Origin: Deltaproteobacteria bacterium
Lineage (GTDB): Bacteria; Myxococcota_A; UBA796; SXON01
NCBI GenBank assembly: GCA_947484175.1
Contig: CANKOI010000008.1
Location: forward strand, 2,637-66,636
DNA length: 64,000 nucleotides
Direction: 5' to 3'
Shown: piece by piece, positions 1-64,000 of the stretch
How positions within the stretch are numbered: the stretch's first letter is position 1
Layout: every line of letters starts with the position of its first letter
Notes under the pieces: model-generated
The model's input: the letters and a program-made list of their open reading frames with translations, nothing else
The model's database searches: none
Told to the model about the DNA's origin: nothing
Program-made: the position numbers and the translations under genes

Positions 1-212
1 TCTTCATGATCACCGATCCAAAGACCAGCCCCGCCGACACCAAGGGCATGATCGGCTTCGGCGTTGGCCTCGCGTTGGTCGATGCCTGGCTGCAGCTGAA
101 CACCGCGGTCTTTTCGCTGATCTGGGCGCTCTTCTTGGTTTCGACGGTGCGCGGCCTGATGGCGATGGTTCGGGACCAACGGGTTGGCGCGCTCCCAGCA
201 GCGGTCCGATAG
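1..212 (+). CDS. C-terminal fragment of a polytopic membrane protein (NqrB/RnfD-like 'MITDPKTSP' motif); 5' end lies outside the window
   Basis: Frame +3 is open from the window edge (F-MITDPKTSPADTKGMIGFGVGLALV...) to the stop at 210-212. The sequence has hydrophobic helices. The family assignment rests on motif resemblance only. Confidence 0.4.
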   Translation, partial: FMITDPKTSPADTKGMIGFGVGLALVDAWLQLNTAVFSLIWALFLVSTVRGLMAMVRDQRVGALPAAVR

Positions 213-400
213 CCCCCCCGAGATCGTCGGCGCCATGCTCTTCCTGCTCGCCTGTGCCGCCATCGATCCCGAGTCCCCCGCCGCCGACCCCAGCACCCAC
301 GTGGTCGTCATCGGCGCCGGTGGCGGTGAAGGTGCTACCGTAGGGGCAACGACTCGCGAGAGCGCCAGCCCCCCAACCGCGTAGGCTACACTCCCCCGCG

Positions 401-3400
401 GTGCTCCTCCTCCTCGCCCCCCTCGCCGCCGCCGATCCGGCGTTCTCCGTGGAGCGCGGCGTGTTCACGGAAGCCTTCGTCGTGGAGATCACCCCCTCCG
501 ACGCAGGCGGCACCGTGCTCGTCAGCACCGGCACCGCCGAGCCCACCGCCGCGTACGCAGGCCCGATCGCCGTCTCCGCCACCGCAATCCTCCGGGCCGT
601 AGAGGTCGACGCCGACGGCGTGCGCGGCACCGTCGTCACCCACAGCTACCTCTTCCCGCAGGACATCGTCGCGCAGCCCGCGATGGACCCCGGCATCACC
701 CAGAGCGCGGCCTACAAGGACGACGTGCTCTCCACGCTCTCCACGCTCCCGTCGGTGTCGTTGGTGTCCGGAGGGGCCCTCACCACGGCCAAATCGTCGG
801 TCTCCGCCGAGTGGATCGACCCCGACGGCGACGACCTCCAGGTGAACTGCGCCGTGGCGCGCACCGGTACCACGAGTCTCGGCTACCCCAAGAACAGCCT
901 CCGCCTCTACTTCAACGGCGACTACGGCCCCGACGAGGTGGACTTCGACTTCTGGTCCCTCGAGGACGAAGGCCCCGCCCCGTCCCGCGAGCAGGACGCC
1001 CTCAGCCTCCGCTCCGGTCACGACTCCGTGTTCTACTTGGGCGCCCAGGGCCAATACACCCGCAACGACTGGATGGACGCGTCCCAGCTCGCCATGGGGC
1101 ACACCGCCCCCCACGGCCGGTTCGCCCACGTCTACGAAAACGGCAGCTACATCGGGCTGTACCACGTTCGTGAGCGCTTCAACGCCGCCTTCCTCTCCCA
1201 CTACCTCGGCGGCAGCTCCAGCGACTACGAAGCCGTGAACGAGGGAACCATCCGCGCAGGCTCCGGGGCGGCCTGGGCGCAGGTGATGGCCTCGATGTAC
1301 GACGTAGAGGCCATCCAAGCGTGGCTGCACCTCGACCACTTCCTCGACTACATGCTGCTGAATTACTACGCCGGCAACACCTGGGATTGGACGGCGTACC
1401 ACAACTGGGCGGGAGCCGGCCCCTCCACCCCCAACGCAGGCGGCTACCGCTTCTACAGCTCCGACAGCGACATCTGCATCTACTACGACTACCCGGTGAA
1501 CGCGCTCTACTTGCCCGGTCCAGCCGGCATTTTTCCAGCGCTGCTCTCCCAAGGGCACCCTGACTTTCTGGTGGCGCTGCAAGACGCCATCCACCGGAAC
1601 TTGGAGGGCAACGGACCGCTCACCGCCGACCGCGCGGGCGAACGTTACGCCGCCATCGCCGACAGTATCGAACTGGCCGTGACCGCCGAGTCCGCGCGCT
1701 GGGGCTACGGCTGGTGGGACCGCGACGGCGAGTGGGTGACCGAACGCGAACGCCTCCTGCAAACGTTTTTCCCGTACCGCACCGACGAGCTGCTCGACCA
1801 GGTCGAAGCGTTGGGCTGGTACCCCGTTGCAGCGCCCGTCCTGTCGATCGCCTCGGGCGAGCTGCGGGCCGGCGACGACGTGAGCGTGGAGGTGCCCGAC
1901 GGGGAGGTGGCGGAGCTGTGGGTGACGGTGGACGGGACCGATCCGCGCCGGCCGGGCGGCGAAACGGCGCCGGGGGCGCTGCTCGCCGACAACGGCGTAT
2001 TCGTGGTGGCCGTCCAGCACGGCACGGTGCTGCGGGCACGCCTGCGGGTGCGCGACCAGTGGGGACCCATCGAAACCGGCGAGTACGTCGTGCGCGAGGC
2101 GAACCCGCTCGTGCTCAACGAGTGGAACGCGGTGGGTGAGGGGGGGGTGCTCGACGACCGAGGGTTCGCGGGCAGCGGCAGCGACGACGCCCTCGGCGTG
2201 CTCGAAGGCAACGGTGGCGCCTGGCTGGAGTTCGTGGTCACGGAGGAGCTCGACCTGCGCGGCTGGCGGCTCACCATGGCTGACCTACGCGGCCCGGCCG
2301 GCGAGATCACCTTCACCGACCACGCTGCGCTGGCCGCCCTCCCTGCCGGTGCGCTCCTCACCGTGTCGGCCAGCCTTCAAGAGGACACCTCGATCGACGC
2401 AACCGCCGCCGACTGGCGCCTCCACCTCACCGCCTCCCCCGAGGGAGCCTACGCGCAGAGCGAGGGCTTCCGCGTGAGCGCGCAGGAGTGGCAGCTCAGC
2501 GTGTGGGACGCCGAAGGCCACCGCCGCTTCGGCCCCGTGGGCGAAGGGCTCGCGCCCCGCCGCGGCATCAGCGAGCACGAGGTCGGCGCGCTCCTCGCCA
2601 ACCCCGGTGCATCCACCCCCGCCGACAGCACCGACTACGGCGCCACGACCCGCTCGACGTACGCCGCGCCCAACGCCTGGGAGAACGGCCTCCAGGACCT
2701 CTCCGCGCTCCGGGGCGTGGCGGAGGCCGCCCCCGACCCGTCCGAGCCCAACGACCCACCCCCCTCGTGGACCGGCGTGTGCGGCGGCTGCGGCACGGCT
2801 GGTGGGGACGGGTCGCTGGCGTGGGGGCTCGCGCTCCTCCTCCTCGCCGGGTGCCGGAACGGCACCTCCGTGGCGCCCCCCCCCGAGGACGAGGAGACCG
2901 GCGACGAGTGCGCCACCGCCCCCGAACAGTGCAACGGCCTCGACGACGATTGCAACGGCCTCGTGGACGACGCCCCCATCGACCCCCTCCCCTTCTACGC
3001 CGACGCCGACGGCGACGGCTGGGGAGCCGAGGGCGCGACCGTGTACGCCTGTGCGGTAGGCGCGGGCGCGTCGGCCACCGCCGGCGACTGCGACGACGCC
3101 GACCCCGACGTACACCCCGGAGCCGAGGAGGCCTGCAACGACATCGACCGCGACTGTGACGGCGTGGAGAACTCCGGGTTCGGTTCCGCCCCCGCCTGCG
3201 CCGCAACGACCTGCCTAGAAATCCTCACGGCGGTGCCCACCGCCGACGACGGCGCCTACTGGCTGAACCTCCCCTCCGGCACCGCCACCGAGGTGTGGTG
3301 CGACATGGCCGACGGCGGGTGGACCCTCGGCTTCAACCGCAACACCGCCAGCACCGGCAGCCAGGGCTCCTTCGGCAGTGGCGAGGAAGGCCTCGCCGCC

Positions 3401-3859
3401 CTCGCCACCTCCCCGGAGCTCGCCAGCGCCAGCGTGACCCCCGCGCGCGGCTGGCACGACCTCAACGCCTTCTCGTGGGACGAGCTCCGCCTCACCGCGG
3501 CGGCCTCCGGAGCGCGCAGCTACACATCGCGGCCGATCGGCCGCGACGAGCTGCGCGTGAACTTCGGCGAGCCAGGCTACCTCCTGTACGGGGGCGCGAG
3601 CGGCTACTTCTGGTGCGGGGGGCCGGCGTCGTACACCGACACCGGCATCGGCGCGGTGAACAACCCTGCCGGCGCCACGCCGGATTGCAAGGGGCACGGC
3701 TCGTTGGGCTCCGGGTGGGATTTTTCGGACGTGGACGGCGCCAACGCCGGGCTCACCCTCTGCGGAGGCGATGGCAGCTACTTCCTCGCCGGGGGCTGGG
3801 GCGGTCCGTGGATGTACTATGGGACCGCCGGCGGCGCGGAGGCCATTTGGGTGCGATGA
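401..3859 (+). CDS. Large secreted mosaic protein: Fn3-like N-terminus, CotH kinase-like core, lamin-tail-like domain, internal GCG/LALLLLAGC segment, Cys/Asp metal-binding-type repeats, C-terminal fibrinogen-related domain
   Basis: 1152-codon ORF with a GTG start. CotH-like stretches are present (LRLYFNGDYG, LLNYYAGNTWDW). An LTD-like stretch follows (PLVLNEWNAVG...WLEFVV). MopE-like repeats follow that (CNGLDDDCNG, CDDADPDVHPGAEEACNDIDRDCDG). The fibrinogen-type motif is TCLEIL...VWCDMADGGWTL. The stop overlaps the next start (ATGA at 3856-3859). Confidence 0.8.
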   Translation: MLLLLAPLAAADPAFSVERGVFTEAFVVEITPSDAGGTVLVSTGTAEPTAAYAGPIAVSATAILRAVEVDADGVRGTVVTHSYLFPQDIVAQPAMDPGITQSAAYKDDVLSTLSTLPSVSLVSGGALTTAKSSVSAEWIDPDGDDLQVNCAVARTGTTSLGYPKNSLRLYFNGDYGPDEVDFDFWSLEDEGPAPSREQDALSLRSGHDSVFYLGAQGQYTRNDWMDASQLAMGHTAPHGRFAHVYENGSYIGLYHVRERFNAAFLSHYLGGSSSDYEAVNEGTIRAGSGAAWAQVMASMYDVEAIQAWLHLDHFLDYMLLNYYAGNTWDWTAYHNWAGAGPSTPNAGGYRFYSSDSDICIYYDYPVNALYLPGPAGIFPALLSQGHPDFLVALQDAIHRNLEGNGPLTADRAGERYAAIADSIELAVTAESARWGYGWWDRDGEWVTERERLLQTFFPYRTDELLDQVEALGWYPVAAPVLSIASGELRAGDDVSVEVPDGEVAELWVTVDGTDPRRPGGETAPGALLADNGVFVVAVQHGTVLRARLRVRDQWGPIETGEYVVREANPLVLNEWNAVGEGGVLDDRGFAGSGSDDALGVLEGNGGAWLEFVVTEELDLRGWRLTMADLRGPAGEITFTDHAALAALPAGALLTVSASLQEDTSIDATAADWRLHLTASPEGAYAQSEGFRVSAQEWQLSVWDAEGHRRFGPVGEGLAPRRGISEHEVGALLANPGASTPADSTDYGATTRSTYAAPNAWENGLQDLSALRGVAEAAPDPSEPNDPPPSWTGVCGGCGTAGGDGSLAWGLALLLLAGCRNGTSVAPPPEDEETGDECATAPEQCNGLDDDCNGLVDDAPIDPLPFYADADGDGWGAEGATVYACAVGAGASATAGDCDDADPDVHPGAEEACNDIDRDCDGVENSGFGSAPACAATTCLEILTAVPTADDGAYWLNLPSGTATEVWCDMADGGWTLGFNRNTASTGSQGSFGSGEEGLAALATSPELASASVTPARGWHDLNAFSWDELRLTAAASGARSYTSRPIGRDELRVNFGEPGYLLYGGASGYFWCGGPASYTDTGIGAVNNPAGATPDCKGHGSLGSGWDFSDVDGANAGLTLCGGDGSYFLAGGWGGPWMYYGTAGGAEAIWVR

Positions 3860-5049
3860 CCCCCGCGGAGACCACGCTGGTGATCATGGGCGGGCTCGCC
3901 GCGCTCTCCCGATGGGGCGCTGCGGGGCACATCCGCAAGGTGCTGCACCCGCGGTGGCGGCTGGAGCCGGCGCCGCCCGAGGTGCAGAGCCGCCTGAGCG
4001 TGAGTGTGTGCGTACCGGCCCGCAACGAGGCCGCCGTGATCGACCGGCTCCTCGACAGCCTCGATCGGCAAGACCACCCACTTGTGGAGGTGATCGTCTG
4101 CGACGACCGCTCCGACGACGACACCGGCGCACGGGCAGCCCGCCACCGATGCACGGTGGTGGCCGGCAGCGAGCCCCCCGAGGGCTGGATCGGCAAACAA
4201 TGGGCGCTCACCCACGCCGCCGCCGCCGCCACCGGCGACGTGCTCTGTTTTGTGGACGCGGACACTTGGCACCACCCCGCGGCGCTCCGTACCAGCCTCG
4301 CGTTGATGGAGGCCGAGGAGGCCGACGTGCTCGTGCTCGTGAGCGGCCACGCGCTCGGCTCCTGGTCGGAACGATGGGTCCTCCCCTTCCTCTGGTCCGC
4401 GCTGCTCAGCTTCTTGTCCATCGAAAATGCCCAGGACCCCTCGCGCCCCAACGACGCCATGGGAAACGGACAGTTCTGGCTGGTGCGCCGCACGACCTAC
4501 GTCGCGATGGGCGGCCACGAACGCGTAAAGGACCGGCTCGTCGAAGATGTGGCCATCGTGCGCGAGCTCAAACGTGCGGGCGCCCGCTTTCGTCTGCGTT
4601 TCGCCCCCACGCTCACGCGCACCCGCATGTACACCGGCTGGTCCCAACTCTGGTCGGGGCTGGAAAAAAACGCCGCGATCACCGATCCAGCGCGGCCGGT
4701 CCTGTCGATCGCGCTCTCGGTCTTGTCCCTCGTCCTCACCGTGATGGCCGAACTGTGGCCCTGGATCGTGGCCGCCGGGGCGCTGTTCCTTGGCGGTCCG
4801 TGGGCGCACCCCGCGCTCCTGTCGTTCGCCGCCGCACAGCTGTTTTTCATCCTGCTCGGGCGCGCGAGAGTGTTCGCTGCGCTGTGCGACGACCCGTCGG
4901 GTGAGCGGCTTTCCCGGAACCCACGAGTATTGCTCGCGCAACCGCTGGGGGTGCTCCTTGGCATGGTGATCATGCTGAATTCCCTTCAAGCCCAGCTCCG
5001 CGGGACAACCGGGTGGAAAGGGCGGCGGGTGCAAGGGCGGAGTCTGTAG
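3856..5049 (+). CDS. Family 2 glycosyltransferase with C-terminal membrane helices
   Basis: The internal ATG at 3856 is in frame with ORF 3295..5049 and overlaps the upstream stop by 4 nt. GT2 hallmarks are present (VSVCVPARNEAAVIDRLLDSL, VIVCDDRSDDDT, CFVDADT). The C-terminus is hydrophobic. Confidence 0.85.
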   Translation: MTPAETTLVIMGGLAALSRWGAAGHIRKVLHPRWRLEPAPPEVQSRLSVSVCVPARNEAAVIDRLLDSLDRQDHPLVEVIVCDDRSDDDTGARAARHRCTVVAGSEPPEGWIGKQWALTHAAAAATGDVLCFVDADTWHHPAALRTSLALMEAEEADVLVLVSGHALGSWSERWVLPFLWSALLSFLSIENAQDPSRPNDAMGNGQFWLVRRTTYVAMGGHERVKDRLVEDVAIVRELKRAGARFRLRFAPTLTRTRMYTGWSQLWSGLEKNAAITDPARPVLSIALSVLSLVLTVMAELWPWIVAAGALFLGGPWAHPALLSFAAAQLFFILLGRARVFAALCDDPSGERLSRNPRVLLAQPLGVLLGMVIMLNSLQAQLRGTTGWKGRRVQGRSL

Positions 5050-5072
5050 CTGACTCCACGACGATCGGTCGC

Positions 5073-5444
5073 CTACGCGGCGTACTCCAACAGCCCCACC
5101 AACCACGCCAGCACATCGATCAGCACCGGCTCGGTCCACGGCCACAGAAAGGCCTGCGCGCACAGACTGAACGTCGAGAACGTCATCAGGGCGAAGGCAA
5201 CCCCGCGCACCCGCTTGGCGGCGGCCCCCAGCGTGGGAGCGCCGACCCCCGCATCGGCACGAGCCATCTCATCCCCCGCGCGCATCCATACGAAGATCGA
5301 GACGGCGCCGCCGAGGGGGCTGGTGCAACAGCAGGGGCCCAGCACCACCAGCAGGCCTGAAAGCCACAACCAGCGGCGAAGTGCCGGCATGGGATCGGGG
5401 CGGTCGGCGGATCCCCGCCCGCTGAAGAGATCGTCGACGGCCAA
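5073..5444 (-). CDS. Small hypothetical membrane protein
   Basis: 123-codon ORF whose ATG directly abuts the plsB stop (5445). It has predicted TM segments (WLWLSGLLVVLGPCCC, VAFALMTFSTFSLCAQAFLW, VLIDVLAWLVGLL). It fills the only gap between plsB and the GT2 gene. No family was recognised. Confidence 0.5.
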   Translation of the reverse strand: MAVDDLFSGRGSADRPDPMPALRRWLWLSGLLVVLGPCCCTSPLGGAVSIFVWMRAGDEMARADAGVGAPTLGAAAKRVRGVAFALMTFSTFSLCAQAFLWPWTEPVLIDVLAWLVGLLEYAA

Positions 5445-7961
5445 CTACTCGCTCCGCGCGAGCAGGGCGGTGAGGTCGTCCCGGTAGCCGCGGGCCCCAT
5501 CGGCAGCCACGGTCACCGCGCCATCGGCCCCCACCAGCAGGACGTCGTCTTCGCGGAAGGCGCGAGCGGCGTTCTGGAGGTTCACGAGGTTGAGCGCCTC
5601 GGGGCGGGTGAGCTCGTCGGCCGCGAGCATGGCCCGACCTCGCGTGAGGGCGTCGGCGGGCAGCGACTTCCAGGTAGAGCGGCCGTCGCCCGCGGTGAGG
5701 AGCAGCAGCAAGTAGGACTCAAGGAAGTTGGCGGTGAGGTTCGCCACCTCGCCCACGCGCGAACGGTCGCACACGATCACCTGGGTGCCACGCAGCTCCA
5801 CTGCGCCGTAGGCCACGAGCTCCGCCACGGCGCGCCGCTCGTGCTCCTGCGCGTCGGCATCCGGGTCGAGGATGAACTCGTACCGCAGGAGGAACTGCTG
5901 CACCGTGAGGAGGCGCGTGACCTCGTGCAGGTCGATCTCGTCGTGGCCCAGCGCCCGCACGGCGCCGGCAAAATAGGCCGCCGGCGCGAAGGCGTGCATC
6001 ACGGCGTTCTTGTAGTAGTCGAGCGTGATTCGCCGGTCGGGCTGGACGATGTACACGACGTCGCCGCCTTCCCTGACTTCGGTGAGCATCCGCCCCGAAC
6101 GGAAGCGCGAGATCGCCTCGTCCAAGATGCCGTCCACGTGGGAAACCGCGCGGCCCTCCTTCACGCCGGCCACCTGCAAGAAAGCCCGCAGGCGCTCCAC
6201 CCGGGCCTTCAGCTCCTCGCGGCGAACCCCCCGGCGCGGGTGGGCCAAAACCGCCAGAGCGACCAGCGATGTGGGCAGCAGCACGGCCTCCCCGTTGATG
6301 CGGTGCAGAATGCGCTCGCCGAGCCCGAGCAGCGCCTCATCCCGTTCGGCACGCGACTTCGCATTCCACTCGGCGGCCGAGCCCAGACTGTCGGCCCGGA
6401 TGGGCTCGCCTACCCGGAGGTACACCTTGCCGTACCGCTCTCGGATCACGCTGGCGGCGCGCGCCAACTGGCCGACGGACTCCTTCTCCTTGCTCGCCCC
6501 CGCCAGCTCCCGCGCGTACACCCGCTCCTCGGCGATCTGTTCGTACCCCACGTAGATGGGCAGGAAGGTGACCGCACGACCCTCGCGGGCATTCGCAGCG
6601 GCGTTCATGATCATGCCGAGCACACCCACCTTGGGAGGCAGCAGCTTGCCCGTTCGAGACCGGCCGCCTTCGATGAAGAATTCCACCGGCACTTCCATGC
6701 GAACCAACTCTCGGAGGTATCGCTCGAATACGACCGGGAAAATCCGGTCGCCCTGAAAGCTTCGTTTGATGAAGAAGGCCCCGCAGCGCCGCACAAAAGG
6801 GCCGAACGGGAAGAACGCGAGGTTGTCCCCCGCCACGATGTGCGGAATGACAATGTCCTTGCTCAAGAGCAACGACGAGATCAGCAGGTAGTCGAGGTGG
6901 CTGCGATGGCACGGCACGAGGATGGGGGTGCCGTCGCGGAGCGCGCTGCGAATCCGCTCGAGGTCTTCTTCACGCACGTCGATTCCACTGTAGATCCGGT
7001 TCCAAATCTGGAAGCAGAACCAGCCGGCAAAACGAACGAAGGGAAAGGAAAAGCGCGCCGCGATTCGATCAAAGGTGCGAGCGACCTTCGCCAGCACCTC
7101 CTCGGGGGGGCGATTCGTGGCAGCCGCCTCCCGCACGATGAGCTCTCGCACCTCGTGGCTCTCGAGCACCTGTCGACGAACGAACCCGCGAGGCCGCGCC
7201 CTCGGCCCGCGCACCACCCGCGACTCGCGGTACAGGAAGCGCCGCAGAACCAGGCGCAGGCGGCGATTGCGGGTGGCGGGCGGCTCCTCCGAGAACCGCT
7301 CCGTCCACTCGGAGAGCGTGATCGGTTCGCCCACCTGAACCAGCGCCTCGCCGGTGGAGCGTGCCAGCGCGAGCAGCTTCCCGATGGGCCCGGGTGAATC
7401 CTCCGTTCCCAGCAGGAACCGGCCCACCTCCGTGCGCGAGGGCTCCGGGGAGCGATCCCAGATCACCACCACTGGCACCACCTGCACCGGCCGGGCCGAA
7501 CGCGCCTGTGCCGCCACAAGGTGCGGGATCAGGTCGTCCTCGACCGGGGCGAGGCCAACGAGCTCGCGGATGTCCCACGGCGTTCCGAGGAAGATGCAGG
7601 TCGGGCTTCCGGCCTCGATGAAGCGGCCGAGCTGGTCGGGTCCGCTCGCGTCGGCCGCACCGAAGAGGCGGCCGAGCATGGAGAAGGGGAACCACCGCCT
7701 GGCGTCAAACCCCGCCGTGAAGGCTGGCAAGGGCAGGCGGCGCTCGTTGAACACACTCTGCACCGCGAGCCAGTCCACATGCGAGCGGGTGTGCAGGGCG
7801 TACACGATCGGTCCCCGCTCCGCGGCGCGGCGCACCCGCTCCGCGCTGTGATCCTCCATCCGGAGGCGGCGGAGGAACAACTGAAGGCCGCTCAGCCAGT
7901 ACAGGGGGCCCTGCACGGGGAGCATCGCCGAAGAGTGGGGCGCCGCCACGAGCGGGCTCAT
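5445..7961 (-). CDS. plsB: Glycerol-3-phosphate 1-O-acyltransferase
   Basis: 838 aa. It carries the acyltransferase HX4D motif (HRSHLDYLL) and the downstream FFIKRSF and FIEGGRSRTGK blocks typical of PlsB. The length is in the PlsB range. Confidence 0.93.
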   Translation of the reverse strand: MSPLVAAPHSSAMLPVQGPLYWLSGLQLFLRRLRMEDHSAERVRRAAERGPIVYALHTRSHVDWLAVQSVFNERRLPLPAFTAGFDARRWFPFSMLGRLFGAADASGPDQLGRFIEAGSPTCIFLGTPWDIRELVGLAPVEDDLIPHLVAAQARSARPVQVVPVVVIWDRSPEPSRTEVGRFLLGTEDSPGPIGKLLALARSTGEALVQVGEPITLSEWTERFSEEPPATRNRRLRLVLRRFLYRESRVVRGPRARPRGFVRRQVLESHEVRELIVREAAATNRPPEEVLAKVARTFDRIAARFSFPFVRFAGWFCFQIWNRIYSGIDVREEDLERIRSALRDGTPILVPCHRSHLDYLLISSLLLSKDIVIPHIVAGDNLAFFPFGPFVRRCGAFFIKRSFQGDRIFPVVFERYLRELVRMEVPVEFFIEGGRSRTGKLLPPKVGVLGMIMNAAANAREGRAVTFLPIYVGYEQIAEERVYARELAGASKEKESVGQLARAASVIRERYGKVYLRVGEPIRADSLGSAAEWNAKSRAERDEALLGLGERILHRINGEAVLLPTSLVALAVLAHPRRGVRREELKARVERLRAFLQVAGVKEGRAVSHVDGILDEAISRFRSGRMLTEVREGGDVVYIVQPDRRITLDYYKNAVMHAFAPAAYFAGAVRALGHDEIDLHEVTRLLTVQQFLLRYEFILDPDADAQEHERRAVAELVAYGAVELRGTQVIVCDRSRVGEVANLTANFLESYLLLLLTAGDGRSTWKSLPADALTRGRAMLAADELTRPEALNLVNLQNAARAFREDDVLLVGADGAVTVAADGARGYRDDLTALLARSE

Positions 7962-7967
7962 CCCTCG

Positions 7968-8231
7968 CTATGCCCCGCTGTCGCCACTGCCACAGTCGCT
8001 GGTGAGTTCGGCATCCACGTCGTTGCAGTCCCCACCCAACTTCACGTAGCCCGCGGGCGCCGCGCAACCCACGTACACCGAGCGCTCGTTACCGACGCCG
8101 TCCTCATCGAGGTCTTCGTAGAAGAGCGTGCGCGGCTCGCATTCCCGTTCGCCATCGGCAGAGTAGAGATCGGGGAGGTCGCAGCCGGCGAGCGCGACGA
8201 GAAGCAAGGGGGAGCGCATCGCGGCACGCAT
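7968..8231 (-). CDS. Small lipoprotein with a Cys/Asp 'putative metal-binding' (MopE-like) motif
   Basis: Signal peptide with lipobox (LLLVALAGC). Motif DLDEDGVG...GGDCNDVD. It lies 3 nt downstream of the FHA gene and 6 nt upstream of plsB. Confidence 0.75.
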   Translation of the reverse strand: MRAAMRSPLLLVALAGCDLPDLYSADGERECEPRTLFYEDLDEDGVGNERSVYVGCAAPAGYVKLGGDCNDVDAELTSDCGSGDSGA

Positions 8232-8234
8232 AAC

Positions 8235-8642
8235 TCACCCCCTCATGGAGCCCGTCACGTTGCCGACACGAACGGTCGAGCCGGGTACGACCTCCGCCGC
8301 CTCCCCGGGAGGGAGTCGCCACTCCCCCACCCACGTGCCGTTGGTGCTGCCCAGATCGCGCAGCAGCCACGCGCCATCCGAGACCACGAACTCGGCATGC
8401 CGCCGACTCACGCTGTCGTCGTCGAGCTCCACATCTGCGCCGACGCCGCCTTCCGTGCGCCCCACCAACAGCCGACTTCCCATGAGCGGCCAGCTACTTG
8501 CGCCAACCACCAGAACGATCGCTCCGGCGCGCTGATCCGGCACAGCGGCGGCAATGGCGGTGGCGCGAGAACGCGCTGGCGGAGGCGGAGCAGCGGGCAC
8601 TGCCTCGGGAACCGGGGCCGCGAGTCCTTTCCGCTCACGCAT
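8235..8642 (-). CDS. FHA domain protein (phosphothreonine reader)
   Basis: The internal ATG (MRERKG...) overlaps the vWA stop by 8 nt. FHA core: LLVGRTEGGVGADVELDDDSVSRRHAEFVVSDGAWLLRDLGSTNGTWV. The exact start is uncertain because the ORF extends to 8762. Confidence 0.85.
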   Translation of the reverse strand: MRERKGLAAPVPEAVPAAPPPPARSRATAIAAAVPDQRAGAIVLVVGASSWPLMGSRLLVGRTEGGVGADVELDDDSVSRRHAEFVVSDGAWLLRDLGSTNGTWVGEWRLPPGEAAEVVPGSTVRVGNVTGSMRG

Positions 8643-9693
8643 CACGGCTGCCCGACAGCCGGCGGGTGTGGCGCAGCGGGTCCTCCGGATCGTCGGCCAT
8701 GGAGCGGAGCTGGGCGGTACGGGCGAGCTCGACGCGTACCCGGAACTGGTCCACCTCGGCATTGAGCGCCCGGAGCGCGGCGGAGCGCGGCGCCGCGACG
8801 GTCAGTGTGAGGTCGACAGCCACCTCGGTGCCCTCGGCCTGCCGAACGCGGAGGGTCCCCACGCTGCGGACGCCCCGGCCGGCAGCAAGCGGCGCTCGAT
8901 AGCGGACACGGAAGCCGATCCCGCCACCCTCACCAACCGCGACCGCCACCCGCCCAGCCGCCAGAGTGAGTGGCTCCACTCGCGGCGCCACCCGCCACGC
9001 CTCGTGGACCTCCAGCACATCGGAGTCGAGGGCGAGAGTCAACTCGACCTCCTCGGCCGCGTCGCCCCGCAGCACGCCCAAGATTCGCTCCGGCAACCCC
9101 GAGGGTTCGACACCCACGGCGGATGTCCCCCCGCCGGCATCTGCGAGCGACCGAAGAAAGCTCCCGTCGTAGCTCGCGGCGCTCCCAATGCCGATCACAC
9201 TGGTGCGAACCCCGCTGGCGCCGAGGGAGCGCGCTTGAGAGAGGATCGGATCGACAGCGGCAAGGCGCCCGTCCACATCCGTCGGGTCGCCGTCGGTGAG
9301 CACCACGACGTAGCGCGGACCCGACCGGTCGGTCATCCACTTCGCGCACGCGCTGAGGGCGAGGTCGAGCCGAGTCTTGCCGCTCGCGCCGACCCCGGCC
9401 AGCACCGCGCCGACGTCAGCGCCACCTGGGGTGTCGAGCACCTCCGTGACCGCGCTGCCGAAGGAATACACGACGAGCCGATCGGCGGGAAGACAGGCAG
9501 AAACGAGCCCCGCAACGGCCTCTCGGGCGTACGCGAGGCGACGGCCCAACATCGACGTACTCGTGTCCATCAGGATGGCGAACGAGGCGGGTTGGTCGGT
9601 GCGCGGGAAGCCGCGGAGCGTGGCCACCAGCCAGTGCTCGCTGTCGCCAGAGGTGGCGTTGCGGTCCCACCCGAGCTCGATGCGGAGGCTCAC
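8635..9693 (-). CDS. von Willebrand factor A (vWA) domain protein with C-terminal beta-rich extension
   Basis: The GTG at 9693 forms a GTGA overlap with the upstream AAA+ stop. MIDAS-type DxSxS is present (ILMDTSTSM), followed by GKTRLDLAL and VVVLTDGDPTD blocks. Confidence 0.88.
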   Translation of the reverse strand: MSLRIELGWDRNATSGDSEHWLVATLRGFPRTDQPASFAILMDTSTSMLGRRLAYAREAVAGLVSACLPADRLVVYSFGSAVTEVLDTPGGADVGAVLAGVGASGKTRLDLALSACAKWMTDRSGPRYVVVLTDGDPTDVDGRLAAVDPILSQARSLGASGVRTSVIGIGSAASYDGSFLRSLADAGGGTSAVGVEPSGLPERILGVLRGDAAEEVELTLALDSDVLEVHEAWRVAPRVEPLTLAAGRVAVAVGEGGGIGFRVRYRAPLAAGRGVRSVGTLRVRQAEGTEVAVDLTLTVAAPRSAALRALNAEVDQFRVRVELARTAQLRSMADDPEDPLRHTRRLSGSRDA

Positions 9694-11573
9694 AGAACCG
9701 GCCCCACGATCACCTCGCCCTCGCGAGCCCGAACCACGATCGCACGCCCCGGAGTGGCGAGGACCGCGCGATTGACGGGAGCGAGGATCCGGCTCTGAAC
9801 GAAGTTCCGGATGCCGCGCCCACCCAACGCGATCACGGCGGGATGCTGGCATTCCTTGCGGCCAAACTCCAGGAGGGAGGGCTCAAAGCTCACCTCCACG
9901 CCATACTTCTCGCGCGCGGAATCCCGAATGCCGCCCAAGAACTTCGCGAGGATGCCATCGATGTGGGCGTCGCGCAGGCGGTCGAAGGCCACCACGCGCT
10001 CCTCGCCGATGCGCCCCAGCAGCTCCGGGCGGCCGATGCGGAGGAAGTGCTCCCGCACAGCGGAGCGGTAGTGGTCGGCCAGCGCGGCGCCGTCGAGGGC
10101 GGGATCCACGGAAGAGACCACGCGGTCGGTGCCATCGGGCAAGCGTTCCAAACGAGTGGAGCCGATGTTGCTCGTGAAGATCAGAAAGGCCTGACCAAAG
10201 TACACGGTGTCGCCGAGGCCATCGGTGAGCCGGCCGTCGTCGAGAATCTGGAGGAACCGATCGAGGATCCGCGGATGCGCCTTCTCGATCTCATCGAACA
10301 GCAGCAGGCTGAACGGGCGCTCCTTCATCCGATTGGTGAGCTGCCCCCCGGCTTCGTACCCGATGTAGCTGGGCGGGGCGCCGGTCAGCCGCTCGGCGGC
10401 GTGCTCTTGGGCGTACTCGCTCATGTCGAACCGCGCGAACGCGGTCGGGTCGTGAAACACCAACTCCGTGACGGCCTTGGCGAGCTCCGTCTTGCCCACC
10501 CCCGTAGGACCCACGAAGAACAGCACCCCCTTGGGCCGTGGCGAAGGGCGGGCGCCGTCGAGCCCGATCCCGCCGCGAGCCATCGTGAGCACGTCGAGCA
10601 CGGCGTCGACAGCAGCCTCCTGCCCCATCACCTGTCGGGTGAGTCGTTCGCGGGCGTGCCCGAGCACCTCGATGTTCAGCCGCTCCCAGGGGTCCTCGCG
10701 GGTGCCGTGGCGGAAAACGTCGAGCAACTTGCGGGTGTCGCCGATGGCGATCCGCTCGTGGTGCGAGGCGAGGCGCAGCGCTTCGAGGTCCCAGAAGGAC
10801 ATGCCGTCGGTAAGGGCGCCGAAGCCATCGACAACGTCGCCGGAAGGCTCCTCGGCAAGCGCGCCGAAGAACCCTCGCCACTGGCGGCTCAAAAACGCCT
10901 CACGGTCGGGCCGGTCGGGGCGCGCGACGCCCACCACCTGCACCAACGGGTGCTCGCGGTACAGCCAGGTCGGAATCTGGCCGAGCACGGGCGCCACCAA
11001 GACGAGCGCGTTCCGCATCCCTGCGCGCGGACCAGCGGTGTGCCGAGCGGTTTCGTCCATGGCCAACTGCATCGTGACCAGCAGCCCCCGCTCGTCGGGC
11101 GGCTGTTGTTCGGAGAACACTCGGTCGGCGAGATCCACCACCATCGAGCTCGCAGCGTCCGAGGCTGCCAGCACGCGACGGGCAGACGAGAGCGCGAGGT
11201 GGGGGGCGACATGCAGGGCCGGCTGGGGAGCCATCGCGTCGGGGGGGGCGGGCACGGCGGCCTCCGCGGCCCCAGAACGCCGCGGAAGCTGGTACGCACG
11301 TCCGCGGGGCGCGGCGGCCAAGGCGGGGTCTCGCTCCAACTCCTCCCAACGACTGCGCATGGCGGGGTCGGTAAACGTGATCCCGTCGGCCTGATTCCAA
11401 CGCGCGCGCACCTCGTACCCGGCGCTCTCGAGCGCGGCGTCCAGCGCGTCGGCGAAGGCCAGAGGAACGCCCTCGAACATGGCAAGGTCGCGCACGTTGC
11501 CGTGAAGCACCACGTGGCGCCCGCGACGAAGGTGAGACACCACGTCGCGGATCCACCGGGCGGTCGTGGTCAC
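9690..11573 (-). CDS. AAA+ ATPase: degenerate N-terminal AAA-like domain plus ClpA/ClpB D2-type unfoldase module
   Basis: The GTG at 11573 forms a GTGA overlap with the kinase stop. Walker A is GPTGVGKT. The pore-loop region is PPSYIGYEAGGQLT. Walker B is LLLFDEIEKAHP. A ClpB_D2-small-like tail is present. The N-terminal half has HVVLHGNVRD where a P-loop would sit. Confidence 0.88.
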   Translation of the reverse strand: MTTTARWIRDVVSHLRRGRHVVLHGNVRDLAMFEGVPLAFADALDAALESAGYEVRARWNQADGITFTDPAMRSRWEELERDPALAAAPRGRAYQLPRRSGAAEAAVPAPPDAMAPQPALHVAPHLALSSARRVLAASDAASSMVVDLADRVFSEQQPPDERGLLVTMQLAMDETARHTAGPRAGMRNALVLVAPVLGQIPTWLYREHPLVQVVGVARPDRPDREAFLSRQWRGFFGALAEEPSGDVVDGFGALTDGMSFWDLEALRLASHHERIAIGDTRKLLDVFRHGTREDPWERLNIEVLGHARERLTRQVMGQEAAVDAVLDVLTMARGGIGLDGARPSPRPKGVLFFVGPTGVGKTELAKAVTELVFHDPTAFARFDMSEYAQEHAAERLTGAPPSYIGYEAGGQLTNRMKERPFSLLLFDEIEKAHPRILDRFLQILDDGRLTDGLGDTVYFGQAFLIFTSNIGSTRLERLPDGTDRVVSSVDPALDGAALADHYRSAVREHFLRIGRPELLGRIGEERVVAFDRLRDAHIDGILAKFLGGIRDSAREKYGVEVSFEPSLLEFGRKECQHPAVIALGGRGIRNFVQSRILAPVNRAVLATPGRAIVVRAREGEVIVGPVL

Positions 11574-13399
11574 GTGCGCACAGGGCCCGGAACCGGGCTC
11601 ACGAGGTTCATCGTCAGACGACTGCCGGCCTTTGGATCCGGAGCGTCGGACAGCCACGCTTCGTTCACATCCTTCAGCATCTCCACGGCGGCCTTGCCGA
11701 AGGCCTGGAGCAGCACCCCTCCCACGGTGGGAGGGGCTCGTCGTTGCGGAACGCCCGACCGGCGGTCGAGGAGCGGGTTCGGCCGCGACGACGTCGGAGG
11801 GGCCTTGGCCGCCGCTGCAAGCTGCTGCCGATACGCCTTGATCCCGTCGTATTCGAAGATTTTCGGCCAGCGGAGATCATCCACCGGAAACCGCCGCTGC
11901 GCGGCGCCGAGGAAGCTCCCGGCGAGATCGCCCGCGGCAAGAGCGGTGGTGTTCGGGTCGAGGGTGGCGGGGGCAGGTAGGCCCGTGAGCGCGGTCCACT
12001 CACGAATCGTGATCGGACTCGTGCTGTGCCACACACCAACCAGCCCTCCCACGTTCGCCCCGCCGCTGCGGAGTGCCGCGAAGACCTGCGTTGTTCCCTT
12101 GTGAAGCTGAGAGATGGATCGGTAGACGAGCAGGTGGTGAACCCCGCCGCCGAGGTCGAGGACGCGGGTGGCGCCCGGTTCGGGCGGGTAGAGGCGCGCG
12201 AGGAGCGCATCGCGCACCCGCGCGAGCCCAGCCTCGTCAGGAGCGTCGAGGTCGTCCAGCAGCTCTGCCCACGCTGGAGCGGACCAGCGCGGCCCCCCGA
12301 GCCCCTCCACCCACTTGTGAACGCGGCCCATCACGGCGCGCGCCTCATCCGTGGCGACATCCAACTCGGGCGCCAGCTGCCCCGCCCGGCGAATCAGATC
12401 CCGCTCGGTCAGCCCCTGTTCTCGAGCGGGCGCCTCGGCGGCACGCATGAACGCCCGCCACGGCTCGGCATCTCCCCAGCGCTCGCCGTGCACCCAGACG
12501 TGGCGGCGAAGAGCGGGGTCGAGGGGGGTGGGGGTGCTCGCGGGGATCGGCGCCAGCGATGGGGGCGCGGATGCTTCCACGTCAGGCGCCACGCGCACAG
12601 CTTCGGGCTGAGCCGGAGCCTCGACCGACGCTGGTTCCCTCGACTGGACCGCCGCCACCACCCGAGCGAGCGGCCAGCGCTGATCGGGCTCCTTTTTCGT
12701 GCAGCCCCGGATCAGCTCCACGAACGCCGGGGGCATGTCCGGCGGAAACTCAATCTCGGCAGACAGGTGCTTGCTCATCAGCTCGTTGGGGTTGCCGTCG
12801 AAGGGAATTCGCCCCGTGAGGAACTCGTAGACCGCGCAGCCGAGCGCGTACACGTCGACTCCGGGGCCCATCTTGCCGGAGAATACCTCGGGGGCCGCGT
12901 AGGCCAAGCTCGTGGTGGAAGTGGAGCGGGGAGTGCCAGCGAGCGCGCTGGCGGTGCCCACATCGCCCAGCTTCGCGGCTCCACGAACGAACAGGATGTT
13001 CGCGGGCTTCACGTCGCGATGCACCCAGCCCTCCGCATGGAGGTGAGCAAGCGCTGACGCGACGGCCCGAACGATCTCGCTCACTTCGTCAACGGGGAGG
13101 CCGTCCGGCCACAACTTCAGCCGGCCGGCGCCATCCCCGCCGTCGGCAAGCTCAGTGACCAGGCAGACCTCTTCGTCGTCTTCAACGACGGCCCTGTACG
13201 CGAGGACGGATGGGTGCGAGATTCGGGCAAGCAGGGCGATCTCGCGCCGATCGACCTCGGCGGTGAACACCTTGACCGCTACCGTCGCCACGGGCTCACC
13301 CGCGAGCAGCTCCTCGGCCTCCCACACAACACCGGAGCTCCCGCGGCCAAGACGCTTCTTCAAACGGTAGCGGCCGGCGATCACGCGCCCTTTCGACAT
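11570..13399 (-). CDS. Ser/Thr protein kinase with about 340-aa unassigned C-terminal region
   Basis: Hanks kinase motifs are present: GRGSSGVVW, VAVK, HRDVKPANIL, DVGTA, APE. The C-terminal region after about aa 265 matches no family I recognise. Confidence 0.93.
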   Translation of the reverse strand: MSKGRVIAGRYRLKKRLGRGSSGVVWEAEELLAGEPVATVAVKVFTAEVDRREIALLARISHPSVLAYRAVVEDDEEVCLVTELADGGDGAGRLKLWPDGLPVDEVSEIVRAVASALAHLHAEGWVHRDVKPANILFVRGAAKLGDVGTASALAGTPRSTSTTSLAYAAPEVFSGKMGPGVDVYALGCAVYEFLTGRIPFDGNPNELMSKHLSAEIEFPPDMPPAFVELIRGCTKKEPDQRWPLARVVAAVQSREPASVEAPAQPEAVRVAPDVEASAPPSLAPIPASTPTPLDPALRRHVWVHGERWGDAEPWRAFMRAAEAPAREQGLTERDLIRRAGQLAPELDVATDEARAVMGRVHKWVEGLGGPRWSAPAWAELLDDLDAPDEAGLARVRDALLARLYPPEPGATRVLDLGGGVHHLLVYRSISQLHKGTTQVFAALRSGGANVGGLVGVWHSTSPITIREWTALTGLPAPATLDPNTTALAAGDLAGSFLGAAQRRFPVDDLRWPKIFEYDGIKAYRQQLAAAAKAPPTSSRPNPLLDRRSGVPQRRAPPTVGGVLLQAFGKAAVEMLKDVNEAWLSDAPDPKAGSRLTMNLVSPVPGPVRT

Positions 13400-13405
13400 C
13401 GGTTC

Positions 13406-14506
13406 CTACCCGCGCCTTCGCGTCGAGGACGGGCCGCCCGACGGCAATGCATTCGCGTTCTGCCCCTCTCGCGCCGGGTTCTTCGTCTCCCAAAAAAGCT
13501 CGCCGGTCGCGACCCCGAACCGCTCGGCGAGGTCGGTGTGCAGCGCCACCAGCCGAAGCTCGGTCTCGTCGCAGCGGGTGTATGCGGCACCATCGGCGCC
13601 GCGCTCCGTGACCCGCTCGGCACCATCGACGTCGTAGAACACATGCCCTTCCACAGGTACGCTCACATCGACCCAGCGGCGGTCTGCCCGCACGGCACGG
13701 AAGGCTACCTCGCTGTCGAACCCGCCACCGACCAGCGAGGCCTCCCCGACCTGGAAACCCTGCTCCCGCAGGCCCTCTCGGAGCGCGGCCACGATGTGTG
13801 CGCGTCGCTCCTCGGCCAGTTGCCGGTCCTGCGCGGTGAGCAACGCGGCGTCGAGCCGGGCGTTGAGCGCACACGCAGCCTCGTCAGGTTCATTTGCAGC
13901 TGCCAAAGCTGACAACGCATCGGTAACGGCGCGAACCTCGTCCCCACACCAAGCCATCGTCACTTCGTCGGCCTCAAAACCGGCGAGTCTGGCCTGCAGT
14001 TCGGCCGTCACGGCAGCGACGATCCCCTGACGGGACGGCTCATCCGACTGCGCGACCGCGGCCAATCTTGCCGCCTCCGCGGCGATTTCTCGGCGGATGG
14101 TATCCGTTTCTGCCGCGATGGCCGCCTCTTGGCTCGCGATGCGGCCTCCGATCGCCGCAACGCCCGCGGCGAGGGCGCGGATCTTGCTGACCGCCGCGCC
14201 CAACGACGCGGGGTCGCGGCGAGGGAAAGCTACGATGTTGTCGATCTGGGCTTCGAGGTGGGGAATGCCGCCGGGTACGGAAAGGTCCGGGGCCGCGGCC
14301 CGCAGCGCTCTCACCGCCGAGCGTAAGCTCTCCGACTCGCCGGCGAGGCTCGCCCGGAGCTGCTCCGCGAGCGCGATGCGGGCGCGCTCCGACGCCGCCT
14401 CGCGCCGACGGCACTCCTCCTCCGCCTTGCCAGCCCGCGCCTCGGCAAGCCGCCGCTCTTCCGGCTCCAGGAGCCGGATTTCCGCTGCTTTCGGAGACCC
14501 GCTCAT
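13406..14506 (-). CDS. Coiled-coil hypothetical protein with C-terminal globular domain
   Basis: 366 aa. The N-terminal two-thirds is Ala/Glu/Arg-rich and heptad-like. The ATG at 14506 forms an ATGA overlap with the radical-SAM stop. The gene ends 6 nt before the kinase start. Confidence 0.7.
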   Translation of the reverse strand: MSGSPKAAEIRLLEPEERRLAEARAGKAEEECRRREAASERARIALAEQLRASLAGESESLRSAVRALRAAAPDLSVPGGIPHLEAQIDNIVAFPRRDPASLGAAVSKIRALAAGVAAIGGRIASQEAAIAAETDTIRREIAAEAARLAAVAQSDEPSRQGIVAAVTAELQARLAGFEADEVTMAWCGDEVRAVTDALSALAAANEPDEAACALNARLDAALLTAQDRQLAEERRAHIVAALREGLREQGFQVGEASLVGGGFDSEVAFRAVRADRRWVDVSVPVEGHVFYDVDGAERVTERGADGAAYTRCDETELRLVALHTDLAERFGVATGELFWETKNPAREGQNANALPSGGPSSTRRRG

Positions 14507-15138
14507 GCCCAGACACCCTCATGGCCCGTCAGCAGCATCCCACGGCTCGCACCAGCCCGGCGAAGCCGGGCGGAGAAGTCCGAGCTCGGCACGCCCGCCC
14601 AGAACACGTTGCTCTCTCGGTCTAGGCGCAACTCCACCCCGACTCCCGGAGAGTCCAGCGTCGCCGCGAGGTGGGCGTACCGTGGAGTGAGGAGGTGGAC
14701 ACGCTGATTCGCGGAGCCGCGCCACAGGAGATCGGCCTGCTGCTCCAAAACGAAAGGGCCATCGACCAGAATGTCCGTGGCGGCGAGGAGGGCCGCGACA
14801 CCCGGGTCTGGCGACGCTCGCAATTCCCCGAGGGTGAAACCGGTGTAGACCATCACCGACACGCCTGCGCTCTGAAGGCGGTCAGCCACCGCGGCCAGCG
14901 CGTCGGCCTGCTCGAAGGGCTCACCCCCCGAGAACGTGGCTCCCTCCTCGCCCGGGGCCTCGAGGATTCGCTGGGCGGCCGCGTCGGGGTCGAGCACGAG
15001 CGATGGCCCTTCGCCGAGAATGGGGGTGGCAATGCAACCGGGACACCGCCGGGCACAGCCGCGCACCCACAGGACCGTCCGGCGCCCAGGACCCAAGGTG
15101 GTGCATCCGTGCAAAACGTGGGCGAGGCGCACCTGCAT
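14503..15138 (-). CDS. Small radical-SAM activating enzyme (NrdG/PflA-activase-like, 4Fe-4S single-cluster type)
   Basis: The 211-aa product starts at the internal ATG 15138 (MQVRLAHVLHGCTTLGPG). Cluster motif: WVRGCARRCPGC (CX3CX2C). SAM-binding motif: FSGGEP. Size and layout match the NrdG-type activases. Confidence 0.8.
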   Translation of the reverse strand: MQVRLAHVLHGCTTLGPGRRTVLWVRGCARRCPGCIATPILGEGPSLVLDPDAAAQRILEAPGEEGATFSGGEPFEQADALAAVADRLQSAGVSVMVYTGFTLGELRASPDPGVAALLAATDILVDGPFVLEQQADLLWRGSANQRVHLLTPRYAHLAATLDSPGVGVELRLDRESNVFWAGVPSSDFSARLRRAGASRGMLLTGHEGVWA

Positions 15139-15243
15139 CAGGGTTGGCCGCTGCGTGGCATGGATGAACCACAGCCCTAACGTGAACACCGAGCGGGCGG
15201 TCCGCCGCACGCCGCCGCGCCTTGTCCGTCGACATTCATCGGC

Positions 15244-15255
15244 ATATCGCGATAT
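15244..15255. promoter_or_regulatory. Perfect 12-bp AT-rich palindrome ATATCGCGATAT in the metH / radical-SAM divergent intergenic region
   Basis: Read directly from the sequence, 9 nt upstream of the metH ATG (15265). It is the most AT-rich element in the 126-bp divergent region. Any operator or -10 role is inferred. Confidence 0.35.
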
Positions 15256-15264
15256 ACCGAACGC

Positions 15265-18200
15265 ATGTCCATCTTCCGTGATGCCCTTGTTGACCGTGTG
15301 CTCATCTTCGATGGAGGCATGGGCACCCAACTGCAGGGCTTCGACCTTCCGTTGTCGGATTACAACGGCCTGGAGAACTGCTCGGAGATCCTGAACCTCA
15401 CCCGCCCGGATGTGGTGGGCGCCATCCACCGCCGCTACTTCGAGGCCGGCGCCGACATCGTGGAAACGAACAGTTTCGGTGGCGCACCCTGGGTGCTGGC
15501 GGAGTTCGGACTGCAGGACCAGACCGAGGAGATCAACTTCCGCTCCGCCGAACTGGCCCGCGAAGCCGCCATCCACGCTTCCACCGATGCGCGCCCCCGC
15601 TTTGTGGCCGGCTCGATCGGCCCCGGCACCCGGCTGCCCACGCTCGGCCACATCCACTGGGACGAGATGTTTGCCGGCTACCGTCGGCAGGTGCGCGGCC
15701 TCGTGGACGGCGGCTGCGACGTGCTCCTCGTCGAAACCTGTCAGGACCTGCTCCAAACGAAGTGTGCAGTGGCCGCGATCGTCGACGAACTGGCCGCCAT
15801 GGGCCGAGACGTACCGATCATGGCGCAGGTCACGATGGAGACGACCGGCACGATGCTCCTCGGGAGCGACATCGCCGCGGCGCTCACGGTGCTGGAACAG
15901 TACCCCATCGATCTCATCGGTCTCAACTGTGCGACAGGGCCGCAGGAGATGGCCAGCCACATCGCCTTCTTGGGGCGCCACAGTCGCACGCGGATCAGCG
16001 TTTTGCCCAACGCGGGCCTGCCCCAGCTCGTAGACGGCCGCACCCACTACCCGCTCGGCCCCGCGGAGCTAGCCGACTGGCACGTCCGTTTCGTGAAGGA
16101 GGACGGCGTGAACGCGGTGGGCGGCTGCTGCGGCACCACTCCCGACCACATCCGCGCGGTGGCGGAGCGGGTTCTGGGGCTCAAACCGAAACATCGGGTT
16201 CCCGACTTCATCCCCAGCGCATCGAGCCTCTACTCGCCCGTGCCCTTGCGTCAGCAGGCCGACATCTTCGCGGTGGGCGAGCGCACCAACGCCAACGGCT
16301 CTCGCCAGTTCAAACGCATGCTGGACGCGCAGGACTGGGACGGCATGGTGGGAATGGGCAAAGATCAGGTGCGCGGCGGCAGCCACGCGGTCGATGTGTG
16401 TACCGCGTTCGTGGGCCGCAACGAGGTGGTGGACATGGACGAGTTGGTGCGCCGGATGGTGCAGAGCGTGCAGGCGCCGCTCGTGATCGACTCCACGGAG
16501 GTTCCGGTCTTGGAGGCAGCCCTCAAGCGCATCGGCGGCAAGCCCATCGTGAACAGCATCAACCTCGAAGACGGCGAAGCGCGGCTCGACCAGGTGTGTG
16601 TGCTCTGCAAGCGGCACGGCGCCGGCGTGATCGCGCTCACGATCGACGAAGAGGGGATGGCCAAACGACCGGAGCAGAAGCTCGCGGTCGCCGAGCGGCT
16701 CTACGACCTCGCCGTGAACCGCCACGGCATGCAGCCCGACGACATCTTCTTCGACCCGCTCACCTTCACCATCGCCACCGGCAACGAAGACGACCGGAAG
16801 CTCGGCCTGTGGACGCTCGAGGGCATCCAACTCATCGCCACCCGCTTTCCGCGCTGCGGCATCCTGCTGGGCCTCTCCAACATCAGCTTCGGCCTGAACC
16901 CGGCGGCGCGCCACGCCCTGAACTCGGTGTTCCTGCACCACGCTCGCGAGGCCGGCATGACCGCCGCCATCGTGCACGCCGAGAAGATCATGCCGCTTTA
17001 CAAACTCGAGCCCGAGGTGCGAGAGGTGTGCGAGGACCTCATCTGGGACCGGCGCCGAGAGGGCTACGACCCGCTCATGCGGCTGCTCGCGATCTTCGCT
17101 GACCGGAAGGTGGAAAAGACAGTGCGGAAGGTGGCCGAAACCGTAGAGGAGCGGCTGAAGGAGCGCATCGTGGAGGGGGACCGAAACGGCTTGGAGGTCG
17201 ACCTTGAAGAGGCCCTGAAGACTTACACGCCGCTGGCGATCATCAACGACTTGCTGCTCGACGGCATGCGGGTCGTGGGCGAACTGTTCGGCTCCGGCCA
17301 GATGCAGCTCCCGTTCGTGCTCCAGAGCGCGGAGACGATGAAGACGGCGGTGGCGTGGCTGCAGCCGTTCATGGACAAGGTGCAGGGGCCGGCCAAGGGC
17401 ACGATGGTGCTGGCCACCGTGCGCGGCGACGTCCACGACATTGGCAAGAACCTCGTGGACATCATCCTCAGCAACAACGGCTACAAGGTGGTGAACATCG
17501 GCATCAAACAGCCGATCGACCGAATCCTTGCGGCCGCCCAGGAGCACTCCGCAGATGTGATCGGGATGAGCGGGCTGCTCGTAAAGAGCACCGTGATCAT
17601 GAAGGAGAACCTCGAGGAGATGCGGCGGCAGGGCTGGACGACGCCCGTGGTACTCGGGGGCGCAGCGCTGACCCGTAGCTACGTGGAAGTGGACTGTTCG
17701 CAGACCTACGGGCGCAAGGTGAGCTACGCCCGCGACGCCTTCGCGGGCCTGCATTTCATGGAGAAGCTCCGGGAGTGGGACGACACCCTCGCGCCCGCCG
17801 AAACCGGCGAGGGCGGCGCCCCCGTGGTGCCCACCCGCGGCGAACGCCCGATCCCCTACGACGCCCGCGATGCCGAGCCGATCGAACCCGTGGCCACCCC
17901 CGCCATGCCCGCGCTCGGCGCGCGCTTGGCAGAGGTGCCGCTCAAGGCGCTCCTCCCCTGGCTCAACGAGGATGTGCTCTTCAAATTCCAATGGGGTTTT
18001 CTGCGTAAGAACCTCAGCACGGAAGAGCACGCAGAGCAGCTCCGCACCGTGGTGCGCCCCATTCTCGTCGACCTCGCGGACCGCGCGGCGCGCGAAGGCA
18101 TCCTCCGCCCTCAGGCGCTCTACGGCTTCTTCCGGGCCCGGAGCGAGGGCGATGCGCTCGTGTTTCTCGACCACGACCTGCGCCTCCCCTTCCCACGGCA

Positions 18201-18666
18201 GCGCCGCCCGGACGGATCCCCGGGGCTCTGCCTCGCCGACTACGTGCGCCCCGACGAAGATGTCGTGGGCCTTCAGCTGGTCACGGTCGGGCACCGCGCC
18301 ACGGAGGTCTGCCAGGAGTGGTTCGAGGCCAACAAATACACCGAGTACCTCTACCTTCACGGGCTCGCGGTCGAAACCACCGAGGCGCTCGCCGAGTACG
18401 TGCATAAACAGATGCGCGCGGAGCTCGGGATCAGCGCGCACGACGCGCGCGAGCTTCCCGACCTTTTCCGCAAGAAGTACCAAGGCTGCCGCTACGCCTA
18501 CGGCTACCCGGCCTGCCCCGACATGGCCGACCAGCAGCACCTCCTGCGCCTCTTAGGCGCCGACCGCATCGGCGTGACGATGGACGCCGACGAGCAGCTC
18601 TTTCCCGAGCAGTCGACGGCGGCGATCGTCGTGCATCACCCGCAGGCCCGGTACTTTCGGGTCTAG
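15265..18666 (+). CDS. metH: Cobalamin-dependent methionine synthase
   Basis: 1133 aa. It has an Hcy-methyltransferase N-terminus (LIFDGGMGTQL, ETNSFG) and a pterin-binding region. The B12-binding motif is GDVHDIGKN. A C-terminal AdoMet reactivation domain is present. Confidence 0.97.
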   Translation: MSIFRDALVDRVLIFDGGMGTQLQGFDLPLSDYNGLENCSEILNLTRPDVVGAIHRRYFEAGADIVETNSFGGAPWVLAEFGLQDQTEEINFRSAELAREAAIHASTDARPRFVAGSIGPGTRLPTLGHIHWDEMFAGYRRQVRGLVDGGCDVLLVETCQDLLQTKCAVAAIVDELAAMGRDVPIMAQVTMETTGTMLLGSDIAAALTVLEQYPIDLIGLNCATGPQEMASHIAFLGRHSRTRISVLPNAGLPQLVDGRTHYPLGPAELADWHVRFVKEDGVNAVGGCCGTTPDHIRAVAERVLGLKPKHRVPDFIPSASSLYSPVPLRQQADIFAVGERTNANGSRQFKRMLDAQDWDGMVGMGKDQVRGGSHAVDVCTAFVGRNEVVDMDELVRRMVQSVQAPLVIDSTEVPVLEAALKRIGGKPIVNSINLEDGEARLDQVCVLCKRHGAGVIALTIDEEGMAKRPEQKLAVAERLYDLAVNRHGMQPDDIFFDPLTFTIATGNEDDRKLGLWTLEGIQLIATRFPRCGILLGLSNISFGLNPAARHALNSVFLHHAREAGMTAAIVHAEKIMPLYKLEPEVREVCEDLIWDRRREGYDPLMRLLAIFADRKVEKTVRKVAETVEERLKERIVEGDRNGLEVDLEEALKTYTPLAIINDLLLDGMRVVGELFGSGQMQLPFVLQSAETMKTAVAWLQPFMDKVQGPAKGTMVLATVRGDVHDIGKNLVDIILSNNGYKVVNIGIKQPIDRILAAAQEHSADVIGMSGLLVKSTVIMKENLEEMRRQGWTTPVVLGGAALTRSYVEVDCSQTYGRKVSYARDAFAGLHFMEKLREWDDTLAPAETGEGGAPVVPTRGERPIPYDARDAEPIEPVATPAMPALGARLAEVPLKALLPWLNEDVLFKFQWGFLRKNLSTEEHAEQLRTVVRPILVDLADRAAREGILRPQALYGFFRARSEGDALVFLDHDLRLPFPRQRRPDGSPGLCLADYVRPDEDVVGLQLVTVGHRATEVCQEWFEANKYTEYLYLHGLAVETTEALAEYVHKQMRAELGISAHDARELPDLFRKKYQGCRYAYGYPACPDMADQQHLLRLLGADRIGVTMDADEQLFPEQSTAAIVVHHPQARYFRV

Positions 18667-18675
18667 GAGGCGCCG

Positions 18676-20796
18676 TCAGAGCACCGGGAGCCGCTCCGCC
18701 GGCACGCCCGCGGCGCTGTCCACGAAATAGATCGGATTGGAGTAGAGCAACCCTTCGCCCTCCCCGCTGAGCACCTCGAAGCGTACCAAGCGGCCGGCGG
18801 CGGGCTCCACGGTGGTGGACCAAGAGAAGGCACCCGTGGCCGTCACGGTTGCCCGTTCGTGCTCCTCGCCGTCCACCATCGCTCGCACCACCCAGCCTGA
18901 GGCGAGGGCACTGGCGGTGAACACGACCGCGGTCGGGCCCTGATGCCCAATGACCACCTGCCCTTGGTTGGCACCCGCAGCCGGGACTTCGACATCCACG
19001 ACCACCTCGCCGTCGGGGAACTGGCGCGGATCGCCGAACCAGGCCGCGCCGCGCCGCAGGTTCCACAGGAGCGCCTCCTCCTCCAGCTCGCCTGCCGCCA
19101 CCCAGGTCACGAAATTGTTCACCCCTAGGGCCCAAACGCCCTCGTCGTGCACGTCGGAGGTGCCGATGCCGGTGAGGTACAGGCCGTCGATCCCCAGACC
19201 GTCCCACACGCGCAAAAAATCCTCGGTGAGCCCGCCGCGCCGACGGTACCCCACCTCAAGGAGGTCCACCCCGTAGACCGCGTTCGCACCGAGGATGGAG
19301 AGCTGGTCGTGGACGAGCTCCTCCCGTACGTCGGCGGCGAGCTCGGACAGGCCCACGCCGAACATGTGGTTGTACGACACGAGGCCTCCGTCGGCCTGCA
19401 CCTCGGCCACGGCGTCGGCCGGCCCCCAGTCGCCCGGACGGTCGTAGTCGAGCAGGAGACCGTGGCTGCCGAAGGCGTTGAAGTGAGGTTCGCCGAAGCC
19501 GCTCAGCTCGGCACCCACCCACGAGCGTGTGGAAACGCCGCGCTCCGCCGCGACCTCGTCGAGAAAGGCGCGCTGGTCGTCGCGGAGGGCGTCGCCCACG
19601 ACGCGCTGCGAAAACTGGAAGTCGTCGAGGTCCCAGCTTCCGAAGCCTCCGTCGCTGCCCTGCAGCTCGATCTCGAGCAGGCGCGCCGAGAGGTCGCGCT
19701 CGGCGTCGGGCCAGTAGGCGTCGGCGAGCGCGCTGATGTCGGCGGCGACGCTCACCCACAGGCCGGTTCGGGCTCCCATCGGCACCCAGAGCTCGTCGGT
19801 GGCGGTGGCATCCGCGGCTCCGCCATCGAAGAACACGATGCTGCGCCGCCGGCCACGCTCGCCCTCGCCCGAGCTCAGCGGAACTCGCACCCGCAGCTCG
19901 GCGCCCTCCGCCCACAGGCGGCGGAGCTTGAACCGGAGCTGAACGCCCCCGAGCGTGCCGCGCACACTGGTCTGGTTCCTCGCATGAACTCGCCACGTGT
20001 GGGTCGATGTCTCCGAGACGCTGCCTTCTTTCACCTCCACCCGCAGTCCGTAGGCCCCCGAAGCAGCGGAGTGGGGATCGACCCGAAGCTGCGCATCGGC
20101 CAAGTCGCCGCCCCGGTCCAACACCACCCACTCCGACGGGCCGAGCGCGGCCGTGCCCGCGATCTTGCCGCCCAACTCCCCGGACTCCCAGTCGAGCGTG
20201 GAGAGGCTCATGTCGGGGTTCTTGTGGTAGAGCACGTCGTGGTCGGTCCACCACAGGAGGTCGAGCCCGTCGAGATGAGCGGCGTCCCCGAAGCCGCGCA
20301 TGGTGCCGCTGCCTTCCGACAGGCTCCCGTGCACGTGCAGCTGGGCTGACCACGCGCCAAGGGCCGAGAAGGTCACCCGCGCAGGGACCGCGACTTCGCA
20401 GTCGAGCGCCCCCACCTCGGCCTGTCCGGGCCGGGTCGCGGAGTGGAGGGTGGTCTCGGACTCGCCGCCCACCAGAGGGGGCAGCGGCTCCAAGCGTCCG
20501 CCGGTGCTGACCAAGGTGAGGAGGGTGCCATCGGGGAGCGCGTTGCCGGCACGGTCGGTGGCCAGCGCGTGGAGAGTGACGACGGGGCGGCCGTCGGCGG
20601 GGACGACCGCGGGGCTGAGGCTCAGCGACACGCGACACGCGGCCTCGGGCGGGGCGGACTCTCCGCCGCTGTCGAGGGAGGGCGAGTCGATCAACACGAC
20701 GCTGTCGGACTCCTCGGGAGGACGCACCTCCGATCCGGGACCGACCCCACATGCACCACACACCAGCAACAGCATCCGCACGCCGCACTCTACCAC
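18676..20796 (-). CDS. Secreted/lipoprotein with Ig-like N-terminal domain and PHP/CehA-like metallohydrolase-like core (function tentative)
   Basis: 706-aa ORF with signal MLLLVCGACG. It has a Big-like segment (VSLSLSPAVVPADGRPVVTLHALATDRAGN). The HxH...DHD-type stretch (LHVHGSLSEGSG...WWTDHD) suggests a PHP-type fold. Confidence 0.65.
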   Translation of the reverse strand: MVECGVRMLLLVCGACGVGPGSEVRPPEESDSVVLIDSPSLDSGGESAPPEAACRVSLSLSPAVVPADGRPVVTLHALATDRAGNALPDGTLLTLVSTGGRLEPLPPLVGGESETTLHSATRPGQAEVGALDCEVAVPARVTFSALGAWSAQLHVHGSLSEGSGTMRGFGDAAHLDGLDLLWWTDHDVLYHKNPDMSLSTLDWESGELGGKIAGTAALGPSEWVVLDRGGDLADAQLRVDPHSAASGAYGLRVEVKEGSVSETSTHTWRVHARNQTSVRGTLGGVQLRFKLRRLWAEGAELRVRVPLSSGEGERGRRRSIVFFDGGAADATATDELWVPMGARTGLWVSVAADISALADAYWPDAERDLSARLLEIELQGSDGGFGSWDLDDFQFSQRVVGDALRDDQRAFLDEVAAERGVSTRSWVGAELSGFGEPHFNAFGSHGLLLDYDRPGDWGPADAVAEVQADGGLVSYNHMFGVGLSELAADVREELVHDQLSILGANAVYGVDLLEVGYRRRGGLTEDFLRVWDGLGIDGLYLTGIGTSDVHDEGVWALGVNNFVTWVAAGELEEEALLWNLRRGAAWFGDPRQFPDGEVVVDVEVPAAGANQGQVVIGHQGPTAVVFTASALASGWVVRAMVDGEEHERATVTATGAFSWSTTVEPAAGRLVRFEVLSGEGEGLLYSNPIYFVDSAAGVPAERLPVL

Positions 20797-20830
20797 AAAT
20801 GCCCGGCGTTGGCCGCAGGGGACTGCGCAG

Positions 20831-21907
20831 CTACTTCACGACCGTCCTGCGAAAAAGCTCCACCCCGTTCAGGTCGTACACCACGCCCGTGAGCGTGCGC
20901 CCGCGCAGCTCGATCCACACAAAACCTTCGATCTCGGCTTCGAACCACGTAGGATTGTCGCCTTCCAGCTCGGTGGTCTTCGCGCCGGCACCCGAAACGA
21001 TGAACTCGGTGCCGCTGCAGGTGGACTGCGGCCACTGCAAGGAGTGATCGTGGCCGTCGATGTAGAGGTCTACCTGCCCGCAGAGCCGGTCGTCCACGAA
21101 CGCCTCGATGGCGGCGCCGTTCACGATGGGCACCCAGTCGAGCCCCTCGTACTCGCCCGCGTTGCCGTGAGGCCCGTTGCTCAGGTAGGGGTGGTGGCCG
21201 TAGGCCACACGCCACGTACTCGTGTCGCGGGCCAACTGGTCGCGCATCCAGTCGGCCTGATCGTCGCCGAAACCCCAAAACACCTGGGTAGTGTCGAGGC
21301 CGAAGAAGCTGGCATGGGCGTGAGTGTGGGCGTAGTACAGGTCGGGCATCGTCCATTTGTCGGAGAGCGCCGAGTAGTCCACGTAGATCGACCCCTTCCA
21401 CAGCTCCCAGCCGATGCCTTCCCCGCCGTAGTCGTGGTTGCCGAGCGCCGGGTAGAACGGAAAGTCGAGCTCAGCGTACGGCAGCTCGAACTTCTCGTCC
21501 CACTGGGGGTCGGCGGTGTCTTCCACGCCCGAATCGTAGAAGTTGTCGCCGAGGTAGAGCGCGAAATCGCAGCCGTCGCGAGCGCACACCACGGCGATGG
21601 CATCGGCCACGGCGTATTGCTCGCTGTTGCCCTCGCCGGCATCGCCGAGCGCCACGAACCGGACAACGTCGACGGGTGCTTCGCCGGTGTCCTTGGGTGC
21701 GGTGTCTTCCGCGGTGTGTTCGGCCGCCGTGTCGGCGGTGTCGGACTCCACGCCGCTGTCGGTGTCAGCGGCTGCGCTGTCGGTGGAGCCGCTGTCCACA
21801 ACGCCGGCGCCGGCCGTTCGAGAGACGCTGCCGTCGGGGGTGCAGGCGAGGAGCGCGAATAGAGGGACAGTTCGAAGCACGGCCACCTTCCGAGTTGCGG
21901 CTATCAC
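20831..21907 (-). CDS. Calcineurin-like metallophosphoesterase lipoprotein (purple-acid-phosphatase-like)
   Basis: The GTG at 21907 gives a GTGA overlap with the upstream stop and a good lipoprotein signal (VIAATRKVAVLRTVPLFALLAC). Motifs: ALGDAGEG, GDNFY, GNHD, YGHHP. Confidence 0.85.
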   Translation of the reverse strand: MIAATRKVAVLRTVPLFALLACTPDGSVSRTAGAGVVDSGSTDSAAADTDSGVESDTADTAAEHTAEDTAPKDTGEAPVDVVRFVALGDAGEGNSEQYAVADAIAVVCARDGCDFALYLGDNFYDSGVEDTADPQWDEKFELPYAELDFPFYPALGNHDYGGEGIGWELWKGSIYVDYSALSDKWTMPDLYYAHTHAHASFFGLDTTQVFWGFGDDQADWMRDQLARDTSTWRVAYGHHPYLSNGPHGNAGEYEGLDWVPIVNGAAIEAFVDDRLCGQVDLYIDGHDHSLQWPQSTCSGTEFIVSGAGAKTTELEGDNPTWFEAEIEGFVWIELRGRTLTGVVYDLNGVELFRRTVVK

Positions 21908-23916
21908 GGCGCCTCCGCCTCGCTCGGGGAGCCCCACCGCAGCACCCCGTTGTTCACGAGGCGCGCGTGCACGCCGACCAGCCAGGATTGCAGCAGCTCG
22001 GCTTCGCAGCCCTCGCCCGACCAGCGACCGTCGCTGCCGCGGGTGCAGCCCTCGAGGTAGCTGAACTCCTCGACCGCCGGCAGGTGGAAGTACCAGGTGG
22101 AGATGCCATCGGTGCCGCGCTGGGCAGCGGCCCGATGGAGGAGGAGATCAGCCACTGCGATGTCGTCCGCCTCGATGGTGCTGCCCCCGCCCAGCCCGAG
22201 CATGCGGCACTCGGCCTGCAGCGCCCCTGCGCAGTCGGCGCTGTTGAAGATCGCGAGGGTGCTGCCAGGCACGAGCAGGAAGCCCCCCGCCGCATCGTGT
22301 TCGGCCGCGCCCTCGGCGCTGGAGGTGCGCCACGGCCGAGGTTCAGCTTCGCCCGACCAGGGGGCTGCGTCTTTGCCGCGGGGGTCGTCGATGCCCACTT
22401 CGGGGAAGGCGGAGAGCCCGACAAAGGCGTGGCGGTCGAGGCCGGCCGCTTCCAAGGCCACGACCCAGTCGCCACCGGTTTCCCAGCCGGCGGCACCGGC
22501 GGCGAAGCGGGGGGACACGTCGAGGTCGGCGAGCACCTCCAGTTCGGCGAGGATGGCGTCATCGAGGCAGCCCTGCTCGCTGCACTCGGGGGGATCGTGA
22601 AACAGTACGCCCGGCTCCACGCGGTCGCCTTCGGCAACTGCCGAGAACTCGGCCGAGACCTTGCACCGGCGGGCATGCGAGGCCACCGCGGGGGAGACGG
22701 CAAGCGCGATCACGGGCGGAACATCGTCGAAGAGCGCACGATTCCCCACCGCCCGTTCGGCCCGTTCCTCCATACCGTCTTCGGCCCCGGAGCACTCCAC
22801 CCGGGAGGCCACCGCCCGCGGGTTCTCGACGAAGGCGGCCACCCATGCGGAGAGCGGCGGCCGCCCCGAAAGCGCTGTCTCGTCCACAAAGACCGACACG
22901 CTCCCGCCCACCAGAACGCTCACCTCGCCCACACCGTTCACGACGATCGCGTCGGGCCTCCCCACCGCGTGCTGCGCCACCTCCACGCCTCCCCGAAGCT
23001 CCGCCACGCCCTGCTCGGTGGCCGCGTACAGCGCGCCCGACACGGGATGGCGCGCGATGGGCCCCACCAGCAACGCCACCTCCACGCTCGAGAGCACGCC
23101 GCCCGACGAATCGACATGGAGCACCAGCCCTCGCTCGCCGCACGCCATCCACACGCCGCCCTCACCGTCGGGGGTGATCCCTACGCTGGCGCTGCACGCC
23201 TCCTCGGGGCCGCCCACCGGGCCCGCTCCGGTCGCGGTGACCGCCCACAGGCTCTCGCCCGACCAGACGAGCGCCTCCACCGCGCCGGCCAGGGTTGCCG
23301 ATGCGGTGCGACCCCCGAGCTCGTCGAACCAGGCCACTTCCTGGCCGGCGGCAGCGGCCCAGCCGCCGCTCGGCAGCGCCACGAAACGCTCGGGCTCGCC
23401 GCCCCCCGCCAACACCAGCACCCCGACCGACTGCAAGCGCAGGTAGTCGAAGGGGTTGCCGCGGAGCAGGTCGGTGTTGGCCTTCCTCACGCTCCCATCG
23501 CGCAGGAGTACGAAGAGCTGCTTGCCAGCGGGATCGTCGGCGACATCGACCACCTCCTCGCCCACGGCGAGACCCGTGCGGTCAAGCTCCACCTCGCCGG
23601 CCGCGCAGGCGCCCTGCCGATCGGCGCCGTCGTTGGCGTTGGGGAACGGCGCGGGGTCGAGGCAGCGCGGGGCATCGTCGAGGCGGTAGCGCCCGTCGAG
23701 AAGGGCCACGCCGCCGCGGTTTCCGGGCCACACGGCGAGGGATGGAGCGCCGCTCACGGGGAGCATGCGGCGGGAACCTGAGCCCACGGGCACGGCGAGC
23801 AATTCGCGGAAGGGGTCGAGGTCTTCGTGGAGCGAGTCCCAGAAGGGCGGCGCCTGCTCCGACGCACCGGACTCCGCCGCCGGATCACAGGCGGCAAGGA
23901 CAAGGAGGAGCGGCAT
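21904..23916 (-). CDS. Hypothetical lipoprotein (670 aa)
   Basis: Signal and lipobox MPLLLVLAAC. It is a long ORF with coding-like composition, co-directional and coupled with the downstream phosphoesterase. No family was recognised. Confidence 0.7.
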   Translation of the reverse strand: MPLLLVLAACDPAAESGASEQAPPFWDSLHEDLDPFRELLAVPVGSGSRRMLPVSGAPSLAVWPGNRGGVALLDGRYRLDDAPRCLDPAPFPNANDGADRQGACAAGEVELDRTGLAVGEEVVDVADDPAGKQLFVLLRDGSVRKANTDLLRGNPFDYLRLQSVGVLVLAGGGEPERFVALPSGGWAAAAGQEVAWFDELGGRTASATLAGAVEALVWSGESLWAVTATGAGPVGGPEEACSASVGITPDGEGGVWMACGERGLVLHVDSSGGVLSSVEVALLVGPIARHPVSGALYAATEQGVAELRGGVEVAQHAVGRPDAIVVNGVGEVSVLVGGSVSVFVDETALSGRPPLSAWVAAFVENPRAVASRVECSGAEDGMEERAERAVGNRALFDDVPPVIALAVSPAVASHARRCKVSAEFSAVAEGDRVEPGVLFHDPPECSEQGCLDDAILAELEVLADLDVSPRFAAGAAGWETGGDWVVALEAAGLDRHAFVGLSAFPEVGIDDPRGKDAAPWSGEAEPRPWRTSSAEGAAEHDAAGGFLLVPGSTLAIFNSADCAGALQAECRMLGLGGGSTIEADDIAVADLLLHRAAAQRGTDGISTWYFHLPAVEEFSYLEGCTRGSDGRWSGEGCEAELLQSWLVGVHARLVNNGVLRWGSPSEAEAP

Positions 23917-24026
23917 CGGGCCCCCGTAGCTTGCTCGATCATCGGGGGCATCGCACGCGCTTTTTCGGGGTGCAGGGCGATCGTGGCCTCGTTAGCACCC
24001 GCGCGCCAGCCCCCGAGGAGCCCCCC

Positions 24027-26177
24027 ATGTCCGACGCCAGTGCCCGCCGTGCCGCCATTCAGACCGCCACCTCCCGCCCTGGGCGCAGCCTGCCCCGCCC
24101 GGTAGACGCCGAGGGGCGCCCCGCCCGCGTCTCCCAACTCTTCGCTTCGCGGGTGTTCCACCCCGAGCGCATGAAGCAGCGCCTGCCTCCCGAAATCTTC
24201 GCACGCTGGTCCGAAACGGTAGAGGCCGGCAACCGGCTGGAACGCCCGGTGGCCGACGCCATCGCGCACGCCGTGAAAGAATGGGCGCTGGAGCAAGGCG
24301 CCAGCCACTTCTGCCACTGGTTTCACCCGATGACGGGGAGCACGGCGGAGAAGCACGACAGCTTCTTGTGGTTCGACAACAACGGGCGCCCCATCGAGAA
24401 GTTCACCGGTGGGCTGCTGCTCCAGAGTGAGCCCGACGCGTCGAGCTTCCCCTCGGGCGGCATGCGCTCCACGTTTGAGGCGCGCGGCTACACGGCGTGG
24501 GACCCTACGTCGCCGATGTTCCTGATGGAAGGACCCTCGGGGCGCACCTTGGTGATCCCCAGCGCGTTCTTGGGCTACCACGGCGAGTCGCTCGACGAGA
24601 AGGCGCCGCTCTTGCGCTCGATGGAGGCGCTGAGCCGCGCCGCTTCGAAGCTCTGCACGCTCCTCGGAACGCCCGCCTCCCGCATCACCGCCACGGTCGG
24701 CCCGGAGCAGGAGTACTTCGTGATCGACAAGGCCTACGCGTCATTGCGGCCCGATCTTCAGGTGGCCGGCCGCACCGTGCTCGGCGCCGCGGCGCCGAAG
24801 GGGCAGAGCTTGGAAGATCACTACTTCGGCTCGATCCCCACCCGCGTGCTGGGCCTGATGGAAGAAGTCGAGTTCGAGCTCTACGCCCTCGGCGTGTGGG
24901 CCAAGACTCGCCACAACGAGGTGGCGCCCGGCCAGTTTGAGCTGGCACCCGTGTTCACCGAGGCGAACGTCGCGGCCGACCACAACCAGCTCGTGATGCG
25001 CACGCTGCGCAACGTGGCCGACCGGCACGGCTTTGCGATGCTGCTCCACGAAAAACCCTTCGCGGGCGTGAACGGCTCGGGCAAGCACGTGAACTGGTCG
25101 ATGCAGACGGCAACCGGCGAGAACCTGCTCGATCCGGGCCACAACCCCAGCGAAAACCTGCGGTTCTTGGCGTTCCTCGCGGCCACGATGCTCGGTGTGC
25201 ACCGCCACGCGGGCGTGCTCCGTGCGGCCATCGCCAGCCACGGCAACGACTTCCGCCTTGGCGCCAACGAAGCGCCCCCGGCGATCATCTCCGTGTTCCT
25301 CGGCGATTTCCTGACCAAGATCGCCGACGGCATCGTGAGCGGCAAGGTGGCGAACCTCCCGCCCGGCCAGGCGATGATCGAGCTGGGCGTGAGCCGTCTC
25401 CCCGCGATCGCGCAGGACAACACCGACCGCAACCGCACCTCCCCCTTCGCGTTCACGGGCAACAAGTTTGAGTTCCGCGCCGTGGGCTCCTCGTCGAGCA
25501 TCAGCTTCCCCACCGCCTGCCTCAACGCCGCGGTCACCGACGGCTTGGAGCAGATCATCCGTTGGGTAGAAGCGGGCGACGACATGATGGCCGCCGTTCG
25601 CAAAGCCTTCACCGAGAGCACCCCGGTGCGCTTCGACGGCAACGGGTACAGCGCCGAATGGGTGGTGGAGGCCGAACGCCGGGGCCTGCCCCACGCACGC
25701 AACACGCCCACCGCGCTCGCGCTGCTCAACACCGACAGCGCGCGCGCTCTCTTCGAGCGCACCGGCGTGCTCTCCCGCGGCGAGCTGCACAGCCGCTACG
25801 ACGTGCGCCTGGAGCTATACAACAAGAAGGTGGAGATCGAAGCCGACGTACTCAAGGAGCTCGTGGACACCTACGTGATCCCCTCGGTCATCGCGGAGGA
25901 GCAGTCGCTCACGGGCGCCACCAACGCCTTGGCTGTTGCGCGGCGGGGAGCGGTCGACGCAGTCGGCCAGGCGCTCCTTGAAACGCGGCGCGCCGTCGAC
26001 ACCGCCGTGAGCGGCACCCCCACCGACGACCTGATGGCCGTGGCCACCTACCTCTGCGCCAACGTGGTGCCCGCCCTCGAGGCGCTGCGCGGCGCGTGCG
26101 ACGCCGCCGAGCGCGTCGTAGCCGACCACCGCTGGAGCCTGCCCAAGTACCGCGAGATGCTGTTTGTGAACGGGTGA
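24027..26177 (+). CDS. glnN: Type III glutamine synthetase
   Basis: The internal ATG at 24027 is in frame with ORF 23295..26177. The product is 716 aa. The GS-III N-terminus is recognisable (FASRVF...MKQRLP, HFCHWFHPMTG, EPDASSFPSGGMRSTFEARGY). The catalytic region is also recognisable (NEVAPGQFELAP, HEKPFAGVNGSGKHVNWS). Confidence 0.9.
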   Translation: MSDASARRAAIQTATSRPGRSLPRPVDAEGRPARVSQLFASRVFHPERMKQRLPPEIFARWSETVEAGNRLERPVADAIAHAVKEWALEQGASHFCHWFHPMTGSTAEKHDSFLWFDNNGRPIEKFTGGLLLQSEPDASSFPSGGMRSTFEARGYTAWDPTSPMFLMEGPSGRTLVIPSAFLGYHGESLDEKAPLLRSMEALSRAASKLCTLLGTPASRITATVGPEQEYFVIDKAYASLRPDLQVAGRTVLGAAAPKGQSLEDHYFGSIPTRVLGLMEEVEFELYALGVWAKTRHNEVAPGQFELAPVFTEANVAADHNQLVMRTLRNVADRHGFAMLLHEKPFAGVNGSGKHVNWSMQTATGENLLDPGHNPSENLRFLAFLAATMLGVHRHAGVLRAAIASHGNDFRLGANEAPPAIISVFLGDFLTKIADGIVSGKVANLPPGQAMIELGVSRLPAIAQDNTDRNRTSPFAFTGNKFEFRAVGSSSSISFPTACLNAAVTDGLEQIIRWVEAGDDMMAAVRKAFTESTPVRFDGNGYSAEWVVEAERRGLPHARNTPTALALLNTDSARALFERTGVLSRGELHSRYDVRLELYNKKVEIEADVLKELVDTYVIPSVIAEEQSLTGATNALAVARRGAVDAVGQALLETRRAVDTAVSGTPTDDLMAVATYLCANVVPALEALRGACDAAERVVADHRWSLPKYREMLFVNG

Positions 26178-26181
26178 GCCG

Positions 26182-27138
26182 CTACTCCAACGTGTAGCTG
26201 AACGTGACCGGCCGCCCGCGCCGCACGAGCCGCACCTCGATGTGCGACTCCTTCCGCAGCTTGAAGTAGGCGCCGATGGCCCCGAAAATGTCGTGCACTT
26301 CGAGGCCGTTGATGGTCTGCACCACATCGCCGGTGCGCAGGCCGGTGTCGCGGAGGATGCTGCACCGCGCCACGGCCACGCGGAACCCGCGTAGCTTGCC
26401 GTCTTCGGCGCGGTGGGGGCGAACCGAGCCCAGCTTCATCAGCTCTCGGAGGTTGCCCGCGTAGTGCTCCACCACGGTGCGGCGAACGTTCCAGTCGGTC
26501 GGCGAGGTGCGCTGCACGCCGTCGTCTTCGACAAGCGGGCAAGTGCGCACGTGCCCCTTGCCGGCCGGACGGCGCCCGCTCGGCTGAAACGCCTTGCCCT
26601 GCTTGTGGGGCTTCCCCGTGGCTACGACTGCGTCCGCGACGGGCTCCGTGGGGGTGGCCTCCTCGGGGGCAGGCGCCTCGGCGGCCGGCTCCGCGTTCGC
26701 GTCCGCCGCCGCCTCCACCGACTCAGGCGCGCTCGGCTCCGCCGCCGCCTGCGGGGCCTCAGGAGCCTCGGCCGACGGCTCGGGAGGCTGCTCCACGGCG
26801 ACCACCTCGGCGGTGGGAGCAGGGGAAGGGGGAGGCGCAGCGGGCGGAGCGGGCGCAGCGGGCGCCGCCACGGGAGGAGCCTCGGCCGGCGGCGCCGGCG
26901 CGTCCACCACGATGCCGATGGAAACGAGTCGCGCAGCCGGACCGGCCCCCTCAGCGGCGGTCGCCTCGGCCTCGTAGACGGCCTCGCTCTCCGCGGTGCC
27001 TCCGAAGTCGGCCTCCCCCTCGCCAAGGCCCTCCGCCCGGGTGATCGGCATTGGGCTGGCGGCCCACACACCCCCGATCACGCCGACATGCAGAACACCG
27101 CTGAACAGCACGGACAGGGAGCGGCGGCGAAGCGACAT
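26182..27138 (-). CDS. Membrane-anchored PDZ-domain protein with Pro/Ala-rich linker (GspC-like)
   Basis: Start at MSLRRRSLSVLFSGVLHVGVIGGVW (TM anchor). A long PAPPA-type linker follows. The C-terminal PDZ-like block is GFRVAVARCSILRDTGLRTGDVVQTINGLEV. Confidence 0.7.
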   Translation of the reverse strand: MSLRRRSLSVLFSGVLHVGVIGGVWAASPMPITRAEGLGEGEADFGGTAESEAVYEAEATAAEGAGPAARLVSIGIVVDAPAPPAEAPPVAAPAAPAPPAAPPPSPAPTAEVVAVEQPPEPSAEAPEAPQAAAEPSAPESVEAAADANAEPAAEAPAPEEATPTEPVADAVVATGKPHKQGKAFQPSGRRPAGKGHVRTCPLVEDDGVQRTSPTDWNVRRTVVEHYAGNLRELMKLGSVRPHRAEDGKLRGFRVAVARCSILRDTGLRTGDVVQTINGLEVHDIFGAIGAYFKLRKESHIEVRLVRRGRPVTFSYTLE

Positions 27139-27148
27139 GGTCAGCCGT

Positions 27149-28396
27149 TCAACGATCGTCGGCCGGCGACCATTCACGCTCCCCGGCACGCCACCACAGG
27201 AGCGCGAACAGCGCCGCCTCCGCCATCGTCTTGCTCTCGCGGGTGAGCCAACTGAGCCCGGCAGGCAGCTCGGCCTGCGCGGCGCGGAGCCACGGCAGCG
27301 GCCACGCGAGGAAGAACCAGACGGCCGCCAAGGACGCCCACCAGCCCACAGCTCGAAGCGGGTGCCCCTCGCGGCGTGCGGCTCCGGCAGCCCGCGCCAC
27401 CTCTCCAGCCGCGATGCCCACGGCCACCAGTAGGAAGACGAGGTGGTGTTCGTAGGTGTAGACCGGTGCCACCACCATCAAGACGGTCAGCGCGCCGATC
27501 GAGGCGGGGCTCTCGGGCCGATGGCGCACCCGCCAGGCCCACGCACCGATCAGGGCGACGAGGCTGAGCGCCGCCGCCCGCTGGGCCCCTTTCCCCAAGA
27601 GCTCGCCGGGGTCGGGGAGGAGCCGGTCCCAGAGATCGGGCAGCGAGTGGTTGGCTTGCAGCGAGATGGGAACGGTGAGGCCGTGGTAGTCGCCGGTGGA
27701 AAAGCCGGGCAGGATTTCGAGGTAGAACTGCCGTTGCACCGCAAACGGCACGAGCGGGAGGCTCAGCACGCTCAGCCCCACCGCGGTGGCGACCGCTGCG
27801 AGCACGGCGCGCCGATTGCCCGCGAGCAGCCACGCGAGGAGGAACAGCGCGGGCGACATCTTGAACATCGCGGCCGTGCCCACGAGCACGCCGCCCACCA
27901 CCGGCCGCGAGCGAGCCACGGCCAACCCCGCGAGCGCCGGCGCGAGGGCGAGGAGGTTGGCCTGCCCCATCCACGCGTTGTCCGGGATGGGCGACCACGT
28001 GCAGAGCAGGGCGCCCGCCGCCCACAACGGCACCCCGAAGCGCCACACCCCGAGGCCCAAGCACAAGAACAGGAGCGCCTCGTTCAGCCCGAACCACAGC
28101 TCGAACGCCGCCTGCAAGGACACCGCGCCCACCCAGGCCACCGCAAGAACGAAGGGCGGCGGGTAGAAGAAGGGGTTCACGCCCTTGCGGGTGCCGTCGG
28201 CCCGCGCGGCGGCCGAAAGCGCCTTCGTGTCGTAGGCGTTGCCGCCTTCTAGGGCCACCTCCGCGGCGTAGTAGTAGCTGGAGAAGTCGCGGGCCCCCTT
28301 CGAGCCGTGCACCTTCTTCCACGCGGGCCCCGCCTGCAACAAGAGGTGCCCCACGAGCGCGAGGAGCAGGAGCACGGCGGGGAGGTGGCGACGCAC
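27149..28396 (-). CDS. Polytopic membrane glycosyltransferase (GT87/DUF2029-like)
   Basis: 415 aa with about 10 hydrophobic helices. The N-terminal loop motif is DFSSYYYAA...NPFFYPPPF. The family assignment is by resemblance. Confidence 0.65.
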   Translation of the reverse strand: MRRHLPAVLLLLALVGHLLLQAGPAWKKVHGSKGARDFSSYYYAAEVALEGGNAYDTKALSAAARADGTRKGVNPFFYPPPFVLAVAWVGAVSLQAAFELWFGLNEALLFLCLGLGVWRFGVPLWAAGALLCTWSPIPDNAWMGQANLLALAPALAGLAVARSRPVVGGVLVGTAAMFKMSPALFLLAWLLAGNRRAVLAAVATAVGLSVLSLPLVPFAVQRQFYLEILPGFSTGDYHGLTVPISLQANHSLPDLWDRLLPDPGELLGKGAQRAAALSLVALIGAWAWRVRHRPESPASIGALTVLMVVAPVYTYEHHLVFLLVAVGIAAGEVARAAGAARREGHPLRAVGWWASLAAVWFFLAWPLPWLRAAQAELPAGLSWLTRESKTMAEAALFALLWWRAGEREWSPADDR

Positions 28397-28493
28397 CCGG
28401 CAATGTCACCCGCGGAGGCGGGCTGCGCCCCCCGGCGCGGGAGCCCCACTCGACCGCGGTAGCGCCTCCGCCCGGCGCGGGTGAGGCTGCCGG

Positions 28494-29495
28494 ATGTCGC
28501 TGTGGCGCCTGGCCTCCGCTGTCCCCCTCGCGCTCAGCGCCTGCGGCCCGCGCTTGCCGCCAGCGGCGCCCATCCCGGAGGAGGCGGTGCGCCACGAGGT
28601 GCTCACCACCGAACCCTTCCGCCAACGCCTTCCCAGCAAGCCGGCCGACCTCGTGATCCGCTACGGTGCTGAAAACCACGGCTCGTTGGAGACCTGCGGA
28701 TGCCCCCGCCGCCCCCGTGGCGCCCTCGCCCGCTGGGCCGGCTACGCCGAGGCCGCCGACGCTGCGGCCCCCGCCCCCAGCGTGCGCCTCCACGCCGGCT
28801 ACTGGCTCGCCGACGCCCTGGACTACATGGGCCAACCGCGCCTCGACGCCGAGGAGATGGACCGCTGGGCGATGCTCGGCCTCTCCGCCGCCGGCTTCGA
28901 CGCGCTGAACGTCAGCGCCCACGACGTGGCAGGGCTCGTGCGCGTGCCCCCCGACCCCACGCTGCCGTTGGTGAGCGCGAACATCTCCGGCCCCGGCATC
29001 CGCAAGTGGGTGATCGTGGAGCGCGGCGGGCAGCGGGTGGGGGTCACGGGGATCAGCGGTGAGGCGGCGTCGATGGCGGACACATCGGCCTACCCGATGG
29101 TGGCGCCCTCGCAAGCGGCGCCGGTGCTGGCGGAGTTGGTGGCGCAGACCGACGTGGTGGTGCTCCTCGCGTGGAACGCCAACGAGGCGGTGCGGGGACT
29201 GTTGAAGGCGGTTCCCGGCATCGACGTGGTGATCGATGCGGGCTTCTACATCGACTCGCTGCCGCCCGTGCTCAGCCGCGGCGCGGTCTGGACGTTCGCG
29301 GAGTACCAGATGGTGCGAGCCGGCGAGCTGCGCCTCACGCTCGATGCGGGGCGGGTGGTCGGGGCGGTGGACCGCCACATTGACCTCGACGACGCGGTGC
29401 CCGATCGGGCCGACATCCTCTCGATCCAGCGCAGGGCCCGCACGGCCATCGACGCCGTGCAGCGCGAGCACTACGGCGGGGGCGGAGCCGGATAG
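28494..29495 (+). CDS. Hypothetical lipoprotein (possible metallophosphatase/5'-nucleotidase-like, tentative)
   Basis: Signal and lipobox AVPLALSAC. The motif ENHGSLETCGCP and later NISGP...VGVTGI blocks recall UshA-like proteins. The family is not secure. Confidence 0.6.
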   Translation: MSLWRLASAVPLALSACGPRLPPAAPIPEEAVRHEVLTTEPFRQRLPSKPADLVIRYGAENHGSLETCGCPRRPRGALARWAGYAEAADAAAPAPSVRLHAGYWLADALDYMGQPRLDAEEMDRWAMLGLSAAGFDALNVSAHDVAGLVRVPPDPTLPLVSANISGPGIRKWVIVERGGQRVGVTGISGEAASMADTSAYPMVAPSQAAPVLAELVAQTDVVVLLAWNANEAVRGLLKAVPGIDVVIDAGFYIDSLPPVLSRGAVWTFAEYQMVRAGELRLTLDAGRVVGAVDRHIDLDDAVPDRADILSIQRRARTAIDAVQREHYGGGGAG

Positions 29496-29506
29496 ACTCC
29501 CCCGCG

Positions 29507-30877
<1,371 letters not shown>

Positions 30878-30880
30878 CGC

Positions 30881-31792
30881 TCAGGTCTTGCCGACGACCA
30901 CGCTGTAGCCAATCGTGCCGCTCCGGTCGGCGAGCGCCAGGAGCTGGTTGATGAGCGCGAAGCCCATGGCCTGAGCGAGGCCGCGGCGACCGATGTCGCT
31001 CCGGAACTCCTTGCTCTTGGCGCGGCAATACGGTGCCCAAACGCGGTCGCCGATCTCCTGCGTCGTGACGTTGAAGCCGAGATCGCGGAGCTGCGCGGCA
31101 AACTCCGGGGCGGTCAGGATGTTCTCGGAAGGCATTTTCCACGCCCGCGCGGCGAGTTGAACCAGCGGTAGCCACGCCCCCGGGGGTCGCCGCAGCGTCG
31201 CATCGCAGATTCCGAGCACGCCGCCTGGCCGGAGGATCGCCTTCGCCGAGCGGAAGAACTCCACCCGCCCCTTCATCTGCGAGGTCCCTTCGACGCAGAT
31301 CACGTGGGTGGCAAACTCCTTCCCGAACAGCTTGTCGATCTGGGTACCCGAGCCGAGGATCACCTCGATGTGCTCGGACAGCCCGTGCTTGGCGATGAGT
31401 CGATTCGACCGGACCACGTGCTGGGGCGTGAGGTCCACGCCCACGATCCTCTTGGGCCGGAACTTCTCGTAGAGATGAATCAGCTCCTTGCCCATTCCGG
31501 GGGCCACGTCGACCACCACCGATTCGCCGGGAACGAGGCTGAGGCCCCGGAACAGCTCGTCCCACATGTTGGCCGCTGCCTGCGCGTAGGTATCGGATGC
31601 GCTCCGCCACAGTCCGTAGGTCAGCTCCCAGTTGAGGTCGTCGTCCACGCGGTCGAGGCCCGTGCCGTAGAACGCGGCCACGCCGCGCTCGTGGGCGAGC
31701 CTCGTCTCGGTGTTCGAATCGCTCACGTTCAACCAGTCTTGGAATAACGCGTACTTGGAGGCAGAACACGCGAAGCGCGCCGAGGCCGACAC
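30881..31792 (-). CDS. Class I SAM-dependent methyltransferase (small-molecule type)
   Basis: The motif I region is VVDVAPGMGKE, and the protein is Rossmann-like throughout. The start is uncertain: GTG at 31792 or 31726. The ORF's annotated ATG at 32050 would overlap the divergent helicase gene. Confidence 0.75.
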   Translation of the reverse strand: MSASARFACSASKYALFQDWLNVSDSNTETRLAHERGVAAFYGTGLDRVDDDLNWELTYGLWRSASDTYAQAAANMWDELFRGLSLVPGESVVVDVAPGMGKELIHLYEKFRPKRIVGVDLTPQHVVRSNRLIAKHGLSEHIEVILGSGTQIDKLFGKEFATHVICVEGTSQMKGRVEFFRSAKAILRPGGVLGICDATLRRPPGAWLPLVQLAARAWKMPSENILTAPEFAAQLRDLGFNVTTQEIGDRVWAPYCRAKSKEFRSDIGRRGLAQAMGFALINQLLALADRSGTIGYSVVVGKT

Positions 31793-31921
31793 GGCGCCTG
31801 CCCGATCGCCGAGAGGAGCGGATCGCCGAGCTGTTGCTCGTGGTGGGCAACAGCGGGGGGCAGCCAAGCTGATCCCGAGTTCGACGTCGACCCCGCCGGC
31901 GCGGCCCGGTAGGTTCTCCGA

Positions 31922-34900
31922 ATGGGCTCCTTTCGCCGTCCCGAACTGACTGCCGGCGTCTACGACGAGCTCGTCACGCGACACTCCGCCGCCCTGCTCG
32001 CCGCGCTCGCCACGGAGCACGACGTCGTGCGAAAGGCGATCGGCGCGCAAGAAGACCTCGTCTCCCCGCTCACGAGCCTACTGAACGAGGCGATCGGTCT
32101 CGCCTTCGCTCAACTCCGGCGCGAACCGGAGAGGAGTCTGGCGCTCGCCGAGGCAGTCCTTCGCCTGCTCAGCGGCACCGACCACCTACTGGGCACTTCT
32201 GATGAACTCAGCCTGCTGCCCGAACGCATTCGAGCGATCGTCGCGCGTCCGGCCTCCCCGCCAGAGCTTCCTCTCGGGTCGCTCCACACATCGCGGCTCC
32301 TGGTGAACTCGGAAGGCGAATCCCTGCTCGATCACCTGCGCAGCGAGTTTGACTCGGCAGACAGTGTCGATCTCCTGTGCTCGTTCGTGAAGCTCAGCGG
32401 CGTAGAAAAGCTGCGTGTCGCTCTGGAGCGCCACAGCGAAACGCGCCGTCGCCCCCTACGCGTGCTGACGACCACCTACATGCGAGCAACCGACGCGCTC
32501 GCTGTCGAACGACTCGCCGCGCTGCCGGCCTGCGAAGTCAAGGTCTCCTACGACGCCTCGATGACCCGTCTCCACGCGAAAGCCTGGGTTTTTCATCGCA
32601 AGAGCGGGTACTCCACCGCGTTCGTCGGCTCCTCGAACCTCTCCCACGCCGCGCAGACCGATGGTCTGGAGTGGAACGTGCGCCTCACCGAGCAGGACCA
32701 ACCAGCCGTGTTGGCCCAGATGGTTGAGACCTTCAAGCAGTATTGGAACGACCTATACAAGTTTGAGCGGTTCGACGGCTCCACGGCGCACCGCACCCGG
32801 CTGCGCGCCGCGCTCGCGCCCGAGGAGTCCCAGACGGTGAACGCCTGGTTCGATCTGGAAGCCAAGGACTACCAACGACCCGTGCTCGCCGAGCTGTCTC
32901 GAGCTCGCGCTCTGGGTCGGCACCGCAACCTGCTCGTCGCCGCCACCGGGACCGGGAAGACGGTCATGGCCGCGCTTGACTACCGGGCGATGCGTGAAGC
33001 AGGGGAGATCGATTCGCTGCTGTTCGTCGCGCACCGGAAAGAGATTCTGGTGCAGGCGAGGCAGACTTTCCGCGCCGCTCTACGGTCCGCCACGTTTGGA
33101 GAGCTGTGGGTTGACGGGCTTCGGCCGACCGTCGGGCGACACGTCTTTGCGTCGATCGAGTCGCTCGGGGAAGCTGACGTCAGCGGGTTCGAAATGGTGA
33201 TCGTCGATGAGGCCCACCATTCGGCTGCCCGCACCTGGGACACCCTCCTCACCCGGCTCTCGCCCCGCGAGCTGCTCGGCCTGACCGGCACCCCAGAGCG
33301 GACGGATGGCTGGTCCTACTCCACTCACTTTCCCCCGCCGTGGGTCGGAAACCTGCGGGTGTGGAACGCGATCCCCGACGCGCTCGTGCCTTTCCGCTAC
33401 TACGTGATCGATGTGGACGAGGTGAGCCTGGCCGACGTGGCTTGGGTGTCCGGTCGCTACGCCCCTGAGGCGCTCGCCGGCAAGTTGGTAACGGCCGCGG
33501 ATGTGTTCGTGGAGAGGGCTGTCAAGGCCGTGCACGAGTACGTCGCCCGACCGGAGGGCATGCGCGCACTCGCCTTCTGCGCGAACATCGCCCACGCGAA
33601 GGCGGTGCACGCGTGCCTCACGGTGCGAGGACTGCGGGCGCAGGTGCTCACGGGCCAGACCGGCTCGGCCGAGCGCGAAGCGGCACAGGGCGCCCTGAAC
33701 GCCGGTAGCCTGCAGGTGCTTTGTGTCGTGGACCTCTACAACGAGGGCGTCGACGTCCCCAACGTCAACACCCTCCTCTTCTTCCGCCCCACAGAGAGCG
33801 CTACGGTCTTCCTCCAGCAACTCGGCCGAGGACTCCGGCGCGCGCGAGACAAGGCGGAACTGGTCGTGTTCGACCTCACCGGACGCCAGCGAGCCGAGTT
33901 TCGTTTCGACCAACGGCTTCGCGGCTTGCTGGGGCATACACCCCGCCAGCTTCGAGAGTTCGTCGACCAGGGCTTCGGCAGGCTCCCCGCCGGGTGCCAC
34001 GTGGTGTTCGGTGAGCGATCGCGTGCCGACATCCTCGCCCAGCTTCGAAGGTCAATCCCCGATAGTTTCAAGGGCCTGTGCGCCTTGCTCGCGGAACCAG
34101 TTCACGCTCACCTCTCGCTCGCTGGCTTCCTCGAAGAGACGGAGGTCTCGCTTGAGGACATCTACCGGTACCGCGAGTCGTGGCGTTCGCTCAGGTTGTC
34201 CGCCGGGCTCATTGTCTCGCCGATGCTCGCCGCTGGCGAGGAAGAGGCGCTGGCCAACGTCCACAAGCTTCTCCACGTGGGTGGCGAGCGGCTCGAGGCT
34301 TGGGGGCTGCTTCAGACCGGAGGGTGGCCCAGCGACGAGGCAGGTCAACGGTGCGCCCGCATGCTGTTCGCCGTCCTCTACGGCAAGGAGGTCGCTGCGG
34401 ATGACGATGCGTGTCGGGAACGAATCGCCGCCCACGCAGCGGTCCGCGCCGAGCTTGCGGAGCTGATTCCCGTGCTCCGCGCCCGAAACGCCACCCTCGC
34501 TGAAGGGACTAGGTTGTCCACCGACAACCCGCTATCGCTTCACGAGCGCTACCTCGGCGTCGAGGTCAGTGTCGCATTCAACCAGCGGACACCCACCGGC
34601 GCATTTCGTGAGTACTACACCGGCGTGGAGCGCGCGGGCGAAAAGGCCTACGACCTCCTGTTCGTCACGCTGGCGAAGTCGGCAGCCACGAAAGAACATC
34701 TCAAGTACCGGGACTTCCCGCTCCACGAGCAGCGATTCCACTGGCAGTCCAAGTCGCGGACGCGCCGGTCGACGGAAGACGGCCGCCGCCTTCTCGACCC
34801 CGCGGGCGAAGGCTGTACGGCCCTGCTCTTCGTGCGCGAGCGTGCCGACGAGCGCTCGCAGGTGACGATGGCGTTTCGTTATCTTGGCCCTGTCGACCCC

Positions 34901-34996
34901 GACGGCGACGACGGCGAGCGCCCCATCACCATCGAGTGGGCGCTGCGCCATCCGATGCCCGGCTCGCTGGCGCGGGAGGGAAGGGTGGCGGGGTGA
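31922..34996 (+). CDS. Single-chain PLD-family nuclease / SF2 DEAH helicase / DUF3427-like C-terminal domain protein
   Basis: 1024 aa. The HKD motif is RLHAKAWVFHRKSGYSTAFVGSSNLS. Helicase motifs are AATGTGKT, VDEAHH and LGLTGTPER. The C-terminal block FVTLAKS...YRDFPLHEQRFHWQSKS resembles DUF3427 as I recall it. Confidence 0.88.
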   Translation: MGSFRRPELTAGVYDELVTRHSAALLAALATEHDVVRKAIGAQEDLVSPLTSLLNEAIGLAFAQLRREPERSLALAEAVLRLLSGTDHLLGTSDELSLLPERIRAIVARPASPPELPLGSLHTSRLLVNSEGESLLDHLRSEFDSADSVDLLCSFVKLSGVEKLRVALERHSETRRRPLRVLTTTYMRATDALAVERLAALPACEVKVSYDASMTRLHAKAWVFHRKSGYSTAFVGSSNLSHAAQTDGLEWNVRLTEQDQPAVLAQMVETFKQYWNDLYKFERFDGSTAHRTRLRAALAPEESQTVNAWFDLEAKDYQRPVLAELSRARALGRHRNLLVAATGTGKTVMAALDYRAMREAGEIDSLLFVAHRKEILVQARQTFRAALRSATFGELWVDGLRPTVGRHVFASIESLGEADVSGFEMVIVDEAHHSAARTWDTLLTRLSPRELLGLTGTPERTDGWSYSTHFPPPWVGNLRVWNAIPDALVPFRYYVIDVDEVSLADVAWVSGRYAPEALAGKLVTAADVFVERAVKAVHEYVARPEGMRALAFCANIAHAKAVHACLTVRGLRAQVLTGQTGSAEREAAQGALNAGSLQVLCVVDLYNEGVDVPNVNTLLFFRPTESATVFLQQLGRGLRRARDKAELVVFDLTGRQRAEFRFDQRLRGLLGHTPRQLREFVDQGFGRLPAGCHVVFGERSRADILAQLRRSIPDSFKGLCALLAEPVHAHLSLAGFLEETEVSLEDIYRYRESWRSLRLSAGLIVSPMLAAGEEEALANVHKLLHVGGERLEAWGLLQTGGWPSDEAGQRCARMLFAVLYGKEVAADDDACRERIAAHAAVRAELAELIPVLRARNATLAEGTRLSTDNPLSLHERYLGVEVSVAFNQRTPTGAFREYYTGVERAGEKAYDLLFVTLAKSAATKEHLKYRDFPLHEQRFHWQSKSRTRRSTEDGRRLLDPAGEGCTALLFVRERADERSQVTMAFRYLGPVDPDGDDGERPITIEWALRHPMPGSLAREGRVAG

Positions 34997-35097
34997 GGGG
35001 CAGCGCAGAGCGACCGAAGTCGATGGGTGAGCCGCCACCCTGCGACTTCGGTCGCACCGCAACGCTCCGTGCTATTCTGCGCGGCCGAGGGGTTCCG

Positions 35098-36432
35098 ATG
35101 CCACTTCTGCTTCAGCTCGCGGCGTGCGGAAACGACGTCTCCGTCAGCAGCTACAACGAGCCGCCTACCGCGAGCATCCAGTCGCCGCCCAACGGCACCA
35201 CGCGCAAAGAAGGCGAGATCATCGACTTCATCGGCACCGCCAACGACGACCAGACGCCCAGCAACCTGCTGTTCATCCAGTGGTCGAGCGACATCGACAG
35301 CGTGCTCACCAACGAGAAGGCCTGCGCGGTGAGCGGCTCCTGCACCTACTCCACCGCCCAGCTCACGCCGGGAAACCACACCATCACGCTGAGCGCGGGC
35401 GACGAACAGGGCGAAACCGCGGAGTCGCACATCACCGTCGTGATCGAGGAGGTGCCCGACGCGCCCACCATCCAGATGGTTCACCCGGCCGCGGGCGAAA
35501 CGACCGATGAAGGCGACGACTTCACGTTCATGGTGCAGGTCTCCGACGAGCAAGACACGCCCGACCTCCTCTACCTGAGCTTCAACTACGAGGGCGATGC
35601 CGGGCTCACGGAGTTCTGCGCCCCGAAAGCCGATGCCACCGGCATCGCCGCCTGCGAGGCGGAGATTCCTGGAGGCACGCAGCACTTGCTGTTCACCGTC
35701 ATCGATCAGGACGGCTTGAGCGACACCGCCGAGGCCTTCTTCGTGGTGCGCCCCCTCACGCAGATCGACAACGACGGCGACGGGTTCACCGAAGAGATGG
35801 GCGACTGCGACGACGACGACAACCTCAGCTACCCCGGCGGCACCGAGATCGAAGACGGCAGCGACAACGACTGCGACGAGATCGTCGACGAAGGCACCCG
35901 CGGCTACGACGACGACGGCGACGGCTATTCCGAGAACGACGGCGACTGCGACGACACCACCCTCGCGCTGGGCCCCGAAGCCGCGGAGAGCTGCAACGGC
36001 CTTGACGACAACTGCGACGGCACCGCCGACACCGAGGGCGCCACCGGCTGCTCCAACTACTACTACGACTACGACGGCGACGGGTACGGCAGCTCCTCTG
36101 TGTCCGCGAAGTGCCTCTGCACCGACAGCGGCTACTACCGCAGCGGCTACGACAACGACTGCTACGACTACAACGTGTCCGCGAGCCCGGCCGCCACCTC
36201 GTACAGCACCGCCCAGCGCGGCGACGGCAGCTGGGACTGGAACTGCGACGGCAACGAAACGAAGTACTACCCCTCCGTGGGCACCTGCTCGGGCGCGCTG
36301 TGGGTCTGCTCCTGGGCGAGCGGGTGGAGCGGAACGGTGCGCGCCTGCGGGAGCAGCGGGGACTGGATCGACGGGTGCGACGGAATTCTGTGTGATTCGA
36401 GCACCACCCCCGTCACGCAGCCCTGCATCTAG
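35098..36432 (+). CDS. Cys/Asp-rich lipoprotein with Ig-like domains and MopE-like metal-binding-type repeats
   Basis: Lipobox MPLLLQLAAC (an alternative ATG lies at 35023). Repeats: DNDGDGFTEEMGDCDDDD, DDDGDGYSENDGDCDD, CNGLDDNCDG, YDYDGDGYG. The C-terminal tail is Cys-rich. Confidence 0.8.
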   Translation: MPLLLQLAACGNDVSVSSYNEPPTASIQSPPNGTTRKEGEIIDFIGTANDDQTPSNLLFIQWSSDIDSVLTNEKACAVSGSCTYSTAQLTPGNHTITLSAGDEQGETAESHITVVIEEVPDAPTIQMVHPAAGETTDEGDDFTFMVQVSDEQDTPDLLYLSFNYEGDAGLTEFCAPKADATGIAACEAEIPGGTQHLLFTVIDQDGLSDTAEAFFVVRPLTQIDNDGDGFTEEMGDCDDDDNLSYPGGTEIEDGSDNDCDEIVDEGTRGYDDDGDGYSENDGDCDDTTLALGPEAAESCNGLDDNCDGTADTEGATGCSNYYYDYDGDGYGSSSVSAKCLCTDSGYYRSGYDNDCYDYNVSASPAATSYSTAQRGDGSWDWNCDGNETKYYPSVGTCSGALWVCSWASGWSGTVRACGSSGDWIDGCDGILCDSSTTPVTQPCI

Positions 36433-36457
36433 GCGGCGAGCCCTCCCGAAAGCCCCG

Positions 36458-37222
36458 CTAGAAGTCCTGGGCCCCCTTGCCGCTCGGCGCTTCGAGCTTC
36501 ACCAGCCGGATGGTGAGGCCGTCGATGGGGCTCTCCGACACGGTCACCGGGTAACGGTCGGCGGTGCCGCGGGGGTCCTGGGGGCCGGGGCGGCCGTCCT
36601 TGTCTTCGTCCACTACGGCTTCCACGTAGAGGCGGCCGCTGTTCTGGGGCACCTGAAGCGTGAAGGCGCCCGGGCGATCGAGGCGGGCCGAGGCCACCAC
36701 GCCCGGGCGGTTGCCGTGCACGGTGTGGTCGCCGTCGAAGGCGTCGATGCGCACGCCTCCCGCGCGCCACTTCGTGTACTCCACGACGCCCTCCACCGTA
36801 ACGGTAGGTCCCGCGTCGGGAGGCGGCTGCACGGCCGCGCCCGCTACGCCGCCGCCCACCGGCCCCCCGCCTTCGGCGTGGGGCGCCCCCCCCGGCGAGC
36901 CTTCGGGGGCGGGCTCGGGCTCCTCGGCCACGCCCGGCACCTGGGGCGCCGTCACCGCCACCGGCGCGCCCGGGCCTTCGTACCCGAAGGGCGGGGGCTC
37001 GCCGCCCCCCGGAGGAGGCGGCACCTTGCCGTCCGCGCCCGCGACGGGCGGCACCCCACCGACGGCGCCGCCGGGTGCGCCGCCGGGCGGAGCGCCCCCC
37101 GGCTGCGCCCCGCTGCCGGCCGCCTTCGCCGCCGCCTCTTCCCGCGCCCGCTGGAGGATCGGATCCTCCCCGCAGGCGGTCATTCCAAGGAGCGTGGCGG
37201 CGAATACAAACGGCAGACGCAT
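36458..37222 (-). CDS. Hypothetical lipoprotein with Gly/Pro-rich linker and beta-sandwich-like C-terminus
   Basis: The internal ATG at 37222 gives the signal MRLPFVFAATLLGMTAC. A long PGG/APG low-complexity linker follows. The C-terminal region is TVTVEGVVEY...RLYVEAVVDEDKDGRPG. Confidence 0.7.
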   Translation of the reverse strand: MRLPFVFAATLLGMTACGEDPILQRAREEAAAKAAGSGAQPGGAPPGGAPGGAVGGVPPVAGADGKVPPPPGGGEPPPFGYEGPGAPVAVTAPQVPGVAEEPEPAPEGSPGGAPHAEGGGPVGGGVAGAAVQPPPDAGPTVTVEGVVEYTKWRAGGVRIDAFDGDHTVHGNRPGVVASARLDRPGAFTLQVPQNSGRLYVEAVVDEDKDGRPGPQDPRGTADRYPVTVSESPIDGLTIRLVKLEAPSGKGAQDF

Positions 37223-37244
37223 CGACAGGTAGTATAGCGACCGA

Positions 37245-37820
37245 ATGGCACGTTTGGTCGAGATGGCAGCGGGTGCGGGGCGCGTTGCGCTCACGCCCCA
37301 AATCCTGCTGATGGTCACGAAGGTGTACATCCCCTTCTTGTTCCCGCTCACCTTCCTGATCGCGATGCTGGCGCTCTGGTTGGACGGGGCGCTGGGCTTT
37401 TCCGGCGGGCTCCTTCCTGCGCCCACGAACCTCTGGGTGGCCGCGTTCTTGATGGCGGCGGGGCTCGCGTTCGTCGGGGTCACCTACGCCGAGCTGGTGT
37501 TCGAAGGCAAGGGAAGCCCCTCGCCCACGGCGGGCCGCACCCTCCACCTCGTACGATCGGGCATCTACGCCTACAGTCGCAACCCTTCGGTGATCGGCAA
37601 GCTGCTCGGCTTCCTCTCCGTAGGCGTGGCGCTGAACTCCTTTACCTTCGTGGCGCTCCTCGCTCCGCTGTTGCTCGCTGGTTCGCTGGTCGAGAAGGTG
37701 GTACGGCAGGAGCCACAGCTCATCGAGATTTTCGGCGACGAGTACCTCGCGTACCAGCGCGAGGTCCCGTTGTTCTTCCCTTGGCGACTCTTCGGCCTTC
37801 GCCCCCCTTTCCGCTCGTAG
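37245..37820 (+). CDS. ICMT/PEMT-like membrane methyltransferase family protein
   Basis: 191 aa with 4-5 TM helices. The C-terminal block is LVRSGIYAYSRNPSVIGKLLGF...EPQLIEIFGDEYLAYQREVP, typical of the isoprenylcysteine carboxyl methyltransferase-like family. The start may lie at a downstream Met because only 22 bp separate it from the divergent gene. Confidence 0.75.
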   Translation: MARLVEMAAGAGRVALTPQILLMVTKVYIPFLFPLTFLIAMLALWLDGALGFSGGLLPAPTNLWVAAFLMAAGLAFVGVTYAELVFEGKGSPSPTAGRTLHLVRSGIYAYSRNPSVIGKLLGFLSVGVALNSFTFVALLAPLLLAGSLVEKVVRQEPQLIEIFGDEYLAYQREVPLFFPWRLFGLRPPFRS

Positions 37821-37848
37821 TTCCGTCCCTTTCGCTCCCGGAGCCCCT

Positions 37849-39300
37849 ATGGACATCACTCTCCTCAACCCTCCCGAGCAGCTCCGCGTGTGGGCCGGCA
37901 TTCCCAAGGCCATGGCCTACGGGGTGTACTGCTTTCCGCCGCTCGGCCTGATGTACGTTCAGGCGGCGATCGAAAAACGCTCCCACTACAAGGCGGAGAT
38001 CTTTGATCCGGTCGTCGACGATCTCGACTACCCCGAGTTCGAAGCGCAGCTCAAGCGCTACCCGCTCGACATCGTGGGCATCAGCACCTACACGCACTCG
38101 CTGCCCGACGTGCAGATGACCATCAACACGGTGCGCAAGCTCAACCCGAACGCGAAGATCGTGCTCGGCGGCCCACACACCTCGATGTTTCCCGACTACG
38201 CGATGCAGCTCAAGGATGCCGACGCCATCCTCACGGGCGATGGCGAAGACGCGTTTCTCGAGATGGTACAGCGCTACGACGCCGGCAAGTCCTGGGAGGG
38301 CATCGAGGGCCTCTGGTTCAAGGACAACGACGGCACGGTCATCAAGAACAAGGATCGGAAGAGCACCAAGTCGCTCGACTCCTACCCTTGGCCCGACCGC
38401 AGCCGCACCCGCTTCCGCGAGTACTACCTGCCCGGCTGCAAACAGCCGCTCAACACCACGGCCATCACCAGCCGCGGCTGTCCGCACTCCTGCCCCTTCT
38501 GCCTCACCTACAAGAAGCAGTACCGGATGCGCGACATCGACAACATCCTCGACGAGATGGAGCACTGCGTTTCCCTCGGCATCACCGAGACCCACTTCAT
38601 CGACGACCTGTTCACGCCGAACAGCCAGTGGGCGATGAAGTTCTGCGACGGCATCGAGCGGCGCGGGCTGAAGTTCAACTGGGGCTACAAGACCACGATC
38701 GCCGGTACCACCCGCGAGCAGCTCCGTCGCTGCGCCGAAACGGGCTGCACGAAGATTCACTTCGGCGTGGAGAGCACGAACAACGAAGGCCTCGACGTGT
38801 GGGGCAAACACTGCGACACCGACGACGTGCACCGCGTATTCAAGTGGTGCCGCGAAGAGGGCGTGCGCAGCGTGGCCTACATCATGCTCGGCGGGCCCCA
38901 CGAGCGCACGATGGATGCCGCGATCAAGAACGTCGACGAGATGATCAAGCTCGACGCCGACTACGCGGTGTTCGCGGTCTTCTCGCCCTACCCGGGCACC
39001 GAGAGCTTCGAAGACGGCGCCAAGAAGGGTCTTTTCGCGGCCGACTGCTGGGACCGCCTGATGAAAGACCCGCTCTGCGGCGTGGAAGTACCCGCCTGCT
39101 GGGAGGAGCACCTCACCAAGGAGCAAATCCTTGAGCTCCTGAAGATCGCGCACCGCAAGTTCTACTTGCGGCCTCGTTTCGTGGCGCGCACGGCGGCGAA
39201 GATCGCCAGCGTTTCGGAGGCCAAACGCCTCTTTGCCGGCGGGCTCTCGATCTTCAAGCTGGAATTGCTCAACGGCAAGAGCCGCACCGCACCGGTGTAG
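37849..39300 (+). CDS. B12-binding-domain radical SAM protein (class B rSAM)
   Basis: 483 aa, with a GGAG Shine-Dalgarno 5 nt upstream. It has an N-terminal cobalamin-binding-like domain (DIVGISTYTHS...IVLGGPH). The radical-SAM cluster motif is SRGCPHSCPFC. Confidence 0.9.
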   Translation: MDITLLNPPEQLRVWAGIPKAMAYGVYCFPPLGLMYVQAAIEKRSHYKAEIFDPVVDDLDYPEFEAQLKRYPLDIVGISTYTHSLPDVQMTINTVRKLNPNAKIVLGGPHTSMFPDYAMQLKDADAILTGDGEDAFLEMVQRYDAGKSWEGIEGLWFKDNDGTVIKNKDRKSTKSLDSYPWPDRSRTRFREYYLPGCKQPLNTTAITSRGCPHSCPFCLTYKKQYRMRDIDNILDEMEHCVSLGITETHFIDDLFTPNSQWAMKFCDGIERRGLKFNWGYKTTIAGTTREQLRRCAETGCTKIHFGVESTNNEGLDVWGKHCDTDDVHRVFKWCREEGVRSVAYIMLGGPHERTMDAAIKNVDEMIKLDADYAVFAVFSPYPGTESFEDGAKKGLFAADCWDRLMKDPLCGVEVPACWEEHLTKEQILELLKIAHRKFYLRPRFVARTAAKIASVSEAKRLFAGGLSIFKLELLNGKSRTAPV

Positions 39301-40401
39301 GTGCAGGTGGGCTCGGTCTGGGCAAAACGCGGCGGCCCGGCAACTTCGGTGGGGCCGGGTCGCCTGCGTTTTGCGCTGCGATCGGGCAGCGGGCTCCTCG
39401 TGTTCGCCCTCCTCGCGGCGTGCAGCCCTCACACCGCCGCCGTGGACTCCGGCGACACCGGGCAGAGCGCACACCACACCGGCGACACCGGCACAGCGGG
39501 CGACACCGACAGCGGCGGCGACACCGGCGGGGGGGGCGACACCGACAGCGGCGGCGACACCGACAGCGGCGGCGACACCGACAGCGGCACCGGGCTGGGC
39601 CAGGGCGACTTCATCACCGTTTCGCGGCCCTACGAGGGCGACGCCGCCTGCATCGGCGAGCCCGTGGTTCCCCCGGAGGCGGTGTGTGTGGAAACGCACC
39701 TGCTTGAGGCCCAAATCCTCGACTTCCAGACCGAGGACGAGGTCGCCGACGCGAGCTGGAGCCTGTGGTTCAACGACAACCCTCCCGTCAGCGCCGACGA
39801 TGGGGGAACCGCAAACGCCCGCGGCGTTTTCAAGTCCGAGGCCCCGTCGTGCACCCCCCTTACGATCGGCACCTCCACGCCGGCGGAGTGGGAGGAAACG
39901 GTGCCCACCTACGAACAGCATGTGGTCTGGGGCTGGGAACGGGACGGCGCGATTGAAACGAACGCAGCGGCGGTGTCGTGGAGCACCACGATGATCGTCA
40001 CCTCCGTTTTGGGCACCGAGTGGAAGCCGGGCACCGGCATGGTGATCGGAGCGATCGTCGGCTGCGACAAGGGGCCGTTCGGCCACGCGCAGGTCTACGC
40101 GCACGATGGCGACGGCTGGGCGCCCCCCGACGAACAGGTCTTCTACTTCGACAGCAACCACCTGCCCTCCGAGCGGGAGGCCGACTCCCATCCTGCGAAC
40201 GGCATGTTCCTGATCCTCGATGTTCCGCCGGGCGCGTGGCACCTCAGCGCCTTCGCGTGGGATGGCGCCCTGTTTGAGCTCGGCGGGGCGCCCGTGGCGG
40301 TGCTGGCCGACTCCGTCACGATCGTCACGGTGTACGTGGGCCGCGATGACGGCGCGCACTACCCCGACGTCTGCTTCGCGGCGTGCGACGAGATCAACTG
40401 A
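39301..40401 (+). CDS. Hypothetical lipoprotein with GDT(D/G)SG repeat linker
   Basis: A GTG follows immediately after the rSAM stop. Lipobox: LLVFALLAAC. The repeat tract is HHTGDTGTAGDTDSGGDTGGGGDTDSGGDTDSGGDTDSG. The C-terminal ~270 aa is globular. Confidence 0.75.
   Translation: MQVGSVWAKRGGPATSVGPGRLRFALRSGSGLLVFALLAACSPHTAAVDSGDTGQSAHHTGDTGTAGDTDSGGDTGGGGDTDSGGDTDSGGDTDSGTGLGQGDFITVSRPYEGDAACIGEPVVPPEAVCVETHLLEAQILDFQTEDEVADASWSLWFNDNPPVSADDGGTANARGVFKSEAPSCTPLTIGTSTPAEWEETVPTYEQHVVWGWERDGAIETNAAAVSWSTTMIVTSVLGTEWKPGTGMVIGAIVGCDKGPFGHAQVYAHDGDGWAPPDEQVFYFDSNHLPSEREADSHPANGMFLILDVPPGAWHLSAFAWDGALFELGGAPVAVLADSVTIVTVYVGRDDGAHYPDVCFAACDEIN
39451..39588 (+). repeat. In-frame 18-bp (GDTxSG) tandem repeat tract; three perfect copies of ggcgacaccgacagcggc at 39535-39588
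   Basis: Read directly from the sequence. Imperfect copies begin at 39451. Confidence 0.9.
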
Positions 40402-40440
40402 GGGGGGGCGAGCCGCCCGCCGCCTGCCGGCCGATGTCCC

Positions 40441-40604
40441 CGAACTCGAGGAGACCTCGAGGCCTAGTCGAGTTCGGAGACACATTTCGGCTTCCGGCGT
40501 AAGCGAACTCAGGGAGACCTCGAGGCCTAGTCGAGTTCGGAGACACATTTCGGCCTCCGGCGTAAGCGAACTCAGGGAGACCTCGAGGCCTAGTCGAGTT
40601 CGGA
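40441..40604. repeat. 63-bp intergenic tandem repeat, 2.6 copies, each with an internal hairpin (CGAACTC...GAGTTCG)
   Basis: The copies lie at 40441-40503, 40504-40566 and 40567-40604 (partial). They differ at only 3 positions. Copy 1 has 9-bp arms CGAACTCGA/TCGAGTTCG and an inner CCTCGAGG palindrome. Confidence 0.9.
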
Positions 40605-40698
40605 AACGCGGCGGGGCGCCGTCGGGCCGACCCCTCAACCGAAGGTCAACGTCCTTCGTGGCCCAAGCGCGATGACCCAGGAGTCGTGTAGGTGCGGA

Positions 40699-41238
40699 TC
40701 ATCCTGGCGCCTCAGCACGGGAAACGAGGCCCCGGCGCACGGCCTGCTCGGTTGCTTGTTGGAGGACGTCGGGCGGGAGAGGCGCCGCTGCACAGTCGCG
40801 GAGCGTACGCGCCACGCTCGTGACAGGGACGTTGCCCACCCAGGTGCGATCCTCAGCCGCGAGGTCGGCGTGGTGCAGAACGACGCCATCCGGGACGCGG
40901 AGCCGACGCGCGCGCCACGGCATGGGCAGCGTGAGGTCGGCGAGGTTGGGAAGGATGTCGGAGAGGTCATGCAGCGCAAGCGCAGTCGCGCAGCTGAACA
41001 CGCCTGCTCGTGCAGACCAGAGCCACACCACGACGAGGTCTTCGTCGTCCTGCGAAGGGAGGTGGCGGACACGGTAGATGCCGCGCCTCACGCGGACGAG
41101 CCTGGCTGCGTGCGTGTGGTGGATCAGAAGCTCGGGCGAAAAGCCGAGCGAGCCCGCCTGGGCGGTGGTGAAGTAGCCGGACTGGGAGACCGCAAGGTCG
41201 AGCAGCGACGGCCAGTCGGGAAACGAGGGCGGTGGCAT
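40699..41238 (-). CDS. AbiEi-family (type IV TA) antitoxin-like wHTH protein, no cognate AbiEii toxin adjacent
   Basis: 179 aa. The N-terminal AbiEi-type wHTH is GYFTTAQAGSLGFSPELLIHHTHAARLVRVRRGIYRV. No nucleotidyltransferase ORF lies downstream. Confidence 0.75.
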   Translation of the reverse strand: MPPPSFPDWPSLLDLAVSQSGYFTTAQAGSLGFSPELLIHHTHAARLVRVRRGIYRVRHLPSQDDEDLVVVWLWSARAGVFSCATALALHDLSDILPNLADLTLPMPWRARRLRVPDGVVLHHADLAAEDRTWVGNVPVTSVARTLRDCAAAPLPPDVLQQATEQAVRRGLVSRAEAPG

Positions 41239-41255
41239 GTCGAGGGCCTCCCAGC

Positions 41256-41278
41256 AAACCTAAGCCACGCTTAGGTTT
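41256..41278. promoter_or_regulatory. Perfect 10-bp inverted repeat AAACCTAAGC-cac-GCTTAGGTTT upstream of the AbiEi-like gene (candidate operator and/or terminator of the upstream gene)
   Basis: Read directly from the sequence. It lies 18 nt upstream of the abiEi-like ATG and 37 nt downstream of the DTW-PUS stop. The patch is locally AT-rich. Confidence 0.5.
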
Positions 41279-41314
41279 TGTGCAACGGGGCGCGCAGGCC
41301 CCTCGCACTCCGGC

Positions 41315-42616
41315 CTACCCCCCCGCGTCGATCCCCAGCTGCGTAAGCAGCCCGGCAAACGCCGCGTCGAGCGGCGCCTGCACGCGAAGGGGAGCGCCGG
41401 TCCGAGGGTGCGCGAACGCCATCTCGCGGCAATGCAGGGCGAGGCGCCCAAAGCCGTACACCTCGCGGAAGTGGCGGTTGTGTTCCCCCTTGCCGTAGCG
41501 CACGTCGCCGATGATGGGGTGGCTGGCGTGTTTGAGGTGGCGGCGGATTTGGTGCGTCCGCCCGGTGAGGGGCCGGGCCTCAAAAAGGCCGTAACGGCCA
41601 TGCTCCCCGAGCAGGCGGAACTCGGTCAGCGCGGGCTTCCGCTCGGCGCCGGCTTCGCTCGCGAGGGGGTGATCCACGCACGTGAGCGCGGCGTCGTGGC
41701 CGCGGCAGAGCGCGAGGTAGCGCTTCTCCACCGTTCGGCCGGCGAACTGTTCGTGCAGGCGGGCGGCCATCGTGGAGGAGCGTGCGAAGAGCAACACTCC
41801 GCTGGTGGCCCGATCGAGGCGGTGCGCCGCGTGAAGCCGCTGTCCCAGCTGATCACGGAGTTGCTGCAACACGGGCAGCGCGTCGTCGCCCCACCCGCGG
41901 TGCACGAGCGACCCGGCGGGCTTGTTGATCACCACGATGTCGTCGTCAACGTAGAGCACCTCCAGCGGCGGACGGGGCGGCAGCGCCTCGGCGCTCGGCG
42001 AGGCGGGCGCGGGGAGTGTGGGCGGCTTCCCGCGCATCTCCCACGTTTCTTTCACCATCGTGCGGAAGGCCGGCATCAGCGCCCCCTCCACGTCCACGCC
42101 CTCCACCAGCGTGAGCGCGCGCACGATCGCCTCGAAGGTGGAGAGCCCCCCCTCCTTCCGCTCCACCCGGATGCCCCACTCCGTCGGCGGCCCCTCGGGC
42201 AGCGTCACCCGCTCCGCCCGCTCCACCCCCGGCAGCCGCCGCGCCGCCCGCCGCGCCTGCCCCCAACTCCCGTCGGGCACGATCAGCGTGACCGGGCGCG
42301 GATCGCCGTCGGCCATCACCGCGTCGAGCGGCCGCGCGTCGTCGGCGGGGAAGAGCAGAAGTACGCGACGGCCCGCGTCAAACAGCGGGGCAAGGTCTAC
42401 GCGGTCGTCGCGCAGGCCGTGAATGTGCAGCTCGCTGTTGGGCAGGCACTCCATCGCGAGGGGGCCACTGGCGCTGGGGCGGCCGTGCTCGCTGGTATGC
42501 ATCACCAGCACGAGCCGGGTGCGCAGCTCCAAACGCGGCAGCATCGTGCACAGGCAGCGTTCGAGGTGCACCCGACACCGGGGACAGCGGGCGACAAGAC
42601 TTCGGGAGCGTCCCAC
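41315..42616 (-). CDS. Fusion protein: DTW-domain tRNA aminocarboxypropyltransferase-like N-terminus plus RluA/TruC-family pseudouridine synthase C-terminus
   Basis: The DTW half has RCPRCRVHLERCLC (the same C-x2-C-x6-C-x-C spacing as E. coli YfiP/TapT) and LIVPDGSWGQARR (DTW motif). A Pro-rich linker follows. The PUS half has VINKPAGSLVH, HRLDRATSGVLLFA and GRTHQIRRHL. The GTG start at 42616 is inferred; the ORF is open to 42808. Confidence 0.85.
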   Translation of the reverse strand: MGRSRSLVARCPRCRVHLERCLCTMLPRLELRTRLVLVMHTSEHGRPSASGPLAMECLPNSELHIHGLRDDRVDLAPLFDAGRRVLLLFPADDARPLDAVMADGDPRPVTLIVPDGSWGQARRAARRLPGVERAERVTLPEGPPTEWGIRVERKEGGLSTFEAIVRALTLVEGVDVEGALMPAFRTMVKETWEMRGKPPTLPAPASPSAEALPPRPPLEVLYVDDDIVVINKPAGSLVHRGWGDDALPVLQQLRDQLGQRLHAAHRLDRATSGVLLFARSSTMAARLHEQFAGRTVEKRYLALCRGHDAALTCVDHPLASEAGAERKPALTEFRLLGEHGRYGLFEARPLTGRTHQIRRHLKHASHPIIGDVRYGKGEHNRHFREVYGFGRLALHCREMAFAHPRTGAPLRVQAPLDAAFAGLLTQLGIDAGG

Positions 42617-42650
42617 GCGGGCCGCATAGCCCGCCGCGCGGGCGGGGCGC

Positions 42651-43616
42651 CTACGAGGCCACGGCCTCGTGCCCCGCCCGCTCCCAAGCGGCGAACGTGA
42701 GCTGCAGTTCGTAGCGCCGGGCGCGCAAGCGGCCGAGCGCGGACAGCTCCTCGCGAAGGGCGCGGCTGCCCAGCACGCGCTGGATCGCGGCGCGCAGCGC
42801 CGCTGCATCTCCGGGCGGCACGAGCAGGGCCGCGCCGCCGACCACGTCGCGGAGCCCGGGAACGTCGGAGGCGATCACGGGCGTGCCCGCCGCGAGGCCC
42901 TCCAGCGCCACGAGCCCAAAGCCTTCCCACCGCGAGGGCACCACGAGCGCATCGGCCGCTGCGAACAGGTCGGGGAGGTCGTCGCGGGTGCCGAGCCAGG
43001 CCACGCCCGGCGTGGGGGGCGCGAAGGGGCCCTCGCCGACCACGCGCAGCGGAGTGTCGGGCGGCAAGGCCGCAAGCAGCACGTCGAAGCCCTTTTGGGG
43101 CACCCGCCGCCCCACGGCGAGGAGCCCCCCGCCGCCTCGCCAAGGGGCCGCGTACCGAGCGAGGTCCACGCCGTTCGGCACCACCTCGATGCGACGGGCG
43201 AAGCTGTGGCGAGCCGCGGCTTCGCTCACCGCGAGCGTGCGTGCGGGCATCCACGCCGACAGGCGCCGCGCCGCTCGCACGTGCTGCGACTCGTCTACGT
43301 CCACGTTGTGTTCGTGCGACACCACGGGACGGCCGGCGAGGCGCGCGGCCATGCCCCCCCAGAGGTCACCGGCGAACAGGTGGGTGTGCACGACATCGGC
43401 GGCGCGCGCGGCCGCGATCAGGCGGGCGAAAGCGAGGAGGCTCGGCCGCCCGTTCCGCCGCTCGCCGAGCACCACCCCCTCCCCGAACTCCGCCGCGAGG
43501 GGTCCGCCACCGAAAACCGTGGCCACCGTCACCTCCGGGCACAGCCGCGAGTGGGCCAGCACAAGGCGCTCGGCGCCGCCACCGGAGAGGTCGGGGAGCA
43601 CGTGGAGGCGCCGCAC
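42651..43616 (-). CDS. GT4-family (GT-B) glycosyltransferase
   Basis: The start is chosen at GTG 43616 (VRRLHVLPDLSGGGAERLV, a typical GT4 N-terminus). The C-terminal block is PSRWEGFGLVALEGLAAGTPVIASDVPG. The ORF is open further upstream to 43970. Confidence 0.85.
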   Translation of the reverse strand: MRRLHVLPDLSGGGAERLVLAHSRLCPEVTVATVFGGGPLAAEFGEGVVLGERRNGRPSLLAFARLIAAARAADVVHTHLFAGDLWGGMAARLAGRPVVSHEHNVDVDESQHVRAARRLSAWMPARTLAVSEAAARHSFARRIEVVPNGVDLARYAAPWRGGGGLLAVGRRVPQKGFDVLLAALPPDTPLRVVGEGPFAPPTPGVAWLGTRDDLPDLFAAADALVVPSRWEGFGLVALEGLAAGTPVIASDVPGLRDVVGGAALLVPPGDAAALRAAIQRVLGSRALREELSALGRLRARRYELQLTFAAWERAGHEAVAS

Positions 43617-43634
43617 CCCCCCCCCTATCGCCGC

Positions 43635-43650
43635 TGGCACGGGCCTTGCT
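43635..43650 (+). promoter_or_regulatory. Sigma-54 (-24/-12) promoter, TGGCACGGGCCTTGCT
   Basis: This is an exact match to the TGGCACG-N4-TTGCW consensus, including the GG/GC spacing. It lies 51 nt upstream of the ATG of a small ORF. A sigma-54 activator is encoded in the same window. Confidence 0.65.
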
Positions 43651-43700
43651 CCACAGGGGAGTGCTGCTGCTCCTCCCCGCTGCGCTCTCTGGAGATTCTC

Positions 43701-43844
43701 ATGGCCCGTTCCCTCAACGTCAAACATCACGAAACGCCCGGCACTTCGCCGCTCATGAACGCCTTCCTCGCCCTCGCCCTTGGCTGGATGGTTCTGGGCG
43801 CGTTCTTCGCGAACCTCGCCGAAACGACGATCGTCACCCCGTAG
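43701..43844 (+). CDS. Small (47 aa) single-TM hypothetical protein
   Basis: Product: MARSLNVKHHETPGTSPLMNAFLALALGWMVLGAFFANLAETTIVTP. A GGAG lies 6 nt upstream of the ATG. Third codon positions are G/C-rich. A sigma-54 promoter precedes it. It was not listed as a separate ORF because it is the tail of spurious ORF 42669..43844. Confidence 0.5.
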   Translation: MARSLNVKHHETPGTSPLMNAFLALALGWMVLGAFFANLAETTIVTP

Positions 43845-44005
43845 CCGGGGATGGCGATCTGCGGTTCGTTGCGGCCACGCGACGATTCGTAGATTTGCTT
43901 CGGCGACGACGGCCCGCGGCCGGCCTCGCGCCGGCGCGCCCGGTCTTGCCCCAAACTCCGACGCGCGCATCGCCCGGTTAGGCCCGCCGTTCTGCGAGAA
44001 CGCCG

Positions 44006-45298
44006 ATGCCTGTCGCCCAGAACGCCCGTGGCACCCGAGACCTGCTGCCCGCGCAGATGCACGCGCGGCTGCACGTCATCGGGCTCGTGCGCGAGGTGTT
44101 CGCCCGCTACGGCTTTGAGCCTCTCGAAACTCCGGCGTTCGAACGGCTCGAAACGCTGATGGGCAAGTATGGCGACGAAGGCGAGAAGCTCATCTTCCGC
44201 ATCCTCGAGCGCGGCGAAGGCGGCAGGGAGGGCAAGGCCGACTTGGCGCTGCGTTACGACCTCACGGTGCCGCTCGCGCGGGTCATCGCGCAGCACGCCG
44301 ACATCGCCATGCCGTTCAAGCGGTACCAGGTGCAGCCGGTGTGGCGGGCCGACCGGCCGCAGCGGGGGCGCTTCCGCGAGTTTTACCAGTGTGACGCTGA
44401 CATCGTGGGCGTGGACTCCCGCGTGGCCGACGCCGAGTGCTTGGCGGTGGCCAGCGACGGACTCTCGCGGCTGGGGTTTACGAACTACACGATCAAGCTG
44501 AACCACCGGGCCCTGCTCCGCGCGATCGTGGCCGCAGCCGGGGCAGCCGACCGCGAGGGCGAAGTGCTCGTAGCGATCGACAAGCTCGACAAGATCGGGG
44601 TCGAGGGCGTGTCGGAGGAGCTCGGCCGCCGCGGGTTTGATTCCGCAGTGGTCGCCCGGCTGTGGGAGGTGCTGGCCGCGCCGGCCGACCTCGCCGCAGT
44701 CGCGGCCGCCGTGGGGGAGGCCGCCGCCGGCCCCGCCGCCGAGCTGCGCGAAGTGCTCGCCCACGCCGCAGCGCTCGGCGCCCGCAACGTGGCCTTCGAT
44801 GCCACCCTCGCGCGCGGCCTCGGCTACTACACCGGCGCCGTTTTCGAAGCGGTGATCCACGACGGCGGGGTGGGCTCCGTGGGCGGAGGAGGCCGCTACG
44901 ACGGGCTCGTGGGCATGTTCAGCGGGCGGCAGGTGCCGGCGGTGGGCGTGTCGCTGGGGTTGGAACGGCTGCTGGTCGTGATGGAGGAGCGCGGCATGCT
45001 GCCCGGCATCGGCACCCGCACCCGCGCTCTGGTCACCCGCTTCGGTGCCGAACTCGACGCCGCCTCGCTCGGGCTCGCGGCCGAACTCCGCGCCGCGGGG
45101 CTGGAGGTGGAGGCGTGGCTGGGGGCGCCGGGCAAGCTCGGCAAGCAGTTCCAGTACGCCGACAGCCGCGGCATTCCCTACGCGGTGGTGCTGGGGCCCG
45201 ACGAGCTGGCGGAGGGGGTCGTGGCGGTCAAGACTCTGGCCACCGGCGAGCAGCGTCGGGTGCCTCGGGACCAGCTCGCGGAGGCACTGCGTGGGTGA
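44006..45298 (+). CDS. hisS: Histidine--tRNA ligase
   Basis: 430 aa. Class II aaRS HisRS motifs are present: RGTRDLLP, FRILERG, RYDLTVPLAR, YQVQPVWRADRPQRGRFREFYQCD, GGGRYDGL. Confidence 0.96.
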   Translation: MPVAQNARGTRDLLPAQMHARLHVIGLVREVFARYGFEPLETPAFERLETLMGKYGDEGEKLIFRILERGEGGREGKADLALRYDLTVPLARVIAQHADIAMPFKRYQVQPVWRADRPQRGRFREFYQCDADIVGVDSRVADAECLAVASDGLSRLGFTNYTIKLNHRALLRAIVAAAGAADREGEVLVAIDKLDKIGVEGVSEELGRRGFDSAVVARLWEVLAAPADLAAVAAAVGEAAAGPAAELREVLAHAAALGARNVAFDATLARGLGYYTGAVFEAVIHDGGVGSVGGGGRYDGLVGMFSGRQVPAVGVSLGLERLLVVMEERGMLPGIGTRTRALVTRFGAELDAASLGLAAELRAAGLEVEAWLGAPGKLGKQFQYADSRGIPYAVVLGPDELAEGVVAVKTLATGEQRRVPRDQLAEALRG

Positions 45299-46187
45299 CG
45301 CGCGCGACCCCTTAGCGGGGCGAACGGAGGCCGCACGGGCCGCCGCCGCCGTGCTCGCGCCCGGCTCGCTCGCGGGGAAGGTGGCGCTCGTCACGGGGGG
45401 CGGCACGGGCATCGGCGCGGCCACCGCGCGGCAGCTCGGGCGCATGGGCGCGGAGCTGGTGATCGCGTCGCGCAAGGCCTCGAACATCGAGCCCGCGGCC
45501 CGCGGGCTCGGCGAAGAGCTCGGTCGCAGCGTGCTCGGCGTGGTGTGCGATGTGCGCGACCGCGCCGCCATCGACACGCTCGTAGAGGCAACGCTCGCTC
45601 GCTTTGGCCGCATCGACGTGCTGGTGAACAACGGCGGGGGACAGTTTCTCACCCCCGCCGAGGCCATCACCCCGCGCGGCTGGGAGGCGGTCGTGGCCAC
45701 CAACCTCACCGGGCAGTGGGCGCTCACGCAGGCCGTCGCCAACCGTTGGATGCTGGAGCACGGCGGCGCGATCGTGAACGTGACGATGCTCAGCCACCGC
45801 GGTTTTCCCGGCATGGCCCACAGTGTCGCGGCGCGGGCCGGCGTGGAGGCCCTCACCCGCACCCTCGCCGTCGAGTGGGCCAGCCGCGGGGTGCGGCTGA
45901 ACTGCGTGGCGCCCGGCCTCATCGCCAGCTCGGGTTTTCGTAACTACCCCGAGGGCGCCTTTGTCCTCGACGAGCTGCGCAGCCGGGTGCCCCTGAAGCG
46001 GCTCGGCACCGCCGAGGAGATCGCCGCCACCATCGGCTTTTTGGTCTCCCCCGCCGGCGCCTACTTCACGGGCCAGGTGCTCACGTGCGATGGGGGGCAG
46101 AGCCTGTGGGGCGACATGTGGGTGGTGCCCGACTCCCCCGCCGCTGAGCCGGTGGTGCTCCCCCACGAATGGTGGGAGCTCCCGTGA
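45291..46187 (+). CDS. SDR-family oxidoreductase (PECR/DECR-like enoyl-CoA reductase type)
   Basis: The GTG at 45291 overlaps the hisS end by 8 nt. Motifs: GKVALVTGGGTGIGAA, NNGGG, and the non-classical active-site stretch GMAHSVAARAGVEALT. Confidence 0.85.
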   Translation: MGDARDPLAGRTEAARAAAAVLAPGSLAGKVALVTGGGTGIGAATARQLGRMGAELVIASRKASNIEPAARGLGEELGRSVLGVVCDVRDRAAIDTLVEATLARFGRIDVLVNNGGGQFLTPAEAITPRGWEAVVATNLTGQWALTQAVANRWMLEHGGAIVNVTMLSHRGFPGMAHSVAARAGVEALTRTLAVEWASRGVRLNCVAPGLIASSGFRNYPEGAFVLDELRSRVPLKRLGTAEEIAATIGFLVSPAGAYFTGQVLTCDGGQSLWGDMWVVPDSPAAEPVVLPHEWWELP

Positions 46188-46942
46188 ATCGCCGCACCTT
46201 TCTTACCGCCGCCGCCGGCGCCGCCTTCGCCCGGCCCGCCGCCGCCGATGACACCGCCCTCGTCGTACTCGCCGCCTCCAGTCTCACGGAAGCCCTCCAA
46301 CGCGCGGGCGAGGCGTGGACCGCGCTGGGCAATCCAAGGGTCACGTTCAGCTTCGACGCGTCCTCGCGGCTGGCCAAACAGATCGAGGCCGGCGCACCCG
46401 CAGACCTGTTCTTCGCGGCCGACCGCGACTGGATGGACTTCCTCGACGCCAAGGGGCTCATCGACCCGGCCACGCGCCGAAACCTCGTCGGGAACGGGCT
46501 CGTCGTCATCACGCGTGCGAGCTCGGCGGTGCCGATCGCCACCGTAGCCGACCTCGCCAAGCCGGAGCTACACCACGTGGCGCTGGCTGGAGAGAACGTG
46601 CCCGCGGGAAAGTACGCGAGGGCGGCGCTGGTGAGCCTCGGCGTGTGGGACGGCATCAAGGAGCGGGTGGTCAGCGGCGACAACGTGCGCACCGTGCTCC
46701 GCTGGGTGGCCACGGGCGAGGCCGAGGCCGGGGTGGTGTACGCCACCGACGCGCGGCAGTCGCCTGAGGTGAAGGTGGCGTTCGCCCTTCCGAGCGGCAG
46801 CTACCCCCCCGTCGTGTACCCGGTGGCCGTCACCCGAAACGCCGCGAACGCGAAGGCGGCGGCGAGCTTCCTCGTTTGGTGCAAGGGCCCCGCGGGGATG
46901 GCGATCTTCCTTGAGGCGGGCTTCACCGCCGTGGCGGAATAA
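46184..46942 (+). CDS. modA: Molybdate ABC transporter substrate-binding protein
   Basis: The GTG at 46184 forms a GTGA overlap with the SDR stop (an alternative start is 46169). The signal is Tat-like (NRRTFLTAAAGAAFA). ModA blocks: VLAASSLTEAL, DLFFAAD, AGENVPAGKYA. Confidence 0.85.
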   Translation: MNRRTFLTAAAGAAFARPAAADDTALVVLAASSLTEALQRAGEAWTALGNPRVTFSFDASSRLAKQIEAGAPADLFFAADRDWMDFLDAKGLIDPATRRNLVGNGLVVITRASSAVPIATVADLAKPELHHVALAGENVPAGKYARAALVSLGVWDGIKERVVSGDNVRTVLRWVATGEAEAGVVYATDARQSPEVKVAFALPSGSYPPVVYPVAVTRNAANAKAAASFLVWCKGPAGMAIFLEAGFTAVAE

Positions 46943-46962
46943 GCAGCGCCCTCGGAGGCTCC

Positions 46963-48450
46963 ATGCGGCACATCGGACATTGGATTGACGGCGCGGAAGT
47001 GCGCGGCACCTCGGGCAAGCACGGGCCCGTGTACGACCCCGCGGCGGGGCATGTGCAGGCAGAGGTCGACTTCGCCAGCGTGGACGAGGTGGACGCCGTC
47101 GTTGCCTCCTGCACCCGAGCGGCGGTGGGCTGGAGCCAAGCCTCCCTCTCACGACGTGCCGAGATTCTGTTCAAATTTCGGGAGCTGCTCGACGCCCGCA
47201 AGGCCGACCTCGCCCGCCTCCTCACCAGCGAACACGGCAAGGTGTTCTCCGACGCGATGGGCGAGATCTCCCGCGGCATCGAGAACGTGGAGTTCGCCTG
47301 CGGCATCCCGCACCTCCTCAAAGGGGAGCACTCGGAGCAGGCGGCGACGGGCGTAGACGTGTACTCGCTGCGCCAGCCGCTGGGCGTGGTGGCGGCGATC
47401 ACCCCGTTCAACTTCCCGGCGATGGTTCCCATCTGGATGCTCGCGAACGGGGTGGCCTGCGGCAACGCTGTGGTGCTCAAGCCCAGCGAGAAGGACCCCT
47501 CGCCCTCGCTGTTCCTCGCGGCCCTCCTCAAGGAGGCCGGCCTGCCCGACGGCGTGCTCAACGTGGTGAACGGCGACAAGTTGGTCGTAGACCGACTGAT
47601 CGAGCACCCCGGCGTGGCCGCGCTCTCCTTCGTCGGCTCCACCCCGATCGCGCGCTACATCTACGAGAACGGCACCCGGCGCGGCAAACGGGTGCAGGCG
47701 CTGGGCGGGGCCAAGAACCACATGGTCGTCCTCCCCGACGCCGACGTCGGCATGGCTGCGGACGCCGCGGTGTCGGCCGCCTACGGATCGGCAGGCGAGC
47801 GCTGCATGGCCGTCGCCATGGTCGTGGCCGTCGGCGATGTGGCGGAGCCGCTCGTGCGCGCCATCGAGGCCCGGCTCGATCGGATCAAGGTCGGTCCCGG
47901 CACCGACCCGGAGAACGAGATGGGGCCGCTCATCACGCGCGAGCACCGCGACCGGGTGGCGTCGTACCTCGACATCGCGAAGGAAGAGGGCGCCACCGTA
48001 GTGCGGGACGGACGCGAACAGAAGTTCGCCAACGACGGCTTCTTCTTGGGCGTGTCGCTCATCGACAAGGTGAAGCCGAACAGCCGGGTGCACTGCGAAG
48101 AAATCTTTGGCCCGGTGCTCTCCGTGCTGCGCGTGGGCACCTACGACGAAGCGCTCGCAATCGTGAACAGCCACGAGTACGGCAACGGCACCGCCATCTT
48201 CACGCGCGACGGCGGGGCCGCACGCCGCTTCCAGCGCGAGGTGGACGTGGGCATGGTCGGCATCAACGTGCCCATCCCCGTGCCCGTGTCGTACTACAGC
48301 TTCGGCGGCTGGCGGGCCTCCCTGTTCGGCGACCACCACATGTACGGTCCGGAGGGCATCCGCTTCTTCACCCGCACAAAAGTGGTCACCAGCCGGTGGC
48401 CCGACCCCGCAACGTCGGTGATCGATCTCGGCTTCCCGAGGAACCGGTAG
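46963..48450 (+). CDS. mmsA: CoA-acylating methylmalonate-semialdehyde dehydrogenase
   Basis: 495 aa. ALDH-family motifs are present, plus the MmsA-typical ITPFNFPAMVPIWM, GERCMA and VGINVPIPVP. Confidence 0.92.
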   Translation: MRHIGHWIDGAEVRGTSGKHGPVYDPAAGHVQAEVDFASVDEVDAVVASCTRAAVGWSQASLSRRAEILFKFRELLDARKADLARLLTSEHGKVFSDAMGEISRGIENVEFACGIPHLLKGEHSEQAATGVDVYSLRQPLGVVAAITPFNFPAMVPIWMLANGVACGNAVVLKPSEKDPSPSLFLAALLKEAGLPDGVLNVVNGDKLVVDRLIEHPGVAALSFVGSTPIARYIYENGTRRGKRVQALGGAKNHMVVLPDADVGMAADAAVSAAYGSAGERCMAVAMVVAVGDVAEPLVRAIEARLDRIKVGPGTDPENEMGPLITREHRDRVASYLDIAKEEGATVVRDGREQKFANDGFFLGVSLIDKVKPNSRVHCEEIFGPVLSVLRVGTYDEALAIVNSHEYGNGTAIFTRDGGAARRFQREVDVGMVGINVPIPVPVSYYSFGGWRASLFGDHHMYGPEGIRFFTRTKVVTSRWPDPATSVIDLGFPRNR

Positions 48451-48696
48451 GGCGCGGGCCCCCCGATGTCTACCGATTGACCTCGATGCGGCTCGCCGCG
48501 CAGGACGCGGCGCCGGTGGGGCGCAGGTCCCTCGCCAGCCGGCCGCCCCGGAAGGGCCGTCGTGAGGAAAAGCCGGAGTTGGCGCTGGGGCCTGCCTCGT
48601 CCAACCGTAGTGCTCAACGAGGAGGTGCCGAGCTGCCAAGAGACTCCGCTGGGCTTGCTGCTGCGGCTCAGCAGGGGCGGTGTTCGCGATCCAACG

Positions 48697-50037
48697 CTAC
48701 CAGTCGCTGCCCTCGACACATAGCGCCTCGGTGCTGGCAAACTGCTCCTCGAGCGCCGCCGCCAGCGTGGTGGACATGGTGACGCTGGCCGCGAGATCGG
48801 TGTCGCTGTTGGGGTCCAAAAGAGTGTCGTAGAGCTCGTAGGACACCTTGCCGCCGGGGCGGCGGATCTTGATGCCGAGCGAGTCGCCCTCCCAGATCGC
48901 GGTTTCAACCGTGAGCGACTGCGGTGCACAGCGCCAGGCTTTCACGAGGCCCGTGGCCGGCTCGCCCAGCGGAACCCCCTCGAACTGGCCCTCGGGAGGC
49001 GACACGCCGAGCCGGTCGAGCAGGGTGGGCGCGAGGTCGACCTGCGAGGCGAGCGCGTACTCGCCGGGCACGCCCTGCGCGTCGAACAGCGCCAGAAAGC
49101 CCCGGCTGATTTTCTGGTTGAGCGTCCAGTTGTGGTCGGTCTTGGGGTCGAGCCACCCTTCGCCGTGGTCGGTGGTCACGGCCACCAGCGCATCGGCCGG
49201 AAGGGCGCTGAGGAAGGCGTCGAGCTCAGCATCGAGCTGGGTGGCGGCGCAGGACTGGCCCACGTGGATGGCCGCCCCACACGCCGCACGCTCTTCATCG
49301 CTCATCACGGTGAAGTCGATGAACGCGTAGGTCACCTCCGCCCCGATGTCGAACAACTCCTCGGGGCACAGGGCGGCCGCCGCCTGCACCTCCGCCGCGC
49401 AGGAGTCCGCCATCGGCCCGAAGGGCACGTGCAGCTCCATCAGCTGCAGCCAGGCGAGCACCGGCTCCTCGTGAGTGGAGAGCTGCTCCAGCACCGCATC
49501 GAAGCGCTGGGGCGCGGACTCCTCTCCCTTGTCGGAGAACACCTGCTCCTCAAAGCCCTGGCTGAGCCAGTCCCCGAGCGCCGGGTTGGCGCTGTTGAGG
49601 TAGGTGTGCCACCCGTGGGACTGCAGACTCTCGGCCAGCGTCGTGACGGTGCTCTCGTCGAGCGCCTCGTCCCCGCCAGCGAGGTACCGCTCCTCCCACC
49701 GTAGGCCGCTCATCAACGACACGGTCGCGGGGCGGGTCCAGCCGGCGGTGTTCGTCATGTTCACGACGGTCTCACCCAGAAGCGCGCGCTCTGAAAGGAG
49801 CGGCATGGACCCCTCCGCAAACAAGCCGTACCGGGCGGTGTCGAGCACCACAACGACCACGTCGCGCTCGACGACGGCGGGGTCGCCCGAGTGGCCCGTG
49901 CCCCCCGCCGAGTCCTGCGTATCGGGCTCGCGGCCGGTCTCGCGGGGGTCGCCTTCACTGTCCACCCCTCCCTCGCACGCCAGCACGCAAAGCAGCAAGC
50001 CATGCCAAGGCCAAAGCGGGGAGCGGGAGGGAAACAA
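48697..50037 (-). CDS. Alkaline-phosphatase-superfamily (sulfatase-like) lipoprotein
   Basis: Lipobox: LLLCVLAC. The metal-ligand block is VVVVVLDTARYG. The nucleophile region is NTAGWTRPATVSLMSG, in the position of the sulfatase CxPxR signature. Confidence 0.7.
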   Translation of the reverse strand: MFPSRSPLWPWHGLLLCVLACEGGVDSEGDPRETGREPDTQDSAGGTGHSGDPAVVERDVVVVVLDTARYGLFAEGSMPLLSERALLGETVVNMTNTAGWTRPATVSLMSGLRWEERYLAGGDEALDESTVTTLAESLQSHGWHTYLNSANPALGDWLSQGFEEQVFSDKGEESAPQRFDAVLEQLSTHEEPVLAWLQLMELHVPFGPMADSCAAEVQAAAALCPEELFDIGAEVTYAFIDFTVMSDEERAACGAAIHVGQSCAATQLDAELDAFLSALPADALVAVTTDHGEGWLDPKTDHNWTLNQKISRGFLALFDAQGVPGEYALASQVDLAPTLLDRLGVSPPEGQFEGVPLGEPATGLVKAWRCAPQSLTVETAIWEGDSLGIKIRRPGGKVSYELYDTLLDPNSDTDLAASVTMSTTLAAALEEQFASTEALCVEGSDW

Positions 50038-50045
50038 CGCGGGCG

Positions 50046-51215
50046 CTACCAGGGGAGCGGGTCGGGACGCACGGGTTCCGGCGAAGGAGAAGCGGGCGGG
50101 GCCGCGGCCGGGGCACCCACGATGAGGAACTCGACGCGACGGTTGTTGGAGCGCCCCTCCTCGGTGCGGTTGGTATCAACCGGACGGGTTTCGCCGTAGC
50201 CGACCGTCATCATTCGGACCGCGGGAATGCGCTTCTCGAGGAGGTACTCGAACACGGCGTCGGCGCGCTCCTTCGACAACTTCTGGTTCTTCGCATCGTC
50301 GCCCACGTTGTCGGTGTGGCCTCCAATCTCGATCTTAAGCTTCGGGTAGTCGCGCATGGCCTGGGCCACATCGTCGAGGAGCGCAAAACTATCGGCGAGG
50401 ATCACGCCCTTGCCGGTGGCAAAGTTGACCTTCTGGTTGATCTCGATGGCGGTGCCCGTGACCTGCACCCGCGACGGCTTCTGGTCGGGGCAGCCGTCGG
50501 GGTCGAGGTACCCGTTCACGGTTTCGGCGGCGTCGGGGCAGGCATCTGCGGCGTCGGTCACGCCGTCGTGGTCGCGGTCGCGTGAGGGGCAGCCGCCATC
50601 GGTGCCGGCCTCATCGGGGCAGCGGTCGGCGGGGTCGAGCACGCCGTCGCGATCGTTGTCGGGGTCGGGGCAGCCGTCTCGGTCCTCGAAGCCGTCTTTG
50701 TCCTCGGCCTGCATCGCGCAGCGGTCGAGGCTGTCGTTCACGCCGTCCACATCGTTGTCGAGTTCGGGGCAGCCGTCGGCGTCCTTGAATCCGTCGAGGT
50801 CTTCCGGGTCGGCCGGGCAGCCGTCGTCGGCGTCGAGCATGCCGTCGCCATCCCGATCGGCGGGCGTAGACGGAAGGGGCTTGGCCACCGGCGCAGGAGG
50901 CTCCGGCAAAGACTCGAACGCGTCCTTCTCGGGTGGAGGGGGAGCGGCGGGCGTGTCACGCTCGGGGCACGTGTTGGCCACGGCGGCGTAGCTCCGGCCG
51001 AGCTTCAGATGCTCGGAAGCACGCGCCAGGCTCGCCTCGTCAAACTCCACTTCGGCGAAGGCGAGGTTCGCCTCGGCGAGGGCTAGCTCCGCGGGCTTGC
51101 ACCGCGCCCGCCCCTTCGATTCTTCGAGCTCCCGCTTCAGCGCGCTGTGCTCGGCTTGGAGGAGGGAAACGGGCACGCAGCCGACGAGCACGACCGCCAA
51201 CAGAAAGGGGCGCAT
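50046..51215 (-). CDS. OmpA-family lipoprotein with thrombospondin type-3 (Asp-rich Ca-binding) repeats
   Basis: Lipobox: VVLVGC. It has multiple D-x-D-G-x-x-D / DGCPD repeats. The C-terminal OmpA peptidoglycan-binding block is IEIGGHTDNVGDDAKNQKLSKERADAV...NRRVEF. Confidence 0.9.
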   Translation of the reverse strand: MRPFLLAVVLVGCVPVSLLQAEHSALKRELEESKGRARCKPAELALAEANLAFAEVEFDEASLARASEHLKLGRSYAAVANTCPERDTPAAPPPPEKDAFESLPEPPAPVAKPLPSTPADRDGDGMLDADDGCPADPEDLDGFKDADGCPELDNDVDGVNDSLDRCAMQAEDKDGFEDRDGCPDPDNDRDGVLDPADRCPDEAGTDGGCPSRDRDHDGVTDAADACPDAAETVNGYLDPDGCPDQKPSRVQVTGTAIEINQKVNFATGKGVILADSFALLDDVAQAMRDYPKLKIEIGGHTDNVGDDAKNQKLSKERADAVFEYLLEKRIPAVRMMTVGYGETRPVDTNRTEEGRSNNRRVEFLIVGAPAAAPPASPSPEPVRPDPLPW

Positions 51216-51583
51216 CAGAGTTCGTCCAAGTCGATCTGTTCGAGCGAATTCTCTTTCTGCTCCTTCACCTCTTCGCGGCGCTCCTCGGGCACGAATTCGT
51301 CGCCGAACTCCCGCTCCGCGTCGGACGTGGCCTCCAGCGCCCGCGCCGCCCAGTCGATCGCGGACTGAGCGAGCACGTCGGAGTGACCGTACTCGTTCCC
51401 GCCGTTCTCTTCGCGAGCCTTGTCGTAGTAGGCCAAGGCAAGCGTGTACTCGTACGTGGCCTTCTGCTCGGCCCCGGCGACCTTCGCCTTATCGAGCGCT
51501 CGCTGCGCATTGATCAGCACGTAGCCGGAACGGGCCGACGCGCAGCCCGATCCGAGGAGAGCCAGAACCACCAGAAGTCGCAT
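51215..51583 (-). CDS. DUF4398-like helical lipoprotein
   Basis: Lipobox: LALLGSGC. It is a helical Ala/Glu-rich protein upstream of an OmpA gene, a common pairing. The stop overlaps the OmpA start by 1 nt (TGATG). Confidence 0.75.
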   Translation of the reverse strand: MRLLVVLALLGSGCASARSGYVLINAQRALDKAKVAGAEQKATYEYTLALAYYDKAREENGGNEYGHSDVLAQSAIDWAARALEATSDAEREFGDEFVPEERREEVKEQKENSLEQIDLDEL

Positions 51584-51617
51584 CGCTCGATCGTAACGCG
51601 CCCCGGCCGCCGCGCCG

Positions 51618-53672
51618 TCAAGGCGCCGGTTTCGCGGCCTCGGCCTCCGCCGCTTCCGGCACCTCGAACACCGCCATCCTCATGGCGGAGGGCGCAATGG
51701 CCTCGGGAATGTCGGCCGGCTGCGAGGTCCACGGCACGAGGTCGCCCGAGGTGGGCACGCCGAATTGAGGGTTGGAAGGGTCGCCCCGGCGCATCTCCTC
51801 CACCATGAGCGGAGTGAGCCCCATCTGCTTCGAAATCCGGTCGACCGCAGCGATGAACAGCCGGGAGCCCTGGGAACGATCGGCCAGGAAGTAGCCTCGC
51901 TCATGCAGGATGATGCGCCGATAGTTGCCGCTCTTCCCCCACGCGCGGAAGCTCTCGACCGTGAGGTCTTTCGCGTCGGCCGCCATCGCATGTTGGGAGA
52001 GCTCCTCGAACACCTTGGGCACCTTTCCCACCACGACGTCGGGGCGCGCGAGGTACCGCAATCGTTCCCCAGAATCGCCGCCCGTGCCCTTCGCGCGCAG
52101 AAAGGGCGGCACGGCCCCCGGCGAAGCCCACGACCGGTACACTTTCTGGTGGTGAATGACCTGGTAGTAGTAGATCAGGTCCTGCTGATGCTCCAGCGGC
52201 AGCTCGACGATGCCAGTGAGGGCGCTGGAGTCGAGCTTTCGGTAGTACTCGGGCACCCGAATGCGGCTCGCCTTGATGGGACTGCGCCACTCGCGGCTGT
52301 CGCCCCCGCCCTCCACCACCGCGCCCCGACCCCAGTAGTAGAGCGGCTGAGCCACGGTGGCCACGATCACGAAGGGGGCCACCCAGGCCCGAAACGGGAG
52401 GCGAGCCAGCCCCAACGCCACCAAGGCCACCGACGCCACCACCACGAAGGCGCACAGCCGATAGGGCGCGAACATTCGAGCCATCCCCGGGATGTACTGG
52501 AACATCAGGGTGTACGGCATGCGTACGACGTAGCCCCCATCGAGCCGAAACACGTCGCGGGAGTCGCCATCGCCGATGCGCAGAAAGGGGCCGAGCGTGC
52601 CGAGGTAGAAGAAGAACCACACCGCGAGCCAGCCCCAGGAGCGGCGCCGCGCCATGGCCGGTAGCACCCCAAACGCCATCGCAGTCAGCGGCATCGCAAA
52701 GCCCAGGCGAGGATCCAGCGGGTAGGTGGCGCTCCACGAGGAGCCGATCGTTCGGTTGATCGAGGCGAGCACGTTCTCCGCGTAGGTCTCCGGCCGCAAG
52801 GGCGCGTGGCTCACGGTGTCGTAGCTAGGGAAGGGAAGGAAGAACGTCAGCTCGGGGAGGGCCGCGCGGCCTCCGCCACTGCCGCCACCCCCACCCGGCG
52901 AGGTGCCATCGCCCACGAGGTACGCCAGCACAAACGGGCCGGCAGCCAATCCGGCACCGAGAGCCACTCCGGCCAACGCCCGGCCGAGCGCTCCGAGGCG
53001 CGCCCGCTGCCCCTCCGTAGCGAGCGTCTTCACTAGCCAGAGCACCGTAAAAATGGCGGCAAACAGACCATAGAACCAATACCAGGCGCCGGCGAGGCCA
53101 AGGCAGACGCCCGCGAGGACCCCAGAGCCCAGCGTGCGACGACGGAGAGCCCGGTCCAAGAGCGCGGGGTACAGCAGCACCCACCACAGGATGGCCTGCC
53201 GCAGGCCGCACTCCCCTACCTCCAAGATGTTGATCGGATTGGCCACCGCGATGCTGCACGCGGCCAGCGCCGCGGCGATGCTGCCCGAAAAATACCGGGC
53301 CAAGGCGTAGCCGGCCACGCCATCGAGCACGAGGACGATGAAGATCTTGGCGTTGTAGGATTGGGGAAAACCGAGGAGCGCCTCTAGCGGGTAGGAGAGG
53401 GCAAGCACGTCGAGGATGTTGCCGGTTTCCGGGTACCGGCCCAGGGAGACGAAACCCAGCCAGCGATCGACAGGGCCAAGGTCGCTCGACGACAGGCCCG
53501 CCAGCGAGTCAAAGTGCCACTGGTACCGCCACAGCCAGCCGCCCAACTCCCCTCCGCCGGGCACCACCTCGCCAAGGTACTGCACCACGGGCCACGTGAT
53601 CGCCGTCACCGAGGCGAGCGACACCAGAACCGCCGCCGCGAGCCCGAGCGCCTCTCGCGCCGTTCGCGTCAT
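51618..53672 (-). CDS. Large polytopic membrane protein, GT-C-like (paralog of the upstream gene) with C-terminal soluble domain
   Basis: The ATG at 53672 forms an ATGA overlap with the upstream stop. The product is 684 aa with more than 10 hydrophobic segments. The N-terminal motif is ITWPVVQYLG...GGWLWRYQWHF. Confidence 0.75.
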   Translation of the reverse strand: MTRTAREALGLAAAVLVSLASVTAITWPVVQYLGEVVPGGGELGGWLWRYQWHFDSLAGLSSSDLGPVDRWLGFVSLGRYPETGNILDVLALSYPLEALLGFPQSYNAKIFIVLVLDGVAGYALARYFSGSIAAALAACSIAVANPINILEVGECGLRQAILWWVLLYPALLDRALRRRTLGSGVLAGVCLGLAGAWYWFYGLFAAIFTVLWLVKTLATEGQRARLGALGRALAGVALGAGLAAGPFVLAYLVGDGTSPGGGGGSGGGRAALPELTFFLPFPSYDTVSHAPLRPETYAENVLASINRTIGSSWSATYPLDPRLGFAMPLTAMAFGVLPAMARRRSWGWLAVWFFFYLGTLGPFLRIGDGDSRDVFRLDGGYVVRMPYTLMFQYIPGMARMFAPYRLCAFVVVASVALVALGLARLPFRAWVAPFVIVATVAQPLYYWGRGAVVEGGGDSREWRSPIKASRIRVPEYYRKLDSSALTGIVELPLEHQQDLIYYYQVIHHQKVYRSWASPGAVPPFLRAKGTGGDSGERLRYLARPDVVVGKVPKVFEELSQHAMAADAKDLTVESFRAWGKSGNYRRIILHERGYFLADRSQGSRLFIAAVDRISKQMGLTPLMVEEMRRGDPSNPQFGVPTSGDLVPWTSQPADIPEAIAPSAMRMAVFEVPEAAEAEAAKPAP

Positions 53673-55402
53673 TCTGGCGTCTCGGCAGCGTAGGGCGACT
53701 GCAGGCACCACACATGCTCGCCGGTTTCCGTGGTGGTCGTCTCGGGCCCCAACGCCACCCGCAAGAGCGTGAGCGTCGTCTCGGCGCGCTCCCGGATGTA
53801 GAACCGCTGGTGCATCACGACGTAGCGTACGCCAAGCGCCGCGAGAGCGCGGCCCGACACCACCAGATCGAGGTCGGGAAGCAGCGGCGGGAGGCGGTCC
53901 AGTCGCCCAGCTTCGGCCACTCGGAGCGCACGAGCAAGGTGGGAGCGTTGCAAGATCTCGGGATCGGGCTCGTTGAGCGAATACACACTCGGACGGCCGT
54001 GGCCGATCTGCCAGTAGTTGTAGATCGCCCGCTCCAAGTTGGGCAGGCCCATGGGCAGGTCGAGCACGGCGCCCGCATGCGGGTCGGCCGCGAGGATCGC
54101 GCTGCTGGCGGGAATTTCGGTGGGCGAGCGGCTCACCGGCCAAGGCGCGGGCGAGCCGAGGAGCAGCTCCGCCGCAAGGAGCCCGCCAACCGGCAGCAGC
54201 CACCGGGCAGGGAGCCGGCGCGCCCCGAGGGTGGCCAGCACCGCCAAGCCCAACTGCACCGGAACCACGAAGCGGAAGGGGTGCGAGATGCGCGCAAAGA
54301 TGGGGAAGGAGTCAAAGAAGAGCAGGAAGGGAAGCGGGATCTTGCGATCGTCGATCGTCGCGTAGTCGCCTGCCACGTAGAGGTAGGGGCCCAGCATCAG
54401 GAGCGCGAAGCAGCCGATCCACAACAGCCAAGGCAGCCGATCCCGCCAGCGCCGTAGCGAGAGTAGGCCCCACCCCGCGAGCGCGACGAGTACCCAGCCA
54501 GCGTACGTGACGATGAGCAGCTCTTCGCCGTGCAGCGCCTTCAGGTCGGGGCTGTACACCTTCCCGGGGCGGAACACCGACACGAGGTCGGTGACGTTGT
54601 GGGTGATGAGCTGCCGCCACACGAAGTCGGGGTCGCGGTTTACGATGGCGTCGGGCCCTTCAAGAGAGATCGCGAGCAGCCAGAGCGCCGGAGCCACCAG
54701 CACGGCCGCCACCAACGCCGCCACGAGGGTGGGAGCGGGCAGCCCGCGCCAGTCCACGCGCTCCCAGCGCGCCACCGCCGCCGAAAACAACAGCACCGCC
54801 GCGCCGAGAACGGCGAACAGGCCGTAGTAATTGTTCGAGAGCATACACAGCGCGCCAGCGAGTGCGGCCACGAGGCCCGTTCGGAGGCTCGGACGCTCCA
54901 CGAGGCGGAGGGTGGCGAGCGCCGTCAAGGCGAGCGTTCCCGCCGTGATGGTCTCCGTGATGCCGTTGTAGGCTTGGGCCAACAGGTGTGGGGAGAAGGC
55001 GAAGGCGGCGGCGCCCACGAACGCGGGGAGGTCCCCTTGGCCGAAGCGTTCGTTGCACACGTGACGACACAAGAGCCACGCCGCGAATCCGGCGAGCCAG
55101 AACCCGACGAACATGGCGAGATTGTAGGCGGCGACGGGGCCGGCGAGCTTCTGGAGGGGAAGCGTCCACAGCGCGCCGAAGGTGTCGATGAAGAACAGCC
55201 GGCTGCTGCCCGGAAAGTGGAGCAGGTCGGTGATGAGCGGCAGGAAGCCCTGCTCCACCTGGGTTCCCACCCACCAGTAGCCCCACACGTGGTTCCACAC
55301 ATCGTTGCCCGGGTGCCCCATCAGGCCCCCGAGCGGATCGATGGCCATCGGCCAGGTGGCCACGACAGCAAAAAAGAAGGTCACGGCGAGGCCGAGCCGC
55401 AT
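53669..55402 (-). CDS. Large polytopic membrane protein, GT-C-like (function unknown)
   Basis: 577 aa with many TM helices. The N-terminal motif is ATWPMAIDPLG...NDVWNHVWGYWWV. A C-terminal soluble domain is present. Confidence 0.75.
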   Translation of the reverse strand: MRLGLAVTFFFAVVATWPMAIDPLGGLMGHPGNDVWNHVWGYWWVGTQVEQGFLPLITDLLHFPGSSRLFFIDTFGALWTLPLQKLAGPVAAYNLAMFVGFWLAGFAAWLLCRHVCNERFGQGDLPAFVGAAAFAFSPHLLAQAYNGITETITAGTLALTALATLRLVERPSLRTGLVAALAGALCMLSNNYYGLFAVLGAAVLLFSAAVARWERVDWRGLPAPTLVAALVAAVLVAPALWLLAISLEGPDAIVNRDPDFVWRQLITHNVTDLVSVFRPGKVYSPDLKALHGEELLIVTYAGWVLVALAGWGLLSLRRWRDRLPWLLWIGCFALLMLGPYLYVAGDYATIDDRKIPLPFLLFFDSFPIFARISHPFRFVVPVQLGLAVLATLGARRLPARWLLPVGGLLAAELLLGSPAPWPVSRSPTEIPASSAILAADPHAGAVLDLPMGLPNLERAIYNYWQIGHGRPSVYSLNEPDPEILQRSHLARALRVAEAGRLDRLPPLLPDLDLVVSGRALAALGVRYVVMHQRFYIRERAETTLTLLRVALGPETTTTETGEHVWCLQSPYAAETPE

Positions 55403-55437
55403 GCCGGGGAGCGTAGCTGGCGGAGTACACTTGGCCC

Positions 55438-56310
55438 ATGAGCTTCTGGGTCTTCGTCGCCTTGGCCTCCGGATGCGCCCTCCCGCCCGAGGCGCCTCCC
55501 GCGGAAGTGGCGGCCGCCGCCGATCTGGACCGCGAGAGCCTGCCGCCCCTGTACCGGAAGCTGTACGACTACGCCTTCTTGCCCGCGGCTCAGGCGAGCG
55601 AGCAGCGTGTGCGGTTGCGGGTTTTTTTGCGGGCGCTCCAATTCGACCTCTACCAGTTGGGGCTGCTCGAAGAACTGCACGGCTTCGCCGGCCGGGAGTT
55701 CAGTTCGGTGGCAGCACGCAATGCAGAGATCACCGGCAGCTACGAGCCGGGGATCGCCGCCGTTCATGATGAGCTCTGGGCCGCCATGGAGCGCGGCGCC
55801 ACCGACGAGGAGCTCGGCCAGATCGGGTTGCGGCTCGACGGGATGAAGCGCCGAGAAACCGAACTGCTGGAGCTGCGCGCCACCTCCGTGCGCACCGTGC
55901 TCGATCAGGAGCGCACCTTTCTGGGCACGCTCACCCCCCGGCAGGACACGATGTTCGCCGACGCGGTGTTCGTGCTCCGCCACCGCCTCGACCCGTGGGC
56001 CAACGCCGGTGACTTCCGCGAGCTGGTGGGCACCGTGTACGTGGCCGGTGAGTTCGGCACGCTCACGCGGCCCACCTACACCCCCGACGAAGACCACCTG
56101 AACATCGGCGGGCTCTGGTCCCCGGAGCCCGAGAAGCTCGCGGGCCCCTACTTCCAAGACGCGCGGCGGGAGATCATCCTCTACATGCTGCTCTTGGAGC
56201 CCGCGCTCCCCGAAGCGCTCGCCGCCGCCCGGGCCGACCGCGCCCGGGCGGCCGCTCCCGCCGCGCCCGCCCCGGCTGTCGAAGTCCCTGCGGAGCTCGC
56301 CGCACCGTGA
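55438..56310 (+). CDS. Hypothetical lipoprotein
   Basis: Lipobox: FVALASGC. 290 aa and helical. The stop overlaps the next GTG start (GTGA at 56307-56310). Confidence 0.7.
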   Translation: MSFWVFVALASGCALPPEAPPAEVAAAADLDRESLPPLYRKLYDYAFLPAAQASEQRVRLRVFLRALQFDLYQLGLLEELHGFAGREFSSVAARNAEITGSYEPGIAAVHDELWAAMERGATDEELGQIGLRLDGMKRRETELLELRATSVRTVLDQERTFLGTLTPRQDTMFADAVFVLRHRLDPWANAGDFRELVGTVYVAGEFGTLTRPTYTPDEDHLNIGGLWSPEPEKLAGPYFQDARREIILYMLLLEPALPEALAAARADRARAAAPAAPAPAVEVPAELAAP

Positions 56311-57392
56311 GTACGCTTCGGAATCGCGCCCGCTGGGCGCTCCTCCTCGCTTCCGGCCCCGCGGCGGCGCTGGCCCAACGCACAGCGGATCCGGCGTGGG
56401 TGGAGGCCACCGTGGCGCGAGGCTGGGGCCTGCGCGTCGCTGCCGCCCTCTCCAGAGTCACGGGAACGGTGTCCTTCTCGATCGGCGAGGTCTGCGTGGT
56501 CGGGCTCGTGGCGGGCGCTGCGGTGGGCATGTGGCGCACCTTTCGACCCACCGACCGCTGGGCACGCGCGCGCCGGGCGCTGCCCTGGGTGCTCGCCACC
56601 GCATCGCTCACCTGGGCGTGGGGAATGGCGACCTGGGGGCTCAACTACAGGCGAGAGCCCATCCGCAAAGCCTTCGGCTACAGCGTGTCGAAACCCACTC
56701 CCGACGAGCTCGGTCAGCTCGGCGCGGCGTTGATCTCCGAGCTCAATGACACCCGCGCCGAAGTCAGCGAAGACCCCTCGGGGGTAGCTCGCCTGGGCGA
56801 CGACATCCCCGACGCCTTCCGCCGCGCCTCCGCCACCTTCGACCGCCTCGGCGAACGGCATGGCTTTCTGGGCGGAAGCTACGCCCCCCCCAAGCCGATC
56901 TTCCTCTCCCCGATCCTCAGCCTTCTCGGAATTGGCGGCGTGTACAACCCGCTCACGGCCGAGCCCAACCTCAATGTGGACATGCCCACCTTTTTTCTGC
57001 CGTTCAACGCCTGCCACGAGCTGGCGCACCAGCGCGGCATCGCCCGCGAAGACGAAGCAAACTTCGTGGGCTGGCTTGCGGCCCACGACGATGCCGGGGC
57101 CGACTTCCGCTATTCGGCCGCACGGTTCGCTTCGCGTCACATCGTCGTAGCCTGGGGCCGGACGAACCAAGCCGAAGCCTGGGAGCTCTGGCAGTCGCGC
57201 AGCGCGGGCGTGCTCCGGGACGAAGCCGCCGTCGACGCTTGGCGCGCCCGCTACGACACGATCATCGCCGACGCTGGCGAAGCCGTGAACGACGCCTACC
57301 TCCGGAGCAACGGCGTTCACGACGGCGTGGAGAGCTACGGGCGCGTAACGGACCTGCTCGTGGCGTGGTGGCGGGCCCGCGAAGGGCTCTAG
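56307..57392 (+). CDS. DUF3810-like membrane-associated putative zinc metallopeptidase
   Basis: It has N-terminal TM helices and an HExxH-type site (ACHELAHQRG). The overall layout resembles the DUF3810 family. Confidence 0.75.
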   Translation: MSTLRNRARWALLLASGPAAALAQRTADPAWVEATVARGWGLRVAAALSRVTGTVSFSIGEVCVVGLVAGAAVGMWRTFRPTDRWARARRALPWVLATASLTWAWGMATWGLNYRREPIRKAFGYSVSKPTPDELGQLGAALISELNDTRAEVSEDPSGVARLGDDIPDAFRRASATFDRLGERHGFLGGSYAPPKPIFLSPILSLLGIGGVYNPLTAEPNLNVDMPTFFLPFNACHELAHQRGIAREDEANFVGWLAAHDDAGADFRYSAARFASRHIVVAWGRTNQAEAWELWQSRSAGVLRDEAAVDAWRARYDTIIADAGEAVNDAYLRSNGVHDGVESYGRVTDLLVAWWRAREGL

Positions 57393-58303
57393 AACCTCGT
57401 CACGTACCCCTTCATCCAGTCCACCTGCCCGCGAACCCCCGCCCCGTACAGCTCTTGCACACGGCGAGTGATCGAGCCGGGGGGGCCCACTTCGCGGCGG
57501 TCCACCTCGCGCACGGGAGTGATCTCCGCCGCAGTGCCCGAGAGGAACACCTCGTCGGCCACGTAGAGCGCGTCGCGACCGAAGTGCATCTCGTGAATCG
57601 GGATGCGTTCGTGCTGGAGGATATCGATCACCGTGCGGCGGGTGAGCCCGCCGAGGATATTCACCACCGGAGGCGTTTTTACGACGCCGTCACGCGCGAC
57701 GAACAGGTTTTCGCCGGTGCCCTCCGCCACATACCCGGCGCCGTCGAGCATGATCGCTTCGTCGTAGCCGTTGTCGTTGGCTTCGTAACGAGCGAGGATC
57801 GAGTTCACGTAGTGCCCGATCACCTTGGCGCGCTGCAGGTTGCTGTTCACGTGGTGACGCGTGAACGTGCTCGTCTGCACACGAATGCCGTTCTTGATGC
57901 CCTCCTCGCCGAGGTACCGGCCCCAGTTCCACACCGCCACCGTGAGATGCACGGTGTTGTTGCGGGCGCCGAGGCCCATGCTCCCCTCGCCGAAGTACAC
58001 GAGGGGCCGAATGTAGGCCTCGGGCATCTCGTTGGCCGCAAGGGTTTCTATACACGCGTCCCGGATCTGTTCCTTCGTGAAGGGGATCTGCATGCGACAC
58101 ATCTTCGCGCTGTCCCAGAGGCGGCGCACGTGTTCGTCGAGCTTGAACACCCCGCCCGCACCGTCCGGCTGCTTGTAGCTGCGAATGCCCTCGAAAACGC
58201 CCAACCCGTAGTGGAGGGTGTGCGAGAGCACATGCACCTTCGCGTCGTCGAAGGGGACCAGCTTCCCGTCCATCCAGATGAATCGGCTTTCGATGCCCAT
58301 CAC
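57389..58303 (-). CDS. ilvE: Branched-chain amino acid aminotransferase
   Basis: 304 aa. Fold-type IV PLP aminotransferase blocks are present: HYGLGVFEGIR, AYIRP, KVIGHYVNSILA, EGTGENLF, GLTRRTVI. Confidence 0.94.
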   Translation of the reverse strand: MMGIESRFIWMDGKLVPFDDAKVHVLSHTLHYGLGVFEGIRSYKQPDGAGGVFKLDEHVRRLWDSAKMCRMQIPFTKEQIRDACIETLAANEMPEAYIRPLVYFGEGSMGLGARNNTVHLTVAVWNWGRYLGEEGIKNGIRVQTSTFTRHHVNSNLQRAKVIGHYVNSILARYEANDNGYDEAIMLDGAGYVAEGTGENLFVARDGVVKTPPVVNILGGLTRRTVIDILQHERIPIHEMHFGRDALYVADEVFLSGTAAEITPVREVDRREVGPPGSITRRVQELYGAGVRGQVDWMKGYVTRF

Positions 58304-59745
58304 TTTGCTCCGATCACGTTGCCGTCTACGTCTACGGGCACCACCAGGAGGCCCAGACCTTCGAGGTCCGGGCGAACCCGGGCGGCGTCTCCTACCACGA
58401 CGAACGTCAGCCTGTCGGGGTCTACCCGCGAGCTCCAGGCCGCCTGCGCCGCAGAGGTCGTCACGGCGCGAGTGCGGCCGAGGTAGCCGCTCACCCAGTC
58501 CTCAGGGAGGCCGTACGTGCGCATCACGTCCAGCTGGCCGAGGAGGTAATCCGGGCTCTCGAAACGCAAGGGCCACCCGCCCACCAGCGCGCCGAGGCCC
58601 TGCGACGTTTCCGCGTCGGTAAGCGCCCGGCCGGCCTCCACCGCGCGCAGCTCCGCCAACAACTCCGCGAGCGCCGGCCCGGTCTTCTCCGTGTGGATTC
58701 CCGATGAGAACGACCAACTCACGCCCGCGAGATCGTAGCCGACACTCGTGCGCGCCCCGTAGGTATACCCCTTCTGTTCCCGGAGGTTCAGGTTGATGCG
58801 CGAGGCGAACTGGCCGCCCATCGCCATGTTCGCCACCACGAGCGCGCTGTAGTCGGGGTCGGTGGGCTGCCCGAAGTAGGCAGCCGCGCGCACCACACTC
58901 TGGGCCGAACCCGGCTTGTCCACGAGGTAGACCACCGACTTTTCCGGGGCAACCGGGGAAGCCGGGCGCGGCTCCGTGGCGGGGGCGGGGCGGTTGAGCG
59001 TAGCGAAGCGGGCGGCGAGGAGCGGCTCCACCTCGGCGAGCGTGATGTCGCCGCCGACGAGCACGAGGGCCCCCTCGAGCGTGACGTTCGCCTTGTGCCA
59101 CGCGACCATGTCGCGCACGGTGATGCGTTTGAGGGAGGCGGGGGTGGCCACCTTTCCCGCGTAGGTGTTGCCCCACAGGCGATGGTTCATCACCTCACCG
59201 GCGATCACCGAGGGGTTGTTGCGCCCCTCCTCAATTCCGTCCACCCACAAGGCACGCCTGCGGTCCCATTCGTCGGCGGGGAAGGTGGGGCGCACCAGCA
59301 CGTCGGCCAGCACATCGAGGGTGGCCTCCAGCCGGTCGCGCAGACAGGTCACCGAAGCGCGGCTCCCATCCGTGCCCGAGCCCGTGCCCAGCTCAGCGCC
59401 CAGCCTTCGCAGCTCGGCGCTGATCTGGAGCGCGGTTCGTTTGCCCGCACCCTCGTTGAGCATGTCCATGGCGGCTTCGGCAAGGCCAGCCTTCTCGGGG
59501 GGCGTTGCGGTGGAGCGCACGGGAAACTCGATCGTCACCGTCACGAACGGCACCTCGTGGTTCTCCACCACGGCGAGGCGGGCTCCGCCAACCTTGCCCC
59601 AAGCCACGGCGGGCGGACTGAACGGCCGCGGCGCTAGGGTTTCGGGCACCATCGGCACGTAGGGCGGCGGGGTTTCCAACGGAGGAGGAGGCGCCACCTT
59701 GGGAGCGCAGGCCAAGGCGAGGAGGAGCGGGAGCAGGTGGTTCAC
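58300..59745 (-). CDS. M16-family peptidase, non-catalytic (no HxxEH) subunit, lipoprotein
   Basis: The GTG at 59745 forms a GTGA overlap with the upstream M16 stop. Lipobox: LLLALAC. It has the M16 fold but lacks the zinc motif. Confidence 0.85.
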   Translation of the reverse strand: MNHLLPLLLALACAPKVAPPPPLETPPPYVPMVPETLAPRPFSPPAVAWGKVGGARLAVVENHEVPFVTVTIEFPVRSTATPPEKAGLAEAAMDMLNEGAGKRTALQISAELRRLGAELGTGSGTDGSRASVTCLRDRLEATLDVLADVLVRPTFPADEWDRRRALWVDGIEEGRNNPSVIAGEVMNHRLWGNTYAGKVATPASLKRITVRDMVAWHKANVTLEGALVLVGGDITLAEVEPLLAARFATLNRPAPATEPRPASPVAPEKSVVYLVDKPGSAQSVVRAAAYFGQPTDPDYSALVVANMAMGGQFASRINLNLREQKGYTYGARTSVGYDLAGVSWSFSSGIHTEKTGPALAELLAELRAVEAGRALTDAETSQGLGALVGGWPLRFESPDYLLGQLDVMRTYGLPEDWVSGYLGRTRAVTTSAAQAAWSSRVDPDRLTFVVVGDAARVRPDLEGLGLLVVPVDVDGNVIGAK

Positions 59746-61040
59746 TTGGCCTCCGGACCGATGGTCAGCACGAGGCGTCGATCCGGCGGCAACCAGGTGG
59801 ACAAGGCCTGATTCACGCCCTCCACCGTGGCGGCCCGGTAGCGGGCGAGGTCGCGGGCGAGGTACCCCGGGTCGTCGGTGCGGGTGACGTAGCCGTTGAG
59901 CAGGTCGGCTTTGCCCTGAATGGACGTGATCGACCCGAAGAACTGCACCTCGTAGGCGGTGCGGCCCAGCTCGAGCTCCGCCTGAGTGATCGGCCGAGTG
60001 CGGGCCTCCGCGAGCACCGCATCGATCGCTCGGACGAGCTCGTCGCCCGTGTGACCGGCCGCGGCCTGCGCCGTGATCACGTAGAGGCTCTCGAGCGCTG
60101 AACTGGATTGCTGGGCCGAGACGTCCTGGGCGATCTGCTGCTCGTGCACCAGCGCCTTGTACAGCCGGCTGTCCTTGCCGCTGGACAGCGCGCTCGAGAG
60201 AAGGTCGAGCTCGGCGTCGGCCGCCGCGTAGAGCGCAGGGGTGTGCCACACCAGCCACACCTTCTCGAAGGGCACGTCGTCGGTGGCGCGCACCCGGCGC
60301 TCCTCCGTGAAGGTCGCGGGCGCCGCCGGGCGCAGGTGTTCCGGCTCCGGCCCACGGGGCACCGCGCCGAAGTACCGGGCGATCAACTCCCGGGCCTCGG
60401 GCTCGTCGAAGTCACCGCTCAGCACGAGCGATGCGTTGTTGGGTAGGTACCACTTTTGGAAGAAGGCGGAGACGTCAGCGAGAGTGGCGGCGTCGATCTC
60501 CTCGTGCTTGCCGATCGTGGCGATGTGGTACGGATGGCCCGAGGGGTAGGCGTTCTGGAGAATCTCCAGCCACGCCTGCCCGTACGGCGGGTTGTCGTAG
60601 TTCTGCCGCCGCTCGTTCCGCACCACATCTTTCTGGTTCTGGAGCTTCTCGGGCGTGAGCGCCGGCAAGAGCCAGCCCATCCGGTCCGCCTCCAAAAAAA
60701 GCGCGAGGGGCAGGTGTTCGCGGGGCAGGCACTCGTAGTAGTTCGTGCGGTCGAGCGTCGTGCTTCCGTTGAGGCGGGCGCCGAGGGGCTGCAGGGGCGC
60801 GAAGAAGTCGTCGTCGGCGTGCTGGCTGCCGTTGAACATCAAGTGTTCGAACAGATGCGCAAAGCCGGAGCGACCGGCCACCTCGTCCTTGCTGCCCACG
60901 TCGTACCATACGTTCACGCATACAAAGGGCACGCTGGCGTCGGCCGAGAGCGTCACCTTCAAGCCATTCGCAAGTTCATACCTTGAGAAGGGAATGGCAG
61001 GATCGCCGGCAAGAGCGATGGATGCGAAGAAAGGGATCAT
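59742..61040 (-). CDS. M16-family zinc metallopeptidase (insulinase/pitrilysin type), catalytic subunit
   Basis: The inverted zinc motif is HLFEHLMFNGS, with a downstream E in NERRQ. 432 aa. Confidence 0.9.
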   Translation of the reverse strand: MIPFFASIALAGDPAIPFSRYELANGLKVTLSADASVPFVCVNVWYDVGSKDEVAGRSGFAHLFEHLMFNGSQHADDDFFAPLQPLGARLNGSTTLDRTNYYECLPREHLPLALFLEADRMGWLLPALTPEKLQNQKDVVRNERRQNYDNPPYGQAWLEILQNAYPSGHPYHIATIGKHEEIDAATLADVSAFFQKWYLPNNASLVLSGDFDEPEARELIARYFGAVPRGPEPEHLRPAAPATFTEERRVRATDDVPFEKVWLVWHTPALYAAADAELDLLSSALSSGKDSRLYKALVHEQQIAQDVSAQQSSSALESLYVITAQAAAGHTGDELVRAIDAVLAEARTRPITQAELELGRTAYEVQFFGSITSIQGKADLLNGYVTRTDDPGYLARDLARYRAATVEGVNQALSTWLPPDRRLVLTIGPEAK

Positions 61041-61108
61041 TCCGCCGCCCTTAGCCTGCTACCCCCGCACCCCGCTCCTGTTCGCCGCGGCTGCGTTAGC
61101 TCCCCGCC

Positions 61109-61909
61109 GTGCTGGCCTGCCCCGAGTGCACCCGACCCTTCCACCAAGGGCGTTGTGATTGTCGGCGCGAGTGGACGGAGACGGGCGGCGTGCCCGACTT
61201 CCATATCGGTGCCCCCGAACGCGACGAGAACGTCGATCTCGCGACTCGCATCCGGGCCTGGTACGAGGAGCGGCCCGCGCCCGGCCTGCGGGCGGACGAA
61301 ACGCCGGACGACGTGTTCGCCGCCGACCCCGTGCTCGCCGCCCTCCACGCCGAGCTGCCACGGCGCGCCCGCGTGGCCGACCTCGGCTGCGGAGGGGGGC
61401 GCGCCGCTGCGGCGCTCGCCGCCGCCGGCCGCGAGGTCGTGGGCATCGACGTCGCCATGACCGGGCTGCTCCATGCTGAATCGCGCCGGCGCGCGAAGGG
61501 AGGGGCCTCGCTCTCGTTCGTGCGCGGCAACCTGCTGCGGCCGCCGCTCGCGCCCGGCACTGTCGACGCCGCCCTGCTTCTGGAGTCGGCCGAGGCCTCC
61601 GGCTCGCCCGAGGGCGCCGTGGCCGCTGCCGCCGCCACGCTGACCCCCCATGGCTACCTCGTGCTCCGCTTCGCGCGCACGCTCACGACCGAGGCTCCCG
61701 GGGCTTCGGCCCACACCGCCGAGGAGGCCCTCGACTGGCTCCGCGCCGCCGGCCTGAGGCCGGTGGGCGCGGAGCCGGCGCTGAGCCCCCTATCGGGAAC
61801 TCGGCCGCTCTTCGGCCCGCACCCGATCGGCAGCTGGCTCGTTCGCCAGCTGCACGCTTGGCGGGCTGGCACCGCGCCACCGCCCCAAACCCTCGTGGCT
61901 CGACGGTAG
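61109..61909 (+). CDS. Class I SAM-dependent methyltransferase with N-terminal Cys-rich zinc-ribbon-like segment
   Basis: GTG start. Cys-rich segment: MLACPECTRPFHQGRCDC. Motif I: VADLGCGGGR. Confidence 0.75.
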   Translation: MLACPECTRPFHQGRCDCRREWTETGGVPDFHIGAPERDENVDLATRIRAWYEERPAPGLRADETPDDVFAADPVLAALHAELPRRARVADLGCGGGRAAAALAAAGREVVGIDVAMTGLLHAESRRRAKGGASLSFVRGNLLRPPLAPGTVDAALLLESAEASGSPEGAVAAAAATLTPHGYLVLRFARTLTTEAPGASAHTAEEALDWLRAAGLRPVGAEPALSPLSGTRPLFGPHPIGSWLVRQLHAWRAGTAPPPQTLVARR

Positions 61910-61919
61910 CCTCCTACGG

Positions 61920-62933
61920 TCAAGAGAAGCGGAGCTGTTTCCGCAGGGCGAGCGCGCGGGCGTGGGTGGGATCGATCTGAAGTGCGGCCTGCACCTCGCG
62001 ACCCGCGTTCTGCAGCAGTTTCAGCTCCACGTAGAGCTCGGCGAGTGCAATCCGGTAAGCCACCTGCTTGGGCTCCTTCTGAACCGCCTTTCGCAGGAGA
62101 GTCAGAGCCTCGCGGCTGTCCTTTTCCACTTGGCGCAGCAACATCGCGAGCTTGGCGTAGGCCACCCCCTCTTCGGGATCACACTCCACGGCCTTGCGGT
62201 ACTGCACCAACGCCTCCCGCGCGTTTCCAAATTGCTCGGCCGTCTGCCCGAGACCGATGAACCCCGCGGCCCGCCCGCGCTTGGCGCCTGTTTGCGCGAG
62301 GCGGAACTTCTCCGCGTACTCTTGGTTTCGCGGGTCGTAGCGCATGGCTAGGTAGAACGAGCTCTCGGCCTTCGCGAAGCGGCCTTCGCCCAGGTCCACC
62401 ACGCCGGCGTCGAAGTAGGTGCGAGCGCGCGCGAACTGCTCCGCCATCTGGCCTTGCAAGCGGGTAACGGCCGGGGGGGCGGAAGCGGCGGGCGCGGACG
62501 GCGCCTGAGGGGGCGCAGCTGGAGAGAGCGCAGCTGGCGCGATGCGAGTCGAGCCGCCCGAAGGCCGGTCTACCCGAACCTCGAAGCCCACGCGCTCGTC
62601 GCGCACCCCCCCCCCGACGGCGACCACGGTCACGCCGCGCCCTCTCAGGTCGGCGTCGTAGACGGTGCGCTTGTTTGCATCGCGGAGCGTCTTGTACGCC
62701 CGCGTGACCTCGACGAAGTTGTTCTCGATTTGCTCGACCTTCGTACCCGCATCCCGAGAAAAAAAGCGGTCGGGATGCCAGTCACGAACGTAGTCCCGGT
62801 AGGCCGTCTCGACATCCTCCCTGGCGGCCCGAGTGTCGAGCCCAAGGAGGCCGTAGAGCGTCCCGCTTTCCGCCTCCCGCTGGGTCGAGTCCAGCCTTCC
62901 GAGCTCGGCCGGCGATAACGGGGCTTTCGACAT
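61920..62933 (-). CDS. J-domain (DnaJ-like) protein with C-terminal TPR repeats
   Basis: J domain: LYGLLGLDTRAAREDVETAYRDYVRDWHPDRF (HPD motif). The C-terminal half has TPR-like repeats. Confidence 0.85.
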   Translation of the reverse strand: MSKAPLSPAELGRLDSTQREAESGTLYGLLGLDTRAAREDVETAYRDYVRDWHPDRFFSRDAGTKVEQIENNFVEVTRAYKTLRDANKRTVYDADLRGRGVTVVAVGGGVRDERVGFEVRVDRPSGGSTRIAPAALSPAAPPQAPSAPAASAPPAVTRLQGQMAEQFARARTYFDAGVVDLGEGRFAKAESSFYLAMRYDPRNQEYAEKFRLAQTGAKRGRAAGFIGLGQTAEQFGNAREALVQYRKAVECDPEEGVAYAKLAMLLRQVEKDSREALTLLRKAVQKEPKQVAYRIALAELYVELKLLQNAGREVQAALQIDPTHARALALRKQLRFS

Positions 62934-62966
62934 CGCCTGCCTTGTAGCCCGGCAGCATCCCGATGT

Positions 62967-63812
62967 TCAAGAGCGGCGTGCGCGTGGATGGGCGGATCGG
63001 TACGCCAGCTGGAGCGCTTCGAGGTCGACCTGCGTGTAGCGCTGGGTGGTGCCGAGCGAGGCGTGACCGAGCATCTCTTGGATCGAGCGGATGTCCGCGC
63101 CGGCCGACAACAGATGCGTGGCGAAGCTGTGGCGAAGCGCATGGGGGTGGACGTCGGGCAGCCCCACCCGCAAGGATTCTTCATTCACCACGGTCCACGC
63201 CGCGCGGCTCGACAGCCTGCCGCCACGTGCGTTGAGAAAAATCGCTCCGGTGGAGATCCCGGCGGTCGTGAAGAGCGTGCGCAGCGCAACGACAGCGCCC
63301 TCGCCCAGCGGCACCACGCGCCCCTTCCCGCCCTTGCCGCGTCGCACCGTCACCAACCCCTCCTCCAGCCGCACGTCGTCCACGTCGAGACCCACCACCT
63401 CCGACACGCGCAGGCCCGAGCCGTACGCCACCTCGAAGAGGGCGCGGTCCCGCGCGCGCGGCGGCCCCTCCACCACCCTCGCGGCTTCGTCCACCTGCAA
63501 CACCCTCGGCAGAGGCTGCTTCACCCGCGGGGCCCGGAGGCGCTCGGCGGGGGAATGCGCCACGAGCCCCTCGCGTTGCGCCCACCGCCAGAAGCCCTTC
63601 GCACAAGAAATCCTGCGAGCCAGACTGCTCCGGACGAGGTCGGCCCGAGCCAGCCAACCGCGGAGGTCGAGGGTGGTGGCAGTCAAGAGCGAGCGCGGAG
63701 AAAGATGTGCTACCAAAGTGAGGAGTTCTGCTTCATACGCACGCAGCGTGTGGGGGGACGCGCCCCGCTCAGCGCGGAGGTGGTCGAGGTAGCTGCCGAC
63801 CGGGTCCGTCAT
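62967..63812 (-). CDS. Tyrosine site-specific recombinase, XerC/XerD family
   Basis: The N-terminal SAM-like domain is [23 protein letters not shown]. Catalytic residues lie in GLRVSE and [12 protein letters not shown]...[13 protein letters not shown]. Confidence 0.88.
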
Positions 63813-63871
63813 GGGAACGATTGTATCCGTCAGGTTGCCACGCCGGGCCCAGTCGGGGTAATCGCCCCGCC

Positions 63872-64000
63872 ATGGCCAAGCCCCTCGTCATCGTCGAATC
63901 GCCGACCAAGAAGAAGACCATCGAGCGCTTCCTCGGCGAGGGGTACATGGTGGAGGCGAGCGTAGGGCACATCCGAGATCTTCCGGCGAACGCGAAGGAC
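63872..64000 (+). CDS. topA: DNA topoisomerase I, N-terminal (Toprim) fragment; 3' end lies outside the window
   Basis: Translated by hand: [43 protein letters not shown]. The frame stays open to the window edge. The motifs are canonical for TopA (VESPxKxKTI, GHIRDLP). Confidence 0.88.

What the first reader, a model, noticed from the sequence alone, without database searches (positions are those of the whole stretch)
41315..42616. Fusion of a DTW-domain (acp3U-type) enzyme with an RluA/TruC-family pseudouridine synthase
The N-terminal ~200 aa carries the CxxC...CxC cluster with E. coli YfiP/TapT spacing and the DTW signature (DGSW). The C-terminal ~215 aa has the complete RluA-family catalytic core (HRLDRATSG).

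The two are joined by a Pro-rich linker in one uninterrupted frame. Two chemically unrelated uridine modifications would then be installed by one polypeptide, which implies a shared tRNA (or rRNA) substrate. I am not aware of this architecture having been characterised.
Basis: partly seen in the sequence, partly recalled or inferred. Interest (0 to 1): 0.55.

Follow-up and report, generated by a model that had tools for sequence, protein, structure and literature searches.

The report
Fused acp-transferase and pseudouridine synthase gene
One gene in an uncultured myxobacterium really does join two unrelated uridine-modifying enzymes, a TapT-like acp transferase and a TruC-like pseudouridine synthase, into a single protein. 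The fusion is conserved across a whole clade but has never been studied.

Summary
A minus-strand ORF (41315-42616, GTG start, 433 aa) encodes a DTW domain (Pfam 1.3e-36) followed by an RluA-family pseudouridine synthase domain (1.2e-31). A 22-residue Pro/Ala-rich linker joins them.

All known catalytic residues are intact: the Zn finger C11/C14/C21/C23, P90, D115-G-S-W118 and T160 in the DTW domain, and H265-R-L-D268 in the synthase domain.

It is not a frameshift artefact:
- The identical protein occurs in at least 6 independent assemblies.
- 31 GTDB species (all Polyangia-type MAGs) and at least 120 protein clusters carry both domains in one ORF.
- The domains are 60-65% conserved and the linker 17%.

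The synthase half is TruC-like. The DTW half belongs to a short, Geobacter-type standalone subfamily that is only 25% identical to E. coli TapT.

Support for a functional link: in Kofleriaceae a different DTW paralogue sits immediately upstream of the orthologous TruC-like gene. Some fusion lineages have lost the DTW tryptophan but keep the domain, which suggests it also helps bind the RNA.

Most likely this is a bifunctional tRNA enzyme. The target positions (possibly U47 and U65, or one uridine made into acp3-pseudouridine) remain unproven.

No paper describes it. It is a new variant of a known kind, of moderate interest.

The parts
41315..42616 (-). Complete fusion gene: 433 codons plus stop, GTG start at 42616-42614
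   Evidence: ORF list and translation. The start codon context shows the upstream gene's TAG at 42653-42651 and an out-of-frame ATG at 42627. The N-terminus MGxRSK is conserved in homologues.
42548..42586 (-). C4 zinc-finger motif C11-x2-C14-x6-C21-x-C23
   Evidence: Aligns residue for residue with TapT C31/C34/C41/C43 (Zn coordination described in PMC12630136). The cysteines are invariant in all 50 homologues with a complete N-terminus.
42050..42592 (-). DTW (TDD-superfamily, SPOUT-like) domain, aa 9-189
   Evidence: Pfam PF03942 E 1.3e-36. PDB TapT 9kyt E 1.8e-11. The AF2 model matches 9kyt with TM 0.76-0.78.
42263..42274 (-). DTW signature D115-G-S-W118, equivalent to TapT D137..W140 in the SAM pocket
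   Evidence: Alignment to TapT. W118 and G116 are invariant and D115 is present in 120/121 fusion homologues. TapT D137A and W140A mutants lose activity (PMC12630136).
41966..42031 (-). Pro/Ala-rich flexible linker, aa 196-217
   Evidence: Length varies from 15 to 50 aa, composition is A/P/G/E/S-rich, and mean pairwise identity is 17% against 60-65% in the domains. pLDDT is 48-71 in the AF2 model.
41327..41965 (-). TruC-like RluA-family pseudouridine synthase domain, aa 218-430, with no S4 domain
   Evidence: Pfam PF00849 E 1.2e-31. NCBIfam best hit is TruC at 204.5 bits. BLASTP gives 42% identity to E. coli TruC over the whole domain. Foldseek matches RluC 1xpi and RluA 2i82 with TM 0.81-0.83.
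41813..41824 (-). Catalytic motif H265-R-L-D268 (D268 is the catalytic aspartate)
   Evidence: Aligned to the HRLD motif of RluC, RluD, RluA and TruC. H, R and D are invariant in 121 homologues.
42542..42544 (-). Internal ATG (Met25) used as the start in the public annotation of this protein; it truncates the Zn finger
   Evidence: P0001 is 100% identical but only 409 aa and begins MLPRLE.
42651..43970 (-). Upstream GT4 glycosyltransferase gene on the same strand, 34 nt away. Possibly co-transcribed; not part of the function.
   Evidence: Pfam Glyco_trans_1_4 and Glycos_transf_1. This neighbourhood is not conserved in other fusion-bearing genomes.

Best explanation
The gene encodes one 433-residue bifunctional RNA (most probably tRNA) uridine-modifying enzyme.

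- **N-terminal half.** This is a Zn-finger plus SPOUT-like DTW domain. It should bind SAM and transfer its 3-amino-3-carboxypropyl group to N3 of a uridine, forming acp3U.
- **C-terminal half.** This is a TruC-type pseudouridine synthase without an S4 domain. It should isomerise a uridine through the conserved aspartate D268.
- **Linker.** The two halves are tethered by a flexible 15-50-residue linker rather than packed rigidly. Binding of one domain therefore raises the local concentration of the other on the same RNA molecule. The DTW domain doubles as the RNA-binding module that S4 provides in RluC and RluD.
- **Most likely targets.** My best guess is two different uridines around the variable-loop/T-arm junction of the same tRNAs, for example acp3U47 (or 46) and pseudouridine 65.

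Shown here:
- The fusion is real.
- Catalytic residues are intact in both domains.
- Both domains are under purifying selection.
- The fusion has a single origin within Polyangiales.
- The synthase half has TruC-like affinity.

Inferred, not shown:
- Both activities.
- tRNA as the substrate.
- The positions modified.
For: **Both domains are significant and all known catalytic and SAM-pocket residues are present.**
- Present residues: P90, D115, W118, T160, basic residues R122/R123/R126/R127 matching TapT Patch2, and H265-R-L-D268.
- Mutagenesis of the TapT equivalents abolishes activity (PMC12630136).

**The folds are confirmed.**
- The AF2 model has mean pLDDT 86.9.
- It matches RluC and RluA with TM 0.81-0.83 and TapT with TM 0.76-0.78.
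- pTM is only 0.68 and the linker has low confidence, which fits two tethered domains.

**The fusion is conserved.**
- The identical protein occurs in 6 assemblies.
- All of the best 120 protein clusters and 31 GTDB species carry both domains in one ORF.
- Mean pairwise identity is 60.5% for DTW, 64.8% for the synthase domain and 17.4% for the linker.

**The synthase half is TruC-like.**
- It is 42% identical to E. coli TruC (172 bits), against 137 bits for RluC, 112 for RluD and 91 for RluA.
- On the fusion-derived HMM, TruC scores 217.6 bits and RluC 151.6.
- A neighbour-joining tree groups it with TruC, and the fused domains form one clade.
- TruC makes pseudouridine 65 in two tRNAs in both E. 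coli and V. cholerae (PMC12588516).

**There is an independent genomic link between DTW enzymes and this synthase.**
- In three Kofleriaceae species a different DTW paralogue ('DTW-X', about 400 aa) is followed at -4 to +4 bp by the orthologous TruC-like gene.
- In two Polyangiaceae MAGs, DTW-X, a TadA-like tRNA deaminase and the TruC-like gene share a 5-kb same-strand cluster.

**The DTW domain probably also helps bind the RNA.**
- Sister fusion lineages have lost the DTW tryptophan but keep the domain in front of an intact synthase (L037, L039, P0244-P0247).
- The AlphaFold3 model in the TapT paper has TapT contacting the V-loop, T-loop and D-loop.

**An anecdotal data point.** The only tRNA gene found in the fusion-bearing loci fetched, tRNA-Arg(CCU) in L033, has both G46-U47 and an A49-U65 pair.
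Against: - No activity, substrate or position has been measured for any member.
- The DTW half is only 24.6% identical to E. coli TapT and sits in a separate short subfamily.
- It lacks TapT's 28-residue N-terminal basic extension (Patch1). Mutating Patch1 in TapT costs 50-fold in tRNA binding.
- At least one genome (JGI contig Ga0315336_1000021, 1.04 Mb) appears to carry both the fusion (P0030) and a DTW-X paralogue (P0426). Either could be the U47 enzyme.
- The synthase half scores below the NCBIfam TruC equivalog cut-off (204.5 against 328).
- The fusion gene has no conserved neighbourhood and no adjacent tRNA genes.
- The closest standalone DTW genes (Geobacter) are not next to a synthase gene.
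- The trees are neighbour-joining without bootstrap support.
Confidence: 0.6

Rival explanations
1. This is a same-nucleotide pathway. The synthase domain first converts one uridine to pseudouridine, and the tethered DTW domain then adds the acp group to N3 of that same base. The product is acp3-pseudouridine. This would be a bacterial, protein-only counterpart of the eukaryotic/archaeal route to m1acp3-pseudouridine in small-subunit rRNA.
For: - DTW-family Tsr3 naturally acts on a pseudouridine derivative, and it makes acp3-pseudouridine when Nep1 is absent (PMC7694415; PMC7026641).
- From my own knowledge, fusions of consecutive steps on one nucleotide are a common reason for fused RNA-modification enzymes (for example MnmC).
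- The flexible tether allows hand-over of one flipped base.
- Lineages with a dead DTW but an intact synthase fit loss of the second step.
Against: - The two halves are ordinary members of families whose characterised relatives act on different positions: TruC on U65 in a stem, TapT on U46/47 in the V-loop.
- The fused DTW domain is barely distinguishable from standalone Geobacter-type enzymes, which have no partner synthase next to them.
- acp3-pseudouridine has never been reported in tRNA or in bacteria.
- P0243 keeps an intact DTW with a degenerate synthase, so the DTW half can evidently be useful without prior pseudouridylation.
Confidence: 0.12
2. In this protein the DTW domain is mainly or only a non-catalytic RNA-binding anchor that replaces the S4 domain. 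The enzyme is then functionally just a pseudouridine synthase.
For: - Several sister lineages of the fusion have lost the DTW Trp, the FP motif and T160, and have deleted the PTEWGIR loop, yet retain the domain (L037, L039, P0244-P0247).
- The DTW domain occupies the N-terminal position where RluC and RluD carry S4.
Against: - In the window protein, and in 29 of 31 species, every catalytic and SAM-pocket residue is intact. These residues are invariant or nearly so across 121 homologues.
- A purely structural role would not preserve D115, W118, P90 and T160.
Confidence: 0.08
3. The substrate is ribosomal RNA rather than tRNA. The enzyme would be an RluC/RluD-like rRNA pseudouridine synthase coupled to a Tsr3-like rRNA acp transferase.
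For: - The best solved-structure match of the synthase half is the RluC catalytic domain (E 7e-37, 39% identity).
- The founding DTW enzyme, Tsr3, is an rRNA enzyme.
- RluA itself is dual tRNA/rRNA.
Against: - No TruC structure turned up in the PDB searches, so those rankings cannot favour TruC.
- By sequence, TruC clearly beats RluC.
- There is no S4 domain.
- The Zn-finger DTW type is the tRNA (TapT/DTWD2) type, not the Tsr3 type.
- In two MAGs the orthologous synthase clusters with a TadA-like tRNA deaminase.
Confidence: 0.1
4. The fusion is an assembly or sequencing artefact. Two adjacent genes were joined by a frameshift or chimeric contig.
For: High-GC MAG sequence can hide indels. One related MAG (L034) does have a frame break, although it lies inside the synthase domain.
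Against: - An identical protein comes from 6 independent assemblies.
- Both domains lie in one stop-free ORF in 31 species, with linker indels always a multiple of three.
- At least 120 protein clusters carry both Pfam domains.
Confidence: 0.01

Closest known systems
E. coli TapT (YfiP), tRNA acp3U47 aminocarboxypropyltransferase (PDB 9kyt)
   Same: - Same Pfam DTW domain.
- Same C4 Zn finger with identical spacing.
- Same SAM-pocket residues: P111/D137/W140/T182 correspond to P90/D115/W118/T160.
- Same basic Patch2.
- Same SPOUT-like fold, TM 0.76-0.78.
   Different: - Only 24.6% identical.
- It lacks the 28-residue N-terminal Patch1 extension and the C-terminal tail.
- It belongs to a short (about 200 aa) Geobacter-type subfamily.
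- It is covalently joined to a pseudouridine synthase.
- The target position is unknown.
E. coli / V. cholerae TruC, tRNA pseudouridine-65 synthase
   Same: - RluA-family core with HRLD aspartate and the HQIR and GD.RYG motifs, and no S4 domain.
- 42% identity over the whole domain.
- Groups with TruC in the tree.
   Different: - Scores below the NCBIfam TruC equivalog cut-off (204.5 against 328).
- Carries an N-terminal DTW domain.
- Activity at U65 is untested.
Tsr3 pathway to m1acp3-pseudouridine in 18S/16S rRNA
   Same: It combines pseudouridylation and DTW-type acp transfer on RNA. It shows that a DTW enzyme can use a pseudouridine base.
   Different: - There the steps are done by separate factors (H/ACA RNP, Nep1, Tsr3) on rRNA.
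- Tsr3 has no TapT-type Zn finger.
- Nothing shows that the fusion acts on a single nucleotide.
DTWD2 fused to an inactive 3'-5' exonuclease-like domain in delta-proteobacteria and planctomycetes (Burroughs & Aravind 2014, PMC4275035)
   Same: This is another DTW fusion found in the same bacterial group. It is probably the 'DTW-X' proteins of about 400 aa that lie next to the TruC-like gene in Kofleriaceae.
   Different: - The partner domain there is non-catalytic and C-terminal.
- It is a different DTW subfamily: only about 80-110 bits on the fusion-DTW HMM.
- That paper does not mention any pseudouridine synthase link.
Known bifunctional RNA-modification fusions such as MnmC and RlmKL (from my own knowledge, not tested here)
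   Same: One polypeptide carries two catalytic domains that act on the same RNA molecule.
   Different: Those enzymes combine consecutive steps on one nucleotide (MnmC) or two methylations in one rRNA helix (RlmKL). An acp transferase plus a pseudouridine synthase has not been described.

Membership tests
DTW / TDD superfamily (PF03942) | Match to the family HMM above the gathering score | tested here: met
   126.6 bits against a cut-off of 33.7, aa 9-189 covering profile positions 2-192 of 195
DTW / TDD superfamily (PF03942) | Central D/E-x-T/S-W motif (catalytic base and SAM-capping Trp) | tested here: met
   D115-G-S-W118 aligns with TapT D137-G-T-W140. W is invariant and D is present in 120/121 homologues.
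DTW / TDD superfamily (PF03942) | SPOUT-like alpha/beta fold | tested here: met
   The AF2 model (pLDDT 86.9) matches TapT 9kyt, 9kz5 and 9kza with TM 0.76-0.78 and probability 1.00. The trefoil knot itself was not inspected.
DTW / TDD superfamily (PF03942) | SAM-dependent acp transfer to N3 of U or pseudouridine | not testable with these tools
   Needs biochemistry or LC-MS
TapT (bacterial DTWD2, acp3U47) | N-terminal C4 zinc finger CxxC-x6-CxC | tested here: met
   C11/C14/C21/C23 correspond to TapT C31/C34/C41/C43. Present in 50/50 homologues with a complete N-terminus.
TapT (bacterial DTWD2, acp3U47) | SAM-pocket residues P111, D137, W140, T182 | tested here: met
   P90, D115, W118 and T160 are all present
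TapT (bacterial DTWD2, acp3U47) | Basic tRNA-binding Patch1 in the N-terminal extension (R16/R19/R24/R27) | tested here: inconclusive
   Only 10 residues precede the first Cys, against 30 in TapT. Three Arg residues (R3, R5, R10) lie in a conserved MGxRS(K/R) motif.
TapT (bacterial DTWD2, acp3U47) | Orthology to E. coli TapT | tested here: inconclusive
   - 24.6% identity and 58.5 bits.
- TapT scores 69.9 bits on the fusion-DTW HMM, against 294 bits for the Geobacter standalone proteins.
- It falls in a separate branch of the neighbour-joining tree.
- A second DTW paralogue appears to occur in the same genome.
- Reference paralogues from V. cholerae could not be obtained.
TapT (bacterial DTWD2, acp3U47) | Modifies U47 of tRNA | not testable with these tools
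   No tRNA set for the genome. One tRNA-Arg(CCU) from a related MAG has G46-U47.
RluA family pseudouridine synthases (PF00849 / TIGR00005) | Match to the Pfam catalytic-domain HMM above the gathering score | tested here: met
   110.4 bits against 26.8, covering the full profile 1-152
RluA family pseudouridine synthases (PF00849 / TIGR00005) | Catalytic Asp in the HRLD motif, plus the downstream HQIR motif | tested here: met
   H265-R-L-D268 and H355-Q-I-R358 are present; H265, R266, D268, H355, Q356 and R358 are invariant, L267 is 118/121 and I357 104/121
RluA family pseudouridine synthases (PF00849 / TIGR00005) | TIGR00005 subfamily cut-off | tested here: not met
   179.5 bits against 192.7. 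Only profile positions 66-297 match, because the S4 part of the model is absent here.
TruC (tRNA pseudouridine-65 synthase) | Closest E. coli paralogue is TruC; no S4 domain | tested here: met
   - BLASTP: 172 bits (42% identity) against RluC 137, RluD 112 and RluA 91.
- HMM: 217.6 against 151.6.
- The neighbour-joining tree agrees.
TruC (tRNA pseudouridine-65 synthase) | NCBIfam equivalog NF008321 cut-off | tested here: not met
   204.5 bits against a cut-off of 328. It is therefore 'TruC-like', not a certified equivalog.
TruC (tRNA pseudouridine-65 synthase) | Forms pseudouridine 65 in tRNA | not testable with these tools
   Needs pseudouridine mapping. tRNA-Arg(CCU) from a related MAG has an A49-U65 pair.

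The most novel reading that the evidence does not exclude
The fusion is a two-step, single-site machine. The TruC-like domain makes a pseudouridine and the tethered DTW domain immediately alkylates its N3, giving acp3-pseudouridine in a bacterial tRNA (or rRNA). That nucleoside is so far known only from eukaryotic 18S rRNA processing mutants. It has never been seen in bacteria or in tRNA.
Probability: 0.12. Interest if true: 0.8.

Novelty: new variant of a known kind. Interest (0 to 1): 0.48.

Why it matters
acp3U47 and pseudouridine 65 are two of the least understood bacterial tRNA marks. Knockouts of tapT or truC give weak or condition-specific phenotypes.

A fusion conserved by selection, together with an independent operon linkage in a sister order, argues that an acp-type and a TruC-type modification act on the same RNAs in one functional unit. 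That gives a concrete handle for asking what they do together.

The natural series within the family offers ready-made controls for separating the catalytic role of the DTW domain from its RNA-binding role:
- an intact fusion;
- fusions with a dead DTW domain;
- one fusion with a degenerate synthase domain;
- split adjacent genes.

If the two steps prove to hit one nucleotide, this would add a new modified nucleoside to bacterial RNA.

A practical point: most public gene calls for this family start too far downstream and delete the Zn finger. Anyone cloning from the annotation would probably get an inactive acp-transferase half.

Tried and rejected
- **tRNA genes near the fusion.** I looked in the window and in 37 related loci, to test Burroughs & Aravind's DTWD2-tRNA neighbourhood and to read positions 47 and 65. 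There were none in the window and a single tRNA-Arg(CCU) in L033.
- **Conserved gene neighbourhood of the fusion gene.** None found. GT4/hisS/AbiEi here, DNA polymerase I/acetyltransferase, Ada/OYE and MoCF elsewhere.
- **Ancestral operon in Geobacter.** I checked whether the closest standalone DTW gene is adjacent to a synthase gene. It is not.
- **DTW-X::synthase triple fusions.** None among the best 120 DTW-X homologues. DTW-X is not next to a synthase gene in two further genomes.
- **Placing the DTW half against the V. cholerae paralogues VC1533, VC0131 and VC1980.** Their sequences could not be obtained, and the supplements of PMC6895100 hold no usable alignment.
- **Foldseek against afdb50**, to find UniProt entries with the same architecture. 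The library was unavailable.
- **Promoter and terminator scan.** Uninformative: one weak promoter-like site upstream of the GT4 gene and one terminator-like site inside the ORF, which is within chance expectation.
- **Frameshift or chimera.** Rejected.
- **Literature.** Full-text searches for the fusion with six term sets found nothing describing it.
Full report
**1. What is in the sequence**

The stated coordinates correspond to an ORF on the minus strand. The longest stop-free frame runs 41315-42808. The upstream same-strand gene, a GT4 glycosyltransferase, ends with TAG at 42653-42651. The first in-frame start after that is the GTG at 42616-42614; a nearby ATG at 42627 is out of frame. Translation from this GTG gives 433 residues with no stop.

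Domain matches:
- Pfam finds a DTW domain at aa 9-189 (PF03942, E 1.3e-36, 126.6 bits against a cut-off of 33.7).
- Pfam finds a PseudoU_synth_2 domain at aa 226-363 (PF00849, E 1.2e-31, 110.4 against 26.8).
- NCBIfam ranks the C-terminal half TruC (204.5 bits) > RluA subfamily (179.5) > RluC (138.7) > RluD (111.5) > RluA (83.5). All are below the curated equivalog or subfamily cut-offs.

**2. Are the catalytic machineries intact?**

Against solved structures, the N-terminal half matches only E. coli TapT (9kyt, E 1.8e-11). The alignment gives these equivalences:
- C11/C14/C21/C23 correspond to TapT C31/C34/C41/C43, with identical spacing.
- P90 corresponds to P111.
- D115-G-S-W118 corresponds to D137-G-T-W140.
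- T160 corresponds to T182.
- R122/R123/R126/R127 correspond to the basic Patch2 residues R144/K145/R148/K149.

In TapT the four Cys bind Zn. P111G, D137A/N, W140A and T182A cripple SAM binding and activity, and Patch2 is needed for tRNA binding (PMC12630136).

The C-terminal half aligns over its full length with the RluC, RluD and RluA catalytic domains. It has the HRLD aspartate (D268) and the HQIR motif.

An AlphaFold2 model built on 50 homologues has these properties:
- Mean pLDDT is 86.9 and pTM is 0.68.
- Confidence collapses only at the extreme N-terminus and in the linker (aa 196-217).
- Confidence is lower (62-65) in the loop at aa 141-160.
- Foldseek matches RluC 1xpi (E 1e-24, TM 0.81-0.83), RluA 2i82 (TM 0.81) and TapT 9kyt (TM 0.76-0.78).

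I read this as two well-folded domains on a flexible tether.

**3. Is the fusion real and selected?**

- The identical protein is called on contigs from six independent samples or assemblies: four ENA assemblies, NCBI GCA_947445365.1 and a Logan assembly.
- In the 5.8-billion-protein collection, all of the best 120 clusters (down to about 52% identity) carry both Pfam domains.
- In one-genome-per-species GTDB contigs, 31 species have the two domains in a single stop-free ORF. One of them, L034, has a frame break, but it lies inside the synthase domain.
- In a 121-sequence alignment, P90, G116, W118, R127, T160, H265, R266, D268, S272, Y300, G352, H355 and Q356 are invariant. D115 is D in 120 sequences.
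- Mean pairwise identity is 60.5% in the DTW domain, 64.8% in the synthase domain and 17.4% in the linker. The linker varies from 15 to 50 residues and is A/P/G/E/S-rich.

Both halves are thus under purifying selection, and the linker behaves as a spacer. A frameshift or chimera is excluded for practical purposes.

A by-product concerns annotation. 71 of 121 public gene calls, including the one for this exact protein (P0001, 409 aa), start at an internal Met and delete part or all of the Zn finger. All 50 calls that reach further share MGxRS(K/R)...RCxRC, which matches the GTG start proposed here.

**4. Distribution and origin**

All fusion-bearing genomes are MAGs labelled Polyangiaceae, Polyangiales, Polyangia, Myxococcota or 'Deltaproteobacteria'. 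Two are evidently mislabelled as Klebsiella.

At 50% clustering, only about nine representatives span both domains. Everything else is a standalone TruC-like protein of about 240 aa or a standalone DTW protein of about 200 aa.

A neighbour-joining tree of synthase domains shows two things (no bootstrap):
- The fused domains form one clade.
- That clade lies inside a TruC-like group that includes E. coli TruC and excludes RluC, RluD and RluA.

BLASTP and HMM scores agree: 42% identity and 172 bits to TruC against 137 to RluC, and 217.6 against 151.6 bits on the family HMM.

The DTW half is a normal member of a short standalone subfamily:
- It is 50-57% identical to proteins named 'tRNA-uridine aminocarboxypropyltransferase' in Geobacter and Geotalea.
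- Those proteins have the same length and the same MGxRSKR N-terminus.
- They score 294 bits on the fusion-DTW HMM, as high as fusion members themselves.
- E. coli TapT is distant: 24.6% identity, and 69.9 bits on that HMM.

In Geobacter the standalone gene has no synthase neighbour. The fusion therefore looks like a single event in Polyangiales that joined a short DTW gene to the resident truC-like gene.

**5. Independent evidence that a DTW enzyme and this synthase belong together**

- In three Kofleriaceae (Haliangiales, a sister order) species, a different DTW paralogue of about 400 aa is followed at -4 to +4 bp by the orthologous 230-aa TruC-like gene. I call this paralogue 'DTW-X'. It has a DTW domain plus an unassigned C-terminal domain of about 200 aa. 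It is probably the DTWD2/inactive-exonuclease fusion noted by Burroughs & Aravind (PMC4275035).
- In two Polyangiaceae MAGs, DTW-X, a transglycosylase, a TadA-like tRNA adenosine deaminase and the TruC-like gene lie on one strand within 5 kb.
- DTW-X is widespread and is not always next to a synthase gene, so this linkage is lineage-restricted. Still, it involves a different DTW subfamily (about 80-110 bits on the fusion HMM). The DTW/TruC-like association therefore arose, or was kept, in two forms.

**6. Natural 'mutants' inside the family**

Several divergent fusion lineages have lost DTW catalytic residues while keeping the domain and an intact synthase half:
- L037: PDGTF.
- L039 and P0245: SEGSQ.
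- P0244: YEGTR.
- P0246: PDGSP.
- P0247: PDGNA.
- These changes come mostly with loss of the FP motif and of T160, and in several with deletion of the PTEWGIR loop; L037 keeps both the proline and T160.
- Conversely, P0243 keeps an intact DTW domain but has a degenerate synthase core (HNPD, GQSKHYLRR).

Keeping a dead DTW domain in front of a live synthase is best explained by a non-catalytic contribution, most simply RNA binding. This fits two observations. The domain sits where RluC and RluD carry their S4 RNA-binding domain. And the TapT paper's AlphaFold3 model has TapT contacting the V-, T- and D-loops.

In the window protein nothing is degenerate.

**7. Mechanism**

My best-supported reading is a bifunctional tRNA enzyme.
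- The DTW half binds SAM and transfers the acp group to N3 of a uridine.
- The TruC-like half isomerises a uridine through D268.
- The flexible tether keeps both on the same RNA.
- The DTW half also adds binding energy and specificity.

The specific proposal of acp3U47 (or 46) together with pseudouridine 65 rests on four points:
- The characterised relatives: TapT acts at 47, and at 46 in P. aeruginosa; TruC acts at 65.
- Established tRNA geometry, from my own knowledge: nucleotide 47 is two residues from position 49, whose pairing partner is 65, so both targets flank the variable-loop/T-stem junction.
- From my own knowledge, E. coli tRNA-Ile1 carries both marks.
- One anecdote: the only tRNA gene in the fetched fusion-bearing loci has G46-U47 and an A49-U65 pair.

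This site assignment is inference. It is weakened by three facts:
- The distance from E. coli TapT is large.
- TapT's Patch1 extension is missing.
- At least one contig appears to encode both the fusion (P0030) and a DTW-X paralogue (P0426). In such genomes two DTW enzymes presumably divide different sites between them.

**8. Rival explanations**

- **Same-nucleotide chemistry** (U to pseudouridine to acp3-pseudouridine). This is the most interesting alternative. Tsr3 acts on a pseudouridine derivative and makes acp3-pseudouridine when Nep1 is missing, and the nucleoside has never been seen in tRNA or bacteria. Nothing here excludes it. But both halves look like ordinary members of families with distinct sites, and the DTW subfamily functions alone in Geobacter. 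I give it about 0.12.
- **A purely structural DTW domain in this protein.** Unlikely given the invariant catalytic residues (about 0.08).
- **An rRNA substrate.** Possible but disfavoured by the TruC affinity, the TapT-type Zn finger and the TadA linkage (about 0.10).
- **Artefact.** About 0.01.

**9. Comparison with what is known, and novelty**

Both domains belong to well-known families: the DTW/TDD superfamily and RluA-family pseudouridine synthases. The protein fails the curated equivalog cut-off for TruC, and orthology to TapT could not be established. It should therefore be called TapT-like and TruC-like, not TapT and TruC.

Bifunctional fused RNA-modification enzymes are a known kind. 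This particular pairing is not described in any of the following:
- the papers that defined the family (PMC4275035, PMC6895100, PMC7026641);
- the TapT structure paper (PMC12630136);
- any full-text hit for six term combinations.

It does exist in public databases under automatic names. I rate it a new variant of a known kind, with moderate interest of about 0.48.

**10. Limits**

- There is no biochemical evidence.
- There is no genome-wide tRNA or paralogue census.
- The trees are neighbour-joining without support values.
- afdb50 was unavailable.

Noticed in passing
window 42542-42616 (-); proteins P0001-P0120: Public gene calls for this family are often N-terminally truncated. 71 of 121 homologues, including the 100%-identical P0001 (409 aa), start at an internal Met and lose part or all of the CxxC...CxC Zn finger. 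The true start here is the GTG at 42616.
   Followed up: yes
L037, L039 (GTDB loci); P0243-P0247: These are degenerate members of the fusion family. Several have lost the DTW tryptophan and, in most, other SAM-pocket residues but keep an intact synthase half. One (P0243) shows the reverse pattern.
   Followed up: partly
L060 9965-11853; L075 9914-11857; L045 1150-3043: In Kofleriaceae MAGs a 400-aa DTW protein with an unassigned C-terminal domain (no Pfam hit) is followed at -4 to +4 bp by a 230-aa TruC-like pseudouridine synthase gene. This looks like a translationally coupled operon.
   Followed up: partly
L082 602-5719; L085 56-5298: A same-strand cluster in two Polyangiaceae MAGs: DTW-X, an 815-aa transglycosylase-domain protein, a TadA-like deaminase, and a TruC-like synthase.
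   Followed up: partly
L098 (JGI Ga0315336_1000021, 1.04 Mb) and L096: The same 1.04-Mb contig appears to encode both a DTW-X paralogue (P0426) and a DTW::synthase fusion (P0030). Fusion-bearing genomes can therefore have two DTW enzymes. This rests on matching contig lengths; the two genes were not seen in one fetched locus.
   Followed up: partly
window 40441-40604: A 63-bp tandem repeat of 2.6 copies with 97% matches. It lies in the intergenic region between the 39301-40401 ORF and the AbiEi-like gene.
   Followed up: no
window 39301-40401 (+), repeat at 39480-39588: A 366-aa ORF with no Pfam hit contains an 18-bp repeat of 6 copies encoding GDTDSG units near its N-terminus.
   Followed up: no
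window 40699-41238 (-): A 179-aa AbiEi_4 (antitoxin-type HTH) gene lies 76 nt downstream of the fusion gene on the same strand. No partner toxin gene was looked for.
   Followed up: no
L012 (CAMAWH010000075.1) and L034 (CAYHRZ010000517.1): MAGs labelled Klebsiella pneumoniae and uncultured Klebsiella sp. carry a Polyangia-type fusion gene at 63-64% identity. The taxonomic labels of these records are almost certainly wrong. L034 also has a frame break inside the synthase domain.
   Followed up: no
L033 1655-1729: tRNA-Arg(CCU), about 8 kb from a fusion gene, has G46-U47 in the variable loop and an A49-U65 pair at the top of the T-stem.
   Followed up: partly
window 37849-39300 (+): A B12-binding radical SAM enzyme gene. 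In the homologous contigs a PEMT-family methyltransferase gene follows it.
   Followed up: no
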